This document shows, in pieces, positions 1-64,000 of a DNA stretch of 64,000 nt. Origin of the DNA: Acidimicrobiia bacterium. Its GTDB lineage: Bacteria; Actinomycetota; Acidimicrobiia; Spongiisociales; ZC4RG35. The position numbers and the translations under genes are program-made. Numbering within the stretch: position 1 is the first letter of the stretch; every line of letters begins with the position of its first letter. The stretch is taken from assembly GCA_028285585.1 (NCBI GenBank), contig JANQOU010000004.1:20267-84266 (forward strand). The letters run 5' to 3'. The notes under the pieces are model-generated. The model worked only from the letters and a program-made list of their open reading frames with translations, did no database searches and was not told the DNA's origin.

Positions 1-23
1 GTTTCCTTCTGTTCTATGGTTAG

Positions 24-44
24 TAATGAGAACCAATCTCAATT
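24..44. promoter_or_regulatory. Putative Zur box (TAATGAGAAC-C-AATCTCAATT), probably controlling a minus-strand gene starting just left of the window
   Basis: Imperfect 10-1-10 palindrome resembling the actinobacterial Zur consensus TAWTGANAAYNRTTNTCAWTA. Minus-strand SD-like AGAAGGAAAC at 1-10. Confidence 0.7.
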
Positions 45-112
45 ATTGTCATGTGCGAGCTGATAAGCAAAAGAGAGGTGTCGAAGCCGGATTCGAGTTG
101 GCTAGCGGAGCG

Positions 113-1438
113 CTAGTTGCCCGGCCCAGCCACATGCACCGTCCGGGCCTCGAGTAAGTAGGTGTCTTCGCGCTTGGCGACGAAGTGAGGCGATTCGGGA
201 TCGGTCAGGTCGGTGAGAGCGGCGAGGTCGTCGTCCGGCAGGTAGTCGCGGAGGTGCTTGCTGGTGTGCTCCAGTCGGGAAGCGATGACACGTCGGAGAT
301 CACCGGAGAGAGGGGAGGGGATGTCGACCAAAAACGAACGCGACTCGATGCGCCAGTACCCGGCCTTTGCGAGTTTGGATGGCCAACCTTCTCCTGGTTC
401 CACTGGTTCTGCCAATTCGCCCCTCATGGTCATGAACCGGTGCTCTGCGGCAAGCTGAATTCGCGTCTCGAGGCCAGGGCGGCCATGCCCCAGATCGAAT
501 GGGAGCATCCGAGTGGCCAGGCCACCTTCCGCAAGGGCAAGGCGTCCATGCGGCTTGAGCAACGTTCGGATCCGGGTGAGGGCACCGACCTCGTCGGCAA
601 GATGGTGAATCGACGAGCTTGCCCAGACCAGATCGGCTGGAGGCAAGACGGACGGATCCCACGGCTTGGAGATATCCAGTTTCACGGTGTCGACCTGGGA
701 CGAGACACCGCTTGTTCTCGCCGTCCACATCGTTTCTTCGAGCATCGACTCGGATTCATCGACGGCCGTGACCATGGCACCCGTCTCCGCAGCAAGAAGA
801 GCCGACATGGTTCCGAGGCCACAGCCAATGTCGATCACATGTCGGGTTTTTCTTCCTGCCGTCAACCATCGGGCGATCTCACCGAGAAGACCAGCTTCAG
901 CCACGGCCTCATCGCGCATCGTGCTGACGTGTTTGGCCATCTTGTCCGCCGGTGGCTGGAGCGTCAGTGACCGCCAAACGAGCGAGACTCGAGGGTCCGA
1001 CGCTTCGTCGACACGGAGGACCTCGAAGCCCTCTCTTTCGTAGAAGCGGGCTGCATTCGTGTTGGCGGCTATGTGCTCGAGAAGGAGGCGCTTGCTTCCT
1101 TTCGGAAGCCCATCCACCACACTTTGCAACAGTCGGGCACCTAGGCCTCGACTTCTGAATCTCTCGTCGACGTAGAGCTTCCACAGCACCGGGTCGTCAC
1201 CGAGCCGGTCGACTTCTGCCATCCCGACGACGAGGTCGTCGTCGACAGCGACGAGAACCCGCCTGGCCCTGATCGCCGGATCAAGGGTATCCATCCACCA
1301 ATTCGCCACGGTTTGCTCGGCGTAGTCGATGCTGACCAGAGGTCCGTACACCCCTGGGACCACCTCGGTGGCGAAGCGATCGAGCTCGGGTCGATCAAGG
1401 ATCGACGCGAGTCGGATGGTGGGGGTCGAGGTCTTCAC
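113..1438 (-). CDS. GNAT acetyltransferase - class I SAM methyltransferase fusion
   Basis: N-half has LYVDERFRSRGLGARL (acetyl-CoA motif A) and NTNAARFYEREGF. C-half has VIDIGCGLG, ADLVWASSSIHH and LLKPHGRL. Confidence 0.8.
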   Translation of the reverse strand: MKTSTPTIRLASILDRPELDRFATEVVPGVYGPLVSIDYAEQTVANWWMDTLDPAIRARRVLVAVDDDLVVGMAEVDRLGDDPVLWKLYVDERFRSRGLGARLLQSVVDGLPKGSKRLLLEHIAANTNAARFYEREGFEVLRVDEASDPRVSLVWRSLTLQPPADKMAKHVSTMRDEAVAEAGLLGEIARWLTAGRKTRHVIDIGCGLGTMSALLAAETGAMVTAVDESESMLEETMWTARTSGVSSQVDTVKLDISKPWDPSVLPPADLVWASSSIHHLADEVGALTRIRTLLKPHGRLALAEGGLATRMLPFDLGHGRPGLETRIQLAAEHRFMTMRGELAEPVEPGEGWPSKLAKAGYWRIESRSFLVDIPSPLSGDLRRVIASRLEHTSKHLRDYLPDDDLAALTDLTDPESPHFVAKREDTYLLEARTVHVAGPGN

Positions 1439-1456
1439 ATCCCCGACACTAGTCGG

Positions 1457-1477
1457 TATTGAGAGCAGTTCTCATTC
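1457..1477. promoter_or_regulatory. Putative Zur box (TATTGAGAGC-A-GTTCTCATTC)
   Basis: Palindromic match to the same motif as at 24-44 and 4590-4610. Lies in the divergent promoter region 19 bp upstream of the GNAT-MTase start. Confidence 0.7.
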
Positions 1478-1518
1478 TTGACTGTGCGTCTTGCGAAGTA
1501 GAGAGATACGATTCAGTC

Positions 1519-1839
1519 GTGGCTGAACTATTGGCAACAGCTAGCCCCTCGGGTGCGATGGCGCGGCTGGGTGTGGCCTTGAGTGATCCGATTCGTCAAG
1601 TGATCTTGCTGCGACTTTCGGCAGGTCCGGCTTATCCGAGCGAGCTCGCAGACCTTGTTGACACCAGCAGGTCAAATCTCTCGAACCATCTGTCTTGTCT
1701 GCGCGGGTGTGGCCTCGTTGTGGCGGAGCGAGAGGGTCGTCATATTCGCTACGAGTTGGTTTCTCGTCAGCTCGGTGCAGCCCTCGACACGATGGCGGAG
1801 GCGGTCAAACAGACTCCTGTGGTGCTCGATGGTCGCTGA
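1519..1839 (+). CDS. cmtR: ArsR/SmtB family metal-sensing repressor, CmtR-like
   Basis: ALSDPIR...YPSELA...SRSNLSNHLSCLRGCGLV...EGRHIRYEL closely matches mycobacterial CmtR. GTG start 6 nt after TACGAT. Confidence 0.8.
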   Translation: MAELLATASPSGAMARLGVALSDPIRQVILLRLSAGPAYPSELADLVDTSRSNLSNHLSCLRGCGLVVAEREGRHIRYELVSRQLGAALDTMAEAVKQTPVVLDGR

Positions 1840-2455
1840 TCTGGCTCGTTCAAGCGCAGTTCGCCGAGCTCGGTGGCTCAATGCGGCGACGATCGGGTGG
1901 AACACGATCGAAGGGGTGGTTGCCATCGTGGCGGGTGTAGCTGCGGGGTCTGTCAGCCTCATCGGGTTCGGCCTCGACTCCGCCATCGAGGTGTCGGCGG
2001 CGGCTGCCCTCTCTTGGCGACTCGCCCGCGAGCGTCGAGACGACTGCCGTGAGGGGGACGATCGCCTGGCGCAACGGCTTGTTGCCATTTCCTTCGGGCT
2101 GCTTGCGGTCTATGTCACCTCGACCGCGACTTCTGACCTCATCGCAGGCAATGCGCCAGATCCCTCAGCGGTTGGTGTCGTGCTGGCAGCTGTGTCGCTC
2201 GCCGTCATGCCTGTCGTTGCGCGAAAGAAGAGGAAGCTTGCACCGATCCTTGGATCCCGCGCCGCTTTGGCGGAAGCCGCTCAGACCGATCTGTGCACAT
2301 TGCTCTCTGCCGCTCTTCTGGTTGGCCTTGGCCTGAACCTCACCCTGGGGTGGTGGTGGGCCGACCCGATTGCGGCCCTGGTCATCGGTGGCGTTTCTGG
2401 ATACGCCGCCATCACGACTTGGAGAGCACCCTCGCTGAGTCACACGTGTTGCTGA
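1829..2455 (+). CDS. Cation efflux (CDF-like) membrane protein
   Basis: WNTIEG, SLIGFGLDSAIE and WWWADPIAAL motifs, multiple TM segments, overlaps cmtR. Confidence 0.75.
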   Translation: MVADLARSSAVRRARWLNAATIGWNTIEGVVAIVAGVAAGSVSLIGFGLDSAIEVSAAAALSWRLARERRDDCREGDDRLAQRLVAISFGLLAVYVTSTATSDLIAGNAPDPSAVGVVLAAVSLAVMPVVARKKRKLAPILGSRAALAEAAQTDLCTLLSAALLVGLGLNLTLGWWWADPIAALVIGGVSGYAAITTWRAPSLSHTCC

Positions 2456-2465
2456 CTGGCGAGAG

Positions 2466-3350
2466 TCAGTCGCCAACTCGAGCGCTTGACGCTTCTGTCG
2501 CTACGTCTGGTGCGACAGCTGCCCGATTCCTCTTTCTCGAGTCCAGCGCCGAGCGGAAAGCGAGAACCAAGAAGAAGAGGACGATGGGCAGGCCGGCCAT
2601 CGTCGCCGATCCCGAGACGTTGAAGTGGTAGCTGAGCATGAGCCCGGCAGCTACCGAGAACACGCCGATGGCCACTGAAGTGACCATGATCGTCGGTAGC
2701 CGGCGCGCCAGCAGGGCTGCAGTGGCTGGAGGTCCAACAAGTAGACCGAAGACGAGGAGGGTGCCCACCGTTTGGAACGAGGCGACGATGGTGAGCGTGA
2801 TGAGCGCAAGCATCAAGCCATGGGAGAGACGAGGTCGAAAGCCCAAGAGTTGTGCCTTCTGGTCGTTGAAGGAGAGAGCCAGAAAGGGCCGGTAGAAGGC
2901 GAGGATTGAAGCCAGGGTGACAACTGCGACAACGGCTAGTGCCACGATGTCACCAGCGGTGACCCCCAATGCGTCTCCGAAGAGGATGCCGGTCAAGCTT
3001 CCCTGAAACGATGCGGTACGTGAGATCAGTATGACGCCCAAGGCAAGCATGCCCACGAAAAGCAGCCCGATCGATGTGTCTTCGGTGAATGTGGTCTGGC
3101 GATGGACCAGGTTGATGCCGGCGATCATGACGCCGGCTGCGAGCGCCGCACCCAGTAGAACGTTGAAGTCGAGCAGCACTGCGAGAGCTATGCCGGGGAT
3201 AACTCCGTGAACCAGGGCATCGCCGAGGAAGCTCATTCCGCGTACTACCACCCATGTGCCGACCAACGAGAGACTCACAGACGCTAAGGCACCTCCAAGC
3301 AGTGCCCGCTGCTGGAACGCCAGCTCGAACGGTTCGATCAGCCAGTCCAT
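2466..3350 (-). CDS. znuB: Zn/Mn ABC transporter permease (ZnuB/AztB-like)
   Basis: GMSFLGDALVHGVIPG, LFGDALGV and GTLLVFGLLVGPPATA motifs. Confidence 0.9.
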   Translation of the reverse strand: MDWLIEPFELAFQQRALLGGALASVSLSLVGTWVVVRGMSFLGDALVHGVIPGIALAVLLDFNVLLGAALAAGVMIAGINLVHRQTTFTEDTSIGLLFVGMLALGVILISRTASFQGSLTGILFGDALGVTAGDIVALAVVAVVTLASILAFYRPFLALSFNDQKAQLLGFRPRLSHGLMLALITLTIVASFQTVGTLLVFGLLVGPPATAALLARRLPTIMVTSVAIGVFSVAAGLMLSYHFNVSGSATMAGLPIVLFFLVLAFRSALDSRKRNRAAVAPDVATEASSARVGD

Positions 3351-3398
3351 AAGGGGTTCACCCTACGGCAGCGCGGCGTCATCATCGGGCTTGACGCA

Positions 3399-3428
3399 TG
3401 ATGCCGGGCCCATCAGGGCCCGGCATCA
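3399..3428. terminator. Perfect 13-bp GC-rich hairpin between znuA and znuB
   Basis: TGATGCCGGGCCC-ATCA-GGGCCCGGCATCA. Likely an mRNA stabiliser or partial terminator. Confidence 0.65.
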
Positions 3429-3444
3429 CTTGGACATGCGACAC

Positions 3445-4578
3445 TCAGGAGAGTGCGGCGGCGATCAGGTCGGCGTTGGCTCTCAACATGTCGATGTACG
3501 TCTCGGCGTCGGAGTCGGGACCACCGAGTGACTCGGTGAACAGTGTCACCACCTCTACGGACTCGCCCACTTCGGCAGCGACGGCTTCGGCGAGCGCGGC
3601 GGGCTCGACAGTTTCAGCGAAGATGACATCTATTCCCTCGTCGATCATCGCCTCCACCAACTCCGCCAGTTCAGCCGAGCTGGGGTCGGCCAGGGTTGCT
3701 CCACCAGGTATCACAGTGCCAACGACTTCGAAGCCGTAGCGATCTGCGAAATAGCCAAAGGCTTCGTGGTTGGTGACCATCTTCTTTCGCTCGTCAGAGA
3801 TCGCGTCGAGTTTGCTGATGATCTCGTCGTCCAGGGATCGCAGCTCTGCTGCGTAGTCGCTGGCGTTGGATGCCCAGTCCACGCTGGAGTCAAGCGAAGC
3901 AAGCTCGCCGGCGATCAACTCGACTGCAGCTGCGACACGGAGTGGGTCCATCCAGACGTGTGGATCGCAGCTCCCTTCGGCGTGGCCGTGGTCACCTTCC
4001 TCTTCGTGGTCACCCTCTTCGTGATCGCCTTCTTCCTCGTGGTCGCCCTCTTCTTCGTGGTCATGTCCGGCCTCAGGGTCACACGCCTTCTCTTCGTCTT
4101 CGTGCCCCTCTTCCTCATGTCCCTCTTCTTCGTGTCCTTCTCCCTCGTGGTCGTGCTCGTCGTGATGACCCGACTCGCCGAAGGGGATGGGTTCGAGGTT
4201 GCCGGCAACCTCGAGCACATTCGCGCCATCTGCCTCGAGGCTTTCAATCACATCGAGGATGCCCTCTTCGAGCCCTAGGCCGTTGACCACGACGAGGTCG
4301 GCCTCTTGCATGAGTGCAACTTGAGAAGAAGAGAGGGCGTACTCGTGCGAGTCGGCACCTACCGGAAACAGAACTTCGACGTTGGCTGCGCCGGCGGTGA
4401 CGTTGGAGACGATGTCGCCCCAGATCGTTGTTGTCACCACAACGGAAAGCGCATCCGCGCCGGGGTCGGCTGGGGTGGTGTCTGTGCTGGAGCCGGGGCC
4501 ACAGGCTGCCACCACCATGGCGACGACCGTGAGCATCGCACCCAGGCTCTTGGACGGTTTGAGTTTGGACACTCCCAT
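3445..4578 (-). CDS. znuA: Zinc ABC transporter substrate-binding lipoprotein with His/Glu-rich loop (ZnuA/AztC-like)
   Basis: Lipobox VAAC. DSHEY, DPHVW, HEAFGY and TESLG ligand motifs. SD-like AAGGAAGG upstream. Confidence 0.9.
   Translation of the reverse strand: MGVSKLKPSKSLGAMLTVVAMVVAACGPGSSTDTTPADPGADALSVVVTTTIWGDIVSNVTAGAANVEVLFPVGADSHEYALSSSQVALMQEADLVVVNGLGLEEGILDVIESLEADGANVLEVAGNLEPIPFGESGHHDEHDHEGEGHEEEGHEEEGHEDEEKACDPEAGHDHEEEGDHEEEGDHEEGDHEEEGDHGHAEGSCDPHVWMDPLRVAAAVELIAGELASLDSSVDWASNASDYAAELRSLDDEIISKLDAISDERKKMVTNHEAFGYFADRYGFEVVGTVIPGGATLADPSSAELAELVEAMIDEGIDVIFAETVEPAALAEAVAAEVGESVEVVTLFTESLGGPDSDAETYIDMLRANADLIAAALS
3980..4170 (-). repeat. Imperfect 15-18 bp coding tandem repeats encoding GHEEE/GDHEEE units
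   Basis: Translation EGHEEEGHEEEGHEDEE...HEEEGDHEEEGDHEEGDHEEEGDH. Confidence 0.8.
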
Positions 4579-4589
4579 TTCCTTCCTTA

Positions 4590-4648
4590 TAATGAGAATA
4601 GTTCTTGGTATGGAAAGGAATATAGTGCAATGAGAATCAATACCGAAA
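4590..4648. promoter_or_regulatory. Putative Zur boxes in the znuA/zur divergent promoter (4590-4610, weaker 4628-4648)
   Basis: TAATGAGAAT-A-GTTCTTGGTA and CAATGAGAAT-C-AATACCGAAA in an AT-rich intergenic region. Confidence 0.7.
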
Positions 4649-4660
4649 GGAGTTGTCGCT

Positions 4661-5101
4661 TTGGTTGAGACCGCCATTGAGCGTCAGGTAGAGCGCAGGC
4701 TCGCCGAATCAGACGTTCGCTTCACCAGAGGCCGTCGAGCTGTCATCCAGGCCCTTGTCGAAGCGGACGGGCCCAAGTCGGCAGCCGAATTGAGTGTGCT
4801 CATCGGGGCCGAGGTGCCGGTCTCATCGCTATACCGCACCCTCGCTGTGCTCGAGGAAACGGGAGTGCTGGCACCGCACTACTCATCGCCCGGGCTCACG
4901 AGGTTCGAGCTTGCCGAGTGGTTATTGGGCCACCATCACCACTTGGTTTGCATCGACTGCGGTCAGGTGGAGGACCTTGCCGTGGACGAGCCCACGGAGC
5001 AACAGATCCAGGCCCTGGTGTCGACTGTGGCCAAGTCGGTCTCATTCTCCGAAACCAACCATGCTTTGGAGATCGAAGGCCATTGCGCCAAGTGCGCATG
5101 A
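4661..5101 (+). CDS. zur: Fur-family regulator, Zur
   Basis: SSLYRTL, HHHHLVCIDC and GHCAKC motifs. Located inside a Zn ABC locus. Confidence 0.85.
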   Translation: MVETAIERQVERRLAESDVRFTRGRRAVIQALVEADGPKSAAELSVLIGAEVPVSSLYRTLAVLEETGVLAPHYSSPGLTRFELAEWLLGHHHHLVCIDCGQVEDLAVDEPTEQQIQALVSTVAKSVSFSETNHALEIEGHCAKCA

Positions 5102-5883
5102 GCAACGCAGTCGTAGCCAAAGACCTGACGCTTGGCTACGGGGCACACGTCGCAGTCGGCCCGTCGAGTTTCGTCATCCCAAGGCCAGGCATCACGGCGG
5201 TCATTGGTCCCAACGGGTCAGGTAAGTCCACACTGCTCAACGCGATAGCCGGGCTTTTGACCCCGATGTCCGGGACGATCGAAGTGAACGTTGCCTCGCG
5301 TCGTGAGATCTCCTATGTGCTGCAGACAACGAGAGTCAACTATGCACTCCCGGTGACAGTGGAGGAAGTCGTCACGATGGGGCGGTATGCCTCCGCCGGC
5401 CGCTTCCGAAGGCTCACCAAAGAGGATCGGGAGGCTGTCGATCAAGCTATAGAGCGGACTGGCATCGGCGATCTGCGTCGTCGGCATGTCCACCATCTGT
5501 CGGGTGGGCAACGTCAGAGGGCTTTTGTGGCCCAGGGCCTGGCTCAGGACCACAGCATCCTCCTACTCGACGAGCCGATGTCTGGCATCGACGTGACCAC
5601 ATCGCAGGCCATCGACAAGGTGATACACAGAGAGGTGGAAGACGGATGTGCCGTGGTCCTCTCAACCCACGACCTCACCGAGGCCAGTGTCGCAGACCAT
5701 GCTGTGCTCGTCTCTGGGCGGGTAGTGGCCTCAGGGCCACCCCAAGAAGTGTTGACACCTGAGCATTTGGCTGCGGCCTATGGCACTTCTGTCCTGCATC
5801 CAGGCGAGGGAATCACACTCATCGATGACCCGGTGCATCCCGGAGCCCATCGAGACCAACCTTTGGCAAGGCGCGACCGCTGA
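5098..5883 (+). CDS. znuC: Zn ABC transporter ATP-binding protein (ZnuC/AztA-like)
   Basis: GPNGSGKST, LSGGQRQR and LLLDEP. ATGA overlap with zur. Confidence 0.9.
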   Translation: MSNAVVAKDLTLGYGAHVAVGPSSFVIPRPGITAVIGPNGSGKSTLLNAIAGLLTPMSGTIEVNVASRREISYVLQTTRVNYALPVTVEEVVTMGRYASAGRFRRLTKEDREAVDQAIERTGIGDLRRRHVHHLSGGQRQRAFVAQGLAQDHSILLLDEPMSGIDVTTSQAIDKVIHREVEDGCAVVLSTHDLTEASVADHAVLVSGRVVASGPPQEVLTPEHLAAAYGTSVLHPGEGITLIDDPVHPGAHRDQPLARRDR

Positions 5884-6007
5884 GGTCGAATCATTGACCG
5901 TCTTCATTAGCCGTGTCGCCTACAAGATCGTGCCCTGTCACCGTCACTCCCCGGGATCCCAGGTGGCCTCTTCGACCATGGTGCCGCTGATCTGACGGCG
6001 TCGAGAT

Positions 6008-6037
6008 AGTGGTGGGTCTCCTCGGAGACCCACCACT
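6008..6037. terminator. Bidirectional hairpin terminator between convergent genes
   Basis: AGTGGTGGGTCTC-CTCG-GAGACCCACCACT, perfect 13-bp stem. Confidence 0.7.
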
Positions 6038-6046
6038 CGCAATCGG

Positions 6047-6547
6047 TTATCCCTTGACCGTCAGCTCGGCGAACATGCCGCTGACGAAGTGAGGGGCACC
6101 TCCGGGCACGTCGGGTGGGCCACCTTCGGATTCGGCGGCAGCAGCCATGTACTCGGCGGGGTCGGCGCCGGTGGGGATGGCGCAAATGATGGCGTAGCGG
6201 CCGGGTTCGGTGAGCGTGGCTGAGCCTTCCACCGTGATCCCGTCCTCGTTTGGCGGAGCCAAGATCACCGAAGCCACGTTCGGGAAGTAAGCGGCAAGGG
6301 CGTCGGGATCTGCGATCAGATCGGCAACGGATCGTTCCTCGTCTTCTGGTAGACGGATCGCCACGAACTCGTGCAACTCGACGTCACTTTCGTTGGTCAT
6401 GGTGATCGTGCTGCCAGCAACTATCTCGTCAGGCAATCCCTCGTAGGCGAAGTCGACCGCCGTGACCTCGATGGTGGTAGGACCGTCGTCGGCGCACGCC
6501 GTCAGGATCAGTCCAAACACAAGGGCAATCGCCCACATCCGGCTCAT
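6047..6547 (-). CDS. Cupredoxin-like (type-1 copper motif) lipoprotein
   Basis: Lipobox LTAC. HEF...ICAIP...HFVSGM gives a His/Cys/His/Met pattern. Confidence 0.65.
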   Translation of the reverse strand: MSRMWAIALVFGLILTACADDGPTTIEVTAVDFAYEGLPDEIVAGSTITMTNESDVELHEFVAIRLPEDEERSVADLIADPDALAAYFPNVASVILAPPNEDGITVEGSATLTEPGRYAIICAIPTGADPAEYMAAAAESEGGPPDVPGGAPHFVSGMFAELTVKG

Positions 6548-7050
6548 TTGGCGTCCAGTTCGCTTGGAGGCGGGCCAACGATGTCGATCCCGTAGCTGGC
6601 GCAGACCTCGGCGACATGGGCCGGGTCGATATACCCCGGGTCGGGGAGAGCAGCTTTGGTGGTAGGTGATCCAAGTGCCGAGACCATCTGATCGAATCGG
6701 GGCTCCCCGGCAATCGACGCCGTGATGGTCGCAATCCGGGCCGTGGCGCTCAACACCTGGAAGGTGTGCGGCTCTCCGTGCGGGAGATGAGCGAATCCGC
6801 CGGTTCCGGCGTCAGTCTCTTGTCCACCCGTGAAGAAACGAACCTCCCCGTCGAGAACGAAGAAGACCTCGTCTTCGTCTCGATGGGTGTGCTGTGGCGG
6901 CCCAAAACCGCGGGGTGCGAGGAACTCGACGACACTCATGGCGCGCCCCTCACCCTCGAGCTTGATGGTGGCGAGGTGATTGAGGAATTCGAAGTGCTGC
7001 CCCTCGCCGGTGGCAAGCACTGTCGCGCCGATTGCTTGTTCGATGCTCAT
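6544..7050 (-). CDS. Cupin domain protein (quercetin dioxygenase-like)
   Basis: PPQHTHRDEDEVFFVLDG and LPHGEPHTF cupin motifs. Confidence 0.8.
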   Translation of the reverse strand: MSIEQAIGATVLATGEGQHFEFLNHLATIKLEGEGRAMSVVEFLAPRGFGPPQHTHRDEDEVFFVLDGEVRFFTGGQETDAGTGGFAHLPHGEPHTFQVLSATARIATITASIAGEPRFDQMVSALGSPTTKAALPDPGYIDPAHVAEVCASYGIDIVGPPPSELDAK

Positions 7051-7084
7051 CCTCGGATCGTGCTCGACGACCCTTCAGAAAACC

Positions 7085-8596
7085 TTACGACTGGAACGGT
7101 CTCACTTTGATGTCGATCTCGGCCATTGACTCGGTCCAGGCCTGATGGGCGCGTTGGGCCTCGCCAGTCTCGCCAGCAGCGAGCAAGCTGTTGACGAGCA
7201 GCTCATGTGAAGCCGAGTCGTAGCGGTCTGCTGTCACCAAGCGTCGAGCCACGTCGGCAGCAATCGGCGCGTTCCCGTAGCTCAGCTCCTCTTGGGCAAC
7301 TCGTCTGCCTGCCGCTACGAAGCGGGATGTCGCCTCGTCCCGGGGGCCGCGTGACCAGTCTCCATACCGATCTTCGGGAAGGAACTCCCCGACGTAGGCG
7401 GCCACGACGGCTCTGTCGTCGACCGCCTTGTAGAGCTCCTCGAGGTCGGTAGACACCTCCTCCAGATCGAGCCGGACACTCTCACGGTCTGCGATCACAC
7501 CGCCGGTGAGCACACGTCGCACTGCGGACAGTTGCACTGAGAGTCGTGCGCTGAGCCGGCTCATGTCGGCTTCGCCTGGCCAAAGCATGTCGATTAGCTC
7601 TTCTCTGGTCAACGGCCATCCTCGGGCGGCCACCAATCTCTTGCAGAGTTGCCGGGCCAGCCGAGAGCCCCACGCGGCCGTGGGGACCTCCACACCGTCG
7701 ATCTCAACGGCGAAACGCCCCAATGTGGCGATGTGCACTGGAGGACGTTGGCTTGTTGTCGGCGACTTCGGTTGGACGGTGCCAGTGACGAAACGCTCGA
7801 CTTCACCCATCCACTCGTCGAGATCACCCACGTATGCAAAGTGGTCATCACCGGGAAGCTCGAGCAGGCGGGCCCCGGGGATGGCGGCGGCAGTCTGTCG
7901 GCCGGCATCGATGGAGACCGCCTTGTCACCCACTCGGTGGATGACCAGGGTCGGCGTGTCGATTTTGGAGAGGATCTCGGTGGCGTCGATCTCTGCCGTC
8001 AGGTCAAGGAGGTCGCGCAAGGAGTCGGCGGTTGCGCACAAGCGCTCATAGCGCTGATGCCAACTCCGATACTCCTGGTTGGCGGCAAGCGAAGGGGCAA
8101 AGAAGTCAACCATTCGCGATGCGGGTGTTCCCCACTCGGAGACTTGGCGCTCACGACGCATGACTCGCTCCTCCTCCGACCATGGAGGGAGCAGCGTTGC
8201 TGCACTTCCCATGAGCGTGAGGCTGTCGACCCGGTGCGGGTAGGTGGCAGCGAAGACCATTGCCATCGGGCCACCGTCCGACTGGACGAATAGATGGGCG
8301 CTGTCGATCTCGGCGTGATCCATCACGGCTCGTATGTCCTCGACTCGCTCGTCGATGCCCGGGATCTGGCTCTGGCGGTCAGAGGCGCCGGTCCCGCGCT
8401 TGTCGAACACGAGGTAGCGACTGAAGGAGCCGAAACGGTCGAGCATCGCTCGGATGTCCGGCCACTCCCAGGCGGCCTCGATGTTCTGGGCCAGCGGTGG
8501 GATGGCCACCATCGTCGGCCCCGAGCCCCAGATCTGGTACGCAAGACGGGCCCCTCGAGCGGGTGCGAACTGGATTGGGGGTACCGATTCGCCCAT
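7085..8596 (-). CDS. Alpha/beta hydrolase fused to C-terminal SARP-type wHTH/BTAD regulator
   Basis: FDKRGTGASD, QSDGG and LPGDDH. Then LGRFAVE...REELIDMLWP...GEFLPED...WS and TPR-like helices. Confidence 0.75.
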   Translation of the reverse strand: MGESVPPIQFAPARGARLAYQIWGSGPTMVAIPPLAQNIEAAWEWPDIRAMLDRFGSFSRYLVFDKRGTGASDRQSQIPGIDERVEDIRAVMDHAEIDSAHLFVQSDGGPMAMVFAATYPHRVDSLTLMGSAATLLPPWSEEERVMRRERQVSEWGTPASRMVDFFAPSLAANQEYRSWHQRYERLCATADSLRDLLDLTAEIDATEILSKIDTPTLVIHRVGDKAVSIDAGRQTAAAIPGARLLELPGDDHFAYVGDLDEWMGEVERFVTGTVQPKSPTTSQRPPVHIATLGRFAVEIDGVEVPTAAWGSRLARQLCKRLVAARGWPLTREELIDMLWPGEADMSRLSARLSVQLSAVRRVLTGGVIADRESVRLDLEEVSTDLEELYKAVDDRAVVAAYVGEFLPEDRYGDWSRGPRDEATSRFVAAGRRVAQEELSYGNAPIAADVARRLVTADRYDSASHELLVNSLLAAGETGEAQRAHQAWTESMAEIDIKVRPFQS

Positions 8597-8625
8597 CGGC
8601 AAACCCTATCCGCTGACCTTGCACC

Positions 8626-8674
8626 GTTGCTATAGCAACGCGTGTCGCTCAGCGCGACGCCTTGCTATAGCAAC
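8626..8674. repeat. 49-bp REP-like palindromic element (left copy)
   Basis: GTTGCTATAGCAAC-GCGTGTCGCTCAGCGCGACGC-CTTGCTATAGCAAC. Reverse complement of 10151-10199 at 47/49 positions. Confidence 0.9.
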
Positions 8675-8677
8675 GAG

Positions 8678-9265
8678 TCAGGTCCAGATGTAGGCAACGG
8701 TGCCAGCCAACAGGATGGCAAGCGTCAAACTCACGATCCGCGAGGCGCGTGAGGTTCTGACAAGACGTTTCAACGCACTGCCACCGGCAGCCCACAACAT
8801 TGCCGAAGGCAGCACAACCACCATCATTGTCAGCACCATCAGGGCACTGCCTAAGGCTATTGAGTATTCGGTGGGGCGGAAGGTCGTCAGCGCCGCCAGA
8901 ACGAAGACCCAGGCCTTTGGGTTGGCGAATTGGAAAACGGTCGCTTGTGTCAGGCTGAGCGGGCGCGATGACGAGCGCTCTTGGGTCATCTGACTGCCGG
9001 CCACCTGGAAGGCGAGGAACAGCAGGTAAGCAGAGCCGGCGACTTTCAACGCGATCTCAATCTCAGGAACGGTTGTGACAAGCACACCCAGGCCAGTGGC
9101 CATGGCGACAGCCATTGCTCCGATGCCGGTCGAGGTGCCGATGACATGGGGCAGCGTGGGCAGCAGGCCGAACTGGATACCCGAAGCCGAGAGCATGATG
9201 TTGTTGGGGCCAGGTGTCGCCGCGCTCACCAAGGAGAAGACAGCCAAGCCCGCTATCTCGCTCAT
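8678..9265 (-). CDS. LysE family translocator
   Basis: TPGPNN, GSAYLLFLA and FQFANPKAW motifs. Confidence 0.9.
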   Translation of the reverse strand: MSEIAGLAVFSLVSAATPGPNNIMLSASGIQFGLLPTLPHVIGTSTGIGAMAVAMATGLGVLVTTVPEIEIALKVAGSAYLLFLAFQVAGSQMTQERSSSRPLSLTQATVFQFANPKAWVFVLAALTTFRPTEYSIALGSALMVLTMMVVVLPSAMLWAAGGSALKRLVRTSRASRIVSLTLAILLAGTVAYIWT

Positions 9266-9333
9266 TTGATTCCTCTGACGATCACTCGTCGATCGTATGA
9301 GAGGGGCTGTTTCCCGTCTTGTACGATCTTCGC

Positions 9334-10143
9334 GTGCCTCACTCTTTGGCGTCTGCTCGGGTTCGGGCTTGGAAGCCGGCGGTCCCGGGGATCAGAGAGG
9401 TGTTTCACGCACGTTTCCTCGATCACAGTTACCCGCGCCACACACATGAGACGTGGACGCTGTTCATCGTCGATCAGGGATCGATTAGGTATCGACTTGG
9501 GCGCTCCGATCGCGGTGCTGTCCCATCAATGGTGAGTCTGTTGCCTCCGGGAGTTGCCCACGATGGCCAGGCCGCCACGACACGCGGATTCTCCAAGCGA
9601 GTCGTCTACCTCGAGCCGTCGGTCCTCGGGGATCGGCTCATTGGCCAGGTGATCGACCAGCCCTCGATTGACGACCCCGGACTTCGCTCCAAGGTCTCGG
9701 CGTTGCATCGTCTCCTCGGTGATTCCGAAGATGCCTTGGAGGCTGAGACTCATTTGTCCTTTATCGCCGAAGAGATAAGAAACTGGTTGGGAGAGTCCGA
9801 CCAGGGTTCACCAAGGGATGAGGGCGATGATGTCGCCGAGGCACTCCGAACTTTTCTCGACGATCATCTGTTCGAGTCCGTGACACTTGCTGCCGCTGCC
9901 GACGTGGTCGGGGTGAGCCCAACGCACATGGCGCGTTCGTTCCGAGATGCCTTTGGCATCGCTCCGCACACTTATCGGTTGGGCAGGCGAATCGACTACG
10001 TGCGCCGGTGCCTGTTGGATGGCGAGCCTTTGGCCGCTCTGGCGGTCAGGGCCGGTTTCAGTGATCAGGCGCATCTCACCAAGCACTTCCGACGTCATGT
10101 GGGAACGACACCGGGTCGTTATCGAGCCTCGAATCGCGGTTGA
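9334..10143 (+). CDS. AraC family transcriptional regulator
   Basis: YPRHTHE cupin-like N-domain and GFSDQAHLTKHFRRHVGTTPGRY HTH. GTG 6 nt after TACGAT. Confidence 0.9.
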   Translation: MPHSLASARVRAWKPAVPGIREVFHARFLDHSYPRHTHETWTLFIVDQGSIRYRLGRSDRGAVPSMVSLLPPGVAHDGQAATTRGFSKRVVYLEPSVLGDRLIGQVIDQPSIDDPGLRSKVSALHRLLGDSEDALEAETHLSFIAEEIRNWLGESDQGSPRDEGDDVAEALRTFLDDHLFESVTLAAAADVVGVSPTHMARSFRDAFGIAPHTYRLGRRIDYVRRCLLDGEPLAALAVRAGFSDQAHLTKHFRRHVGTTPGRYRASNRG

Positions 10144-10150
10144 TTCTCCG

Positions 10151-10199
10151 GTTGCTATAGCAAGGAGTCGCGCTGAGCGACACGCGTTGCTATAGCAAG
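10151..10199. repeat. 49-bp REP-like palindromic element (right, inverted copy)
   Basis: GTTGCTATAGCAAG-GAGTCGCGCTGAGCGACACGC-GTTGCTATAGCAAG. Confidence 0.9.
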
Positions 10200-10203
10200 G
10201 AGG

Positions 10204-10578
10204 TCAGTGGACGCTCTCGGGCTTGTTCACGACCTCTTCGGCGTTGTGTCTCGGCAGGAACCGCTCCACCGGCCCCTTGAGCTCCTCCGGCAGTCGATGC
10301 ACGTTGTTGGCGAAGGCTTCCTCCTGCTCCTCGAACCCGTCCAGCTCCTTGCGGCGATGGACGAAGTGAGGGAGCCACGAGTGGCCGATCATCAGCAGCC
10401 CGGCGAGAGTGAGCACAACTCCGGCCACTACCGAGCCTCCGGGCACGGCGAGGTCGGCCTCGACGCAGAAGTTGATGGCCCCGTCGAGGCCAATGAACAG
10501 GTAGGTGCAGTCGAGCAGGATCACACCGACTGTCCCAACCAACACGCCAGCAGCGGCGGTCAACAATCTCCAGAGCAT
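10204..10578 (-). CDS. Hypothetical 2-TM membrane protein
   Basis: Two hydrophobic segments and a charged C-tail. Fills the gap between araC and the dehydratase gene. Confidence 0.55.
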   Translation of the reverse strand: MLWRLLTAAAGVLVGTVGVILLDCTYLFIGLDGAINFCVEADLAVPGGSVVAGVVLTLAGLLMIGHSWLPHFVHRRKELDGFEEQEEAFANNVHRLPEELKGPVERFLPRHNAEEVVNKPESVH

Positions 10579-10687
10579 TTACGACCTTTCGCCGCCAACA
10601 ATCTCGAACGCTTCAGCGTTTTCTTCGGCCGGTGGTCGACCTGCCTTGAGAGAGCTTGATGAATGGAGAAGCCGTACCCTCACGGCG

Positions 10688-11611
10688 ATGAGCTTCGAGA
10701 TCACACGTGAGCAGATCGAGAGCGCTGCCATGCGGGTAGAGCCCTACATCCTGCGCACCCCGGTGATTCAAATCGGTGACGCCCTCGGCATGGGCTTCGA
10801 TCTCAGCCTGAAGCTCGATCAGACACAGCCCACAGGGTCGTTCAAGGTCCGTGGCGCCTTTGCGCTGCTCACCGAGGTCCCTTCGGGTACAGCCGTGGCG
10901 GCGGCATCGGGTGGCAACTTCGGAGCGGCAGTTGCCTTTGCGGCTTCGAGGCTCGGGCTTGACGCGACCGTCTTCGTGCCGGGCAACTCTCCTGAGGAGA
11001 AGACGAACAGGATCCGGTCGTACGGTGCTGACGTGCAGGAGATCCCCGGCTATTACGACGAGGCCCTGGAGGCGTGCACTCACTTCGTGGAGGAGTCAGG
11101 GGCGTTCATGGCACATGCCTTCGATCAACCGGACGTGGTCGCCGGCCAGGGCTCCTGTGCTCGCGAGATCGGCGATCAGCTCCCTGGGACAGACTCAGTA
11201 GTCGTGGCTGTGGGTGGCGGTGGGCTCATCGGTGGGATCGCGAGCTGGTTCCGGGACGACGCAAAGGTCATCGCCGCCGAGCCCGAGCTTTGCCCCAGCT
11301 TCAACGCTGCGGTCGAGGCGGGCCATCCGGTGACGGTTGACGTAGGCGGAATCGCTTCGTCAAGCCTCGGAGCCCGTCAGATAGGGGAGCACAGTTGGCA
11401 TGCTTCCCGATGGGTTGATGTGTCGGTGTTGGTGTCGGAGGAAGCCATCGTCGAGGCTCAACACTGGCTGTGGAGTGAGTTGCGTCTCGCTGTGGAACCA
11501 TCGGCGGCCACCACTATCGCCGCCCTCGCCTCTGGTGCCTATCAGCCCGAGGCGGGGGAGCAGGTTGTGGCTCTTCTCTCCGGAGCCAACTTCGACCCCT
11601 CGTCACTCTGA
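10688..11611 (+). CDS. PLP-dependent threonine/serine dehydratase
   Basis: TGSFKVRGA, SGGNFG, VGGGGL and EPSAA motifs. Confidence 0.9.
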   Translation: MSFEITREQIESAAMRVEPYILRTPVIQIGDALGMGFDLSLKLDQTQPTGSFKVRGAFALLTEVPSGTAVAAASGGNFGAAVAFAASRLGLDATVFVPGNSPEEKTNRIRSYGADVQEIPGYYDEALEACTHFVEESGAFMAHAFDQPDVVAGQGSCAREIGDQLPGTDSVVVAVGGGGLIGGIASWFRDDAKVIAAEPELCPSFNAAVEAGHPVTVDVGGIASSSLGARQIGEHSWHASRWVDVSVLVSEEAIVEAQHWLWSELRLAVEPSAATTIAALASGAYQPEAGEQVVALLSGANFDPSSL

Positions 11612-11653
11612 GTCCTTGGGACGGCTACCAGTAGCCGCTTTACTCAGCGTCCC

Positions 11654-12547
11654 GTGATCCAGATGCTTCGAACGATTGTCGGCGGCTTCCTGATGGGCAC
11701 GGCCGATCTTGTCCCCGGCGTTTCCGGCGGCACCATCGCCTTGGTCTTAGGCATCTACGAGCGGCTGGTGGCCTCGATCAAGGAGGGCAGCTCGGCTCTC
11801 GGCTACCTCGCTCGCTTCAGATGGGACAAAGCGAGCGAGCATCTGCGAAGAGTGGAGTGGGTCTTTCTCATCCCACTGCTGGTTGGGATCCTTCTGGCCG
11901 TCGTGACTCTCGCCGGCATTCTCGACCATCAGCTCGAGGAGAGGCCGACGCTTCTCGCCGGGCTCTTCCTTGGCCTTGTGGTCGGATCGGTGGTCATCGC
12001 GTGGAGCCGGATCGGCAGACGTGATTCGAGCAAGGTCGTTATCGCTGTTCTCGTGGCGGTTGCATTGTTCTTGCTCCTTGGGTTGGGCGAAGGGCAGGCG
12101 AGTGCCGAGCCGACTGTTCTCGCCTTTGTTGGCGCCGGGGCTTTGGCCATATGCGCCATGATCCTTCCCGGGATATCCGGGTCGCTGATTCTTCTGATGC
12201 TTGGGATGTACGCCCCGGCGCTCAGCGCGGTGAGGGATCGAGATCTAGTCACCATTGCTGCGCTCGCGTTGGGTGCCATTGTCGGGCTGGCTCTCTTCTC
12301 GCAAGTCCTCAACTGGGCGCTCAGAAACCACCACGATCCGGTGCTTGCCGCTCTGGTTGGACTCATGGCCGGTTCGACACGCGTGCTGTGGCCATGGCCG
12401 GATGGGGTGTTCAGCGCCGAGATCGGTGCTCCAGGTGAGGATTGGCTGGGCGTGCTGGTAGTCGTGATCCTTGGCGGGGTCGCCGTCTACTTGGTGTCGC
12501 GGCTTGCCGGCGAGAGAGCGACAGTCAGCGAGCCACAGTCTTCCTAG
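11654..12547 (+). CDS. DUF368 family membrane protein (putative undecaprenyl-phosphate translocase)
   Basis: Repeated GTADLVPGVSGGT / AMILPGISGS motifs. Confidence 0.9.
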   Translation: MIQMLRTIVGGFLMGTADLVPGVSGGTIALVLGIYERLVASIKEGSSALGYLARFRWDKASEHLRRVEWVFLIPLLVGILLAVVTLAGILDHQLEERPTLLAGLFLGLVVGSVVIAWSRIGRRDSSKVVIAVLVAVALFLLLGLGEGQASAEPTVLAFVGAGALAICAMILPGISGSLILLMLGMYAPALSAVRDRDLVTIAALALGAIVGLALFSQVLNWALRNHHDPVLAALVGLMAGSTRVLWPWPDGVFSAEIGAPGEDWLGVLVVVILGGVAVYLVSRLAGERATVSEPQSS

Positions 12548-13523
12548 TTTTGGGTCGGAGGTGGTGGTCGAGTTTCTCCCAAATCTCGGGTTGAGCCAGC
12601 GTGCGTTTCATAGTGGTCAGAGTTCTCATGAAGGTCGGCACAGACCGCGCCGCGTCGAGTGGGTTGGGCCGTGATGCGTTCTGAACACTCGGAGAGGGGC
12701 GAAGCACGACAACGTCGCAATCGGGCCACTGTGACCGGATCATCTCGACCTCGTCCTTGAGCGATTTCGAGCCGACACGGTCGAACACCTTCTCGTGGAT
12801 GCGGGCCCGCTTCCGGGAGGTCTCTGCTGCCAAGGGAGCGATAACGAGTACCAGATCGAGCCGGTCGGAGCCCAGGACCAAGTCGGCGTGGGTCCCCGAA
12901 GACACACCACCGTCCACGTAGAGATTCCCATCGATCTGATACGGGCGGAACACGAGAGGAACGGCCGAGGAGGCAGCAACCGCGTCCGCCAGCCCGACAG
13001 ATGGTGCTGCCTCTGTGCCGAATGCAGTTCGACTGCCCGAGATGATGTCATGGGCGACGATCGCTGTTGACCGTTGTGGCCAACTGGAAGCTGCGTCCGT
13101 GCCGACGTGGCTCGTAACCCAGTCAGCGATGCCCCGAGCGTGATACGGAGCCGGCGAGCCCATGAAGAGGGTGAGCCCAGGTCTTCTCACACCCGGGACC
13201 AGCCCATGACGGAGCCATCGGGAGAGACTTCCCGAGGGGCCCTTGACGTATACGTGTCGACGGATTCTCTCTGTGACATCCGCCTTGCTGTCAGTTGGCC
13301 TGACCAGGGAGTCGAGAGTCAAAGCGTCGCTCCTGGCCAGAGCCGTGACGAAAGCCCCCGAAGATGTGCCGACCATCACATCGGCCTCGTTGGCGTTCCA
13401 GCCGGTTGCAAGCTCGAGTGCCATCAAAGCTGCCATCTCGTAGGCGGCACCGGTGATGCCTCCGCCACCGAGGACGACGCCTACTCTGCTCCCAGACGGC
13501 CGACCGGGTCGAGGACTGTCCAC
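12525..13523 (-). CDS. Patatin-like phospholipase
   Basis: LGGGG, GTSSG and DGG motifs. Confidence 0.85.
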   Translation of the reverse strand: MDSPRPGRPSGSRVGVVLGGGGITGAAYEMAALMALELATGWNANEADVMVGTSSGAFVTALARSDALTLDSLVRPTDSKADVTERIRRHVYVKGPSGSLSRWLRHGLVPGVRRPGLTLFMGSPAPYHARGIADWVTSHVGTDAASSWPQRSTAIVAHDIISGSRTAFGTEAAPSVGLADAVAASSAVPLVFRPYQIDGNLYVDGGVSSGTHADLVLGSDRLDLVLVIAPLAAETSRKRARIHEKVFDRVGSKSLKDEVEMIRSQWPDCDVVVLRPSPSVQNASRPNPLDAARSVPTFMRTLTTMKRTLAQPEIWEKLDHHLRPKTRKTVAR

Positions 13524-13580
13524 TCAGGACACCATAGGTCGACGACCTTGCCTAGAAGCCTGGCCGGCAGCTTGTGAGAG

Positions 13581-13790
13581 TCAGCCGAACACGCGGCCGC
13601 AGCCGTTGCAGCGGGCGTCGCGCTCGTCGGTGGGCGCGTAACACCAGGGACACGGGAGGTCGTCTCCTCGCTCGCCTCGTGATGCCATCACAAGACCTGG
13701 GTCTACACGGAACTTCTCACCGCCGCGGACCCCCTTGGCGAGTGCGAACAGTCCCGTGGTCGCCGTAGCCAATACAAAAGCTTCTAGCAC
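13581..13790 (-). CDS. Small (69 aa) protein with hydrophobic N-terminus and C-terminal Zn ribbon
   Basis: SD AAGGAG before GTG at 13790. CPWC-x10-CNGCG. Confidence 0.6.
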   Translation of the reverse strand: MLEAFVLATATTGLFALAKGVRGGEKFRVDPGLVMASRGERGDDLPCPWCYAPTDERDARCNGCGRVFG

Positions 13791-13861
13791 TGTCCGTTCT
13801 CCTTGCCTGAGCGAAGGAGAAGCTAAAACGCGGCGACGTCGATTCCGCGGATTTACGCAGG

Positions 13862-14692
13862 TCAGGTGCCGAGTACTGCCTCGGTCAGGTCCGCTACGAG
13901 GTAGGAGAGGTCTCCGAGGCGGCCGTCTCGAACCTCCGCCGCATCCAGCATCATCATCGCCGAGTGGTACCCGACCCACGACCGGTAGCGGGACTCCGGC
14001 AGCTCGGCCGAGTAACCCTTGCGGAAGGCAGCAGCTGCGTCCTCACCGTGAACCTTTGCAAACTGCCACACAGCCAACGTGAGGTCCCATTCCGGGGGGC
14101 CGAGAGTGGCCCACTCCCAATCGGTGAGAGTCACCGCACCTTCCTCGTCGACCACGAACTTGTTTGGGGTAGGGCGGGTATGTGATGGGACGGGCTCGGT
14201 CGCAAGCGGTGGATCGACATCGAGAGCCTTGTTGAGCACGGCCTGATCGAGGTCGAACCGGCGGCGGTAGCGGGCGAGACGTTCAATGGTCGAGCGGTAG
14301 TGGCTCAAGACGTAGTCGGCGTCGATTCCCACGGACAAGTTGGTGATGTTGGCAGTGGCGTTGTGAACGTTGCGCAGTGTCGCTCCGGCAGACTCGATCA
14401 TCTCGAGGTTCTTGGGCAGGTTGGACAGGTTCCAAGAGCCACCGTCGGTCATTTTCAACCACGCAACGTCAGCGGATGTGCCGTTGTTCTGGATTCTGGG
14501 GACGCCGGGCACACCCGCCAGTGCCTCGAGGGCATGTCTTTCCCGTCGTTCCCGTGACGGCACCGGGTAGACCTTGATGATTGAAGTGTTGGCCTCGGTC
14601 TCATGGACGCGGAACACCTTGTTGGCACCCGCAGCCAGCTCACGTATCCGCGCGCTCGGATAGAGCCCTTCGACCAATCCCCTTGCGTCCAT
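13862..14692 (-). CDS. APH/choline kinase-fold protein with degenerate catalytic loop
   Basis: GANKVF, IIK, RERHAL, VPRI and DWEWATLGPPEWDL. HTRPTPNK replaces HGDxxxxN. Confidence 0.75.
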   Translation of the reverse strand: MDARGLVEGLYPSARIRELAAGANKVFRVHETEANTSIIKVYPVPSRERRERHALEALAGVPGVPRIQNNGTSADVAWLKMTDGGSWNLSNLPKNLEMIESAGATLRNVHNATANITNLSVGIDADYVLSHYRSTIERLARYRRRFDLDQAVLNKALDVDPPLATEPVPSHTRPTPNKFVVDEEGAVTLTDWEWATLGPPEWDLTLAVWQFAKVHGEDAAAAFRKGYSAELPESRYRSWVGYHSAMMMLDAAEVRDGRLGDLSYLVADLTEAVLGT

Positions 14693-14767
14693 TCCCTCGA
14701 TACCCCTTGAAACATAAGGCGGCGAATACCAGCTGCCACCGAATTACTCTCCCGTCCAGGCTAGCGA

Positions 14768-16711
14768 GTGATTGGCGTGGCGATAGATCTGGAATATCCC
14801 GACAAAAAAGTGGTGTCGCACCCTGAAGGGGTCACCGGTGCCGAGGTCGCGGCGTCGATCGGGCCTGGTCTCGCCAAAGCAGCCGTCGCCGTGAAGCTGA
14901 ATGGCGAGTTGTACGACCTCGGGCACCCCATCACGGAGAGTGGTGAGTTCGCGGTGGTCACACTCGAGTCCGCCGACGGCCTGCACATCCTTCGGCACTC
15001 ATCCGCGCATGTGCTGGCCCAGGCGGTGCTGGACATCTACCCCGGAGCCACGTTTGCCATCGGCCCGGCGATCGAGGATGGCTTCTACTACGACTTTGAG
15101 GTGTCGGAGCCTTTTCAACCTGAGGATCTCGAGCGAATCGAGGTCCGAATGCAGGAGATCATCGCCGCCGACCAGAGCTTCGAGAGAGTCGCCATGACTC
15201 AGGGTGAGGCCCTCGATGTCTTCGCTGACCACAAGTTCAAGCTGGAGATCATCGAGAACGTCGACCCCTCCGAGATGGCGGGCTCCGAAGAGGTGACCGC
15301 CTACAAGAACGACGGCTTCATCGACCTTTGCCGAGGTCCTCATCTGCCGTCGACAAGGCGGATCCCGGCGGTGAAGCTGCTGCGCAGCTCAGGCGCGTAT
15401 TGGCGCGGCGACCAGGACCGAGAGCAACTGCAACGTATCTACGGGACGGCATGGCCTTCGAAGGGCGAGCTCGAGTCCTATCTGACCCGATTGGAGGAAG
15501 CCGAGAAACGCGATCACCGGAAGCTGGGGCCGGAGCTGGACCTGTACAGCTGGCCTGACCAGCTGGGCTCGGGGCTTGCCGTTTGGCATCCCAAGGGCGG
15601 ACGATTGCGGAAGATCATCGAGGATCACAGTCGCGCGGTCCACGAGCAGTTCGGCTTCGACTTCGTTTTCACCCCTCACATTGGCAAGTCGGACCTCTGG
15701 TGGACTTCGGGGCACCTCGAGTACTACGCGGAGAACATGTATGCGGGGATGCAGCATGAAGGTGATCCGGAGTATCGGGTCAAGCCGATGAATTGCCCGT
15801 TCCACGTGCTCATCTATGGGAGCAAGGGGCGGTCCTACCGGGAGCTTCCAATGCGACTGGGTGAGCTTGGCGGCGTCTACCGCTACGAGCAGTCGGGAGT
15901 GATTCACGGCTTGCTGCGCGCCCGCGGATTCACCCAGGACGACTCGCACACGTTTTGCACCGAGGATCAGATTCAGGACGAGTTGGTGCTCCACCTCGAC
16001 TTCGTGCTGAAGTGGCTCCGGGACTTCGGGTTCGACGAGTTCGAGGCCGATCTGAGCACCCGCCCTGAGAAGGCGATCGGCGATCCGCATCGATGGGAGG
16101 TCACCGAGAAGGCGCTGGCGGAGGCGCTCGAAACTCGGTCGGTGCCCTATCAAGTGGCCGACGGTGAGGGGGCGTTCTACGGGCCCAAGATCGACGTCCA
16201 CATCAAGGATGCCATTGGGAGGCGCTGGCAGTGCTCCACCATCCAACTCGACTTCAGCCTGCCGGAGAGGTTCGAGCTGGAGTACGTGACCTCCGACAAC
16301 GCGGCCGAGCGTCCCTACATGATCCACTGTGCCAAAGCCGGGTCGATTGAGAGGTTCGCCGGGATCCTCGTAGAGCACTACGCAGGTGCCTTCCCGATGT
16401 GGCTTGCTCCGGAGCAGGTCTCGATTGTCCCGGTGGCCGACCGTCACGACGAGTACGCCAAATCAGTCAGGGAGCGGCTCAGCGACGCCGGGCTTCGTGC
16501 CCATGTCGACCTGTCGACTGAGACCGTTGGCGACAAAATCCGGCGTGCGTTGACCCAAAAGCACCCGGCGGTGATCGTTGTTGGTGATGACGACGTGGAG
16601 AACGGGACCGTGGGCCTGCGTCTCTACGGTGAAGACAGGGACACCAGGGGAGTCCCGTTGCCGGAGGCAACCAACCAACTGGTTGACTTGGCGAGGCGTC
16701 CGGCGCAATGA
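14768..16711 (+). CDS. thrS: Threonyl-tRNA synthetase
   Basis: TGS domain, HSSAH, DLCRGPH, KPMNCP and GAFYGPKID. Confidence 0.97.
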   Translation: MIGVAIDLEYPDKKVVSHPEGVTGAEVAASIGPGLAKAAVAVKLNGELYDLGHPITESGEFAVVTLESADGLHILRHSSAHVLAQAVLDIYPGATFAIGPAIEDGFYYDFEVSEPFQPEDLERIEVRMQEIIAADQSFERVAMTQGEALDVFADHKFKLEIIENVDPSEMAGSEEVTAYKNDGFIDLCRGPHLPSTRRIPAVKLLRSSGAYWRGDQDREQLQRIYGTAWPSKGELESYLTRLEEAEKRDHRKLGPELDLYSWPDQLGSGLAVWHPKGGRLRKIIEDHSRAVHEQFGFDFVFTPHIGKSDLWWTSGHLEYYAENMYAGMQHEGDPEYRVKPMNCPFHVLIYGSKGRSYRELPMRLGELGGVYRYEQSGVIHGLLRARGFTQDDSHTFCTEDQIQDELVLHLDFVLKWLRDFGFDEFEADLSTRPEKAIGDPHRWEVTEKALAEALETRSVPYQVADGEGAFYGPKIDVHIKDAIGRRWQCSTIQLDFSLPERFELEYVTSDNAAERPYMIHCAKAGSIERFAGILVEHYAGAFPMWLAPEQVSIVPVADRHDEYAKSVRERLSDAGLRAHVDLSTETVGDKIRRALTQKHPAVIVVGDDDVENGTVGLRLYGEDRDTRGVPLPEATNQLVDLARRPAQ

Positions 16712-17193
16712 GCGATCAAGAGCGGAGGATCGACAGAGAGGGGATCCACATCGATCGCGATCTTGCCGATGAGATCGCCATCGAGGAGGAGCTCGACGCC
16801 AACGTCGTCGGCGCTTACCTTTTTCCGTCGCCGGCCCGACGTCGGATCGCAGCTTGGGTGCTGGTGGCGGCGGGTGTGATCGCGTTTCTCACGATCCCGG
16901 GCGGTTGGCCGGTGTCAATGGGGTTTCTCGGCTTGGCCGCATGGCAGTTTCTCTCTGCCTGGCCGTTGAACGTGGATGAGAACGAAGCGATGACGTTGGC
17001 CGGATCGGCCGTCGGATTCGCGGTGGGGCACGCATCGGCTGCGGTCCGGTTCCACGGTTTGCGGTCGCGGCCCCGGTGGGCGGTACTCGTCTATGCGGCC
17101 ACGGAGCCACCTGATCAGCGTGCTCTGGTGGTGGTGGATGCAGTCAGCGGTGAGACCGGCGACGTCTATGTGGAGGACATCGAGCCGGTCTGA
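16708..17193 (+). CDS. Hypothetical membrane protein with PepSY-like C-terminus
   Basis: ATGA coupling to thrS, two TM segments, W-x-V...VVVDAVSGE. Confidence 0.65.
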   Translation: MSDQERRIDREGIHIDRDLADEIAIEEELDANVVGAYLFPSPARRRIAAWVLVAAGVIAFLTIPGGWPVSMGFLGLAAWQFLSAWPLNVDENEAMTLAGSAVGFAVGHASAAVRFHGLRSRPRWAVLVYAATEPPDQRALVVVDAVSGETGDVYVEDIEPV

Positions 17194-17207
17194 CGGTCTC
17201 TCGCCGG

Positions 17208-18491
17208 TTACCGATCCTCGATGGAGACGTAGTCCCTCAGGGGTTCTCCCGTGTAGAGCTGACGGGGGCGGAAGATGCGCGTGCTTGGATCGGCGGCCAA
17301 CTCACGCCATTGCGCCAGCCAGCCCGGCAGGCGGCCGAGAGCGAAGAGGACTGTGAACATGTCGGTCGGGAATCCCATCGCCCGATAGATGATCCCTGAG
17401 TAGAAGTCGACATTGGGGTAGAGGTTGCGCTCGACGAAGTACTCGTCGGAGAGAGCCACTTCTTCTAAGCGGAGCGCGATGTCCAGAAGCGGATCGTCGA
17501 CGCCCAATGCGTCCAGGACATCTTCGGCAGCCTTCTTGATGATCCTGGCCCTGGGATCGAAGTTCTTGTACACCCTGTGCCCGAATCCCATCAGGCGGAA
17601 GGGGTCGCTCTTGTCTTTGGCGCGCTTCACCACCGTGTCGATGTCCTCGCCGCTCGCGTAGATCCCCTCCAGCATCTCGAGGACAGCTTGGTTGGCACCG
17701 CCATGCAGCGGCCCGGACAGTGCGTGGATGCCGGCCGCCACCGAGCTGAAGATGTTGGCGTGGCCGGAACCGACGAGGCGGACCGCCGAAGCCGAGCAGT
17801 TCTGGCCATGATCAGCATGGAGAATCAACAGCATGTTGAGAGCGTTGGTGAGAACCGGGTCGGGCGCGTAGTCCTCCGCCGGCACCGAGAACATCATCTT
17901 CAGGAAGTTCGAGGAGTAGTCGAGGTCGTTGTCCGGGTACACGTACGGCTGGTGCACCGAGTATTTGTAGGACCAGGCGATCATCGTTGGCGTTTTTGCG
18001 ATGAGCCTTCTCGAGCTGATGTCGACCGCATCGGCATCGAGTGGGTCGAGGGCATCGGGGTAGTAGGTGGCCAAAGCGGAGGTGGCAGACGCCAGGATCT
18101 GCATCGGGTGTGCGGTGTTGGGGAACGCCTCAAACAGATGTTTCACGTCCTCGCGCAGCAGCGTGTGCAGGGTGATTGCCTCGACGTAGCTCTCCAACTC
18201 GGCCTTGTTCGGAAGTTCGCCGTATTGGAGCAGGTAGGCGACCTCCAAGAAGGTGGCGCTCTCCGCCAGCTGCTCGATCGAGTACCCGCGGTACCGCAGA
18301 ATCCCACTCTCACCGTCGATGTAGGAGACGGTGGAGTGGCCCTCGGCGGTGTTGCCGAAGCCTTTGTCCAGGGTCACCATCCCCATCTCGGTGCGCAGCT
18401 TGCCAATGTCCACAGCGGTCTCTCCCTCGGTTCCCACATAGGTGGGGAGGGTGAGCTCTTTGTCTCCATGACGGATAACCGCGTCGGGCAT
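17208..18491 (-). CDS. gltA: Citrate synthase (type II)
   Basis: ILHADH, GPLHGGAN, MGFGHRVYK and YPNVDFYSG. Confidence 0.97.
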   Translation of the reverse strand: MPDAVIRHGDKELTLPTYVGTEGETAVDIGKLRTEMGMVTLDKGFGNTAEGHSTVSYIDGESGILRYRGYSIEQLAESATFLEVAYLLQYGELPNKAELESYVEAITLHTLLREDVKHLFEAFPNTAHPMQILASATSALATYYPDALDPLDADAVDISSRRLIAKTPTMIAWSYKYSVHQPYVYPDNDLDYSSNFLKMMFSVPAEDYAPDPVLTNALNMLLILHADHGQNCSASAVRLVGSGHANIFSSVAAGIHALSGPLHGGANQAVLEMLEGIYASGEDIDTVVKRAKDKSDPFRLMGFGHRVYKNFDPRARIIKKAAEDVLDALGVDDPLLDIALRLEEVALSDEYFVERNLYPNVDFYSGIIYRAMGFPTDMFTVLFALGRLPGWLAQWRELAADPSTRIFRPRQLYTGEPLRDYVSIEDR

Positions 18492-18510
18492 CAGCTTCCT
18501 TTCTCTGCCG

Positions 18511-20559
18511 CTATTCGTCTGAGGATTTGGCGGCTGCGATTACGGCTTGGGCCTCACTATGGGGCACTTCGGCGTAATGGTCGAATTCGACCTCAAAGGT
18601 ACCTCGCCCCGAGGTCAATGAGCGAAGCTCGGCTGCGTACTGCTGGATCTCCGCCATCGGCACCTCGGCAGCGACCGAGCGAAGGTTGCCTTCACCTTCC
18701 ATCCCAAGCACGCGACCCCGCTTGGAGTTGATGTCGCCCATCACATCTCCGAGATAGGCCTCCGGCACTGTCACCTGGACTTTCATCACCGGCTCGAGGA
18801 GCACGGGCCTCAGCTTGTCACCCGCAGCTCTGAGGGCCTGGATCCCCGCCATGCGGAAGGACATCTCGTCAGAGTCGACCGAGTGGTACTTGCCGTCATA
18901 CACCTCGGCAGAGATGTCGACAACGGGGTAGCCGGCGAGAATGCCTCGCGCCAAGGCCTCTTGAACGCCTTTGTTGACGGCCGGTATGAACCCGCGAGGG
19001 ATGGACCCGCCTTTGATCGAGTCGACGAACTCGTAGCCACTCCCTCTGGGCAACGGCGAGAAACGGAGCATCGCCACTCCGAACTGGCCGCGGCCACCCG
19101 ACTGTTTCTTGTGCTTTCCTTCGGCCTCGGCTGACCCGGTAATCGACTCCCGGTAGGGGATGGTGGGGAGTGCGGAATCGATCTCGACGCCGAACATCCG
19201 ATTGATGCGGGCGAGAGTCACGTCGAGGTGGGTGTCACCGAGCCCGGCAAGGATGGTCTCTCCGGTCTCGGCTCGCCGGTCGACGTTCACGGTCGGGTCG
19301 GACTCCTCGATGCGGTGCAACGCTGTTGACAGCTTCTCGTCGTCGTGATGTGAACGAGGAGTGATCGCGATCTCGGCCACCGGCTTCGGGTACACCACCG
19401 GGGTGATGGCTGCATCGAGCCCCTGTGCGCGAAGGGTGTCGCCAGGGTGGAGATCCTCGACCTTGGCAACAGCGCCAATCCCGCCGACGGGCAGCTCTGT
19501 GACGTCGTGATGATCTTTGCCTTGCAGCTTGAAGAGGTTGTGCAGCCGTACCTTCCCACCACGGGCCAGCTCCAGCTCCTGGTCGGCTTTGGCTGTCCCC
19601 GAGAAGATCCTGAACAGTGAGATCCTGCCGACGAAAGGGTCGGAGATGGTCTTGAAAACGTAGGCGAGCAGTGGGCCGTCTGCTGAAGGTGCACCTGCTT
19701 CGCCGGCCTGCAGCGGTGGCATGTTCCGCTCCAAGGGGTTCGGCCCGTAGTCGACGATGAACTCGAACAGGGTGTCGATACCGACCAGCTTGTCCGCCGA
19801 TGTCACCAACACCGGCTGGATGTCGCCGCTGACGATCCCGCTGTGAACGGTTGAGACGATCTTCTCGCGTGAGGGCTCTTTGCCTTCGAAGTAAGCCTCC
19901 ATCATCTCGTCGTCGGTCTCGACCACGGTCTCGATGAGCGCGGTGTGCGCCGCGTGCACCCGCTCTTCAACACTCTCGGGAAGGTCGACGAGGGCCCCGT
20001 TCTTGTCTCCCGAGTACTCGTATGCGCGCTCACTGGCGACTCGGACCAGCCCTCGGAGGTCGTTCTCTTCTCCGATTGGCACCTGGATCGGGGCAATAGC
20101 CTTGCCAAAAGCAGTCCTGAGTTGGGCCAGCGTGCCCTCGAAGTCGGCGCGTTCTCGGTCGAGTTTTGTGATCACGACGGCGCGAGGGATTCCTTCATCG
20201 CCCGCGAGAGCCCAAAGCTGCTCTGTCTGAACTTCCACGCCATCGACTGCCGAGACGCAGAAGAGAGCCATGTCGGCTGCTCGGAGCCCGGAACGGGCGT
20301 CACCGACGAAGTCGCTGGACCCTGGGGTGTCGATGATGTTGACCCGAGTCCCCTTCCAGTCGACGGTGCCAACGGAGAGGCCGAGTGAGATCTCGCGCTC
20401 GGTCTCTTCAGGCTCGTGGTCGAAGGTCGTTGTTCCCTGCTCGACCGAGCCCATGCGGTTGACCGCGCCACCGACGTAGAGGAGAGCCTCGCCCAGGGTC
20501 GTCTTCCCGCTGCCCCCATGACCGACCAGGGCGATGTTGCGAACCTTCTCAGGAACCAC
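18511..20559 (-). CDS. fusA2: Elongation factor G-like protein EF-G2
   Basis: GHGGSGKTT, DTPG, TKLD, HKKQSGGRGQF and YHSVDS. Divergent from pgsA, as in other actinobacteria. Confidence 0.9.
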   Translation of the reverse strand: MVPEKVRNIALVGHGGSGKTTLGEALLYVGGAVNRMGSVEQGTTTFDHEPEETEREISLGLSVGTVDWKGTRVNIIDTPGSSDFVGDARSGLRAADMALFCVSAVDGVEVQTEQLWALAGDEGIPRAVVITKLDRERADFEGTLAQLRTAFGKAIAPIQVPIGEENDLRGLVRVASERAYEYSGDKNGALVDLPESVEERVHAAHTALIETVVETDDEMMEAYFEGKEPSREKIVSTVHSGIVSGDIQPVLVTSADKLVGIDTLFEFIVDYGPNPLERNMPPLQAGEAGAPSADGPLLAYVFKTISDPFVGRISLFRIFSGTAKADQELELARGGKVRLHNLFKLQGKDHHDVTELPVGGIGAVAKVEDLHPGDTLRAQGLDAAITPVVYPKPVAEIAITPRSHHDDEKLSTALHRIEESDPTVNVDRRAETGETILAGLGDTHLDVTLARINRMFGVEIDSALPTIPYRESITGSAEAEGKHKKQSGGRGQFGVAMLRFSPLPRGSGYEFVDSIKGGSIPRGFIPAVNKGVQEALARGILAGYPVVDISAEVYDGKYHSVDSDEMSFRMAGIQALRAAGDKLRPVLLEPVMKVQVTVPEAYLGDVMGDINSKRGRVLGMEGEGNLRSVAAEVPMAEIQQYAAELRSLTSGRGTFEVEFDHYAEVPHSEAQAVIAAAKSSDE

Positions 20560-20638
20560 GTGACCTCCTTGTTGATAGAACCGCCGATCCTAACCCTGGT
20601 TCTGGCAGGCCTCCCCAGGCGGCTGCTACTTTCAGGTC

Positions 20639-21211
20639 GTGATCGACATGAGGGTCCGGCCGCATGTGACCCGCTATCTCGATGTGATCGGCCGTGGTCT
20701 GGCTCGGCTCAGGGCGACACCCACCTTCATGACTGCCCTCGGCCTGGTCATCGTGGTGGTCGGAAGCGTCATGATCGCTACCGGGCGGCTCCGCAGCGGA
20801 GGGATCGTGGTGGCTGCAGGTTCTCTGCTCGACGGCCTCGATGGGGCGGTCGCGCGCGCAACCGGCAGGGTGACTCAAAAAGGGGCTTTCCTCGACTCGG
20901 TGTTCGATCGCCTGGGTGAAGTGGCAGCCTTCGCGGCTCTGGCTTTCGCTCGAGCCGGTGAGGCACGTGAGCTCCTGCTGATCGTGGTCGCACTGGGAGG
21001 TGCCGTGCTGGTTCCGTATCTGAGGGCTCGTGCAGAGGGTCACGGGATCGACGGCCGAGGCGGGCTGATGGGCCGCTCCGAGCGGCTCATCCTCTTCTGT
21101 GGCGGGTTGATCCTGTTCCCGGCCTATATCGAGGGGATGCTCTGGATATTCGTGTTCCTGGTCTGGCTCACGGTGATCACTCGCTTCGTCAACACCTACC
21201 GTTCGATCTGA
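20639..21211 (+). CDS. pgsA: Phosphatidylinositol-phosphate synthase (CDP-alcohol phosphotransferase)
   Basis: DGLDGAVAR...GAFLDSVFDR motif and synteny. Confidence 0.88.
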   Translation: MIDMRVRPHVTRYLDVIGRGLARLRATPTFMTALGLVIVVVGSVMIATGRLRSGGIVVAAGSLLDGLDGAVARATGRVTQKGAFLDSVFDRLGEVAAFAALAFARAGEARELLLIVVALGGAVLVPYLRARAEGHGIDGRGGLMGRSERLILFCGGLILFPAYIEGMLWIFVFLVWLTVITRFVNTYRSI

Positions 21212-22089
21212 TGAGGGATCTCCTCGGGTATCTGGCGCTGCGCGCCGGGGTTGGCCTGCTGGGTCTCCTTCCTGAGCGGGTGATGCGATCGGCTGGGAAC
21301 GCCGGTGGGCGTTTGTGGGCTTGGCTCGATCGAGGGCGTCGGCTCATGGCTCGCCGTCACATGTCACGAGTGCTTGGCGAAGATGCCGATGTCGACAACG
21401 CAGCTACCGCAGTGATGAGGTCCTATGGTCGCTATTGGGCTGAGGCCCTCTGGGTGCGAGGCCGTCGAGTCCCGGGGATGCTCGCTGCGACCGAAGTGGA
21501 CGGGCTCGAGCGTGTGATCAGAGCTCACGCCGAGGGCAACGGAATGATCTACGCGCTGCCTCACATGGGGAACTGGGAGGCAGCGGCTCCAATCGCAGTG
21601 TCGAGGGGAATCCCCGTGGTAGCGGTTGCAGAGGTGCTGTCCAACAAACGAATCACCGATTGGTTCACCAGGATGCGGGCTGAGTTCGGGATCGAGATCG
21701 TGCTCGCCACCGGGTCGCTGCAGGTGATGCGTGCTCTGGAGAAGGCCATCGCGGACAACAAGGCAGTGGCTCTGCTGTCAGATCGTGACTTGAAGGGACG
21801 CGGCATCGAAGTCGAGTTCTTCGGCGAGAAGACGACCATGCCCGCGGGCCCCGCCACACTTGCCATCAAGACAGGCGCACCTCTGTACCCGGTGGCGTGC
21901 TATTTCACGGATCAGGGGTACAGGGTGGTGGTTCGCCCGTCGCTACCTGTCCCGGAGGAGGGGTCGCGGTCCGACAAAGTGCGTGCAATGACCCAGGACC
22001 TGGCCGACGAGTTGGAGTCGTTGATCCGTGAGGTGCCGGACCAGTGGCACCTGGTGGTTCCGAACTGGCCGTCGGACAAGGACGTCTGA
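21211..22089 (+). CDS. patA: Phosphatidylinositol mannoside acyltransferase
   Basis: LPHMGNWE and VEFFGE...PAGPA. Between pgsA and pimA. Confidence 0.88.
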   Translation: MRDLLGYLALRAGVGLLGLLPERVMRSAGNAGGRLWAWLDRGRRLMARRHMSRVLGEDADVDNAATAVMRSYGRYWAEALWVRGRRVPGMLAATEVDGLERVIRAHAEGNGMIYALPHMGNWEAAAPIAVSRGIPVVAVAEVLSNKRITDWFTRMRAEFGIEIVLATGSLQVMRALEKAIADNKAVALLSDRDLKGRGIEVEFFGEKTTMPAGPATLAIKTGAPLYPVACYFTDQGYRVVVRPSLPVPEEGSRSDKVRAMTQDLADELESLIREVPDQWHLVVPNWPSDKDV

Positions 22090-23117
22090 TGCGTGTCGGG
22101 CTGGTCTGCCCTTACGACCTTTCCAAGCCTGGCGGTGTGCAAGCACAAGTTCTCGGTTTGGCCAAAGCTCTGGCTGCCGGGGGAGACGAGGTTGCTGTCA
22201 TCGGTCCGGGTCTGCCTCCCGATGTCTCAGGAGTTGATCTGGGCGACACTCTTTCCATTCCGGGGAACGGGTCCAAAGTGCCGATATCCCCGGACCCAAG
22301 AGTCCTCCGGAAGATGCGAGCCGCCACGAGCGAAATCGATGTTCTCCACGTCCACGAGCCGCTCATGCCAAGCGTCTCGTTGTCAGCACTGCGGGTCGGC
22401 CTGCCTGTTGTCGCCACTTTTCACGCTGCTCCGGGCGCGGTCGGCAACGCCTTCTATGGCTTCATCGGTTTCGCGCTCAACCGGATATTGGGCGTCAACG
22501 TCCGAACGGTGACGGCGGTGTCTGCGACCGCGAGGAACCCTCTGCCCGACGACCTCGATGTTTCCATCGTTCCCAACGGGATCGACGTGGCTTCCATGCG
22601 GGTGGATGTGCCCCGCGACCCTCTTGCCGTGGTGTTTCTCGGCCGGGACGAGCCACGAAAAGGCCTCGACGTGCTTCTCGAGGCATGGCCGGCAGTTCAA
22701 TCGGCGGTCCCCGACGCCCGGTTGGTGGTCATGGGCGCGGCGAGGGAAGTCGAAGGAGTCGACTGGAGAGGGGTGGTCGATGAGGAGGAGAAGGCAGCGA
22801 CTCTGAATGGCTCTGCGGTGTATGTGGCCCCCAACTTGGGCGGTGAGTCCTTCGGGATAGTGCTCGTCGAGGGGATGGCAGCCGGGGTCGCGGTGGTAGC
22901 AAGCGACCTGTCGGCGTTCGTGGAAGTCGGCGAAGACGCAGCCCTCTACTTCCCGGTAGGGGATGCCGACGCCCTAGCCGACCGGCTTGTCACTGTCCTC
23001 ACCGACGAAGAGCTGCGAGCCGGGCTGTCTGAGGCCGGCATCGAGCGAGCGGCGGCATTCGACTGGAGTGTCGTGGCGGCTGAGTATCGCCGTCACTACG
23101 AGTCGGCGCTTTCTTAG
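22089..23117 (+). CDS. pimA: GT4 mannosyltransferase PimA-like
   Basis: CPY...[18 protein letters not shown] and [10 protein letters not shown]. Confidence 0.85.
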
Positions 23118-23161
23118 CTGAGGGACCTGACTCGCAGTACAATTCGCGATTCGCAAAGGGA

Positions 23162-24052
23162 GTGTTTGTGGTCGAAACCGGAACCGATCGAGTCAAAAGA
23201 GGGCTGGCCGAGATGCTCAAAGGCGGCGTCATCATGGATGTCGTCGACCCGGACCAGGCCAAGATCGCCGAAGAGGCCGGGGCCGTAGCCGTCATGGCCC
23301 TCGAACGCGTGCCCGCCGACATCCGCAAGCAGGGTGGCGTGGCGCGGATGTCGGACCCGACGATGATCGAGGGCATTCAGGCAGCGGTGACCATCCCGGT
23401 CATGGCCAAGTGCCGGATCGGCCACTTCGCCGAGGCGCTGGTTCTTCAATCGCTCGGCATCGACTACATCGATGAGTCCGAGGTGCTGACGCCGGCCGAC
23501 GACGACAACCACGTCGACAAGTGGGCGTTCACCACACCGTTCGTCTGCGGCGCTCGCAATCTCGGCGAGGCGCTCCGCAGGATCGGTGAAGGTGCGGCCA
23601 TGATCCGCACCAAAGGTGAGGCGGGGACCGGGAACGTGGTCGAGGCGGTCCGCCACATGAGGACTGTCACATCAGAGATGCGGGCCATCGCATCGATGGA
23701 CGCAGATCAGCTGATGGCAGCAGCGCGTGACTTGAAGGCCCCTTACGAGCTGGTGAAAGAGATCGCAGAGACCGGCAAGCTGCCGGTGGTCAACTTCGCC
23801 GCCGGCGGCATAGCCACACCTGCCGATGCCGCGTTGATGATGGGACTGGGTGTGGACGGCGTGTTCGTCGGTTCCGGCATCTTCAAGAGCTCCGACCCGC
23901 AGGGTTACGCCAGGGCCATCGTCGAGGCAACAACTTTCTGGAATGAGCCCGAGGTCGTCGCCAAGGTTTCGAGAGGGCTCGGTGAGGCTATGCCTGGTCT
24001 CGAGATGGAGACGCTTTCAGAGGCCGAGCAGCTGGCCAGACGAGGATGGTGA
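23162..24052 (+). CDS. pdxS: PLP synthase subunit PdxS
   Basis: [10 protein letters not shown] and [16 protein letters not shown]. Confidence 0.97.
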
Positions 24053-24053
24053 C

Positions 24054-24617
24054 GTGACTCGGGTTGGCGTCCTGGCTCTCCAGGGCGACGTCCGGGAGCA
24101 CATCCACATCCTTGAATCGCTGGGAGTCGAAGGCATCCCGGTCAAGAAACCCGAAGAGCTGGGCGAGGTCGACGCTCTGGTGATCCCAGGTGGTGAGTCG
24201 ACGACCATCGGCAAGATGGCGGTTCGCTTCGGGCTCCTCGAGCCATTGCGCACCGCAGTGGGTGAGGGGTTGCCGGTTTATGGCACGTGTGCTGGCATGA
24301 TCCTGCTTGCCTCAGCAGTCACCGACGGTGACCAACCCCTGATCGGCGGTCTCGACGTGGTGGTGAAGCGCAACGCGTTCGGACGTCAGAACGAGTCTTT
24401 CGAGGCCTCGCTGGACGTGCTTGGGCTGGCCGAGCCGTTCCAGGCGGTCTTCATCCGCGCTCCCTGGATCGAGAAGGTCGGCTCGGATGTGGATGTCATC
24501 GCCGCTGTCGACGATCATCCGGTGATGGTTCGCCAGGATTCGATCCTCGCCAGCTCCTTTCATCCCGAGCTGACGCAGGACGGGCGGATACATCAGATGT
24601 TGTTGGAAATGGTCTGA
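24054..24617 (+). CDS. pdxT: PLP synthase glutaminase subunit PdxT
   Basis: GVLALQG, PGGEST, GTCAG and FHPEL. Confidence 0.96.
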   Translation: MTRVGVLALQGDVREHIHILESLGVEGIPVKKPEELGEVDALVIPGGESTTIGKMAVRFGLLEPLRTAVGEGLPVYGTCAGMILLASAVTDGDQPLIGGLDVVVKRNAFGRQNESFEASLDVLGLAEPFQAVFIRAPWIEKVGSDVDVIAAVDDHPVMVRQDSILASSFHPELTQDGRIHQMLLEMV

Positions 24618-24626
24618 AGGGCACAC

Positions 24627-25376
24627 ATGGCTGGACACTCGAAATGGGCGAACATCAAGCACCGCAAAGGCCGGCAGGACGCGGCGCGGGGGAAGCTGTT
24701 CGGGAAACTGGCGAAGGCCATCGAGGTCGCGGCGCGGGACGGCGGTGGCAACACCGACTTCAACCCGACTCTGGCGACCGCCGTCGAGAAGGCCAAGGCC
24801 GCTTCGATGCCCAACGACAACATCGAGCGCGCCATCAAGCGAGGCACGGGCGAGGTCGAGGGCGCGGTCTACGAGGAGATGTACTACGAGGGGTACGGCC
24901 CTGGGGGTGTGGCGCTCTACGTGCAGGTCCTCACCGACAACCGCAACCGCGCTGCCTCTGACGTTCGCTCCACTTTCACGAGACACAACGGGAACCTTGG
25001 GGAGCCGGGCTCGGTCGGGTATCTGTTCAGCCAGAAGGGGTTGATCCTGGCCAAAGGCGAAGAGGATGATGTGATGCTGCTGGCTCTCGATGCTGGTGCC
25101 GACGATGTTCGTGACGCCGGTGACGGCGTTTTCGAGGTCGTCACCGAGGCGTCCGAGATGCGGGGAGTCCGGGAGGCGCTCGATCAAGGTGGGGCCGAAG
25201 TCGAGTCGGCTGATGTGACCCAGCTTCCGGCGACAACCGTCCCGGTGGAGGAGAAGGAAGCGAGGAGCTTGCTCCGGCTCATTGATGCCCTCGAGGATCT
25301 CGACGATGTCCAGTCGGTCTTCTCGAACTACGACATCCCCGATTCGGTCATGGAGAACGTCCTCGCCGAAGCCTGA
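24627..25376 (+). CDS. yebC: YebC/PmpR family protein
   Basis: MAGHSKWANIKHRK, YEGYGPGG and TDNRNR. Confidence 0.96.
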   Translation: MAGHSKWANIKHRKGRQDAARGKLFGKLAKAIEVAARDGGGNTDFNPTLATAVEKAKAASMPNDNIERAIKRGTGEVEGAVYEEMYYEGYGPGGVALYVQVLTDNRNRAASDVRSTFTRHNGNLGEPGSVGYLFSQKGLILAKGEEDDVMLLALDAGADDVRDAGDGVFEVVTEASEMRGVREALDQGGAEVESADVTQLPATTVPVEEKEARSLLRLIDALEDLDDVQSVFSNYDIPDSVMENVLAEA

Positions 25377-25494
25377 GGCCTTCCCTCCTTTGGGCTGCAT
25401 CAGGTCGTGTTGAGCGCTACCGCGTGCAGTGCAGACGAGAGGGGAGCGAGGCGGGAGAATCAGTCGGAATCGGCGGTCCTGGTACTACATTCAC

Positions 25495-25508
25495 AGAACA
25501 TATGTTCG
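25495..25508. promoter_or_regulatory. LexA SOS box, duplicated copy
   Basis: AGAAC-ATAT-GTTCG (GAAC-N4-GTTC). Confidence 0.75.
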
Positions 25509-25548
25509 TTTTGGGCATCGATCCAGGCCTGTCGGTCACCGGCTATGG
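25502..25548 (+). pseudogene. Truncated ruvC 5' fragment
   Basis: MFVLGIDPGLSVTGYG is identical to the RuvC N-terminus, then the frame runs into unrelated sequence (stop at 25669). Confidence 0.85.
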
Positions 25549-25550
25549 CA

Positions 25551-26225
25551 CTACGAATTCTGCTCCCGCGACCCAGAGGATGTGGGCTGTGATGCACCCA
25601 CTGTGTTTGGCTTTCCACGAGCCAAGCTTCCACCCAATTGGCGAGATACCACCCTGCGCACATGGTTGATCACTCCGGGGTCGTCGTTTGGCTCCTCGCC
25701 GTCCAAGGACCTGAAGGCGATACCGAACAGACCGAAGGCTGCGATCCCTATTAGCACACCAATGGTGTTGGCGATCGGGTCATTGACGTCGATGGACCTA
25801 TACATGACACCGATCGAGGCGCCTATTGAGAGCTGTATCAGCTCAATCGTTACTGCCGCACCGATGCCCAACAACAGTACCTTCTTTAGGGTTGGGCTTT
25901 CGAGCACAAACCAAGCACCGAAGCCAAATGGAACGCCGAGCAGCACATTCGGCACGAACTGTGTCCTGACCGTCTCGGCGGTTAGGTCACCGAAGGGGAC
26001 AAGGTTGAGGAACCCCCAGAATGGGACCTCTGCGAAGTCTCGGGCCATCACGCCGTCGACTGGCAGCGGGAACAGCGTGACTTTCAGGACCTCGACGGTG
26101 TAGACGGCGAATATCAGCGTGAACAGAACATGTGCCCCCGACCATCCGCTCTTCTTCCAAAGAAGGAAGAGGGCTATGCCGATGAGTGGGTAGACCGTTA
26201 CGGCAAAGGCGTTGCCAGAGATCAT
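25551..26225 (-). CDS. VanZ-family membrane protein
   Basis: TLFP, NLVPF, NVLLGVPFG, IELIQ and RSIDVNDPIANTIG motifs. SD GGGAGG. Confidence 0.85.
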   Translation of the reverse strand: MISGNAFAVTVYPLIGIALFLLWKKSGWSGAHVLFTLIFAVYTVEVLKVTLFPLPVDGVMARDFAEVPFWGFLNLVPFGDLTAETVRTQFVPNVLLGVPFGFGAWFVLESPTLKKVLLLGIGAAVTIELIQLSIGASIGVMYRSIDVNDPIANTIGVLIGIAAFGLFGIAFRSLDGEEPNDDPGVINHVRRVVSRQLGGSLARGKPNTVGASQPTSSGSREQNS

Positions 26226-26580
26226 GTTTGGAACCTCCCTTGGGGCAGCTGCCCGAGCTTGGTCTGCCCGGACACCTTTCGAGCGTCAGTTTTCTCGTCA
26301 GCCGGTACTGAAGGATCCGGAACCTTTAGTGTTCCAACCGTAATCCGCGGTGGTATACGCGAAGATGTAATACGTGTCTCCGGGAGCGAACCCACAACTC
26401 GTAGAGACCAATACCAGTCCCTTGGCCATAGCTTTCCTGAGTTTCGTTTTCGTCACCCTTCGTCCTTCTTGGGTGGTCGTCGGCCTGTTGGCCCTTGGTG
26501 GCTTCAGCGCGCTTCAGCTCCTGTCGACCAGCTTGTGTCCAGCAACCTCAAGGTGTCGCGTCGTTTGTGATGCCGTCCGG

Positions 26581-26809
26581 TATGACATCCCCGATTCGGT
26601 CATGGAGAACGTCCTGGCCGAAGCCTGAGACCTTCCCTCCTTTGCGCTGCATCAGGTCGTGTTGAGCGCTACCGCGTGCACCGCGGACGAGAGGGAGCGA
26701 GGTTGGAGTCGCCGGGAGAATCAGTCGGAAACGCCGGTTCCGGTACTACATTCACAGAACATATGTTCGTTTTGGGCATCGATCCAGGCCTGTCGGTCAC
26801 CGGCTATGG
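26581..26809 (+). repeat. Direct repeat copy 2 (orphan yebC 3' end + intergenic + functional ruvC start)
   Basis: Encodes YDIPDSVMENVLAEA* again and matches 25329-25548. Confidence 0.95.
26747..26769 (+). promoter_or_regulatory. ruvC promoter -10 (TACATT) and LexA SOS box overlapping the start codon
   Basis: TACATT at 26747-26752 and AGAACATATGTTCG at 26756-26769. ruvC is SOS-regulated in mycobacteria. Confidence 0.8.
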
Positions 26810-27245
26810 GCTCGTTGAAGGCCCGCACCCGCCCAAGGCGGTACTCGCCGGCGTGGTGCGCACTGACACCGAGTCTGCAATCGCCGAACGGCTGGCCGAG
26901 CTGCATCGGGGCCTCAGCCAGGTGATTGCGGACGCCGCCCCTGATGTGATCGCCCTCGAAACCGTGTTTACCAATCGCAACCTGCAAACGGCGATTTCTG
27001 TCGGACGGGCATCGGGTGTCGCGCTTCTCGCTGCGGCGGAAGCCGGGATCCCGGTGAGCGAATACGTTCCGACCGCGATCAAATCTGCGGTGACCGGTGA
27101 CGGGTCGGCTAACAAGAGTCAGGTGCAAATGATGGTCGCAAAACTGCTCAGGTTGGAAAACCCGCCCAAGCCGGCAGACGCCGCTGACGCCCTTGCTATC
27201 GCGATATGCCATCTCCGCGCATCCCCCCTGGAGGCAGCGCGATGA
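26763..27245 (+). CDS. ruvC: Holliday junction resolvase RuvC
   Basis: LGIDPG, IALE and PADAADALAIA. Confidence 0.96.
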   Translation: MFVLGIDPGLSVTGYGLVEGPHPPKAVLAGVVRTDTESAIAERLAELHRGLSQVIADAAPDVIALETVFTNRNLQTAISVGRASGVALLAAAEAGIPVSEYVPTAIKSAVTGDGSANKSQVQMMVAKLLRLENPPKPADAADALAIAICHLRASPLEAAR

Positions 27246-27811
27246 TCGGCCGTCTTCGGGGCATGCTCGTGGCTCGCCGCGAGACCAGTGTGACAGTCGA
27301 CGTGAACGGCGTCGGCTACGAGGCTCAGATGACTCCACGTGACATGGGATCCCTGCCTGGCGTTGGCGAGGAGGTCGTCGTGCATACCCACACTCATGTC
27401 CGAGAGGACGACCTCAGCCTGTTTGGCTTTGCGCACGAGGGAGACCGCGACATGTTCCGCACGCTCCTCGGGGCGAGTGGCGTGGGCCCCAAAGTCGCGC
27501 TGGCGATGCTGGGCTCGTTGGCTTCAGAGGAGATCGTCCGGGCGATTCTGAGCGAAGACGCAGACGCGCTCACGGTGGCGCCAGGGGTTGGGAAACGTGG
27601 AGCGCAGAAGATCGTGTTGGAGCTGGCCCCCAAGTTCGCCGGCCGGGAGATCGACTTGACGCCAAGCAGTGACCTGGCAACGGTGCGCCAGGCGTTGGAA
27701 GGTCTCGGCTACTCCACCACCGAGATCAACGAAGTGATCGCCGAAGTGGACCCTGGTGACCCGCTAGATGTTCAGATCAAGGCCGCGTTGCAAAGCTTGG
27801 GAAATCGATAG
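27242..27811 (+). CDS. ruvA: Holliday junction DNA-binding RuvA
   Basis: VNGVGYE, VREDDLSLFGF and SGVGPK. Confidence 0.96.
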   Translation: MIGRLRGMLVARRETSVTVDVNGVGYEAQMTPRDMGSLPGVGEEVVVHTHTHVREDDLSLFGFAHEGDRDMFRTLLGASGVGPKVALAMLGSLASEEIVRAILSEDADALTVAPGVGKRGAQKIVLELAPKFAGREIDLTPSSDLATVRQALEGLGYSTTEINEVIAEVDPGDPLDVQIKAALQSLGNR

Positions 27812-27814
27812 CTG

Positions 27815-28828
27815 ATGCGCGAGGACAGCCTGCTCAGCCCAACGATCGAAGACGACGAGGAGATCTCGCTTCGACCGAAGCGCTTGGAAGACTTCGTCGG
27901 GCAAGGCAAGGTCAAGAACCGGCTGCGGATCTCCTTGGAAGCTGCGGTGAAGGAGGGGCGTGCCCTCGATCATGTCTTGTTCTCCGGGCCTCCCGGTCTC
28001 GGGAAGACAACTCTCGCCGGGATCATCGCCGGTGAGAAAGGTGTCGCACTGCGTGTCACATCAGGCCCCGCCCTCGATCGCCCAGGTGACCTCGCTGCGA
28101 TCATCTCCAATCTCCAGCCCCAGGACGTGTTCTTCATCGATGAGATCCACCGGCTTCCCAGAGCAGTGGAAGAGGTGCTGTACCCGGCGATGGAGGACTT
28201 CCAACTCGATGTCGTCTTGGGCAAGGGGCCAACCGCTCAGTCGATTCGCATCGACTTGCCCCGGTTCACCCTGGTCGGGGCCACCACCAGGAAAGGGAAA
28301 GTCACCGCCCCGTTGCGGGACCGCTTCGGCATCGAGGAGAAGCTCGACTACTACGAGCCAGAGGAGCTTGCAGTCATTGTCAGACGGTCGGCGTCGATCA
28401 TCGACGTCCCGATCGATGACACGGCAGCCGAGCTCGTGGCCCAGCGGAGCCGCCAGACCCCGCGTATCGCCAACCGTCTTCTGGCGAGAGTGCGCGACTA
28501 CGCGGTGGCTCGAGCGTCGGGGTCGATCGACCTGGCCACGGCCACCGAGGCGCTGAAGATCTACGAAGTCGACCATCTGGGTTTGGACAAGGTCGACAGG
28601 TCGATACTCGAAGCCGTCATCGAGCGTTTCGGTGGCGGGCCGGTCGGGCTGTCAACTCTGGCCATCGCAGTGGGAGAGGAGCCTGAGACCGTGGAGGACG
28701 CATATGAGCCTTTCCTGCTCCAGTCCGGGCTGATTAAGAGGACACCGAGGGGGCGTGTGGCCACCGCGAATGCCTACCGGCACCTCGGCGTTGAGCCGCC
28801 GGCGGACTCACAGGGCACCTTGCTCTAG
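27815..28828 (+). CDS. ruvB: Holliday junction helicase RuvB
   Basis: GPPGLGKTT, DEIHR, LRDRFG and RTPRGR. Confidence 0.97.
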   Translation: MREDSLLSPTIEDDEEISLRPKRLEDFVGQGKVKNRLRISLEAAVKEGRALDHVLFSGPPGLGKTTLAGIIAGEKGVALRVTSGPALDRPGDLAAIISNLQPQDVFFIDEIHRLPRAVEEVLYPAMEDFQLDVVLGKGPTAQSIRIDLPRFTLVGATTRKGKVTAPLRDRFGIEEKLDYYEPEELAVIVRRSASIIDVPIDDTAAELVAQRSRQTPRIANRLLARVRDYAVARASGSIDLATATEALKIYEVDHLGLDKVDRSILEAVIERFGGGPVGLSTLAIAVGEEPETVEDAYEPFLLQSGLIKRTPRGRVATANAYRHLGVEPPADSQGTLL

Positions 28829-28833
28829 CTCGC

Positions 28834-29835
28834 GTGAAGGTCGAGGACTTTCACTATGAGCTGCCCGAGAGGTCGATCGCGCAGAGTGCCGTAGAGCCGC
28901 GACACGACTCACGGTTGCTCGACACCCGAGACCTGTCTGACCACAGGTTTCTGGATCTTGCCGACCTTCTGGGTCCAGGGGACCTCATCGTGGTCAACAG
29001 CACGAAAGTGCGGGCAGCTCGACTCGTTGGCTCGCGGGTGGACACCGGGGGCCGTGTGGAGCTTTTACTACTTGACCGCGATCAAGGAGGCTCCTGGAAA
29101 GCTCTGGCCAGGCCGGCTCGACGGCTTCGCCCTGGCGTCGTGGTCGATTGCGACGGCATCGAGGTGACGGTGCTGACCGACCCTGCCGACGGCGTGGTCG
29201 GGGTCTCTCTGGACGCGGAAGACGATGAGAGTGTCATCGAGCGGATCGGTTCGGTCCCTTTGCCCCCATATTTCTCTGGCTCTCTCGACAGCTCATCGAG
29301 GTACCAAACCGTCTATGCCGACAAACCTGGCTCAGCAGCTGCTCCGACCGCCGGGCTGCACTTCACGTCCGAGGTGTTCGATCGTCTCAGACAGCGTGGA
29401 ATCGACACGGCAACCGTGGACCTTCATGTTTCTCTCGACACCTTCAGGCCGATGGCTGTCGAGTCGATCGAAGATCACGTCATGCACTCCGAGTGGTGCT
29501 CAATCTCAGAGGAGGCAGCAGAGGCGATCAATGGTGCCCGTCGGATCGTCGCGATCGGAACAACCGTGGTCAGGACGTTGGAGTCGATGGCCACTGGGCA
29601 AGGCTCGGTGAGAGCAGGGTCACACCACACCGACCTCTTCATCACTCCCGGCTTCGAGATCCGAGTGGTGGATCTCCTCATCACCAACTTTCACATGCCG
29701 TCTTCCACTCTGCTGGTGCTGCTGGCGGGATTCATGGGAGAGAGTTGGCGGAGCGCTTACGACACCGCCATCGAGCGGAGCTACCGATTTCTGTCGTTTG
29801 GTGACGCGATGCTCGCGGAGCGGAAACGGCCCTAG
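28834..29835 (+). CDS. queA: SAM:tRNA ribosyltransferase-isomerase
   Basis: RYQTVYA...GSAAAPTAGLHF, TNFH and YRFLSFGDAM. Confidence 0.95.
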   Translation: MKVEDFHYELPERSIAQSAVEPRHDSRLLDTRDLSDHRFLDLADLLGPGDLIVVNSTKVRAARLVGSRVDTGGRVELLLLDRDQGGSWKALARPARRLRPGVVVDCDGIEVTVLTDPADGVVGVSLDAEDDESVIERIGSVPLPPYFSGSLDSSSRYQTVYADKPGSAAAPTAGLHFTSEVFDRLRQRGIDTATVDLHVSLDTFRPMAVESIEDHVMHSEWCSISEEAAEAINGARRIVAIGTTVVRTLESMATGQGSVRAGSHHTDLFITPGFEIRVVDLLITNFHMPSSTLLVLLAGFMGESWRSAYDTAIERSYRFLSFGDAMLAERKRP

Positions 29836-29844
29836 CCTGGCTCG

Positions 29845-30951
29845 ATGGCAGCGGTCACTTGGTCGAACATCGCCTCCGACGGCCCGGCGCGCACCGGCTG
29901 GTTGGAAACTCCTCACGGGCGGGTACGCACCCCGGCATTCATGCCTGTGGGCACGCGAGCGGTGGTCAAGGCCGTGGATACCGGTGACCTTGAGGAGGCC
30001 GGCGCGGAGATCGTCCTCGCCAACACGTATCACCTGATGCTGCGGCCCGGAGCCGATCTGGTCGAGCGGATGGGCGGGCTGCATCGGTTCATGGGATGGG
30101 ACAAGCCGGTCCTGACGGACTCCGGTGGCTTTCAGATTTTCTCACTCGATCCCAAGATCGACGATGCGGGTGCGACGTTTCGCTCCGTGTACGACGGCAC
30201 CAGGGTCGAGTTGACGCCGGAGCAGGCGGTCCGCGTCCAAGAGCAGCTGGGTCCTGACATCGCCATGGTCCTGGACGTTTGTGTTGGGCTGCCGGCACCC
30301 ATCGAGACGGTGGAGCGTGAGATGCTGCGCACTCTCGAGTGGGCGGGGCGATGCCGCGATGCACACACCAAGCCTGACCAGGAGCTATTCGGGATCGTGC
30401 AGGGTGGCGTCGACCCCGGTTTGCGAGCAGAAAGTGCCGCAAAGACAGCCGCCATAGGGTTCGAAGGTTTCGGGATCGGCGGCCTGTCTGTCGGCGAGCC
30501 ACCCGACCAGCGCAATGTCGCTTTGGCCGCTGCAATTGGCGAGCTGCCGACCGACAAGCCTCGATATGTCATGGGCTTGGGCGACACGGAGGGCCTGATA
30601 GATGCAATCGAGTTGGGCACCGACATGTTCGACTGTGTTCTGCCGACACGCCTGGCTCGTCACGGGAAGGTCTTGACTGCGGCCGGGGACTTCAATCTGA
30701 ACATCCGTGCGTTCGAGGCCGACGACTCGCCGATCGAGGAGGGGTGTGGATGCCATACGTGTCGTCACCATTCGAAGGCGTATCTGAGGCATTTGATCAG
30801 GATGAAAGAGATGTCAGCGCACCGCCTTCTCACCATCCACAATCTCCACTACACCCTGGGGCTGATCTCGGGTGCCGCGGATGCGATCGGGGCCGGCGCC
30901 TTCGCCGAATACGCGAACCGGGTGCGCTCGCGACGCCAAGGTTCTGCGTAG
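29845..30951 (+). CDS. tgt: tRNA-guanine transglycosylase
   Basis: FMPVGT, DSGGFQ, GGLSVGE, DMFDCVLPTR and CGCHTC. Confidence 0.96.
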   Translation: MAAVTWSNIASDGPARTGWLETPHGRVRTPAFMPVGTRAVVKAVDTGDLEEAGAEIVLANTYHLMLRPGADLVERMGGLHRFMGWDKPVLTDSGGFQIFSLDPKIDDAGATFRSVYDGTRVELTPEQAVRVQEQLGPDIAMVLDVCVGLPAPIETVEREMLRTLEWAGRCRDAHTKPDQELFGIVQGGVDPGLRAESAAKTAAIGFEGFGIGGLSVGEPPDQRNVALAAAIGELPTDKPRYVMGLGDTEGLIDAIELGTDMFDCVLPTRLARHGKVLTAAGDFNLNIRAFEADDSPIEEGCGCHTCRHHSKAYLRHLIRMKEMSAHRLLTIHNLHYTLGLISGAADAIGAGAFAEYANRVRSRRQGSA

Positions 30952-31003
30952 ACCACTCGCACCGCCTAACCTCACGCCGTCCGCTTTCCCCCACGGAGGA
31001 ACC

Positions 31004-31303
31004 GTGCATTTTGTCGTGTTTGCCCAAGACGCCGCTGGTGGCAGTTCGGCCTTCTCGCTGCTGCTCCTCGCCGGAATGGTCGGAGTCTTCTACTTCCTGA
31101 TCATCCGGCCACAGCGGAAGAGAACTCGCGCCCAGCAGGAGCTGTCGTCGTCGCTGGAACCCGGCCATGAGGTTCGCACCATTGGCGGGATCCACGGAAC
31201 TGTGGTCTCGACTGATGACGAAAGCGTCGTGCTCAGTGTCGAAGAGGGCCGCATCCGGGTGTCGCGCCGTGCCGTTGGTGCCCGAGTAGGCGACGAAACC
31301 TGA
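31004..31303 (+). CDS. yajC: Preprotein translocase subunit YajC
   Basis: FYFLIIRPQRKR and RTIGGIHG. SD GGAGG. Confidence 0.92.
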   Translation: MHFVVFAQDAAGGSSAFSLLLLAGMVGVFYFLIIRPQRKRTRAQQELSSSLEPGHEVRTIGGIHGTVVSTDDESVVLSVEEGRIRVSRRAVGARVGDET

Positions 31304-31304
31304 C

Positions 31305-32714
31305 GTGACCCGGCGTCTCGTCGGTCTGCTCGTCGTCCTGGCAATCGCCTGGGGCGGGCTGGCTCTGGTCCTCGCTCTGGGCCTGCAGCCACGTCTCGGA
31401 CTCGACCTCCAGGGCGGGACATCGGTCATCCTCACTGCACCGGAAGGGACGGACCCTGAGGTTCTCGAGGTCTCGGTCGAGATCATGACGCAGCGCATTG
31501 AAGGCTTCGGGCAGGTACAGGAGCCCGACATCGCCATCTCTGGCGACGACACCGTGGTCGTCCAGCTCCCCGGCGTAGAGGACGAACAGCGCGCTATAGA
31601 AGCGGTTGGCCAGACCGGACAGCTTTCTTTCCGTCCGGTGCTGGGTTCTTTCCCCGGCTTCACGGGCCCTCTCGCGGGCTCGGAGTCACCAAACATCGAT
31701 CCCGACACTGGGTTGACCATCGACGACGACATCTCCGCCGACTCCGCCTATCTGCCCTACGCAGACGGATTCGAGGTGCTCGAAGCCGGGCCGGCGGGTC
31801 TGGAAGGTAGCGACGTGGCCGCCGCCGTCGCGATCTTCGAGCCGAGCGCTGCGACATGGGCGGTCAGCCTCGACCTGACCGGCACCGGTGGACAGAACTT
31901 TGCAGCCCTCACCGGAGAAGCTGCCTTCTTCCCGGTCGGAGACCCAAGAAGGCAGATCGCCATCGTCCTTGATGGGAACGTCGTCTCTGCTCCTGCTGTC
32001 AACCCCGATGTTCAGCCCGGAATTGGGATTGCGGGCGGGAGAGCGTTGATCACGGTCGGCGCCGGACAGGACGCTCAGGAAGAGGCTCAGGACCTGGCCC
32101 TAGTCCTGCGGTACGGCTCGCTGCCCGTCGAGTTCGAAGTCTCTGCGGTTCAGAAGGTCTCGGGCACTCTCGGGGCAGACTCGCTCCAGGCCGGCATTGT
32201 GGCCGGTCTCCTCGGGTTGAGTCTGGTGGCCGTTGTCCTGGTTGCCATATACCGCTCGCTCGGGCTGGTTGCCATCCTCGGGCTCACTGTCTTCGGATCT
32301 CTCCTGATCGCCTTGTTCGGTCTGCTTGGAGCCTGGCAGGGCTTGACGCTCACTCTCGCCGGTGTCACCGGGATCATCGTCTCGATCGGGATAACCACCG
32401 ACAGCTACATCGTTTACTTCGAGAGAATCAAGGAGAACCTTCGCTCGGGGATGGATGTTGAAGAGGCCGCGGAGCTTGGCTTCACCAAGGCCTTCAGGAC
32501 AATTCTGACCGCCGACACGGTCAGCCTCCTCGCCTCGATCCTTCTATACGCGTTGGCCGTCGGTGCTGTGAAGGGCTTTGCGGTAGCACTGTTTCTCGCA
32601 ACCGTTCTCGACATCTTCGTTGCCCGGACTTACACACGCCGGGCCGTTGCCATGCTCGCCGAGTCGAGGTTTGGCACCGGCGGTGGCTTCAGCATCGAGG
32701 GGGCGGCGCGATGA
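31305..32714 (+). CDS. secD: Protein translocase subunit SecD
   Basis: LGLDLQGG, LRYGSLP, DSYIVYFERIKE and VKGFA. Confidence 0.95.
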   Translation: MTRRLVGLLVVLAIAWGGLALVLALGLQPRLGLDLQGGTSVILTAPEGTDPEVLEVSVEIMTQRIEGFGQVQEPDIAISGDDTVVVQLPGVEDEQRAIEAVGQTGQLSFRPVLGSFPGFTGPLAGSESPNIDPDTGLTIDDDISADSAYLPYADGFEVLEAGPAGLEGSDVAAAVAIFEPSAATWAVSLDLTGTGGQNFAALTGEAAFFPVGDPRRQIAIVLDGNVVSAPAVNPDVQPGIGIAGGRALITVGAGQDAQEEAQDLALVLRYGSLPVEFEVSAVQKVSGTLGADSLQAGIVAGLLGLSLVAVVLVAIYRSLGLVAILGLTVFGSLLIALFGLLGAWQGLTLTLAGVTGIIVSIGITTDSYIVYFERIKENLRSGMDVEEAAELGFTKAFRTILTADTVSLLASILLYALAVGAVKGFAVALFLATVLDIFVARTYTRRAVAMLAESRFGTGGGFSIEGAAR

Positions 32715-33670
32715 GCGCTCTTGGCCGACTGAACCGAGGTGACACCGCAGTCGACTTCGTGGGCTTGCGCAAGCGATGGTTCACGATCTCGGCGATCCTC
32801 CTTCTCCTGGCGATCGGCTCCTTCTTCGTGCGCGGCCTCAACCTGGGCATCGAGTTCGAGGGCGGGCTCGGATTGCAAGCACCCAACCCGGCTGGGGCGG
32901 AGGTGTCAGAGATGCGGAGCGCTCTCGAGGAGATCGGCATCGACGACGCGACGATCCAGGAGCTCGATGACGGCGAAGCCATCCGAATCACTACCGAAGA
33001 GCTCGAAGAGGAAAGGCTCGATACGGCTGTCGACGCTGTGGCCACGATCTCCGGCTCGACCAGGGCGGAAGTCTCTATCGAGGCGGTGGGGCCGACCTTC
33101 GGTGCGTTGGTGGCGAGACGAGCCCTGATCGCACTGGGAGTGTTCTTGGGGGCTGTGGTTCTCTTCATCAGCTGGCGTCTCGAGTTCAAGATGGCCATGG
33201 CCGGCATCGCTGCTCTTGTGCATGACCTGCTGATCACGATGGGTGTCTACGCCTTGACCGGGTTCCCGGTGACACCGGCGACCGTCGTGGCCATCCTTGT
33301 CGTGTTGGGGTATTCGCTCTACGACACCGTGGTCGTGTTCGACAAGGTCGAGGAACTGGTCGAGGTCGAGGAGAAGCTGACCTACACCCAGATCGTGAAC
33401 AAGGCGATGAACTCTGTGCTGGCACGGTCGCTGGCCACTTCGCTCACGTCGCTGATGCCCGTCGGGAGCATCCTCTTTGTCGGCTCGTTCATCTTCGGGG
33501 CGGCCACGCTCAGAGACTTCGCACTGGCGCTGTTCGTTGGGATAGCAGCAGGGACCTATTCCTCGATCTTCGTGGCGTCGCCGCTGTTGGCGGCCTGGAA
33601 GGAGCGCGAGGAGGAGTGGCAGGACCGGTCACAGCGCTTCGAGAAGCGGGCGAAGTCTGGCGGTCGTTAG
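32711..33670 (+). CDS. secF: Protein translocase subunit SecF
   Basis: LGIEFEGG, VGPTFG, GYSLYDTVVVFDK and GTYSSIF. Confidence 0.95.
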   Translation: MSALGRLNRGDTAVDFVGLRKRWFTISAILLLLAIGSFFVRGLNLGIEFEGGLGLQAPNPAGAEVSEMRSALEEIGIDDATIQELDDGEAIRITTEELEEERLDTAVDAVATISGSTRAEVSIEAVGPTFGALVARRALIALGVFLGAVVLFISWRLEFKMAMAGIAALVHDLLITMGVYALTGFPVTPATVVAILVVLGYSLYDTVVVFDKVEELVEVEEKLTYTQIVNKAMNSVLARSLATSLTSLMPVGSILFVGSFIFGAATLRDFALALFVGIAAGTYSSIFVASPLLAAWKEREEEWQDRSQRFEKRAKSGGR

Positions 33671-33692
33671 ACCCTGTCTTAGACTCTCAGAA

Positions 33693-34211
33693 GTGGAACA
33701 TCTCAGCTCTCTGATACGCGACGTCCCCGATTTCCCTGAGCCGGGGATCGTGTTCAAAGACATAACGCCCGTCCTTGCCGACGGAGGCGCCTTCGCAGAC
33801 CTGGTCGACGGGCTGGCCGAGCCCTATAGGGATCAGGGGATCTCCAAAGTCGCAGGAATCGAGGCGAGGGGCTTTACGTTGGCGACACCAGTCGCCGAGC
33901 GCCTTGGTGCCGGGTTCATCCCGGTCCGCAAGCCGGGGAAGCTGCCCTATGAGACCGTTCGCGAGGATTACGAGCTCGAGTACGGCACGGATGCCCTCGA
34001 AATCCATCGCGATGCAGTGACAGAGGGCGAGAGGATCCTTGTCGTCGACGACGTCATTGCCACCGGCGGCACCGCTGCTGCTGCTGTCCGGCTGCTCCGG
34101 GAATTGGGGGCCGACGTCGCAGGTTTCTCCGTGTTCATCGAGCTTGCCTTCCTCAACGGGGCAAGGCTGTTGGACGGAGTGCCACTCCATGCTCTCATCA
34201 GATACGACTGA
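33693..34211 (+). CDS. apt: Adenine phosphoribosyltransferase
   Basis: PDFPEPGIVFKDITP and VDDVIATGGT. Confidence 0.96.
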   Translation: MEHLSSLIRDVPDFPEPGIVFKDITPVLADGGAFADLVDGLAEPYRDQGISKVAGIEARGFTLATPVAERLGAGFIPVRKPGKLPYETVREDYELEYGTDALEIHRDAVTEGERILVVDDVIATGGTAAAAVRLLRELGADVAGFSVFIELAFLNGARLLDGVPLHALIRYD

Positions 34212-36354
34212 ATCTGCGACATCGGTCGAACTGGCCGATGTCCTCGATGCTCATCGGGTGCACCACCCGGATGGGGACTTCGAGCTGCTGACTCGTGCTT
34301 TTGACGTCGCGTCGGAGGCGCATGCCGGCCAGACGCGAAAGACCGGCGATCCCTACATCAGCCACCCGCTGACGGTCGCCAAGATGCTGGCCGACTACGG
34401 CCTCGACTCCGAGACCCTGGCAGCTGCCTTTCTGCACGACACCGTGGAAGACACGGACCTGACCCTGCCCCAGCTCGAGAAGAGCTTCGGCACAGGAATT
34501 GCTGCGCTCATCGACGGCGTCACCAAGCTCGATCGGGTCCGGTACTCGAATCGCGAACAAGCTCAGGCCGCGACCATTCGGAAGATGGTGGTAGCGATGG
34601 CCCAGGATGTGCGGGTCCTCATCATCAAGCTGTTCGACCGCCTGCACAACATGCGGACAGTGCATGCCCTCCGCGAGGAGAAGCAGATGAGAGTGGCCCG
34701 TGAGACGCTCGATGTCTACGCACCACTTGCTCACAGGCTCGGCGTGGAGGAGATCAAGCACGAGTTCGAGGATCGTTGCTTCGCAATCCTGTACCCGGGC
34801 CCCAACGCCGAGATCCAGCGCAAGCTCACCGAGGCAGCCCCGGAGCGTGAGGCATTCATCGAGAAGATGGTCACCGAGATCTGGGGGCTGCTCGATGACT
34901 CGTCGATCAAAGCCGAGGTCACGGGCCGGCCCAAGCACCAGTACTCGATCTACCGGAAGATGATGGAGCAGAACAGGCCGTTCGAAGACATTCACGATCT
35001 CATCGGCATCCGGATAATCACGAGCTCGACTCGCGACTGCTACGCGGCTCTCGGGCTGATCCACTCGCATTGGGTCCCGGTGACCGGCAGGTTCAAGGAC
35101 TACATAGCCATGCCCAAGATCAACCTCTACCAGTCGCTTCACACAACAGTGATCGGGCCTGACGGCAAGCCGCTGGAAGTCCAGATTCGGACCGACGAGA
35201 TGCACAACCGAGCGGAAGCGGGGATCGCTGCCCACTGGCGATACAAAGAAGGAGAGGTCACCAGGGGGGCAACGGTGACCTTGGAGGCTCTCGATGAGGA
35301 CCCGGAAGAGTTCCTTGCCAACCTGAAGCTCGACCTCTACCAGGACGAAGTCTTTGTGCTCACCCCGGGTGGCGACGTGAAGGAGATGGCCAAAGGGTCC
35401 ACAGCGGTCGATTTTGCTTACGCCGTGCACACGGAGGTAGGCCATCGTTGCGTGGGTGCACGGGTCAACGGCCGGCTGGTGCCGTTGTCCACCGTCCTGG
35501 AGTCGGGTGACATCGTGGAAGTGCTCACAACCAACTCCGCTGAGGCAGGGCCCAGCAGGGACTGGCTCAAATTCGTCCGGTCGGGCAGGGCCAAGTCGAA
35601 GATCAAGCAGTGGTTCCAGAAGGAGCGACGAGACCAGGCCTTGTCAGAAGGCAAGGACATGATCCAGGCTTTGTTCAAGCGTGAGGCACCTGAGATGCCC
35701 ACGGCGGAACGCGACGAGCACCTCCTCGCGATTGCGGTGGAACTCGGCCAGAAGGACATCGAGACGTTCACGGTGAGCCTCGGTGAGGGCAAGGTGTCGA
35801 TCGACTCGGTAGTGGTGCGGTTGCACAGACGTTTGGAGCCCGACACCGGCGACGACTTGTTCCAGCCTCCGAGACGCCGGCGACCCTACGAGTCAGCCCA
35901 TGTCGTCGTCGAAGGTCAGGACGACATGCTCGTCAACCTGGCCCGTTGCTGCTCCCCGGTGCCGGGGGACCCGATTGTCGGGTATGTCACGATCGGCCGG
36001 GGGGTGTCGGTCCACCGAGCGGACTGCACCAATGTCGCCTCCCTGGCAGACCGCAAGGAACGCGCCGTGGAAGTGACCTGGCCCGATGATCAGGCAGGTG
36101 CTTTCGTCGTTTGGATCCAGGTCGAAGCCCTCGATCGCACCCGGCTGCTCAGAGACGTGACTGCCATGGTCTCGGACACCGGAGGAAACATCACTGCCTC
36201 GTCCACGGCAACCGGAGATGACCGGATCGCGGTGCTCAAATACGAAGTGGAGCTTTCCGACCCGAGCCAGTTGCCGCGTCTGCTTTCGGACCTGAGGGGA
36301 GTGGACGGCGTCTTCTCGGCTTTCCGTCTTGCCAACGATCCTGCGGCTTCCTGA
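34189..36354 (+). CDS. relA: Bifunctional (p)ppGpp synthetase/hydrolase Rel
   Basis: HD motif LHDTVED, RFKDY, YQSLHT, TGS domain, ARCC zinc finger, ACT domain. Confidence 0.96.
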   Translation: MLSSDTTESATSVELADVLDAHRVHHPDGDFELLTRAFDVASEAHAGQTRKTGDPYISHPLTVAKMLADYGLDSETLAAAFLHDTVEDTDLTLPQLEKSFGTGIAALIDGVTKLDRVRYSNREQAQAATIRKMVVAMAQDVRVLIIKLFDRLHNMRTVHALREEKQMRVARETLDVYAPLAHRLGVEEIKHEFEDRCFAILYPGPNAEIQRKLTEAAPEREAFIEKMVTEIWGLLDDSSIKAEVTGRPKHQYSIYRKMMEQNRPFEDIHDLIGIRIITSSTRDCYAALGLIHSHWVPVTGRFKDYIAMPKINLYQSLHTTVIGPDGKPLEVQIRTDEMHNRAEAGIAAHWRYKEGEVTRGATVTLEALDEDPEEFLANLKLDLYQDEVFVLTPGGDVKEMAKGSTAVDFAYAVHTEVGHRCVGARVNGRLVPLSTVLESGDIVEVLTTNSAEAGPSRDWLKFVRSGRAKSKIKQWFQKERRDQALSEGKDMIQALFKREAPEMPTAERDEHLLAIAVELGQKDIETFTVSLGEGKVSIDSVVVRLHRRLEPDTGDDLFQPPRRRRPYESAHVVVEGQDDMLVNLARCCSPVPGDPIVGYVTIGRGVSVHRADCTNVASLADRKERAVEVTWPDDQAGAFVVWIQVEALDRTRLLRDVTAMVSDTGGNITASSTATGDDRIAVLKYEVELSDPSQLPRLLSDLRGVDGVFSAFRLANDPAAS

Positions 36355-37005
36355 GTGCTGATCAAAGCAATCCCGGCCTGGGTGGTAGCGACGAATGCGT
36401 ACGTCATAGCCGACGAGCCAGGAGGTGCCGCCGTGCTCGTCGACGCGCCACCCGAGCCTGAGCTGATTGGCAGCTACCTGGCAGAGTCGAGTCTCACCCT
36501 CTCTGCCATCGTGCTGACCCACGGCCATGTAGACCATATGGGTGGTTCCGGCTCAGTCGCCCGATCCACCGGAGCCGTGACCTACGCCCATCGCGACGAC
36601 GACTTCCTCACTCTTCACCCGGAACAGCAGTTGCGCAGTCTGCTCGGAATGGTGCCACCCGGTGACTTCGACGCTCCCGAAGTCACCCGGGACCTCGTTG
36701 ACGGCCATGTCATCTCGCACGCCGGTATCGACCTGGAGGTTGTGCACACGCCTGGCCACACCCCAGGGCACTGCTGCCTGTATTGGGAGGCGGAGGGAGT
36801 TCTCTTTTCGGGAGACCAGCTCTTCGCGGGGAGCGTGGGACGCGCCGATCTGCCCGGTGGCAACTGGGACCATCTGATGACCTCCATGCGGGAACGCGTG
36901 ATGGTGCTGGACGACGAGATCAGGGTGCTCCCCGGTCATGGGCCTGAGACCACCATTGGTCAGGAGAGAGCGGCTAATCCGTTCCGGAGTGAGTGGCAGC
37001 TGTAG
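36355..37005 (+). CDS. MBL-fold metallo-hydrolase (glyoxalase II-like)
   Basis: THGHVDH, TPGHTPG and PGHG. Confidence 0.9.
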   Translation: MLIKAIPAWVVATNAYVIADEPGGAAVLVDAPPEPELIGSYLAESSLTLSAIVLTHGHVDHMGGSGSVARSTGAVTYAHRDDDFLTLHPEQQLRSLLGMVPPGDFDAPEVTRDLVDGHVISHAGIDLEVVHTPGHTPGHCCLYWEAEGVLFSGDQLFAGSVGRADLPGGNWDHLMTSMRERVMVLDDEIRVLPGHGPETTIGQERAANPFRSEWQL

Positions 37006-38182
37006 GTCGGCGCACGCTCCGAACCCACACTGTGGCTGCGATCACCACCGCCGTTGCCGTCACATAGCCCACTCCTAGCGGGGTCACCGTGTCCTGAATT
37101 GCCCGGTCAATCACTGCCGACAAGATGGAGCCTCCGAGGAGGCTCACTGCACCGATCGTGGATGTCGCGGTGCCGGCGATGTGCCCTACGTCCTCGAGTG
37201 ACTGCGAGGTGAGAAGCGGCACCAAGGCCCCATCCGCGGACACGACCGTAAGGATGAGGAAGTAGAAGAGGTAGAAGTTGGGCACTCCCGAAGTGGCAAA
37301 TGCCACAACCACCAGAGATGACGATGCGACCGTCAGCACCACAAGCCAGAGGCTCACTGTTCGCTCAGTGCCAAACAGGCGGACGAGACGTGCCGTTAGC
37401 AGAGTGACGAGCGCCAGCACTGCTCCTGCGATCCCGAACCACAGCGCAAACGAGGCCTGACGGTCGTAGATCAGGTCGAATATCCGCTCCAGGGCACTGA
37501 GGAAGGGCAGGAAGGCCGCGAAGAGAGCGGTCAGAGCGATGGTGCCGGCCAGCGCCGATGGTGTCTTGAAAACCGTGGCAACCGAGCGCGCCAGCTCGGC
37601 AGGTCGAATCGAGACCCGCTTGTCGGCAGCGAGGGTCTCAGGGAGCCTCGCTGACCAAAGGAGAACCAAGAGAGCGAACATCGGCCCGACGGCGAAGGTC
37701 CATCTCCAATTCCCCAACTCGAGGAACAGCTGACCGATCAGAGGTGCGACTGCTGGCACGATGAGGAAGATCGCCACCACGAACGACATCGCTCGTGAGA
37801 GATCGTCGCCGCTGTACCTGTCACGAAGGATGGCTCTCGACATGATGCGTGGCGCGGCAGCAGCGAGCCCCCAGAGAACACGCGTCACGAGCAGGACCTC
37901 GAAGGTGGGTGCAGCGGTAGCTGCCACACCGGCGATGACATACAAGACCAGGCCCAGGCTCAGCACCGGCTTGCGGCCGAAACGGTCGGCGAGCGGTCCG
38001 TATATGAGCTGGCCGATTCCCATGGAGCCGAGGAACAACGAGACGATCAGGCCGGTCTGGGCAGGGTTCTCGATGCCGAAGGTGTCCCTCACGGCCGAGA
38101 AAGCCGGGAGCATGACGTCGATGGCGATGGCCGTGGTTGCCATGGCGGCAGCCATCAACCCGAGGAACTCGCCTCGCTTCAT
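36974..38182 (-). CDS. Bcr/CflA-like MFS efflux transporter
   Basis: AIDVMLPA, GPLADRFGRKP and PAVAPLIG. Confidence 0.88.
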   Translation of the reverse strand: MKRGEFLGLMAAAMATTAIAIDVMLPAFSAVRDTFGIENPAQTGLIVSLFLGSMGIGQLIYGPLADRFGRKPVLSLGLVLYVIAGVAATAAPTFEVLLVTRVLWGLAAAAPRIMSRAILRDRYSGDDLSRAMSFVVAIFLIVPAVAPLIGQLFLELGNWRWTFAVGPMFALLVLLWSARLPETLAADKRVSIRPAELARSVATVFKTPSALAGTIALTALFAAFLPFLSALERIFDLIYDRQASFALWFGIAGAVLALVTLLTARLVRLFGTERTVSLWLVVLTVASSSLVVVAFATSGVPNFYLFYFLILTVVSADGALVPLLTSQSLEDVGHIAGTATSTIGAVSLLGGSILSAVIDRAIQDTVTPLGVGYVTATAVVIAATVWVRSVRRPTAATHSGTD

Positions 38183-38280
38183 CCCAAATTCGCTGTGATT
38201 GGTCCCTACCAAGGACGCCAAGGTAGCGGCTGCTCAGTGATCTCTGATCCGGGCCCGTCGCCGGTAACCTCCCTGGCTTC

Positions 38281-39492
38281 ATGAGCTTTCGGCCCCCCAA
38301 GGGCACCGACGATCTGATCGCGCCACGCTCGGCGGGGTGGCAAGTTGTGCTGGCCACATGGGAGGACTGGACGCGTCGCTACGGATACCCGTTGGTGATG
38401 ACACCGATGTTCGAGGCGACCGATTTGTTCGAGCGCGGCGTCGGCGACACCACAGAAGTTGTCACCAAGCAGATGTACACCTTCGAGGACGGTGGGGGAC
38501 GCTCGCTCACACTTCGGCCGGAGGGCACCGCGCCGGTCGTGCGGGCATATCTCGACTCGGGCGGGCAGGGAGCGTGGAAAGGCGCATACGCCGGCCCGTT
38601 CTTCAGATACGAGCGGCCACAGGCCGGGCGTCGCCGCCAGTTCTTCCAGGTAGGCATCGAGTATCTCGACGTCACCTCCCCGGAGGCTGACGCCGAGGTG
38701 ATCGAGGTGGGGTGGCGTTTCTTGTCAGACGCCGGTGTTCCTGGCCTGACGCTTTTGATCAACAGCCTGGGTGATCCCGAGTGCAGGCCGCGTTACGTCG
38801 AGGCCCTACGCAGCCATCTCAAAGACAGGGCTGATCAGCTGAGCAGTGACAGCCAGCGGCTGATCGATCGCAACCCGCTCCGCGTCCTCGACTCCAAGGT
38901 CGACCGCGCCGCGGTCGGGGAACCCCCGAAGATGATTGACTACTTGTGTGATGCGTGCGCGAGCCACTACGAGAGCGTCAGGTCACAGCTTGATGCCCTC
39001 GAGGTTTCCTACAAGCAGGACGATCGCCTGGTGCGCGGGCTCGATTACTACACCCGTACCACCTTCGAGTGGATCGGCGGTGAGCTCAACACGGCGCAAA
39101 ACGCTGTCGGGGGAGGTGGTCGGTACGACGGTCTCGCTGAGATGATCGGAGGCCGGGCGCTTCCCGGGGTCGGCTTTGCGCTGGGTCTCGACCGGATCAT
39201 GCTCTCCTTGGGTGACCCTGAAGTCGGCCACCTCGATGCCTACTTGGTGTCGGAGACTGGTGCTGAGGAGGCATTGATAGTGGCATCTCGACTTCGAGCC
39301 GCCGGGGTGGCCGTCGACTTCGACACCGAAGGTCGTTCGGTGAAAGCGCAGTTCAAGTCCGCCCGCAAGCTCCAGGCGCCGGTGATCTTGGTGTGGAAAG
39401 GCGATGGGTTGGATGTCGACATTCAGACAGACGACGGGCGGCAGACGCTGCCTCTAGAGGAGGTGGCGGAATGGTTCACAGACCAGGTTTGA
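38281..39492 (+). CDS. hisS: Histidyl-tRNA synthetase
   Basis: LRPEGTA, RYERPQAGR, LVRGLDYY and GGGRYDGL. Confidence 0.97.
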   Translation: MSFRPPKGTDDLIAPRSAGWQVVLATWEDWTRRYGYPLVMTPMFEATDLFERGVGDTTEVVTKQMYTFEDGGGRSLTLRPEGTAPVVRAYLDSGGQGAWKGAYAGPFFRYERPQAGRRRQFFQVGIEYLDVTSPEADAEVIEVGWRFLSDAGVPGLTLLINSLGDPECRPRYVEALRSHLKDRADQLSSDSQRLIDRNPLRVLDSKVDRAAVGEPPKMIDYLCDACASHYESVRSQLDALEVSYKQDDRLVRGLDYYTRTTFEWIGGELNTAQNAVGGGGRYDGLAEMIGGRALPGVGFALGLDRIMLSLGDPEVGHLDAYLVSETGAEEALIVASRLRAAGVAVDFDTEGRSVKAQFKSARKLQAPVILVWKGDGLDVDIQTDDGRQTLPLEEVAEWFTDQV

Positions 39493-41258
39493 GGTCCCAC
39501 GAGGCTGGGTCGGTCACGGAGGCCGACGTCGACGCCGAGGTGACCGTGGTCGGATGGGTGCAACGACGACGGGATCACGGCGGGATCGCCTTTCTCGACG
39601 TGAGAGACGGTTCTGGCGTCGTCCAAGTGGTGGCGGACCCCGACGAGCACCCCGGTGTCGGAGATCTGAAGATGGAGTACTGCATCCGAGTCGAGGGTGT
39701 GGTTCGGTTGCGACCTACAGGGACCGAGAATCCTGATCTGCCCACGGGCATGGTTGAGATCGGCGCAGGTGAGATCGAGGTGCTAGCACCGGCCAAGACT
39801 CTGCCGTTCATGATCGACGATCGCTCAGAAGTAGATGAGTTGACCCGCCTCCGCTATCGCTATCTCGATCTGCGCCGCCCCAAGATGGCAGAAAACCTCA
39901 GGGCGCGGTCGAAGGCAACCTCGGCGATCAGACGTACCCTCGACGACCTGGGCTTTCTCGAGGTGGAGACTCCGACTCTGGTGAACTCCACGCCAGAGGG
40001 CGCTCGCGACATGCTGGTGCCTTCTCGTCTCAGGCAAGGGGAGTTCTATGCCCTCCCGCAGTCACCTCAGTTGTTCAAACAGCTTTTGATGGTCAGCGGC
40101 GTGGAGCGCTATTTCCAGATCGCCCGCTGCTACCGAGACGAGGACTTTCGCGCCGACAGACAGCTCGAGTTCACTCAGCTAGATCTCGAAGGGGCGTTCT
40201 GGGACCGGGACGACGTGCTGGCCACCATCGAGGAGGTGCTGATGGCGGTCGCGAGGGATATCCGCGGCGTCGATGTCGAGTTGCCCTTCAAACGCATTAC
40301 ATGGCAAGAGGCGATGGATCGCTACGGGTCGGACAAGCCTGACATTCGATTCGGGATGGAGATAGTCGACCTCTCCGATGCCGTAGCCGGATCCGAGTTC
40401 GGGGTTTTTGCCGGCGCCATCGAATCTGGTGGCACGGTGAGGGGCATCAACGCCGGCTCGCAGGATTGGCCGCGCAGTCGTGCCGACAACATGACGGAGC
40501 GGGCGAAAGAGCTGGGAGCCAAAGGGCTCGTTTGGATGGTGGTCGAGGACGACGGACAGCTTCGCTCGCCGGTCGCGAAGTTCCTCTCCGCACAGGAGCA
40601 GAGCGAGATCAAAGGCCTTCTGGGCGGTCAGCCAGGAGATGTGCTGCTCATCTCGGCAGACACCTGGAAGACCGCGGTGACTGTCCTTGGTGGCTTGCGT
40701 CTCGATCTAGGGCGGCCTTCTGGGCACGACGAGCTGGCGTTTCTCTGGGTTGTCGACTTCCCGCTGTTCGAAGAAGAGGATGATGGATCGATCACCTTCT
40801 CCCACCACCCCTTCACTTCACCGGCTTCCCTCGACGAGATGCGTGAAAATCCCGAGCAGGCTCTGTCGAAGGCATATGACGTGGTCCTCAACGGAGTCGA
40901 GTTGGGCAGCGGTTCGATCAGGATCCACGACCCTGATGTGCAGCGCCAGGTGTTCGAGATCCTCGGCATCGATGCCGAGACTGCGAATCGCCGCTTCGGG
41001 TGGTTTCTCGAAGCGCTCGAGTACGGCACGCCGCCTCACGGCGGCTTCGCCTTCGGCATCGACCGGCTGGTGATGATCCTTCAGGGCGAGGCATCGATAC
41101 GCGAGGTGATCCCGTTCCCCAAGACTCAGACCGGCCTGGATCCGATGACTGAGGCACCGACCTGGGTGGACGACACCCAGCTGCGCGAGCTAGGCATAGA
41201 CCTCACCGCCGACTCGAAGCTGCGACGCGACGGCGCCGACGCGGGTGAAGAGTCGTAG
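39471..41258 (+). CDS. aspS: Aspartyl-tRNA synthetase, likely non-discriminating (Asp/Asn)
   Basis: RRDHGG (His31), RPTG (Gly83), ALPQSPQ and PPHGG. Confidence 0.96.
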   Translation: MVHRPGLRSHEAGSVTEADVDAEVTVVGWVQRRRDHGGIAFLDVRDGSGVVQVVADPDEHPGVGDLKMEYCIRVEGVVRLRPTGTENPDLPTGMVEIGAGEIEVLAPAKTLPFMIDDRSEVDELTRLRYRYLDLRRPKMAENLRARSKATSAIRRTLDDLGFLEVETPTLVNSTPEGARDMLVPSRLRQGEFYALPQSPQLFKQLLMVSGVERYFQIARCYRDEDFRADRQLEFTQLDLEGAFWDRDDVLATIEEVLMAVARDIRGVDVELPFKRITWQEAMDRYGSDKPDIRFGMEIVDLSDAVAGSEFGVFAGAIESGGTVRGINAGSQDWPRSRADNMTERAKELGAKGLVWMVVEDDGQLRSPVAKFLSAQEQSEIKGLLGGQPGDVLLISADTWKTAVTVLGGLRLDLGRPSGHDELAFLWVVDFPLFEEEDDGSITFSHHPFTSPASLDEMRENPEQALSKAYDVVLNGVELGSGSIRIHDPDVQRQVFEILGIDAETANRRFGWFLEALEYGTPPHGGFAFGIDRLVMILQGEASIREVIPFPKTQTGLDPMTEAPTWVDDTQLRELGIDLTADSKLRRDGADAGEES

Positions 41259-41299
41259 CAGTTGTTCTCCGAACTGACCGTTAACCTCGTCTTCTTCCC

Positions 41300-43921
41300 G
41301 TGAACAGCAACGAGATACGCAAGGCTTTCATTGACTTCTTCGTGGATCGCGATCACGAATACCGTCAGTCGGCTTCACTGATCCCCACCGACCCGACGCT
41401 GCTCATGACCAATGCGGGCATGGTGCCTTTCAAGCCGTATTTCCTCGGGGAGGAAGACCCGCCGTGGGATAGGGCGGTTTCCGTTCAGAAGTGCGTCCGC
41501 ACCATCGACATCGACATCATCGGAACCACCAAGCGCCATCTCAGCTTCTTTGAGATGCTGGGCAACTTCTCTTTCGGTGACTACTTCAAGGAAAGCGCCA
41601 TCCCATGGGGCTACGAGTTCTGCACGGATGTGCTCGGCCTCGACCCACAGCGGCTGTGGTTCACGGTGCATGAGAGCGATGACGAGGCCGAGCAGATCTG
41701 GATAGACGCCGTTGGCGTACCACCCGAGCGAGTGCAGCGCGGGGGGAAGGACAACTTCTGGCAAATGGGTGTACCCGGCCCTTGCGGTCCCAGCTCAGAG
41801 ATCTTCTGGGACAGGGGTGAGGAGTTTGGGCACGAAGGTGGCCCGATCGGCGGTGACGAGGACCGCTACGTGGAGATCTGGAACCTGGTGTTCATGCAGA
41901 ACATCCAGGACGAGCCCTACAACGTGGTTGGCGATCTGCCCGCCAAGAACATCGACACCGGCATGGGGCTCGATCGGATCGCTGCGGTGATGCAGGACGT
42001 GCCGTCTGTCTTCGATATCGACACAACCAGGCACGTGCTCCACACCGCGGAGCGATTCACGAAACTCGAGTACGGCGCCAACGCCGAGGCGGATGTCTCC
42101 CTTCGCATACTGGCCGATCACGGTCGCACCGTGACCTTCCTGATCGGAGATGGCGTGGTCCCTTCCAACGACGGCCGCGGCTATGTCCTGAGAAGAGTCT
42201 TGAGACGAGCCGTTCGCCACGCCTGGCAGCATGGGAGTGATGATCTGGTGGCGCCACAGCTCGTCGAGGCCACCGTGGACGTGATGGCAGATGCCTATCC
42301 GCAGCTAGAGGAGAAGAGAGATTTCATCCTCGACGTCGTAACTCGCGAAGAGGAGAAGTTCCGGAGGACCCTCGACTCAGGCCATCAACTGCTCGACACA
42401 GAGTTGGCCGAAGGGGAGAAGGTACTCACCGGAGCTACGGCCTTCCGGTTGCACGACACTTTTGGCTTTCCCATCGACCTGACCCGAGAGATAGCGGCCG
42501 AACGGGGCGTCGATGTCGACATGGACGGATTCGAGTCCTCGATGAGCGAGCAACGAGAGCGGGCACGTGCCGCCTGGAAGGGGTCGGACGCGGCTGAAGC
42601 GGCAGAGGTCTACAGGGGTGTCCTGGACACTCATGGATTGACCGACTTCGTCGGCTATGAGTTCGACCGATCCGATGGCGTGCTGCTCTCGATGGTGCGC
42701 GACGGAGAAACGGTCACAAAGGCGGAGGAGGGCATCGAAGTCGAGGTCTTCCTCGACAAGACCCCGTTCTATGCAGAGTCAGGCGGGCAAGTGGGCGATG
42801 TGGGCTCGATCGAGACCGAGACCGGCAGTGCGATGGTCGTCGACACACAGCACGCGCTGCAAGGCCTCCATGGCCACAGGGTGCGGGTCACGGCCGGCCA
42901 TCTCGAGGTAGGTCAAGCGGTTCATTCCGTTATTGACAGTCCGCGGCGCGACTCGACCCGGAAGTCCCACACGGGAACACATGTGCTCCACTGGGCTCTC
43001 CGCGACGTTCTCGGAGACCATGCCAATCAGGCGGGATCCCTCGTTGAGCCGGGTCGACTGCGCTTCGACTTCTCTCACTTTGCCCGGATGACACCCGAAG
43101 AGCTGTCAACGGTCGAGACCGAGGTGAACAACCGTCTTCTCGCCAACAGTCAGGTGAAGACCACTGAGACGAGCAAAGACCAGGCGGAGGAGATGGGCGC
43201 CCTTGCTTTCTTCGGCGACAAGTACGGTGAACGGGTCAGGGTGGTTCAGGTGGGGGACTACTCGACGGAGTTCTGCGGCGGGACACACACTTCGACATCA
43301 GCTGAGGTCGGCCCCTTGATCCTGACCTCCGAGTCCTCCATCGGCTCGAATATCCGTCGTGTCGAGGCTCTCACGGGCACAGCCGCATATGAGCACGTGG
43401 CTGCGATGAAAGAAGCCCTGGACTCGACCGGGCGTCTTCTCCAGACCGGGCTCGCCGACATCCCACAGCGAGTGGAGAGCCTTCTGACGCGGGTTGGCGG
43501 GCTGGAGAAGGAGCTCGAGGCCATGAAGAGCCAGCGGCACGGCTCGGTGGCCGAGGAACTTGCGAGCAACAAGCTGACGGTTGGTGAGAGGTCGTTGGTG
43601 GTTGCCGACGTCGGTGACGTCAGTGGGAACGAGCTGCGTCAGATCGCCCTCGGGATCCGTGACCGCCTCGGCGGCTCCGGTGCCGTTGTGGTCGGCTCAT
43701 CAGCCGGCGGAAAGGGATCCCTCGTGGCCGTGGTCACCAGGGACCTGGTGGAGGCTGGGGTGTCCGCCGGAGAGGTGCTGTCAGCCGCGGCCAAAGAGGT
43801 CGGAGGTGGCGGCTCGCGCGATCCTGAGCTGGCCCAGGCCGGCGGCCCCGACGGCGGGAAGCTGCAAAGTGCCCTGGACGTGGCCCGAGCAGAGATGGAA
43901 CGACAACTCACCGCCGCGTGA
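41300..43921 (+). CDS. alaS: Alanyl-tRNA synthetase
   Basis: NAGM, FFEMLGNFSFGDYFK, HTGTH and FCGGTH. Confidence 0.97.
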   Translation: MNSNEIRKAFIDFFVDRDHEYRQSASLIPTDPTLLMTNAGMVPFKPYFLGEEDPPWDRAVSVQKCVRTIDIDIIGTTKRHLSFFEMLGNFSFGDYFKESAIPWGYEFCTDVLGLDPQRLWFTVHESDDEAEQIWIDAVGVPPERVQRGGKDNFWQMGVPGPCGPSSEIFWDRGEEFGHEGGPIGGDEDRYVEIWNLVFMQNIQDEPYNVVGDLPAKNIDTGMGLDRIAAVMQDVPSVFDIDTTRHVLHTAERFTKLEYGANAEADVSLRILADHGRTVTFLIGDGVVPSNDGRGYVLRRVLRRAVRHAWQHGSDDLVAPQLVEATVDVMADAYPQLEEKRDFILDVVTREEEKFRRTLDSGHQLLDTELAEGEKVLTGATAFRLHDTFGFPIDLTREIAAERGVDVDMDGFESSMSEQRERARAAWKGSDAAEAAEVYRGVLDTHGLTDFVGYEFDRSDGVLLSMVRDGETVTKAEEGIEVEVFLDKTPFYAESGGQVGDVGSIETETGSAMVVDTQHALQGLHGHRVRVTAGHLEVGQAVHSVIDSPRRDSTRKSHTGTHVLHWALRDVLGDHANQAGSLVEPGRLRFDFSHFARMTPEELSTVETEVNNRLLANSQVKTTETSKDQAEEMGALAFFGDKYGERVRVVQVGDYSTEFCGGTHTSTSAEVGPLILTSESSIGSNIRRVEALTGTAAYEHVAAMKEALDSTGRLLQTGLADIPQRVESLLTRVGGLEKELEAMKSQRHGSVAEELASNKLTVGERSLVVADVGDVSGNELRQIALGIRDRLGGSGAVVVGSSAGGKGSLVAVVTRDLVEAGVSAGEVLSAAAKEVGGGGSRDPELAQAGGPDGGKLQSALDVARAEMERQLTAA

Positions 43922-44340
43922 GCAGGTTCCTGGGAGTCGATTACGGGACGAAGCGCGTCGGACTGGCCATCTCGGACGGTCTTGGGTTGACGGCGCGACC
44001 GCTCGAAGTGGTCCCCAGCGCCGAGGCTGTTGATCGCATCGTGGCAGTGGCAGCAGAACATGACGCGCACACGATCGTCGTCGGATTGCCCACCGGCCTA
44101 TCCGGTGCTGAGGGTGCCTCAGCTGAAGGGGCTCGAGCTCTCGGAGAGGAGTTGTCCGCGGCCGGCTTGACGGTGGAATTCGTAGATGAGCGCTTCACGT
44201 CGCGGATGGCCGAGGACGCTCTGCTGGAGTCGGGCATGAAACGGCGGAACCGGCGTGACACGGTTGACAAGATCGCCGCTGCCATCATCCTTCAGAGCTA
44301 TCTAGACCAAAGGACGTCAGGGAACCCGGGTGGCTCCTAA
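43918..44340 (+). CDS. ruvX: RuvX/YqgF pre-16S rRNA nuclease
   Basis: GVDYGTKRVGLAISD, VGLP and DERFTS. Confidence 0.94.
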   Translation: MSRFLGVDYGTKRVGLAISDGLGLTARPLEVVPSAEAVDRIVAVAAEHDAHTIVVGLPTGLSGAEGASAEGARALGEELSAAGLTVEFVDERFTSRMAEDALLESGMKRRNRRDTVDKIAAAIILQSYLDQRTSGNPGGS

Positions 44341-44361
44341 AACGTCGAACTCCCTGAGCTA

Positions 44362-45462
44362 ATGACCTTCGAACCCGTCCCAGAGCAGCCCTTTTGGGCG
44401 CGTCTGCTGAAGCTGATGTCCATCGTCGTCATCGTCGGGTTTGCCGCTGTCGTCATCATTGGCGGGGCGTCCTACCTCGGCGGCCTCGTTGGCGAGTCAA
44501 TCGGGCCGGCCGATCAGTCTGATCTGCCGGTCAATGTCGAACCTGGCCAGCCGGTGACGATTGAGATCGTGTCCGGGTCCACCGGGCAGGACATAGGCGC
44601 AATGCTCGCGGCCCAAGGAGTGGTGCGCTCAGCGCTCGAGTTCGAAGTGGCAGTGCGTGCGGTCGACGCAGCGCAACGGCTTCAGGCGGGCACCTACGAC
44701 CTCACCACCCTGATGGACCCGGCGGAGGTGGTTGCGATCATTGTCGCCGGCCCAGCCCCTGCCGTTTATCGCTTGACTGTCATCGAGGGGCTGAGAACCG
44801 AGGAGGTCCTGGTCTCGCTCGCGGAAAGCACGCCACACGATTTCTCCGACTTCGAGGCCGCCCTTCTCGACGGGTCTGTGTCAACGTCTTTGATCGAGAT
44901 GCCCGCAACGCCGACGCTTACCGACTGGGAGGGCCTCCTCTTCCCGGACACCTATGAGTTCACCCGCACGGCAGAGCCTGCGGCGATTCTGCAACGGATG
45001 GCATCCACGATGGAGCAGCGTGTGAACAGCATCGACTGGACGGCGTGGGAGGAGCTTGGGTACTCCGTGTACGAGGGGATCATCCTTGCGTCGATGATCG
45101 AGACCGAGGTGCTCCTGGACGACGAGCGCCCCGTGGTGTCAAGCGTGATCAACAACCGCCTCGAGATCGGCATGAAGCTCGACATCGACGCCACGGTTCT
45201 ATATGCCCTTGGCACCCGTGACATCACTCAGTTCGACCGTGCGGTTGACTCGCCTTACAACACTTACGTCGTCGGTGGCTTGCCTCCGACACCGATAGCC
45301 GCGCCAGGACGAGCCTCACTCGAGGCTGCGGCCGCCCCCGAAGAGACCCCCTACTTCTTCTACGTCCTATCCGATCTCGAAGGGCGGCACGCCTTCGCGG
45401 CCACGATCGAGGAGCACAACGACAATGTCGCCAAAGCGCGTGCGGACGGTGTTCTCCCTTGA
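44362..45462 (+). CDS. mltG: Endolytic transglycosylase MltG
   Basis: EGLLFPDTY, ASMIETE and SPYNTY...GLPPTPI. Confidence 0.93.
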   Translation: MTFEPVPEQPFWARLLKLMSIVVIVGFAAVVIIGGASYLGGLVGESIGPADQSDLPVNVEPGQPVTIEIVSGSTGQDIGAMLAAQGVVRSALEFEVAVRAVDAAQRLQAGTYDLTTLMDPAEVVAIIVAGPAPAVYRLTVIEGLRTEEVLVSLAESTPHDFSDFEAALLDGSVSTSLIEMPATPTLTDWEGLLFPDTYEFTRTAEPAAILQRMASTMEQRVNSIDWTAWEELGYSVYEGIILASMIETEVLLDDERPVVSSVINNRLEIGMKLDIDATVLYALGTRDITQFDRAVDSPYNTYVVGGLPPTPIAAPGRASLEAAAAPEETPYFFYVLSDLEGRHAFAATIEEHNDNVAKARADGVLP

Positions 45463-45480
45463 GTCTGTGACAATTCGACG

Positions 45481-46242
45481 ATGACAGGCCCATGGCGATT
45501 TGCGGTCCTGGGGGATCCGATATCCCACTCGAGGTCACCGGCGATACACACCGAGGCACTGCGGATAGCCGGATTCGAGGGCAGCTACGAGGCGATACGA
45601 GCCGACGCTGCGAGGCTCGAAGAGGTCGTTGCTGAGATGGTTGCCGGCGAGTTCCAAGGCCTCAATGTGACGATGCCACTCAAGGAGGCAGCTGCGACGA
45701 TCGCGGGCTCGTCGCAACCGGTCAACACCCTCCGGGTCGAAGACGGGCAGGTTGCGGGCGTGTCGACAGACCGCCTGGCATTTCGAGAGTTGTTGCAGCT
45801 TCCCGGGATCTCGGAGATGGGCAGCGTCCTCCTGCTGGGCACAGGTGGCTCGGCGAAGTCGTTCCTGCCCGAGCTTTCCGACAGGGTTGTCTATGTATCG
45901 GGCCGCAGCGAGGAAAAGGCGCGCCGGCTGGCTGACACTCACGAGAACGCAACTTGGATACCTTGGGGAGCGGGTGTTGTGGGTGCGTTGGTGGTGAACT
46001 CGACGCCTGTCGGCATGGGTGGAGAGAAGCTCCCGCTGGAGTTGCTGTCGGTGGCCGAGGCTCTGATCGATCTCCCTTATGGCCCGGCCGTGACACCGGC
46101 AGTGCGCGACCTGAGGAAGCGAGGCAAGCCAGTCATCGACGGTTTCGACTTCCTGGCCAGGCAAGCCGCCGGCTCCTTCCAATGGTGGACCGGCGTTGCC
46201 GTAGACTCCGAGCCGCTGGCGCGAGTGGCCAGAAACGTCTAA
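45481..46242 (+). CDS. aroE: Shikimate dehydrogenase
   Basis: GDPISHSRSP, NVTMPLK and GTGGSA. Confidence 0.9.
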   Translation: MTGPWRFAVLGDPISHSRSPAIHTEALRIAGFEGSYEAIRADAARLEEVVAEMVAGEFQGLNVTMPLKEAAATIAGSSQPVNTLRVEDGQVAGVSTDRLAFRELLQLPGISEMGSVLLLGTGGSAKSFLPELSDRVVYVSGRSEEKARRLADTHENATWIPWGAGVVGALVVNSTPVGMGGEKLPLELLSVAEALIDLPYGPAVTPAVRDLRKRGKPVIDGFDFLARQAAGSFQWWTGVAVDSEPLARVARNV

Positions 46243-46299
46243 AGGGCAAATGGAGTGAAACCGAAACCAACTCGAGGCTTTCAACAACAAGGAGTTGAC

Positions 46300-47394
46300 G
46301 TGTCTCTTTCTGGGAACCTGGGATTCGTCTCCCTCGACGAGATACTGCGCCTCCTGATCCGTTCCGGTCAGAAGGGGGCAGTCGACATCAGCGGCCAGCG
46401 TGTTCGCGGCCGGGTTTTTGTCGCCGACGACGGCGTCAGTCTTGCCACGACCGCCGAAGACGCCGGATTGAGGGATCTCTTGACAAAGTCCGACCTGGTT
46501 GGAGACACCGACCTCGCAGCGGTTGCCGACGGTGAGACCACCCTCGCCTCCCTGGCCGTGAGCAGCCAGCCTTTGGTCGATTTTCTTCGCGAGATGACTG
46601 TGGAGAGCATCTATCAGCTGAGTCTTCACGGTGAGGGATTCGAAGTCCGCGGGGGAGCCACGACGGCATTTGGCGCTTCACCTGTGTTCGAGCTCGAAGA
46701 GCTGCTCGCAGACTCCAGGCAAAGGCTCAGTGACTGGGCCGAGGTGTCCGCCGTGGTCGGCGATCTTCACGCATCAATGCAGGTCATTCGCGACCTGGGA
46801 GATCGAGATCGGGTCGAGATCGACCGCGAGTCGTGGATGATCTTGAGTGAGATCGGGTCGGGTTCGAGTGTCAGCCAGATAGCCGGCGAACTGGGGACAA
46901 CGGAGTTCTGGGCCGCTCGTGCGGCGGCGCGCCTCATCAACATGGATCTCGTGGTTGCCGCTTCTGAGGCCCACGATCCGGGACCGCAGTCGGAGGTGTC
47001 TGAGCTCGTCTCTTCGGAGCGAACCGATGATGAGCAGATCCAAGAGTGGGACTTCGACGGTGCCACCGGTGATCCGGAACCCGATGTTGACCCCGACCAG
47101 TCATGGTGGCAGGAACCGGAGCCTGAGGAGAGCGAAGATCACGCGCCAGGCGACGCTCTGGAAGTGATCGCCACTGCTCTTTTGGATGACGACGACGATG
47201 ATTCCAGCGACACAGTGCCCGCCACTCCTGGTGATGCCGATGACTCCGTCGAGATCGAAGACGACACCGAGGCTTTTCTCGAAAAGGTGTTCTCTGAGCT
47301 GGAGGCCACGCCGGAGGAGCCGCGCGAAGAGGGTTATGGGCTGCTTCGTCGCCGGCGCATGGGTGCGATGAGGGATGCGTCCAACGACGTTTGA
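46300..47394 (+). CDS. DUF4388/PATAN-like domain protein with acidic disordered C-tail
   Basis: LSGNLGFVSLDEILRLL...GQKGAV N-terminal signature. SD AAGGAG. Confidence 0.65.
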   Translation: MSLSGNLGFVSLDEILRLLIRSGQKGAVDISGQRVRGRVFVADDGVSLATTAEDAGLRDLLTKSDLVGDTDLAAVADGETTLASLAVSSQPLVDFLREMTVESIYQLSLHGEGFEVRGGATTAFGASPVFELEELLADSRQRLSDWAEVSAVVGDLHASMQVIRDLGDRDRVEIDRESWMILSEIGSGSSVSQIAGELGTTEFWAARAAARLINMDLVVAASEAHDPGPQSEVSELVSSERTDDEQIQEWDFDGATGDPEPDVDPDQSWWQEPEPEESEDHAPGDALEVIATALLDDDDDDSSDTVPATPGDADDSVEIEDDTEAFLEKVFSELEATPEEPREEGYGLLRRRRMGAMRDASNDV

Positions 47395-47432
47395 TGCTCA
47401 TCCCTAGGGATCTCAACTAGCGTCCTCCCGCC

Positions 47433-48161
47433 GTGATCTTCATCGTCGGGCTCGCAGGTTTCTTGGTTGCTTTGGCAGCACACGACCTTGCCTTGCAGGG
47501 CTTGACATCCGACCGTCCGCTCAGGCCGTTTCAAGGCATGTGCCCTGGCTGTAAGCACTCGCGTGGTTGGCTCTCCCCGAGTTGTCAGGACTGCGGAAGG
47601 GCTCCGCTCCGCGAGTTGGTGCTGGCTCTGGCCACAGGGCTGATGGCGGCGGTTCTCACGGAGTTGGTCGGCATCGACTGGCTGCTGATTCCCTATTTGG
47701 GGTTCTTGTTGCTCACCGTTGCGCTGGCCGTGACCGATCTCGAGGAGTATCGGATTGTCGACCGGCTCAATCTTCGTGGGTCACTGTTCGCAGTGCTTGC
47801 GTTGGCGCTGGTTGCCCTCTTGCAGGGTGATGTCGATTCTCTGCTCCGCGGGTTGGGTGGAGCTGCTGCGTACTTCGGAGGGTCTGCACTGATGTTCGTA
47901 GCTGTCCGGGGACGTGGCTTCGGAGCGGGCGACGTGAAACTTGCCCCGCTGCTAGGCATGTTCACCGCCTTCGTGTCATGGGGGACTTTGGGTTGGGCAG
48001 TGTTCGCCACCGCCGTGATCGGAGGGGTGATCGCCGTCGGCATGATCGTCATGGGCGCGGCTCGGATGAAGACCGAGCTGCCTTACGGGCCACCGATGAT
48101 CCTCGGATCGTGGGCGGCTCTGGCATTTGCTGCAATCGGATCTTTCCCCATCCCGGCGTAG
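47433..48161 (+). CDS. pilD: Prepilin peptidase (A24)
   Basis: CPGC/CQDC, TDLE, GAGDVKL and LPYGP. Confidence 0.85.
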   Translation: MIFIVGLAGFLVALAAHDLALQGLTSDRPLRPFQGMCPGCKHSRGWLSPSCQDCGRAPLRELVLALATGLMAAVLTELVGIDWLLIPYLGFLLLTVALAVTDLEEYRIVDRLNLRGSLFAVLALALVALLQGDVDSLLRGLGGAAAYFGGSALMFVAVRGRGFGAGDVKLAPLLGMFTAFVSWGTLGWAVFATAVIGGVIAVGMIVMGAARMKTELPYGPPMILGSWAALAFAAIGSFPIPA

Positions 48162-48170
48162 CATCTGCAA

Positions 48171-49328
48171 ATGCTGAGATATCTCACCGCCGGTGAGTCC
48201 CACGGCCCGGGACTGGTGACCATCGTCGAAGGGCTGCCCAAAGGCCTTCACATCAGCCCTGAGGACATTGCCATCCAGCTGTCTCGTCGTCGTCACGGGT
48301 ATGGCCGAGGCGGGCGGATGTCCGTGGAAACGGACCAATTGGAGATTCTCGGTGGAGTGAGACATGGCCGAACGTTGGGCTCGCCGGTCGCCGTTCTGGT
48401 GCGCAACGCCGAGTGGCCGAAGTGGTCCGAGATCATGAGCCCTCTCCCATCTGATGCCGGTAACCCGGTGACGCGGCCGCGGCCAGGTCATGCCGACCTG
48501 GCCGGGATGTTGAAATACGACACAGACGATGCACGCGACATTCTTGAAAGAGCGTCGGCGAGAGAGACAGCTGCGCGAACGGTTGCCGGTACTCTCGCCG
48601 GGAAGCTCCTCGAGGCAGTCGAGGTCTCAGTCGTGAGCCATGTCGTGGCAATCGGTGAGGTGGGCAGCGAGGGAGCTCCTCCGGGGCCGGAACAGCTAGG
48701 GGCAGTGGACGCCAGTCCGGTCCGTTGCCTCGATACAGAGGCGGCACAGCTGATGATCGAAGCGATCGACCGGGCCCAAGAGGTGAAGGACACACTCGGG
48801 GGAGTGGTCGAGGTCCTTGCGTACGGCGTCCCTGTTGGCATCGGCTCGCATGTACAAGGCGATCGCCGGCTCGATGCCCTGCTTGCAGCCGGCTTGATGT
48901 CGATCCCTGCCATCAAAGGCGTGGAGGTCGGCGACGGCTTCGAAGTGGCGCGTCTCCTTGGATCGAAGTCTCACGACGAGATCCTGAAGGCTGACAGCGC
49001 GCTGACGCGCCCGACCAACCGAGCAGGGGGCGTGGAGGGCGGCATGAGCAACGGAGAGCCGATTCGCGTTAGGGCAGCGATGAAGCCGATATCGACCCTC
49101 ATGCAGCCACTGCGGACCGTCGACATGTCCACTGGTGAAGCGGCTCAGGCTGTGCGTGAGAGGAGCGACGTTTGCGCGGTGCCGGCGGCTGGCGTGGTGG
49201 CCGAGCATCTGGTTGCACTCACCTTGGCACCGGAGTTTCAACGCAAGTTCGGTGGTGACACCGTTGACGACTTTGTTGCTTCGGTCAGGGCATATCGGAA
49301 GCGGGTGGATTCCCGTCTGATCGACTGA
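48171..49328 (+). CDS. aroC: Chorismate synthase
   Basis: TAGESHG, RPGHAD and ERASARET. Confidence 0.97.
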   Translation: MLRYLTAGESHGPGLVTIVEGLPKGLHISPEDIAIQLSRRRHGYGRGGRMSVETDQLEILGGVRHGRTLGSPVAVLVRNAEWPKWSEIMSPLPSDAGNPVTRPRPGHADLAGMLKYDTDDARDILERASARETAARTVAGTLAGKLLEAVEVSVVSHVVAIGEVGSEGAPPGPEQLGAVDASPVRCLDTEAAQLMIEAIDRAQEVKDTLGGVVEVLAYGVPVGIGSHVQGDRRLDALLAAGLMSIPAIKGVEVGDGFEVARLLGSKSHDEILKADSALTRPTNRAGGVEGGMSNGEPIRVRAAMKPISTLMQPLRTVDMSTGEAAQAVRERSDVCAVPAAGVVAEHLVALTLAPEFQRKFGGDTVDDFVASVRAYRKRVDSRLID

Positions 49329-49329
49329 C

Positions 49330-49827
49330 ATGTGGGTGGTCGGAGTCATGGGCTCGGGGAAGAGCTCGGCAGGTCGCGTTGCTGCGGACCTTCTCGAAGT
49401 GACCTTCTACGACACCGATGAAGTTGTGGTGGAGCGCATGGGCTGCTCAATCGCTCAGTTCTGGGGCGAGAACGGTGAGGCTGCTTTCAGGGACATCGAA
49501 CGGGTGGCCACGGCCAGCCTTGCGAATCATGAAGGCATGAAGTCGACCGGGGGCGGCGTCGTCTTGGACGAAGAGAACCGCAAAGTCTTGAGCAATGGTG
49601 AGCCTGTCGTGTGGCTCAAGGCCTCGGTCGAGACGCTGGCAGCGAGGCTCGCTGAAGAGCCGGGCCGGCCACTTCTGGAAGGCGACAGACCGACTCTCGA
49701 GACGCTGTCGTCGGTGATGGCGGAGCGCGAACAGTTCTATCTGGACGTCAGCACCCATGTGATCGAGACTGATGCGCTTGATGTCGCAGAGGTGGCGGAT
49801 CGGTTGGTGAGGATATGGAAGAGCTGA
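49330..49827 (+). CDS. aroK: Shikimate kinase
   Basis: GVMGSGKS, GEAAFR, TGGG and RPLL. Confidence 0.93.
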   Translation: MWVVGVMGSGKSSAGRVAADLLEVTFYDTDEVVVERMGCSIAQFWGENGEAAFRDIERVATASLANHEGMKSTGGGVVLDEENRKVLSNGEPVVWLKASVETLAARLAEEPGRPLLEGDRPTLETLSSVMAEREQFYLDVSTHVIETDALDVAEVADRLVRIWKS

Positions 49828-50840
49828 GGGTTGGGGATCACACCAAGGTGTTGATCCAAGCCGGCCTGCCGGAAGAGCTGGTTCCTCCTCGCATGGACCG
49901 CAGCCGGGTTGCGATCCTCACCCAGCCCGCCGTCACCGAGCGCGCCATGACCCTGGCCCGCCTCCTCGATGAGCAAGGACTCCTCGTAGAGGTTGTCGGG
50001 CTGCCCGACCGCGAAGAGGCAAAGACGCTCGATGTGGCGGTCTCGGTCTACGAGGCGTTGGCCTCGTTCGGGTTGTCCCGTCATGACACGATTGTTGGCG
50101 TCGGGGGAGGAGCCGCCACTGATCTCGCAGGTTATGTCGCAGGCACCTGGCTGCGTGGAGTCGAGGTGGTTCATTACCCGACCACACTCTTGGCTTCGGT
50201 CGACGCATCTCTAGGCGGCAAGACCGGTGTGAATTTGGCCGGCAAGAACCTGGTCGGTGTGTTCTGGCATCCGACGCTGGTGGTGGTGGACACAGACCTG
50301 CTGGCCAACCTTCCCGGTTCGCTGATCGCCGAGGGAATGGCTGAGGCATACAAGGCCGGGCTCGTCGGCGACCCGGATCTGTGCGACCTGCTCGGGTCCC
50401 AGGGGCTCAGTGCCCCCATGGCAGAGGTGGTGCGCCACGCTGCCGGAGTCAAAGCCCGCATAGTCGAGGTGGATGAGCGTGAGTCCGATGTTCGCGCATA
50501 TCTCAACTTCGGCCACACCGTTGGCCACGCCGTTGAGTTCGCCTCCTCGCTCTCTCATGGTGAGAGCGTGGCCGTCGGGATGGTTGCAGCCTCGGCTGTC
50601 TCCGAGAGAGTGATGGGTTTCGATGTCGTGTCGTCCGTGGTGGCGACGCTTCAGAAGCTGGGGCTGCCCACCAGAGCGGACGGGATCGATCCGGCGCGAG
50701 TTGCCGACTTGCTCAGGCTCGACAAGAAGAGAGACCGGGAAGGGCTCAGAATGGTGCTCCTGCGTGGTGTTGCCGACCCGGTTCTCATGCACGTCGGCCG
50801 TGAGGACATCGCGGCGGGCCTCGAAGCCGTAGGTTTGTGA
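49815..50840 (+). CDS. aroB: 3-dehydroquinate synthase
   Basis: GGGAATD, PTTLLASVDAS, NFGHT and HGESV. Confidence 0.95.
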   Translation: MEELRVGDHTKVLIQAGLPEELVPPRMDRSRVAILTQPAVTERAMTLARLLDEQGLLVEVVGLPDREEAKTLDVAVSVYEALASFGLSRHDTIVGVGGGAATDLAGYVAGTWLRGVEVVHYPTTLLASVDASLGGKTGVNLAGKNLVGVFWHPTLVVVDTDLLANLPGSLIAEGMAEAYKAGLVGDPDLCDLLGSQGLSAPMAEVVRHAAGVKARIVEVDERESDVRAYLNFGHTVGHAVEFASSLSHGESVAVGMVAASAVSERVMGFDVVSSVVATLQKLGLPTRADGIDPARVADLLRLDKKRDREGLRMVLLRGVADPVLMHVGREDIAAGLEAVGL

Positions 50841-50878
50841 GCCAGTTACCGTCCATCGCTCGTTCATGAGGACTTCCG

Positions 50879-51436
50879 ATGATCAGCACAAATGACGTCA
50901 AGCCGGGCATGGCCCTTCAACTCGACGACGGGCTCTTCTCCATAGTGGAGTATCAGCATGTCAAGCCGGGAAAGGGAAAGGCCTTCGTTCGCATGAAGCT
51001 GAAGAAGCTCGAGACCGGCCAAGTTCTCGATCGCACTTTCCGGGCCGACGAGAACGTGCAGCAGGCGATCATCGACCGAGCCGAGCATCAGTATCTGTAC
51101 TCGGACGACCTCGGCTTTCACTTCATGAATCTGTCCGATTACGGCCAAATCGTGCTGACCGCAGATGACGTAGGTGATGCTTCGAGTTTTCTTGTCGATG
51201 GGATGACTGTGAGCCTGCCGATGTTCCAAGGCACGGCTATCGGCGTGGATCTCCCGCCTTCCGTGGAGGTCGAGGTGACGTACGCAGAGCCCGGAGTGAA
51301 AGGCGACACCCGCACCGGAGCGACAAAGACGGTGACTATCGAGACCGGGCTCGAGATCCAGGTGCCGCTGTTCGTCGAGCAGGGTGACCGGGTCAAGGTC
51401 GACACTCGGACCGGGGAGTACCAGACTCGGGTATGA
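50879..51436 (+). CDS. efp: Elongation factor P
   Basis: HVKPGKG and PGVKGDT. Confidence 0.97.
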   Translation: MISTNDVKPGMALQLDDGLFSIVEYQHVKPGKGKAFVRMKLKKLETGQVLDRTFRADENVQQAIIDRAEHQYLYSDDLGFHFMNLSDYGQIVLTADDVGDASSFLVDGMTVSLPMFQGTAIGVDLPPSVEVEVTYAEPGVKGDTRTGATKTVTIETGLEIQVPLFVEQGDRVKVDTRTGEYQTRV

Positions 51437-51981
51437 ATGCCCGCGGCGCCGATGGGGTGACGATCCCGGCGCGACTGACGGTGAGAGAGCTGAGCGAGGC
51501 TGTAGGCATCGCCGTCGAAGAGCTGGAAGCAGGGCTCCGAGCACGAGGACGCCTGGAGGGGCCTGACGATCACATCTCTGGGCCGTTGGCCGCGGAGCTG
51601 GCGAAGACGGCTGGTATGGACGTCTCGGTTGAGCCGAGAGATCTGGCTCTCGAGTACCTCTACTCGCTCGAGTCGGTCGGCGAGGTGGGAGACATCCCTG
51701 CTGGGCGCGCCGGTGTCTTGATTCGAAGCGTCTCGGCGTCGAAAGACGCACTGGACAGCAGCATCGAGGAGGCTGCTGAGCATTGGAGTGTGGCTCGCAT
51801 GCCCGTGGTCGACCGAAACATCCTTCGCATAGGCCTCCACGAGCTGAAGTCCGAGCCAGGGATTCCCACCGCCGTGATCGTGTCCGAAGCGGTACGGCTG
51901 GCGCAGAGGTACTCCACTGAGCGGTCGAGCTCGTTTGTGAACGGTGTGCTTGCGACTCTCGCCAAGACCACGAGAGGATGA
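51433..51981 (+). CDS. nusB: NusB with N-terminal IF2_N-like extension
   Basis: WSVARMPVVDRNILR, EAVRLA and FVNGVL. N-terminus LTVRELSEAVG... Confidence 0.9.
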   Translation: MNARGADGVTIPARLTVRELSEAVGIAVEELEAGLRARGRLEGPDDHISGPLAAELAKTAGMDVSVEPRDLALEYLYSLESVGEVGDIPAGRAGVLIRSVSASKDALDSSIEEAAEHWSVARMPVVDRNILRIGLHELKSEPGIPTAVIVSEAVRLAQRYSTERSSSFVNGVLATLAKTTRG

Positions 51982-52022
51982 GCTAGACGTAGGAGCGGGC
52001 GCGGGTTATCGTCGCTGCCGAA

Positions 52023-52055
52023 CCTTTAAAGACGGTCCTGTGAGGCCGGGAAGGA
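52023..52055 (+). promoter_or_regulatory. PyrR-binding RNA loop overlapping the pyrR SD
   Basis: CCTTTAAAGACGGTCCTGTGAGGCCGGGAAGGA matches the CUUUAA...RGUCCNGNGAGGY consensus. Confidence 0.85.
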
Positions 52056-52061
52056 CACGAT

Positions 52062-52595
52062 TTGCCGCAGGTAATGACGGGCGAGGACATGCTTCGCGCC
52101 ACCCGTCGCATCTCCCACGAGATCTTGGAGTCGCATCGCGGTGCCTCCGAGCTGGCATTGATCGGCATCTACACCCGTGGCGTTCATCTGGCGGAGAGCC
52201 TGGCTGCGACGATTTCGAGTTTCGAGGGTGTGACTGTCCCGGTTGGTCGTCTCGACGTCGCCGGTCACCGCGACGACCGCTATCTCCGGGATGACATCAG
52301 GCCTCGCCCAACAGAGGTCGACTTCTCAATTGACGATCGGCCTCTGATCATCGTCGATGACGTGTTGTTCACTGGGCGGACTGTCAGAGCCGCGCTCGAC
52401 GCGCTGTCTGACATCGGGCGAGCCAGATCAACACAGCTGGCGGTCATGGTTGACCGCGGCCACCGTGAGCTCCCGATCAGGGCCGACTACGTGGGCAAGA
52501 ACATCCCTACGTCCCGCGAGGAGCGGGTGCGGGTGAGATTCGAGGCGGTGGACGCCGCCAACGGCGTCTGGATCGACAGGAGGGCTGCAGCGTGA
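52062..52595 (+). CDS. pyrR: Pyrimidine operon regulator / UPRTase
   Basis: RISHEILE, DDVLFTGRT and DRGHRELPIRADYVGKN. Confidence 0.96.
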   Translation: MPQVMTGEDMLRATRRISHEILESHRGASELALIGIYTRGVHLAESLAATISSFEGVTVPVGRLDVAGHRDDRYLRDDIRPRPTEVDFSIDDRPLIIVDDVLFTGRTVRAALDALSDIGRARSTQLAVMVDRGHRELPIRADYVGKNIPTSREERVRVRFEAVDAANGVWIDRRAAA

Positions 52596-53485
52596 AGTCT
52601 CTTCTCAGTTGCTCGGATCTGGGCACTGACGAGTTGCAATCCCTGATAGCGGATGCCGGCTCTTACCGGGCTCTGCTCTCGGAAGCCGGGACCGTTGATC
52701 GCGTGCTCGACGGGAGAGTGGTGGCGAATCTGTTCTTCGAGCCGTCGACACGCACTCGTCTCTCTTTCGAACTGGCCTCCAAGAGGCTCGGCGCTCACGT
52801 GTTGACTCACCTGACCGAGGCGTCGTCTGAGCTGAAAGGAGAGTCCCTCAAGGACACGGTGCTGACGATCGCCGCGATCGGAGTCGACATCTTTGTCGTG
52901 CGGCACGGAACGGAGGGCATGCCCGCTCAGGTCCACGAATGGACGGGAACACCCGTCGTGAATGGTGGCGACGGCGCAAGTGAGCACCCGACGCAGGGGC
53001 TGCTCGACGCAGTGACTCTCACGTCTCGTTTCGGGAGTGTCGAGGGTCTCAGAGTCGGGGTGGTGGGCGATGTCGGGCACAGCCGCGTTGCCGGCAGCCT
53101 GTCCAAAGTCCTTCCTCGGCTGGGGGCGGAACTCAGCTACATCGGGCCCGAGGGCTTGCTTCCCGACTCGGCACCCGACGGTGTGGTGATGTCCAGCGAC
53201 CTCGATGCTGTGTTGGGCGAGCTCGACGTGGTCTACCTCCTCAGGGTGCAGCGAGAAAGGGGGGCGTTGGCTGGTGACGACTACCAGGAGCGCTTCGGGA
53301 TGAACTCTGCCAGAGCCGTCCGGATGAGGCCGGAGGCAGTCATCATGCACCCGGGCCCCATGAATCGAGGTGTCGAGATCGAGCCGGAAGTCGCCGATGG
53401 CGCCCGGTCGTTGATCCTCTCTCAGGTGCGTCACGGCGTGCCAACTCGCATGGCGGTGCTCGCCGCGATTGGCGGGACGTTGTGA
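52592..53485 (+). CDS. pyrB: Aspartate carbamoyltransferase catalytic subunit
   Basis: FFEPSTRT, HPTQ and MHPGP. Confidence 0.96.
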   Translation: MKSLLSCSDLGTDELQSLIADAGSYRALLSEAGTVDRVLDGRVVANLFFEPSTRTRLSFELASKRLGAHVLTHLTEASSELKGESLKDTVLTIAAIGVDIFVVRHGTEGMPAQVHEWTGTPVVNGGDGASEHPTQGLLDAVTLTSRFGSVEGLRVGVVGDVGHSRVAGSLSKVLPRLGAELSYIGPEGLLPDSAPDGVVMSSDLDAVLGELDVVYLLRVQRERGALAGDDYQERFGMNSARAVRMRPEAVIMHPGPMNRGVEIEPEVADGARSLILSQVRHGVPTRMAVLAAIGGTL

Positions 53486-54747
53486 CTCTCACCATCGCCA
53501 ACGGGACCATCGTCACTCCGGGCGGCCTGGTTGACGCAGATCTCCGCATTGACGGTTCAACGATTTCCTCGATGGAACCTGCCGGCTCGGCTTCGGGCCG
53601 GGTCATCGACGCAAGCGGGTGCCTTGTCGGCCCTGGGTTCGTGGATCTCCATGTCCACTTCAGAGACCCCGGGCAGACATGGAAAGAAGACACGGTCACG
53701 GGATCGAGGGCGGCCGCAGCGGGTGGCTACACCGCCGTTGTGGTGATGCCCAACACCGAGCCTGCTCTCGATACACCAGAGTTGGTCGCCTCGGCGGCCG
53801 AAGCCGGTCGAGATGCCGGCTTGATCGAGGTTCATGTTGCTGCCGCGCTCACCAAGTCGCGTGCCGGCTTCGAGGCCAGCGACATCGAGAGCTTGTCCAC
53901 CGCAGGGGTCACCATCTTCAGCGACGACGGAGACTCTGTGGCAGACCCGGTTCTGCTCCAAGACCTCATGGAGAGAGTTGGCGCTGTCGGTGGCTTGGTT
54001 TCGCAACACGCCGAGGACGCTCCCTTGACGGCTTCCGGCCACATGCATGAGGGTGCCGTCTCGGAGCGTTTGGGCATTGGCGGTCTGCCGGCAGAGGCTG
54101 AGTCCTCGATCGTTGAGCGCGACATCGATCTGGCGAGGCGGACGGGCTGCCGGTATCACTGCCAGCATGTCTCGTCGGCACAGACCGTTGCGATCATCAA
54201 AGCTGCCAAAGCAGAGGGCCTGCCGGTGACAGCAGAGGTGACCCCTCACCACCTCTGGTTCACAGACGAGGACGTCGGCGATGGGCTCAACACGAACTTG
54301 AAGATGTACCCGCCGTTGCGAACCCGGGCCGATCGGCACGCATTGCGTGAGGCTCTCATTGACGGCACCATCGACTGTGTAGCCACCGATCATGCCCCCC
54401 ACTCCGATGCAGAGAAGTCGGTTCCGTTCTCAGACGCCCCTCGAGGCGTCATCGGTCTCGAAACGGCGGCTTCGGTGGCCTGGGAGACACTGGCCGACCC
54501 ACTTCGCTTCTTTCGGGTCATGGCCACGGAGCCGGCGAAGATCGGCCAGATGGGACGTCAAGGCCATCTGATCGAAGTCGGTGTGCCCGCCAACCTCGCT
54601 GTCTTCGATCCCGACGACGTTTGGACACCATCTGAGTTTGCCTCCCGATCTGACAACAGCCCCTTCACCGGGCTGGAGTTGAGAGGTAGGCCGAGAGCCA
54701 CCATCTATGAAGGAAAGGTCACCCACGAACTGAGCATGTCGACATGA
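53482..54747 (+). CDS. pyrC: Dihydroorotase
   Basis: DLHVHFRDPG, KMYPPLR and TDHAPH. Confidence 0.95.
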   Translation: MTLTIANGTIVTPGGLVDADLRIDGSTISSMEPAGSASGRVIDASGCLVGPGFVDLHVHFRDPGQTWKEDTVTGSRAAAAGGYTAVVVMPNTEPALDTPELVASAAEAGRDAGLIEVHVAAALTKSRAGFEASDIESLSTAGVTIFSDDGDSVADPVLLQDLMERVGAVGGLVSQHAEDAPLTASGHMHEGAVSERLGIGGLPAEAESSIVERDIDLARRTGCRYHCQHVSSAQTVAIIKAAKAEGLPVTAEVTPHHLWFTDEDVGDGLNTNLKMYPPLRTRADRHALREALIDGTIDCVATDHAPHSDAEKSVPFSDAPRGVIGLETAASVAWETLADPLRFFRVMATEPAKIGQMGRQGHLIEVGVPANLAVFDPDDVWTPSEFASRSDNSPFTGLELRGRPRATIYEGKVTHELSMST

Positions 54748-55907
54748 GCACAAAACAGAAGGGCCTGTTGGCCACCGCCGATGGCGAAGTGTTCGCCGGC
54801 GTGAGCGTTGGCGCCGAAGGTGTCGCCACCGGAGAGGCAGTCTTCAACACCTCGATGACGGGGTACCAGGAGATCCTCAGCGATCCCTCGTACGCCGGTC
54901 AGGTGGTGGTGATGACGACTTCTCACATCGGCAACTACGGGGTTCACCCCCATGATGAGCAGTCAGCAGGGCCGGCGGTTTCCGGCTTCGTGATGCGCTC
55001 GATGTCACGTCGTCAATCCAACTGGAGGGCGGAGGGATCGATAGCGGAGTATCTGACGTCGAACGGGGTCGTCGCATTGAGCGAGATCGACACCCGTCGA
55101 CTCACCAGGCATCTGCGAGATCGCGGAGCGATGCCAGTGGCCATGGGGGCGGGCGTCGATGAGAGCGAGGTCATCTCGGCGGCTTCGAGTGCCCCCGAGA
55201 TGACCGGCCAAGACCTGGCATCGCAAGTGACCACGAAGCAGCCCTACAGCCTCGATCCGGACATCGACCAGATCGGGCGCGTGGTCGCAATCGACCTCGG
55301 CATGAAACGAGACATTCTTCGCAACCTCACAGCCAGAGGGTTCGGCGTTGATGTGGTCCCTGCCCACACCAGCGCCGATGACATCGTCGGCTTGCAGCCT
55401 GACGGTGTCTTCGTGTCCAACGGGCCAGGAGACCCGGAGCCGCTCACCGACACGATCGAGACTCTGCGCTCACTTCTTCAGCAGGTTCCCGTATTTGGCA
55501 TCTGCCTCGGGCACCAGGTCATGGGTCTTGCGATGGGTGCCAGGTCCTTCAAACTCCCCTTCGGCCATCACGGCGGCAACCATCCGGTGCGCCGCATGGA
55601 CGACGGCGGCATCGAGATCACCGCCCAGAACCACGGGTTCGCCGTCGACTTGTGGAACCTCACCGACGGAGAGCCGCCGGAACGAGGCAGGCTCGTCGAG
55701 CCCTCGCTGCTCCCAGCAGCGGTCGAGACCGAGCTGGGGACCGTTCGACCGACACACCAGAACCTGAACGATGGGACGTTGGAAGGGATGCGATTCGAGG
55801 ACGTCCCGGCCTTCTCGGTTCAGTATCACCCCGAAGCGGCACCGGGACCGAATGACGCAAGAGGCCTGTTCGGCTCCTTCGTTACGCTGATCGAGGAGTC
55901 TGCCTGA
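54744..55907 (+). CDS. carA: Carbamoyl-phosphate synthase small subunit
   Basis: TGYQE..SDPSY, SNGPGDP, GICLGHQ and QYHPE. Confidence 0.97.
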
Positions 55908-58900
55908 TGCCGGCGAGACGAGACATCAGATCGATCCTCCTCATCGGCTCGGGCCCGATCATCATCGGTCAGGCCTGCGAGTTCGACTACTCGGGCACAC
56001 AGGCGGCGAAGGTTCTTCGCTCGGAGGGCTATCGGGTCATCCTCGTGAACTCGAACCCGGCGACGATCATGACCGACCCCGAGTTCGCCGATGCCACCTA
56101 CATTGAGCCGATCACTCCGGAAGTGGTGACAGAGATCATCGCGCGAGAGCGGCCGGACGCTCTGCTGCCGACCCTCGGAGGTCAAACCGCTCTCAACGTC
56201 GCATCGGACCTGGCGCGTTCGGGAGTCCTCGAGGAGCACGGAGTCGAGCTGATCGGGGCCGGGCTGGAGGCCATCGATCGAGCCGAGGACCGTGGCAGGT
56301 TCAAAGAGACCATGGAGGAGTGGGGCCTAGACGTCCCTAGAGCGGGATACGCCCGCTCGATGGCGGAAGCGGTCAAGATCGCCAGAGAGATCGGGTTCCC
56401 GGTGATGGTGCGGCCTTCGTTCATCCTCGGGGGCGGGGGAACTGGCATCGCCGAAGACGAGGAGCAGTTCCTCGAGATCGCCAAGCACGGCCTCGACACC
56501 TCACCGGTCAGCGAGATCCTCGTCGAGGAGTCCGTCTACGGCTGGAAGGAGTACGAGCTCGAGGTGATGCGCGACCGCGCCGGCAATGCGGTCATTGTCT
56601 GCTCCATCGAGAACCTCGATCCCATGGGCGTCCACACAGGAGATTCGATAACGGTCGCTCCTATCCAGACACTGTCTGACCGCGAATACCAGCAGATGAG
56701 GGACGAGGGGATCGCAGTCCTTCAAGCCATTGGTGTTGAGACCGGAGGGTCCAACGTTCAGTTCGCCGTCGACCCCAAGACCGGCCGGCGCCTGGTGATC
56801 GAGATGAACCCGCGAGTGAGCAGGTCGTCTGCACTCGCGTCGAAAGCCACCGGCTTCCCGATCGCCAAAATCGCCGCGCTTCTGTCTGTGGGTTACACAC
56901 TCGACGAGATCGCAAACGACATCACCGGAGCCACACCCGCGTCATTCGAGCCAGCTCTCGACTACGTGGTGGTCAAGATTCCCCGGTTCGACTTCGCCAA
57001 GTTCCCCTCGGCGTCGACGACGTTGGGCACCTCGATGCGAAGTGTCGGAGAGGCCATGGCCATTGGCCGGACGTTCCCCGAGGCGCTTCAGAAGGCGCTG
57101 AGGTCGCTCGAGAACGGTCGAGGGGGGCTCAACGCAGACCCGGCGGAGGAGACACTGCTCGCACTGGGAGATGAGGAGTTGGCGGATGCCGTCACAACTC
57201 CCACCCCTGACCGGATCTACGCGATGGGCGAGGCTCTGCGCCGGGGATGGGCCGTCGAGAAAGTGGCTTCGCTCTCGTACGTCGATCCGTGGTTCGTCGA
57301 CCAGATGGCAGAGATCACAGAGCTCCGCAAGGAGTTGGAGCTTGACTCGGGTGACGAGCTGCTGCGAGAGGCGAAGCGATTCGGCTTCTCCGACCGCCAG
57401 CTCGCCCACCTCTGGGATCGAGAAGAGTCGGAGGTGCGGTCCGCCCGCCTTCACGCCGGGTTGGCCAGGACCTACAAGACGGTCGACACATGCGCTGCCG
57501 AGTTTGAAGCCTCTACCCCGTACATGTACGGCACATTCGAGGACGAGACCGAGGTTCTGCCCGCCGAGAAGCCTCGCGTCGTCGTCCTCGGCTCCGGGCC
57601 TAATCGGATCGGGCAGGGGATCGAGTTCGATTACTGCTGTGTCCACGCCAGCTTCGCTCTTCGAGAAGCCGGATACGAGACCGTGATGGTCAACTGCAAC
57701 CCCGAGACGGTGTCAACCGACTATGACACCTCGGACCGGCTCTATTTTGAGCCACTCACCACTGAAGACGTGCTTGCCGTGATCGACGCGGAGAAGCCCG
57801 ATGCGGTGATCGTGCAGCTTGGCGGGCAAACCCCGTTGAACCTCGCCGAGTCACTGCAATCGGCTGGTGTCAACATCGCCGGGACCTCTCCTGAGTCGAT
57901 CGCCAAAGCCGAGGACAGGGAGCAGTTCGCCGAGATCTGCCGCAACCTGGGTCTGAAACAGCCACCGGCGGGCACGGCCACGAGTGCCGCAGAGGCCGAG
58001 GAAGTCGTCGACCAGATCGGCCTTCCGGTGATGGTGCGCCCGTCGTTTGTGCTCGGTGGCCGCAGGATGAAGGTGGTCTACGACTTGGAAGAGCTCGCAG
58101 GCTATGTAGGGGAGATCTACGGGGAGCGTGACCCAGAGCTGGTTTCGAGCCCGATCCTCATCGACCGCTTCCTCGAGTCCGCGGTGGAAGTGGATGTCGA
58201 CGCCGTCTACGACGGGTCAGAGTTGCTGATCGGCGGTGTCATGGAGCACGTCGAGGAGGCGGGTGTGCACTCTGGCGATTCTGGGTGTGTGACGCCACCT
58301 CCGACGATCTCCGATGAAGCTCACAAGGAGATTCTCAGGGGAACTCGCGAGCTGGCGACCGCCCTCGAAGTGCGGGGTCTCATCAACATCCAATTCGCAG
58401 TCAAGGGTGATGACGTGTTTGTGCTCGAAGCCAATCCACGTGGCAGCCGCACCGTTCCTTTCATCTCCAAAGCGAAAGGGATACCTCTGGCCAGAGTTGC
58501 CGCAAGGGTGATGATGGGGTCCACGCTGGAAGAGCTGCGCGAAGAGGGAGTCTTGCCCGCCACCAAGGCGGAGGCCGACTTCGTGGCCGTCAAAGATGCC
58601 GTGCTGCCATGGGATCGATTCCCAGAAGAGGACTCGGTGCTCGGCCCGGAGATGAAAGCTACCGGTGAGGTGATGGGCATCGGCTCCGACGTTGGTGTTG
58701 CCTACGGCAAGGCCTTGCTCGGCGCAGGAAACGTGCTCGCCGACCGAGGAAATGTGTTCCTGTCGTTCGCGGACCGCGACAAGCCGCTCGGCCTAGCGGT
58801 GGCCCAGGCTTTCACAATGCTCGGCTTCAACATCGTCGCGACCGGCGGCACAGCGCGCTACCTGCGCCATCACGCCATAGAGGCAGAGTCGGTGCCCAAG

Positions 58901-59143
58901 ATCGGTGAAGGCCCGAGAGACATCGGCGAGCGAGTTGAGAATGGTGAGATCCAGCTGGTCATCAACACCCCTAGGGGTGGGCGCGCCCGATCGGATGGAA
59001 AGACGATTCGTCGGACTGCGCGTCGGCACTTCATACCCTGCGTGACCACCATTCAGGGCGGGCTCGCGGTGGCACGCAGCCTCCGAGCCGGCCCCGGAGC
59101 GATCCACAAGCCGCGAAGTCTTCAGGAATGGCACCGGACTTAG
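55907..59143 (+). CDS. carB: Carbamoyl-phosphate synthase large subunit
   Basis: [20 protein letters not shown] and [10 protein letters not shown]. Confidence 0.98.
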
Positions 59144-60042
59144 CCGTTCAGCTCGGAGATTTGCGGCTGCGCAGCCCGTTGATCGCCGCCTCCGGCACGG
59201 TTGGCTCGGTGTGGGAGTGGGCCGATGTGGCCGACGTTTCTGTCTTTGGGGCAGCTGTCGCCAAGTCGGTAGCGCCCGAGGAATGGCCAGGGCGTCCCCA
59301 GCCCCGCGTGGCGCCGACGGGCACCGGGATGCTCAACGGGATCGGCATCCAGAACCCGGGCATCGCCGCATGGGTCGAGAAGATGAGGCCCGCCATCCCA
59401 ATGCTGGACGTCCCGGTTTGGGGCTCCGCGGTAGCCGGCGACCCGGAAGGTTTCGCCATCGTGGCGAAACAGCTGGTCGAAGCGGGTGTGACGGCGGTAG
59501 AGCTGAATCTCTCTTGCCCAAACTTGGAGGAGGGTCATCTCTTCTCGTTCAGCGACTCGGCGAGTGCTGCTGTCGTCAGTGCCGCACGAGGCGCAGTCAA
59601 TGTGCCGATAGGCGCCAAGTTGTCACCGAACACACCTGAGATCGTCGAGGTTGCCGATGCTTGCCTTCAAGCGGGTGCCGACTTCCTGGTGCTCACCAAC
59701 ACGGCGTTCGGGTTCGGGCTTGATCCTGAGACGTCGAGGCCTTTGCTCAGCGGCGGAGTCGGCGGCTACTCGGGGCCCGGCCTCAAGCCGATCTCACTGC
59801 GTTGCGTCTACGAAGTCGCTCAGGCGCTTCCGGACGCCAAGATCGTCGGGTGTGGCGGCATAAGCAGCGGCAGGGATGTAGTCGAGTACCTGATGGCAGG
59901 CGCATCGGCGGTGGAGATCGGCACTGTCTTGCTCGCCGAGCCAGAGGCGGGAAAGCGGATCTCACGAGAGCTGGATGATGAGCTGAGTCGCCTGGGAGCT
60001 GACTCGGTCTCGGACATCATCCGGAGTGTCGAGTCATGGTGA
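59128..60042 (+). CDS. pyrD: Dihydroorotate dehydrogenase, family 1 catalytic subunit
   Basis: [26 protein letters not shown] and GGYSG. Confidence 0.9.
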
Positions 60043-60740
60043 ACCCAGTACTCGTTGCCCTGGACACACCCGAGCTCGACGAGGCTCGTCGTTTGGCTGA
60101 AGACCTGGTGTCCGTGGTGGGCGGCTTCAAGGTTGGGCTCGAGATGATCATGGCCAACGGCCCCAGTGCCGTATCAGACATCGCCTTGTTGGGTTTGCCG
60201 GTGTTCGCTGATGTGAAGCTGCACGACATCCCCAACACAGTCGAGAAAGCCGCGTCGCAGCTCGCCCGGCGTGGTGCGAGGTGGATCACGGTCCATGCGA
60301 GTGGTGGCGGGAAGATGATCTCGGCAGCTGTGGCTGGCTTGGAGCACGGTGGTGCCGCTCACACAGGAGTCTTGGCGGTGACGGTGCTGACCTCGCTCGA
60401 CCAATCCGACCTCGTCGCGATCGGAGTCGAGCGGTCCGTCGAAGAGCAGGTGGCGGAGTTGGCGCATCTCGCCGGCGAGCAAGGAGCCGAGGGCGTGATC
60501 TGCTCTCCTCGTGAAGTCGGTGTTGTCAAGAGTCATGCGTCGAAGCTGCTCGCTGTCACACCAGGGGTGAGGCTGGACGAAGGTGATAGTCACGATCAGA
60601 AGAGGGTCACCACGCCCGTGGCAGCCATGGAGGCTGGTGCCGACTTGCTGGTGATCGGAAGGCCGATCACGGCCAGTGAGGCACCGGCGGAGTCGGCTGG
60701 TCGCATCGTCGAGTCGCTCCGATTGGGCGGGCACTTCTAA
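60036..60740 (+). CDS. pyrF: Orotidine-5'-phosphate decarboxylase
   Basis: FKVG, DVKLHDIPNT and TPGVR. Confidence 0.96.
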   Translation: MVNPVLVALDTPELDEARRLAEDLVSVVGGFKVGLEMIMANGPSAVSDIALLGLPVFADVKLHDIPNTVEKAASQLARRGARWITVHASGGGKMISAAVAGLEHGGAAHTGVLAVTVLTSLDQSDLVAIGVERSVEEQVAELAHLAGEQGAEGVICSPREVGVVKSHASKLLAVTPGVRLDEGDSHDQKRVTTPVAAMEAGADLLVIGRPITASEAPAESAGRIVESLRLGGHF

Positions 60741-60816
60741 CCAGCCCTTCCGTTGTTGCGTTGTTATGGTCGGCAACGGCCGATGGCGGGGCGGCCCGAA
60801 CTCGAGGAGAGAGGAC

Positions 60817-61131
60817 ATGGCACAGCCACCACAATTGACAGACGAGCAGCGTCGCCAGGCTCTGGCAAAGGCCGCCGAGGCGCGACGTGTTCGAGCTGAG
60901 ACCAAAGAGCTTCTCAAGACCGGCTCATTGAGTCTCGCCGAGCTGTTTGAGCAGGCCGAGAGCGACGAGCTGATCGCCGGCCTGAAAGTCGAGTCGCTTC
61001 TTGCAGCGATGCCCGGCACAGGCAAGATCAAGGCGAAGCGACTGATGGAGAGCGTCGGAATAGCCGAGAACCGGCGAATCCGCGGACTGGGAGAGAATCA
61101 GAGGGAGACCCTTCTGCAAGAATTCGCCTGA
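60817..61131 (+). CDS. mihF: Actinobacterial integration host factor
   Basis: LTDEQRRQALAKAAEARRVRAE and RRIRGLG. SD GAGGA. Confidence 0.93.
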   Translation: MAQPPQLTDEQRRQALAKAAEARRVRAETKELLKTGSLSLAELFEQAESDELIAGLKVESLLAAMPGTGKIKAKRLMESVGIAENRRIRGLGENQRETLLQEFA

Positions 61132-61676
61132 TGATCGTCACCATCTCGGGGCGGCCGGGCTCCGGGAAGAGCGCGGTGGCAAAGCGGGTAGCCGAAGCGC
61201 TCGATGTTCGTCATGTGTCTGCCGGGGACTTCATGAGAGAGATGGCCGCAGAGCGCGGGTTGTCGATCCTTGAGCTGTCCAGGTCGGCAGAGGGAACCGA
61301 TGCCATCGACCGTGAGATTGACGCTCGCACGGCTCGCCTCGCCGGCGAGGGCGCCAGCTTTGTTATCGACGCGCGACTCGGATGGCACTTTGTCCCTGTG
61401 TCGCTCAAGGTATTCCTCGATGTGTCCCTGGCTGAAGCCACCCGGCGGGTGTTCGACGCCGCCCGCGGGTCCGAGGTGGAGAACGTCGATCTCGCTGCGA
61501 CGAGAGCAGCCATCGAGGAGCGAACCGAGTCAGAGCGAATCCGCTATCTCGACTACTACGACCTCGACTACACCGATCACAGCCACTACGACCTGGTCAT
61601 CGACACTTCGCAGATGACGGTTGATGATGTCGTCGACCGGGTGCTCGCTGGCTTGGGTGCCGTTGAGTCCTTGTAG
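61131..61676 (+). CDS. Archaeal-type (d)CMP kinase family P-loop NMP kinase (COG1102-like) occupying the gmk position
   Basis: ITISG-PGSGKS, SAGDFMREMA, IDREID, DARLG, SERIRY..YY and YDLVIDTS. No Gmk GMP-binding SxTTRxxRxGE motif. Confidence 0.85.
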   Translation: MIVTISGRPGSGKSAVAKRVAEALDVRHVSAGDFMREMAAERGLSILELSRSAEGTDAIDREIDARTARLAGEGASFVIDARLGWHFVPVSLKVFLDVSLAEATRRVFDAARGSEVENVDLAATRAAIEERTESERIRYLDYYDLDYTDHSHYDLVIDTSQMTVDDVVDRVLAGLGAVESL

Positions 61677-61721
61677 AAGGGGTCGGTGCAGTAACCTGAG
61701 GTTTCCGCTGCTGAGGATTCA

Positions 61722-61943
61722 ATGAAGCTCGAAGACGTCATCGACCAAATAGGCAACCGCTTTGCGACCGTGGTGGTCTCGGCTCGTCGCGCACGCCAGA
61801 TCAACAGCTATTTTCATCAGCTGGGAGTCGGGTACGGCGAGTATGTCCCGCCTCAGGTCCACTCCCTCTCACGCAAGCCTCTGACCATCGCCATGGAGGA
61901 GATTGCCGAAGGCAAAGTCGCGGTCGAGACCGTCGAGGAGTAG
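61722..61943 (+). CDS. rpoZ: RNA polymerase omega subunit
   Basis: ARRARQINSY and KPLTIAMEEI. Confidence 0.92.
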   Translation: MKLEDVIDQIGNRFATVVVSARRARQINSYFHQLGVGYGEYVPPQVHSLSRKPLTIAMEEIAEGKVAVETVEE

Positions 61944-63125
61944 ATGCTCGACGGCCGGCGAGTTTTGCTCGCCGTCACCGGGGGCGTAGCCGCATACAAG
62001 TCGGCTTATCTAGCCAGGCGGCTGATCGAGTCTGGTGCCGAGGTCAAGGTGATCCTGACCGAGTCCGCTCAGGAGTTCATCGGCGCTCAAACTTTCGCCG
62101 CAATCACTGGTGATCGCCCTTACACCAGCCTCTTCTCAGATGAGCGATCAGTTTCGCCACACACCGAGTTGGCGCGCTGGGCACATGTCATCGTCATCGC
62201 ACCGGCGACTGCGGCGACCATAGGCAAAGTCGCCAGCGGCATCTCGTCTGATCTGGTCTCAGCAACCTTGCTGGCTGCGCAACGTCCGGTGCTCGTTGCG
62301 CCGGCAATGCACACTGAGATGTGGGAGCACGCATCAACTCAACGAAACATTGAGCAACTCGAGGCCGACGGCTACGAGATGGTGGGACCGTTCGAGGGGC
62401 CGCTCGCCGGCGGCGATGTCGGTATCGGCCGTGTTGCCGAGCCCGACGAGGTCGTCGCGCGGTTGAAAGAGCTGATGGGCACGCCAGACAACGCGAAGCG
62501 GCTCCTGGTGACCGCAGGTGGCACACGCGAGGCGATCGATCCTGTGCGGTACGTCGGCAACCGATCGAGCGGGAAGATGGGTCACGCCATAGCCAATGAA
62601 GGAGCAGGGCGCGGTATGGCCGTGACCTTGGTGACCACCTCGGATGAGCCAGTGTCTGCCGGGGTGAAAGTGACACGCGTCGAGTCGGCTCAGGAGATGC
62701 TCGAAGCGGTAGCGGCGGTTGAGGCTGACGTAGCGGTGATGGCGGCGGCCGTTGCGGACTTCAAGCCGTCGGACCCGAGCTCGGGCAAGTTGGCGCGCTC
62801 TGACGGATTGGAGTCGATCACATTGGAGCCAACACCTGACATTCTCGCCTCCGTCGTGGCTCGCGATGAGCCTCCGTTCGTTGTTGGCTTTGCGGCTGAG
62901 ACCGGTGGCGTCGAGCGAGCAGTAGCCAAGGCGAAACGGAAGAACGTCGACCTGCTCGTCTACAACGACGTGACGGAGGAAGGCTCCGGGTTTGGGACCG
63001 ACACCAATCGTGTTGTGATCGTTAATCGGGCCGGAGACACGGATGAGTGGCCGATGCTCACCAAACAAGAGGTGGCCGCGGACCTCATCAGCTTGGTTTT
63101 ATCCGAGATCAATCCACAGGGTTAG
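61944..63125 (+). CDS. coaBC: Phosphopantothenoylcysteine decarboxylase/synthetase
   Basis: GGVAAYK, APAMH, TAGGTRE.IDPVRY.GNRSSGKMG and VGFAAET. Confidence 0.96.
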   Translation: MLDGRRVLLAVTGGVAAYKSAYLARRLIESGAEVKVILTESAQEFIGAQTFAAITGDRPYTSLFSDERSVSPHTELARWAHVIVIAPATAATIGKVASGISSDLVSATLLAAQRPVLVAPAMHTEMWEHASTQRNIEQLEADGYEMVGPFEGPLAGGDVGIGRVAEPDEVVARLKELMGTPDNAKRLLVTAGGTREAIDPVRYVGNRSSGKMGHAIANEGAGRGMAVTLVTTSDEPVSAGVKVTRVESAQEMLEAVAAVEADVAVMAAAVADFKPSDPSSGKLARSDGLESITLEPTPDILASVVARDEPPFVVGFAAETGGVERAVAKAKRKNVDLLVYNDVTEEGSGFGTDTNRVVIVNRAGDTDEWPMLTKQEVAADLISLVLSEINPQG

Positions 63126-63137
63126 GCTCGCACCTCG

Positions 63138-64000
63138 ATGAGGAGCTTCTACTTCACGTCCGAGTCAGTCACTGAAGGGCACCCCGACAAGGTGGCAGAC
63201 GCAGTTTCCGATGCCGTGCTCGACGAGGCGCTGCGTGTCGATCCGCACGCTCGCGTCGCCTGTGAGACCTTCGTCACGACGAGGGTTGCGATTGTCGGCG
63301 GAGAGACCTCGGTGGCAGGCGATCTCGACATCGACGCCATCGTCAGGCGCACCGTGCGCGGGATCGGGTACGACGGGTTCGACGACGACTTTGCTGCTGA
63401 CACGATCGAAGTCCAGAACAGAATTCACAGTCAGAGCGCCGACATCGCCGAGGGCGTGGATAGGGAGCTGGGTGCTGGTGACCAAGGTCTCATGTTCGGG
63501 TTCGCAGTCAACGAGACGGACGAAATGATGCCTCTGCCCATCCAGCTGGCCCATCGTCTCGCCGAGCGGCTCAGCGAGGTGCGGAAGACTGGCCAACTCG
63601 ACTACCTACGACCTGATGGGAAGACCCAGGTGATGGTCAAGTACGAAGACTCCAAGCCGGTGGCTGTGGAGAAGGTGCTGATCTCGACCCACCATGCGGA
63701 AGGCCAGGACCAGCTGTCGATGAAAAGCGACATCGAAGAAGCAGTCGTGCGGGCGGTGGTGCCCGAGGAACTGCTCTCGAAGAGACTCGACTTCATCTTC
63801 AACCCGAGCGGCCGCTTCGAGATAGGTGGCCCTGTTGCCGATACCGGTCTCACCGGACGGAAGATCATCGTCGACACCTACGGTGGGTTTGCCCGGCACG
63901 GCGGAGGTGCTTTCTCCGGAAAAGATGCGACGAAGGTCGATAGGTCCGCCGCATACGCGGCGCGCTCGGCGGCGAAGAATCTGGTGGCGGCCGGCGTCGC
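63138..64000 (+). CDS. metK: S-adenosylmethionine synthetase (runs off window end)
   Basis: [23 protein letters not shown] and GGGAFSGKD, read directly from the DNA. Confidence 0.95.

Follow-up and report, generated by a model that had tools for sequence, protein, structure and literature searches.

An archaeal-type cytidylate kinase family member in the guanylate kinase slot of Acidimicrobiia: displacement of gmk in situ and a proposed GMP kinase

The kinase gene and its neighbours

The window analysed here, a stretch of 64,000 nucleotides from an Acidimicrobiia genome, carries towards its downstream end a run of genes in the order pyrF, mihF, kinase, rpoZ, coaBC and metK, in which the kinase start overlaps the mihF stop. 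Both the order and the overlap, first pointed out in an earlier note on this DNA, were confirmed by open reading frame (ORF) coordinates and family scans, and the features are as follows:

59128-60042: pyrD
60036..60740, plus strand: pyrF (PF00215, 174.8 bits)
60817..61131, plus strand: mihF, the actinobacterial integration host factor, which borders the slot upstream (NF041260, 126.1 bits; PF22525)
61129..61133, plus strand: TGATG, the overlap of mihF stop and kinase start, read from the sequence
61131..61676, plus strand: kinase ORF, 181 aa with an ATG start, an archaeal-type (d)CMP-kinase-family NMP kinase and proposed GMP kinase (TIGR02173, PF13189)
61722..61943, plus strand: rpoZ, RNA polymerase omega, which borders the slot downstream (TIGR00690, 55.1 bits; PF01192)
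61944..63125, plus strand: coaBC (PF04127, DFP, 201 bits; PF02441, Flavoprotein, 114.5 bits)
63138..63998, plus strand: metK, with all three S-AdoMet synthetase domains, continuing past the end of the window

The TGA of mihF lies at 61129-61131 and the ATG of the kinase at 61131-61133, and an equally tight junction right after the mihF stop is seen in the upstream sequences of relatives, an arrangement from which translational coupling of mihF and kinase appears probable. In one relative (L024, genome G010), the kinase ORF at position 1501 lacks ATG, GTG and TTG codons around the conserved N-terminus, and its aligned first codon is a CTG located directly after the mihF stop.

The kinase was matched by the model TIGR02173 (cyt_kin_arch, (d)CMP kinase) with 125.4 bits, against a trusted cut-off of 102.1, and by PF13189 (Cytidylate_kin2) with 75.8 bits, against a cut-off of 28, which upholds the archaeal Cmk family signatures that the earlier note had read from the protein. 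It is the only TIGR02173 match over cut-off in its genome. Its score against the canonical cmk model TIGR00017 was 44 bits, below the cut-off of 135.55; PF00625 (Guanylate_kin) was missing from its 13 Pfam matches at E<=0.01, and TIGR03263 from the best 25 of its 35 NCBIfam matches. The statement that the protein lacks the Gmk motifs SxTTR and RxGE is borne out as the lack of a Guanylate_kin HMM match. Homologue searches with the kinase returned close Acidimicrobiia relatives only, named cytidylate kinase, NMP kinase or AAA ATPase in public sources. The (d)CMP kinase function in the name of TIGR02173 is a prediction that is not known to rest on an assay, and we know of no enzymology for any member of this family.

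In the source assembly (2.59 Mb, 14 contigs, 96.85% complete), a profile search gave no PF00625 match at E<=1e-3, and all 10 bacterial control genomes gave a match in the same search. The top TIGR03263 match, of 16.5 bits, lies in a 158-aa ORF that resembles GreA by eye and was rejected as a cryptic gmk. A canonical cmk is present on another contig (210 bits), and the genome also has guaA, encoding GMP synthase; GMP is therefore made and must be phosphorylated. The genome-wide search for both kinases had been proposed beforehand, a canonical gmk elsewhere together with no canonical cmk being named as the outcome against the present reading, and it returned the opposite: gmk absent, canonical cmk present.

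Distribution and slot occupancy of the kinase and gmk

Among 41 genomes of relatives, the kinase was found in 7, gmk in 33, both in none and neither in one genome, which is 55% complete. Across the class Acidimicrobiia (301 genomes), 23 carried the kinase at E<=1e-15 (21 of them over cut-off), 267 carried gmk over cut-off, none carried both and 11 carried neither; one carrier (G264) has a sub-cut-off PF00625 match (E = 3.4e-4). In two of the class genomes with neither gene (G231, G267), and in the corresponding genome of the relatives (G022), rpoZ was also undetected with the window rpoZ as query, which, for a single protein query used with no positive control, suggests that the region is unassembled. 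A phylum sample of 401 genomes gave further carriers in 5 of 10 genomes of family f60 and 2 of 19 of family f59, gmk being found in 0 of these 7. Moreover, a loci search with a 12-sequence alignment, whose 80 loci are skewed to groups c and d of the tree described below and to their archaeal look-alikes, added five named carriers in which gmk is missing: the complete chromosome of Aquihabitans daechungensis DSM 27986, a Nitriliruptorales MAG, two Microthrixaceae assemblies and an Actinomycetota MAG, the last with a kinase identical to that of G438, so that the two may be one genome.

Canonical cmk was over cut-off in 33 of 34 carriers, the exception being a genome 94% complete, and this retention implies that the kinase is not needed as CMP kinase. 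Carriers assembled in a single contig (G092, G178, G264) likewise have no gmk, which rules out assembly gaps as a general explanation. The counts include unpublished genomes, namely the gmk-positive G027 and G038 among the relatives, the gmk-positive G275, G299 and G237 in the class, and the carrier G399. Since the genomes are related, the counts are not independent trials and, taken raw, overstate the number of events; the argument consequently rests on five groups and two phyla.

Mapping of the slot by tblastn with the window's own proteins placed the kinase between mihF and rpoZ-coaBC in 6 of 6 loci of the relatives (the window's own included), in 23 of 23 class loci (three of them shared with the relatives' six) and in 7 of 7 loci of f59 and f60. 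The kinase thus adjoins mihF, ahead of rpoZ, in all 36 loci examined (6 + 23 + 7), rpoZ of L029 lying beyond the fetched stretch. Pfam scans gave a consistent picture for three of the named carriers: mihF adjoins the kinase in Aquihabitans, the Nitriliruptorales MAG and the Actinomycetota MAG, with rpoZ following the kinase in the first and coaBC downstream in the last. In six gmk-bearing relatives, the same mihF-rpoZ interval is filled by gmk. The earlier claim that the kinase sits in the gmk slot next to rpoZ holds, accordingly, for every Actinomycetota carrier locus examined.

The GTDB genus g39 has both states, with gmk in two genomes and the kinase in four. When the gmk loci L139 (G047) and L140 (G069) were compared by blastn with the kinase loci L036, L038, L042 and L044, homology was lost at the end of mihF and came back at the rpoZ start or a few bases ahead of it, so that, as judged from these alignments, the locus comparison is one of a clean cassette swap at the slot. 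The presence of both states in one genus, together with breaks at the slot borders, suggests that the two states are exchanged much like alleles, through recombination in the genes on either side. Family f9 is also divided, with four carriers in which gmk is missing and five gmk genomes in which the kinase is missing. In the carriers (L026, L045, L046, L047; genomes G032, G185, G092, G096), the slot kinase lies on the strand opposite to mihF and rpoZ and has a C-terminal extension of ~70-100 aa, which has no Pfam match and contains a conserved 'V..GH' stretch.

A second phylum provided an independent case. In two Latescibacterota MAGs, neither of which yielded a gmk, the kinase has a YicC-like gene on one side and coaBC on the other. 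In a sample of 101 genomes seeded on a Latescibacterota MAG, 28 had the kinase over cut-off, 68 had gmk, none had both and 5 had neither. All 12 carrier loci fetched show yicC, kinase and coaBC on one strand, and gmk was directly after yicC in the 4 gmk genomes examined, in 3 of which coaBC-UDG follows gmk after a gap of ~300 nt. This gap holds an 80-aa ORF (L153-L155), rpoZ-like by eye and with no Pfam match. In the carrier loci (L141-L152), the kinase abuts coaBC, and the 80-aa ORF seems to have gone from the slot along with gmk. Having different flanks, the gmk slot of this second phylum indicates that the same exchange happened in an unrelated lineage. The phyletic profiles of gmk and kinase, whose comparison the earlier note had called for, are mutually exclusive in the two phyla (0 overlap in 41, 301 and 101 genomes).

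Mutually exclusive profiles and occupancy of the gmk slot together show that gmk was displaced in situ, non-orthologously, by a member of the archaeal-type 'cytidylate kinase' family. In every case of coexistence with gmk that was seen, the kinase copy lies outside the slot. One Pseudomonadota MAG (L132) has both a kinase family member, with an HD-domain gene as neighbour, and gmk. Two Myxococcales MAGs, of which the completeness was not established, have the kinase in unrelated contexts and no gmk was found in them; in L117 its neighbours encode a Sel1-repeat protein and an alginate-export protein, and in L121 glutamate dehydrogenase and an FAD oxidoreductase. In the closed 7-Mb actinobacterial genome G616 (L055, L056), the gmk in the mihF-rpoZ slot is short, its 166 aa matching no more than positions 3-123 of a Guanylate_kin model with 182 positions, and ~5 kb downstream of it stands a gene for a 327-aa protein related to the kinase, which has a long C-terminal extension and a score of 85.9 bits, below the cut-off. 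This genome may represent an intermediate state of the exchange. Furthermore, ESM Atlas look-alikes offer a lead, and only a lead, to relatives in many bacterial phyla and in DPANN archaea.

Phylogeny and archaeal members of the family

A maximum-likelihood tree (LG+C20, midpoint root) was built from 57 sequences, 16 of them archaeal, L048 from an unpublished genome being left out. Four actinobacterial groups, each monophyletic with support of at least 99, were recovered: group a, formed by f1 and f2 and including the window kinase; group b, formed by f9; group c, comprising f41, f45 and f50 with Iamia, Microthrixaceae and Aquihabitans; and group d, comprising f59 and f60 with Nitriliruptorales. 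Groups a and b make up one clade (100/99), and the other clade, with a poorly supported backbone, contains groups c and d, Latescibacterota, Myxococcales/Pseudomonadota and all archaeal sequences. Under the midpoint root, the window kinase falls in the bacterial sister clade. Hence, the description 'archaeal-type' given to it in the earlier note stands at the level of the family, but the window protein itself belongs to a bacterial sister lineage outside the archaeal clade of the tree. Sequences of group c are 41-50% identical to the Thermoplasmatales/Thermoplasmata sequences retrieved. The four actinobacterial groups and the Latescibacterota group point to repeated installation in the slot; judging by the tree topology, at least two separate installations in a gmk slot would be needed, and five probably took place.

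As regards archaea, PF00625 was found in 0 of 4 controls and in 0 of 5 archaeal carriers. In the phylum of a Halobacteriales MAG, it was detected in 2 of 251 genomes, as partial matches of 37 bits, and both genomes also carry the kinase; of 101 genomes from the same phylum, 95 contain the kinase family, with 89 scoring over cut-off. The single archaeal locus examined for context, in a Thermococcus MAG, shows the gene order SecY, AAA_17 kinase, YidC-like gene, L34e, kinase and Cbf5. A 2014 article describes the archaeal guanylate kinase gene as unidentified and conjectures that AK6 acts in its place (PMC4177761), and a table of a preprint lists gmk as 'NL' (no literature support) for three Borrelia species (PMC10370097).

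Proposed GMP kinase activity and comparison with known systems

The AF2 model of the kinase, computed with an 18-sequence alignment, has a pLDDT of 90.9 and a pTM of 0.86, and shows an NMP-kinase fold of five strands with surrounding helices. Its top Foldseek matches in the PDB were 3hdt and 3fdi, two uncharacterised Cytidylate_kin2 proteins, followed by shikimate kinases and canonical CMP kinases with TMq of 0.63-0.78; guanylate kinase was absent among the matches listed. By sequence, no PDB structure of the family was found, the phmmer matches being at P-loop level only (best E 8.7e-6). Across the 57 aligned sequences, the 16 archaeal ones included, seven residues (R36, D60, D64, R82, R106, R131 and R138) never vary, and each of E135, Y139, Y143 and D154 is found in 48 or more. 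The substrate-binding residues therefore appear to be common to the slot-resident bacterial and the archaeal proteins, whatever the substrate. Gmk reads guanine through carboxylates. The kinase sequence holds no positive signature of guanine recognition, and that D60, D64 or E135 might read guanine is put forward here as a suggestion.

From the genomic evidence, we consider it likely, at a probability of about three in four, that this kinase is the GMP kinase of the cell, installed by non-orthologous displacement in situ. The earlier note had proposed both the displacement and the activity, and of these the displacement is established by the loci and profiles described above, while the activity is argued from genomics. 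In the mechanism proposed, a P-loop NMP kinase at the chromosomal position of gmk (mihF-[kinase]-rpoZ-coaBC) would supply the reaction GMP + ATP -> GDP + ADP. Residues 7-14, the Walker A loop GRPGSGKS, would hold ATP, the NMP site would consist of the family-invariant R36, D60, D64 and R82, and LID and phosphate-clamping functions would fall to R106, R131, E135 and R138, in a protein presumably co-translated with mihF through the TGATG overlap.

The main alternative is that the protein is a (d)CMP kinase, as annotated, redundant with Cmk, and that GMP is handled by a broad-specificity adenylate kinase or by an unrecognised protein. The equivalog model TIGR02173 is matched over its cut-off, the nearest characterised folds are the canonical CMP kinases, the names of close relatives include cytidylate kinase, and AK6-type kinases have been guessed to phosphorylate GMP in archaea in the 2014 article cited above. 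This explanation leaves unaccounted for, however, that the gene occurs only where gmk is missing, with 0 overlap in 301 and 101 genomes, that two phyla whose slot neighbours differ both have it in the place of gmk, and that a canonical cmk is kept in nearly all carriers; besides, the function attached to TIGR02173 is itself predicted. We therefore regard it as improbable, at roughly one chance in eight.

A P-loop kinase with another substrate, or with a regulatory role linked to rpoZ and coaBC, could also have entered the slot after an unrelated loss of gmk. Such a reading would fit the uncharacterised state of 3hdt and 3fdi and the shikimate kinases among the structural neighbours, as well as the extension of ~100 aa with no Pfam match in one subgroup. 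Nevertheless, GMP phosphorylation is indispensable where guaA makes GMP, so that gmk cannot simply be lost, and the residues conserved with the archaeal members are the Arg, Asp and Glu set of an NMP kinase, which makes this reading less probable still than a (d)CMP kinase. That a gmk is present and was missed, through an assembly gap or through divergence beyond the reach of the HMM, is very improbable, for the draft state of the source genome is outweighed by a gmk slot that is fully assembled and occupied by the other kinase, by the gmk-less single-contig genomes and complete Aquihabitans chromosome, by the full recovery of gmk in the bacterial controls and by the GreA-like nature of the best sub-threshold match.

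A broader reading is that the whole TIGR02173/COG1102 family is the missing archaeal GMP kinase, perhaps with dual GMP/CMP activity, and that it repeatedly replaced Gmk at the gmk locus in at least two bacterial phyla; this we hold as a tentative proposal, somewhat short of an even chance. Full-text literature searches, with most subscription journals and supplements outside their scope, returned no assignment of GMP kinase to the TIGR02173 family and no report of the displacement, and nothing relevant was found by term in PMC10248530, PMC3261824 and PMC8305020.

The step from GMP to GDP is indispensable on the way to GTP and dGTP, and with a family member in place of gmk in two phyla, nature would in effect have run the complementation experiment many times. 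An old hole in an archaeal pathway would thereby become a question of the enzymology of one protein. If the GMP kinase assignment is true, a systematic mis-annotation (as cytidylate kinase, NMP kinase or AAA ATPase) would be corrected; pathway reconstructions based on names presumably show a spurious GMP-kinase gap in these organisms, including Iamia, Microthrixaceae and Aquihabitans.

Gmk is a target of (p)ppGpp, by which it is inhibited in Actinobacteria and Firmicutes. If the family-wide reading is true, the (p)ppGpp brake on Gmk could also have been removed in Actinomycetota. The replacement of Gmk also raises the question of whether the control of GTP homeostasis has changed in such organisms. 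Elsewhere in the window (~34924-35256; G000:C2:55190-55522), a RelA/SpoT-domain match of 148 bits lies inside a 777-aa open frame, and the organism is presumably able to make (p)ppGpp even though its Gmk is gone.

Compared with known systems, the AK6/Fap7-type kinases resemble the window kinase in being small, P-loop, NMP-kinase-like proteins present in archaea, and Fap7 (4cw7, 4cvn) is among its weaker structural matches; they belong, however, to a different family, and their proposal as archaeal GMP kinase is a conjecture (PMC4177761). Canonical Cmk (TIGR00017, PF02224; 2h92, 1kdo, 3akc) is the nearest characterised fold, with TMq up to 0.78, and shares the P-loop and the Arg of the D-x-R motif according to an alignment to 4e22, whereas the window kinase is ~40 residues shorter. 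In the weak phmmer alignment to that Yersinia Cmk (4e22), the Asp after the motif Arg is unmatched in the kinase, and the invariant D64 of the kinase aligns to a Leu. In Cmk, the Asp after the motif Arg reads cytosine.

The closest likeness in sequence is to the archaeal-type cytidylate kinases (TIGR02173/PF13189), shared through a score over the trusted cut-off and a length of ~175-185 aa. In all 16 archaeal sequences, R36, D60, D64, R82, R106, R131, R138, Y139 and Y143 are identical to the window kinase, and the agreement is partial at E135 (13 of 16) and D154 (14 of 16). The window protein differs from the archaeal members in its Walker A motif (GSGKS versus GSGTT), in a one-residue difference of register after R82 and in its context, which is a bacterial gmk slot; in addition, it coexists with a canonical Cmk, unlike the situation in the four archaeal controls, which have no cmk over cut-off. 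From Gmk (PF00625/TIGR03263), it is set apart by having no detectable sequence membership, and yet it shares with Gmk the same slot, a mutually exclusive distribution, a similar size and the character of a P-loop NMP kinase.
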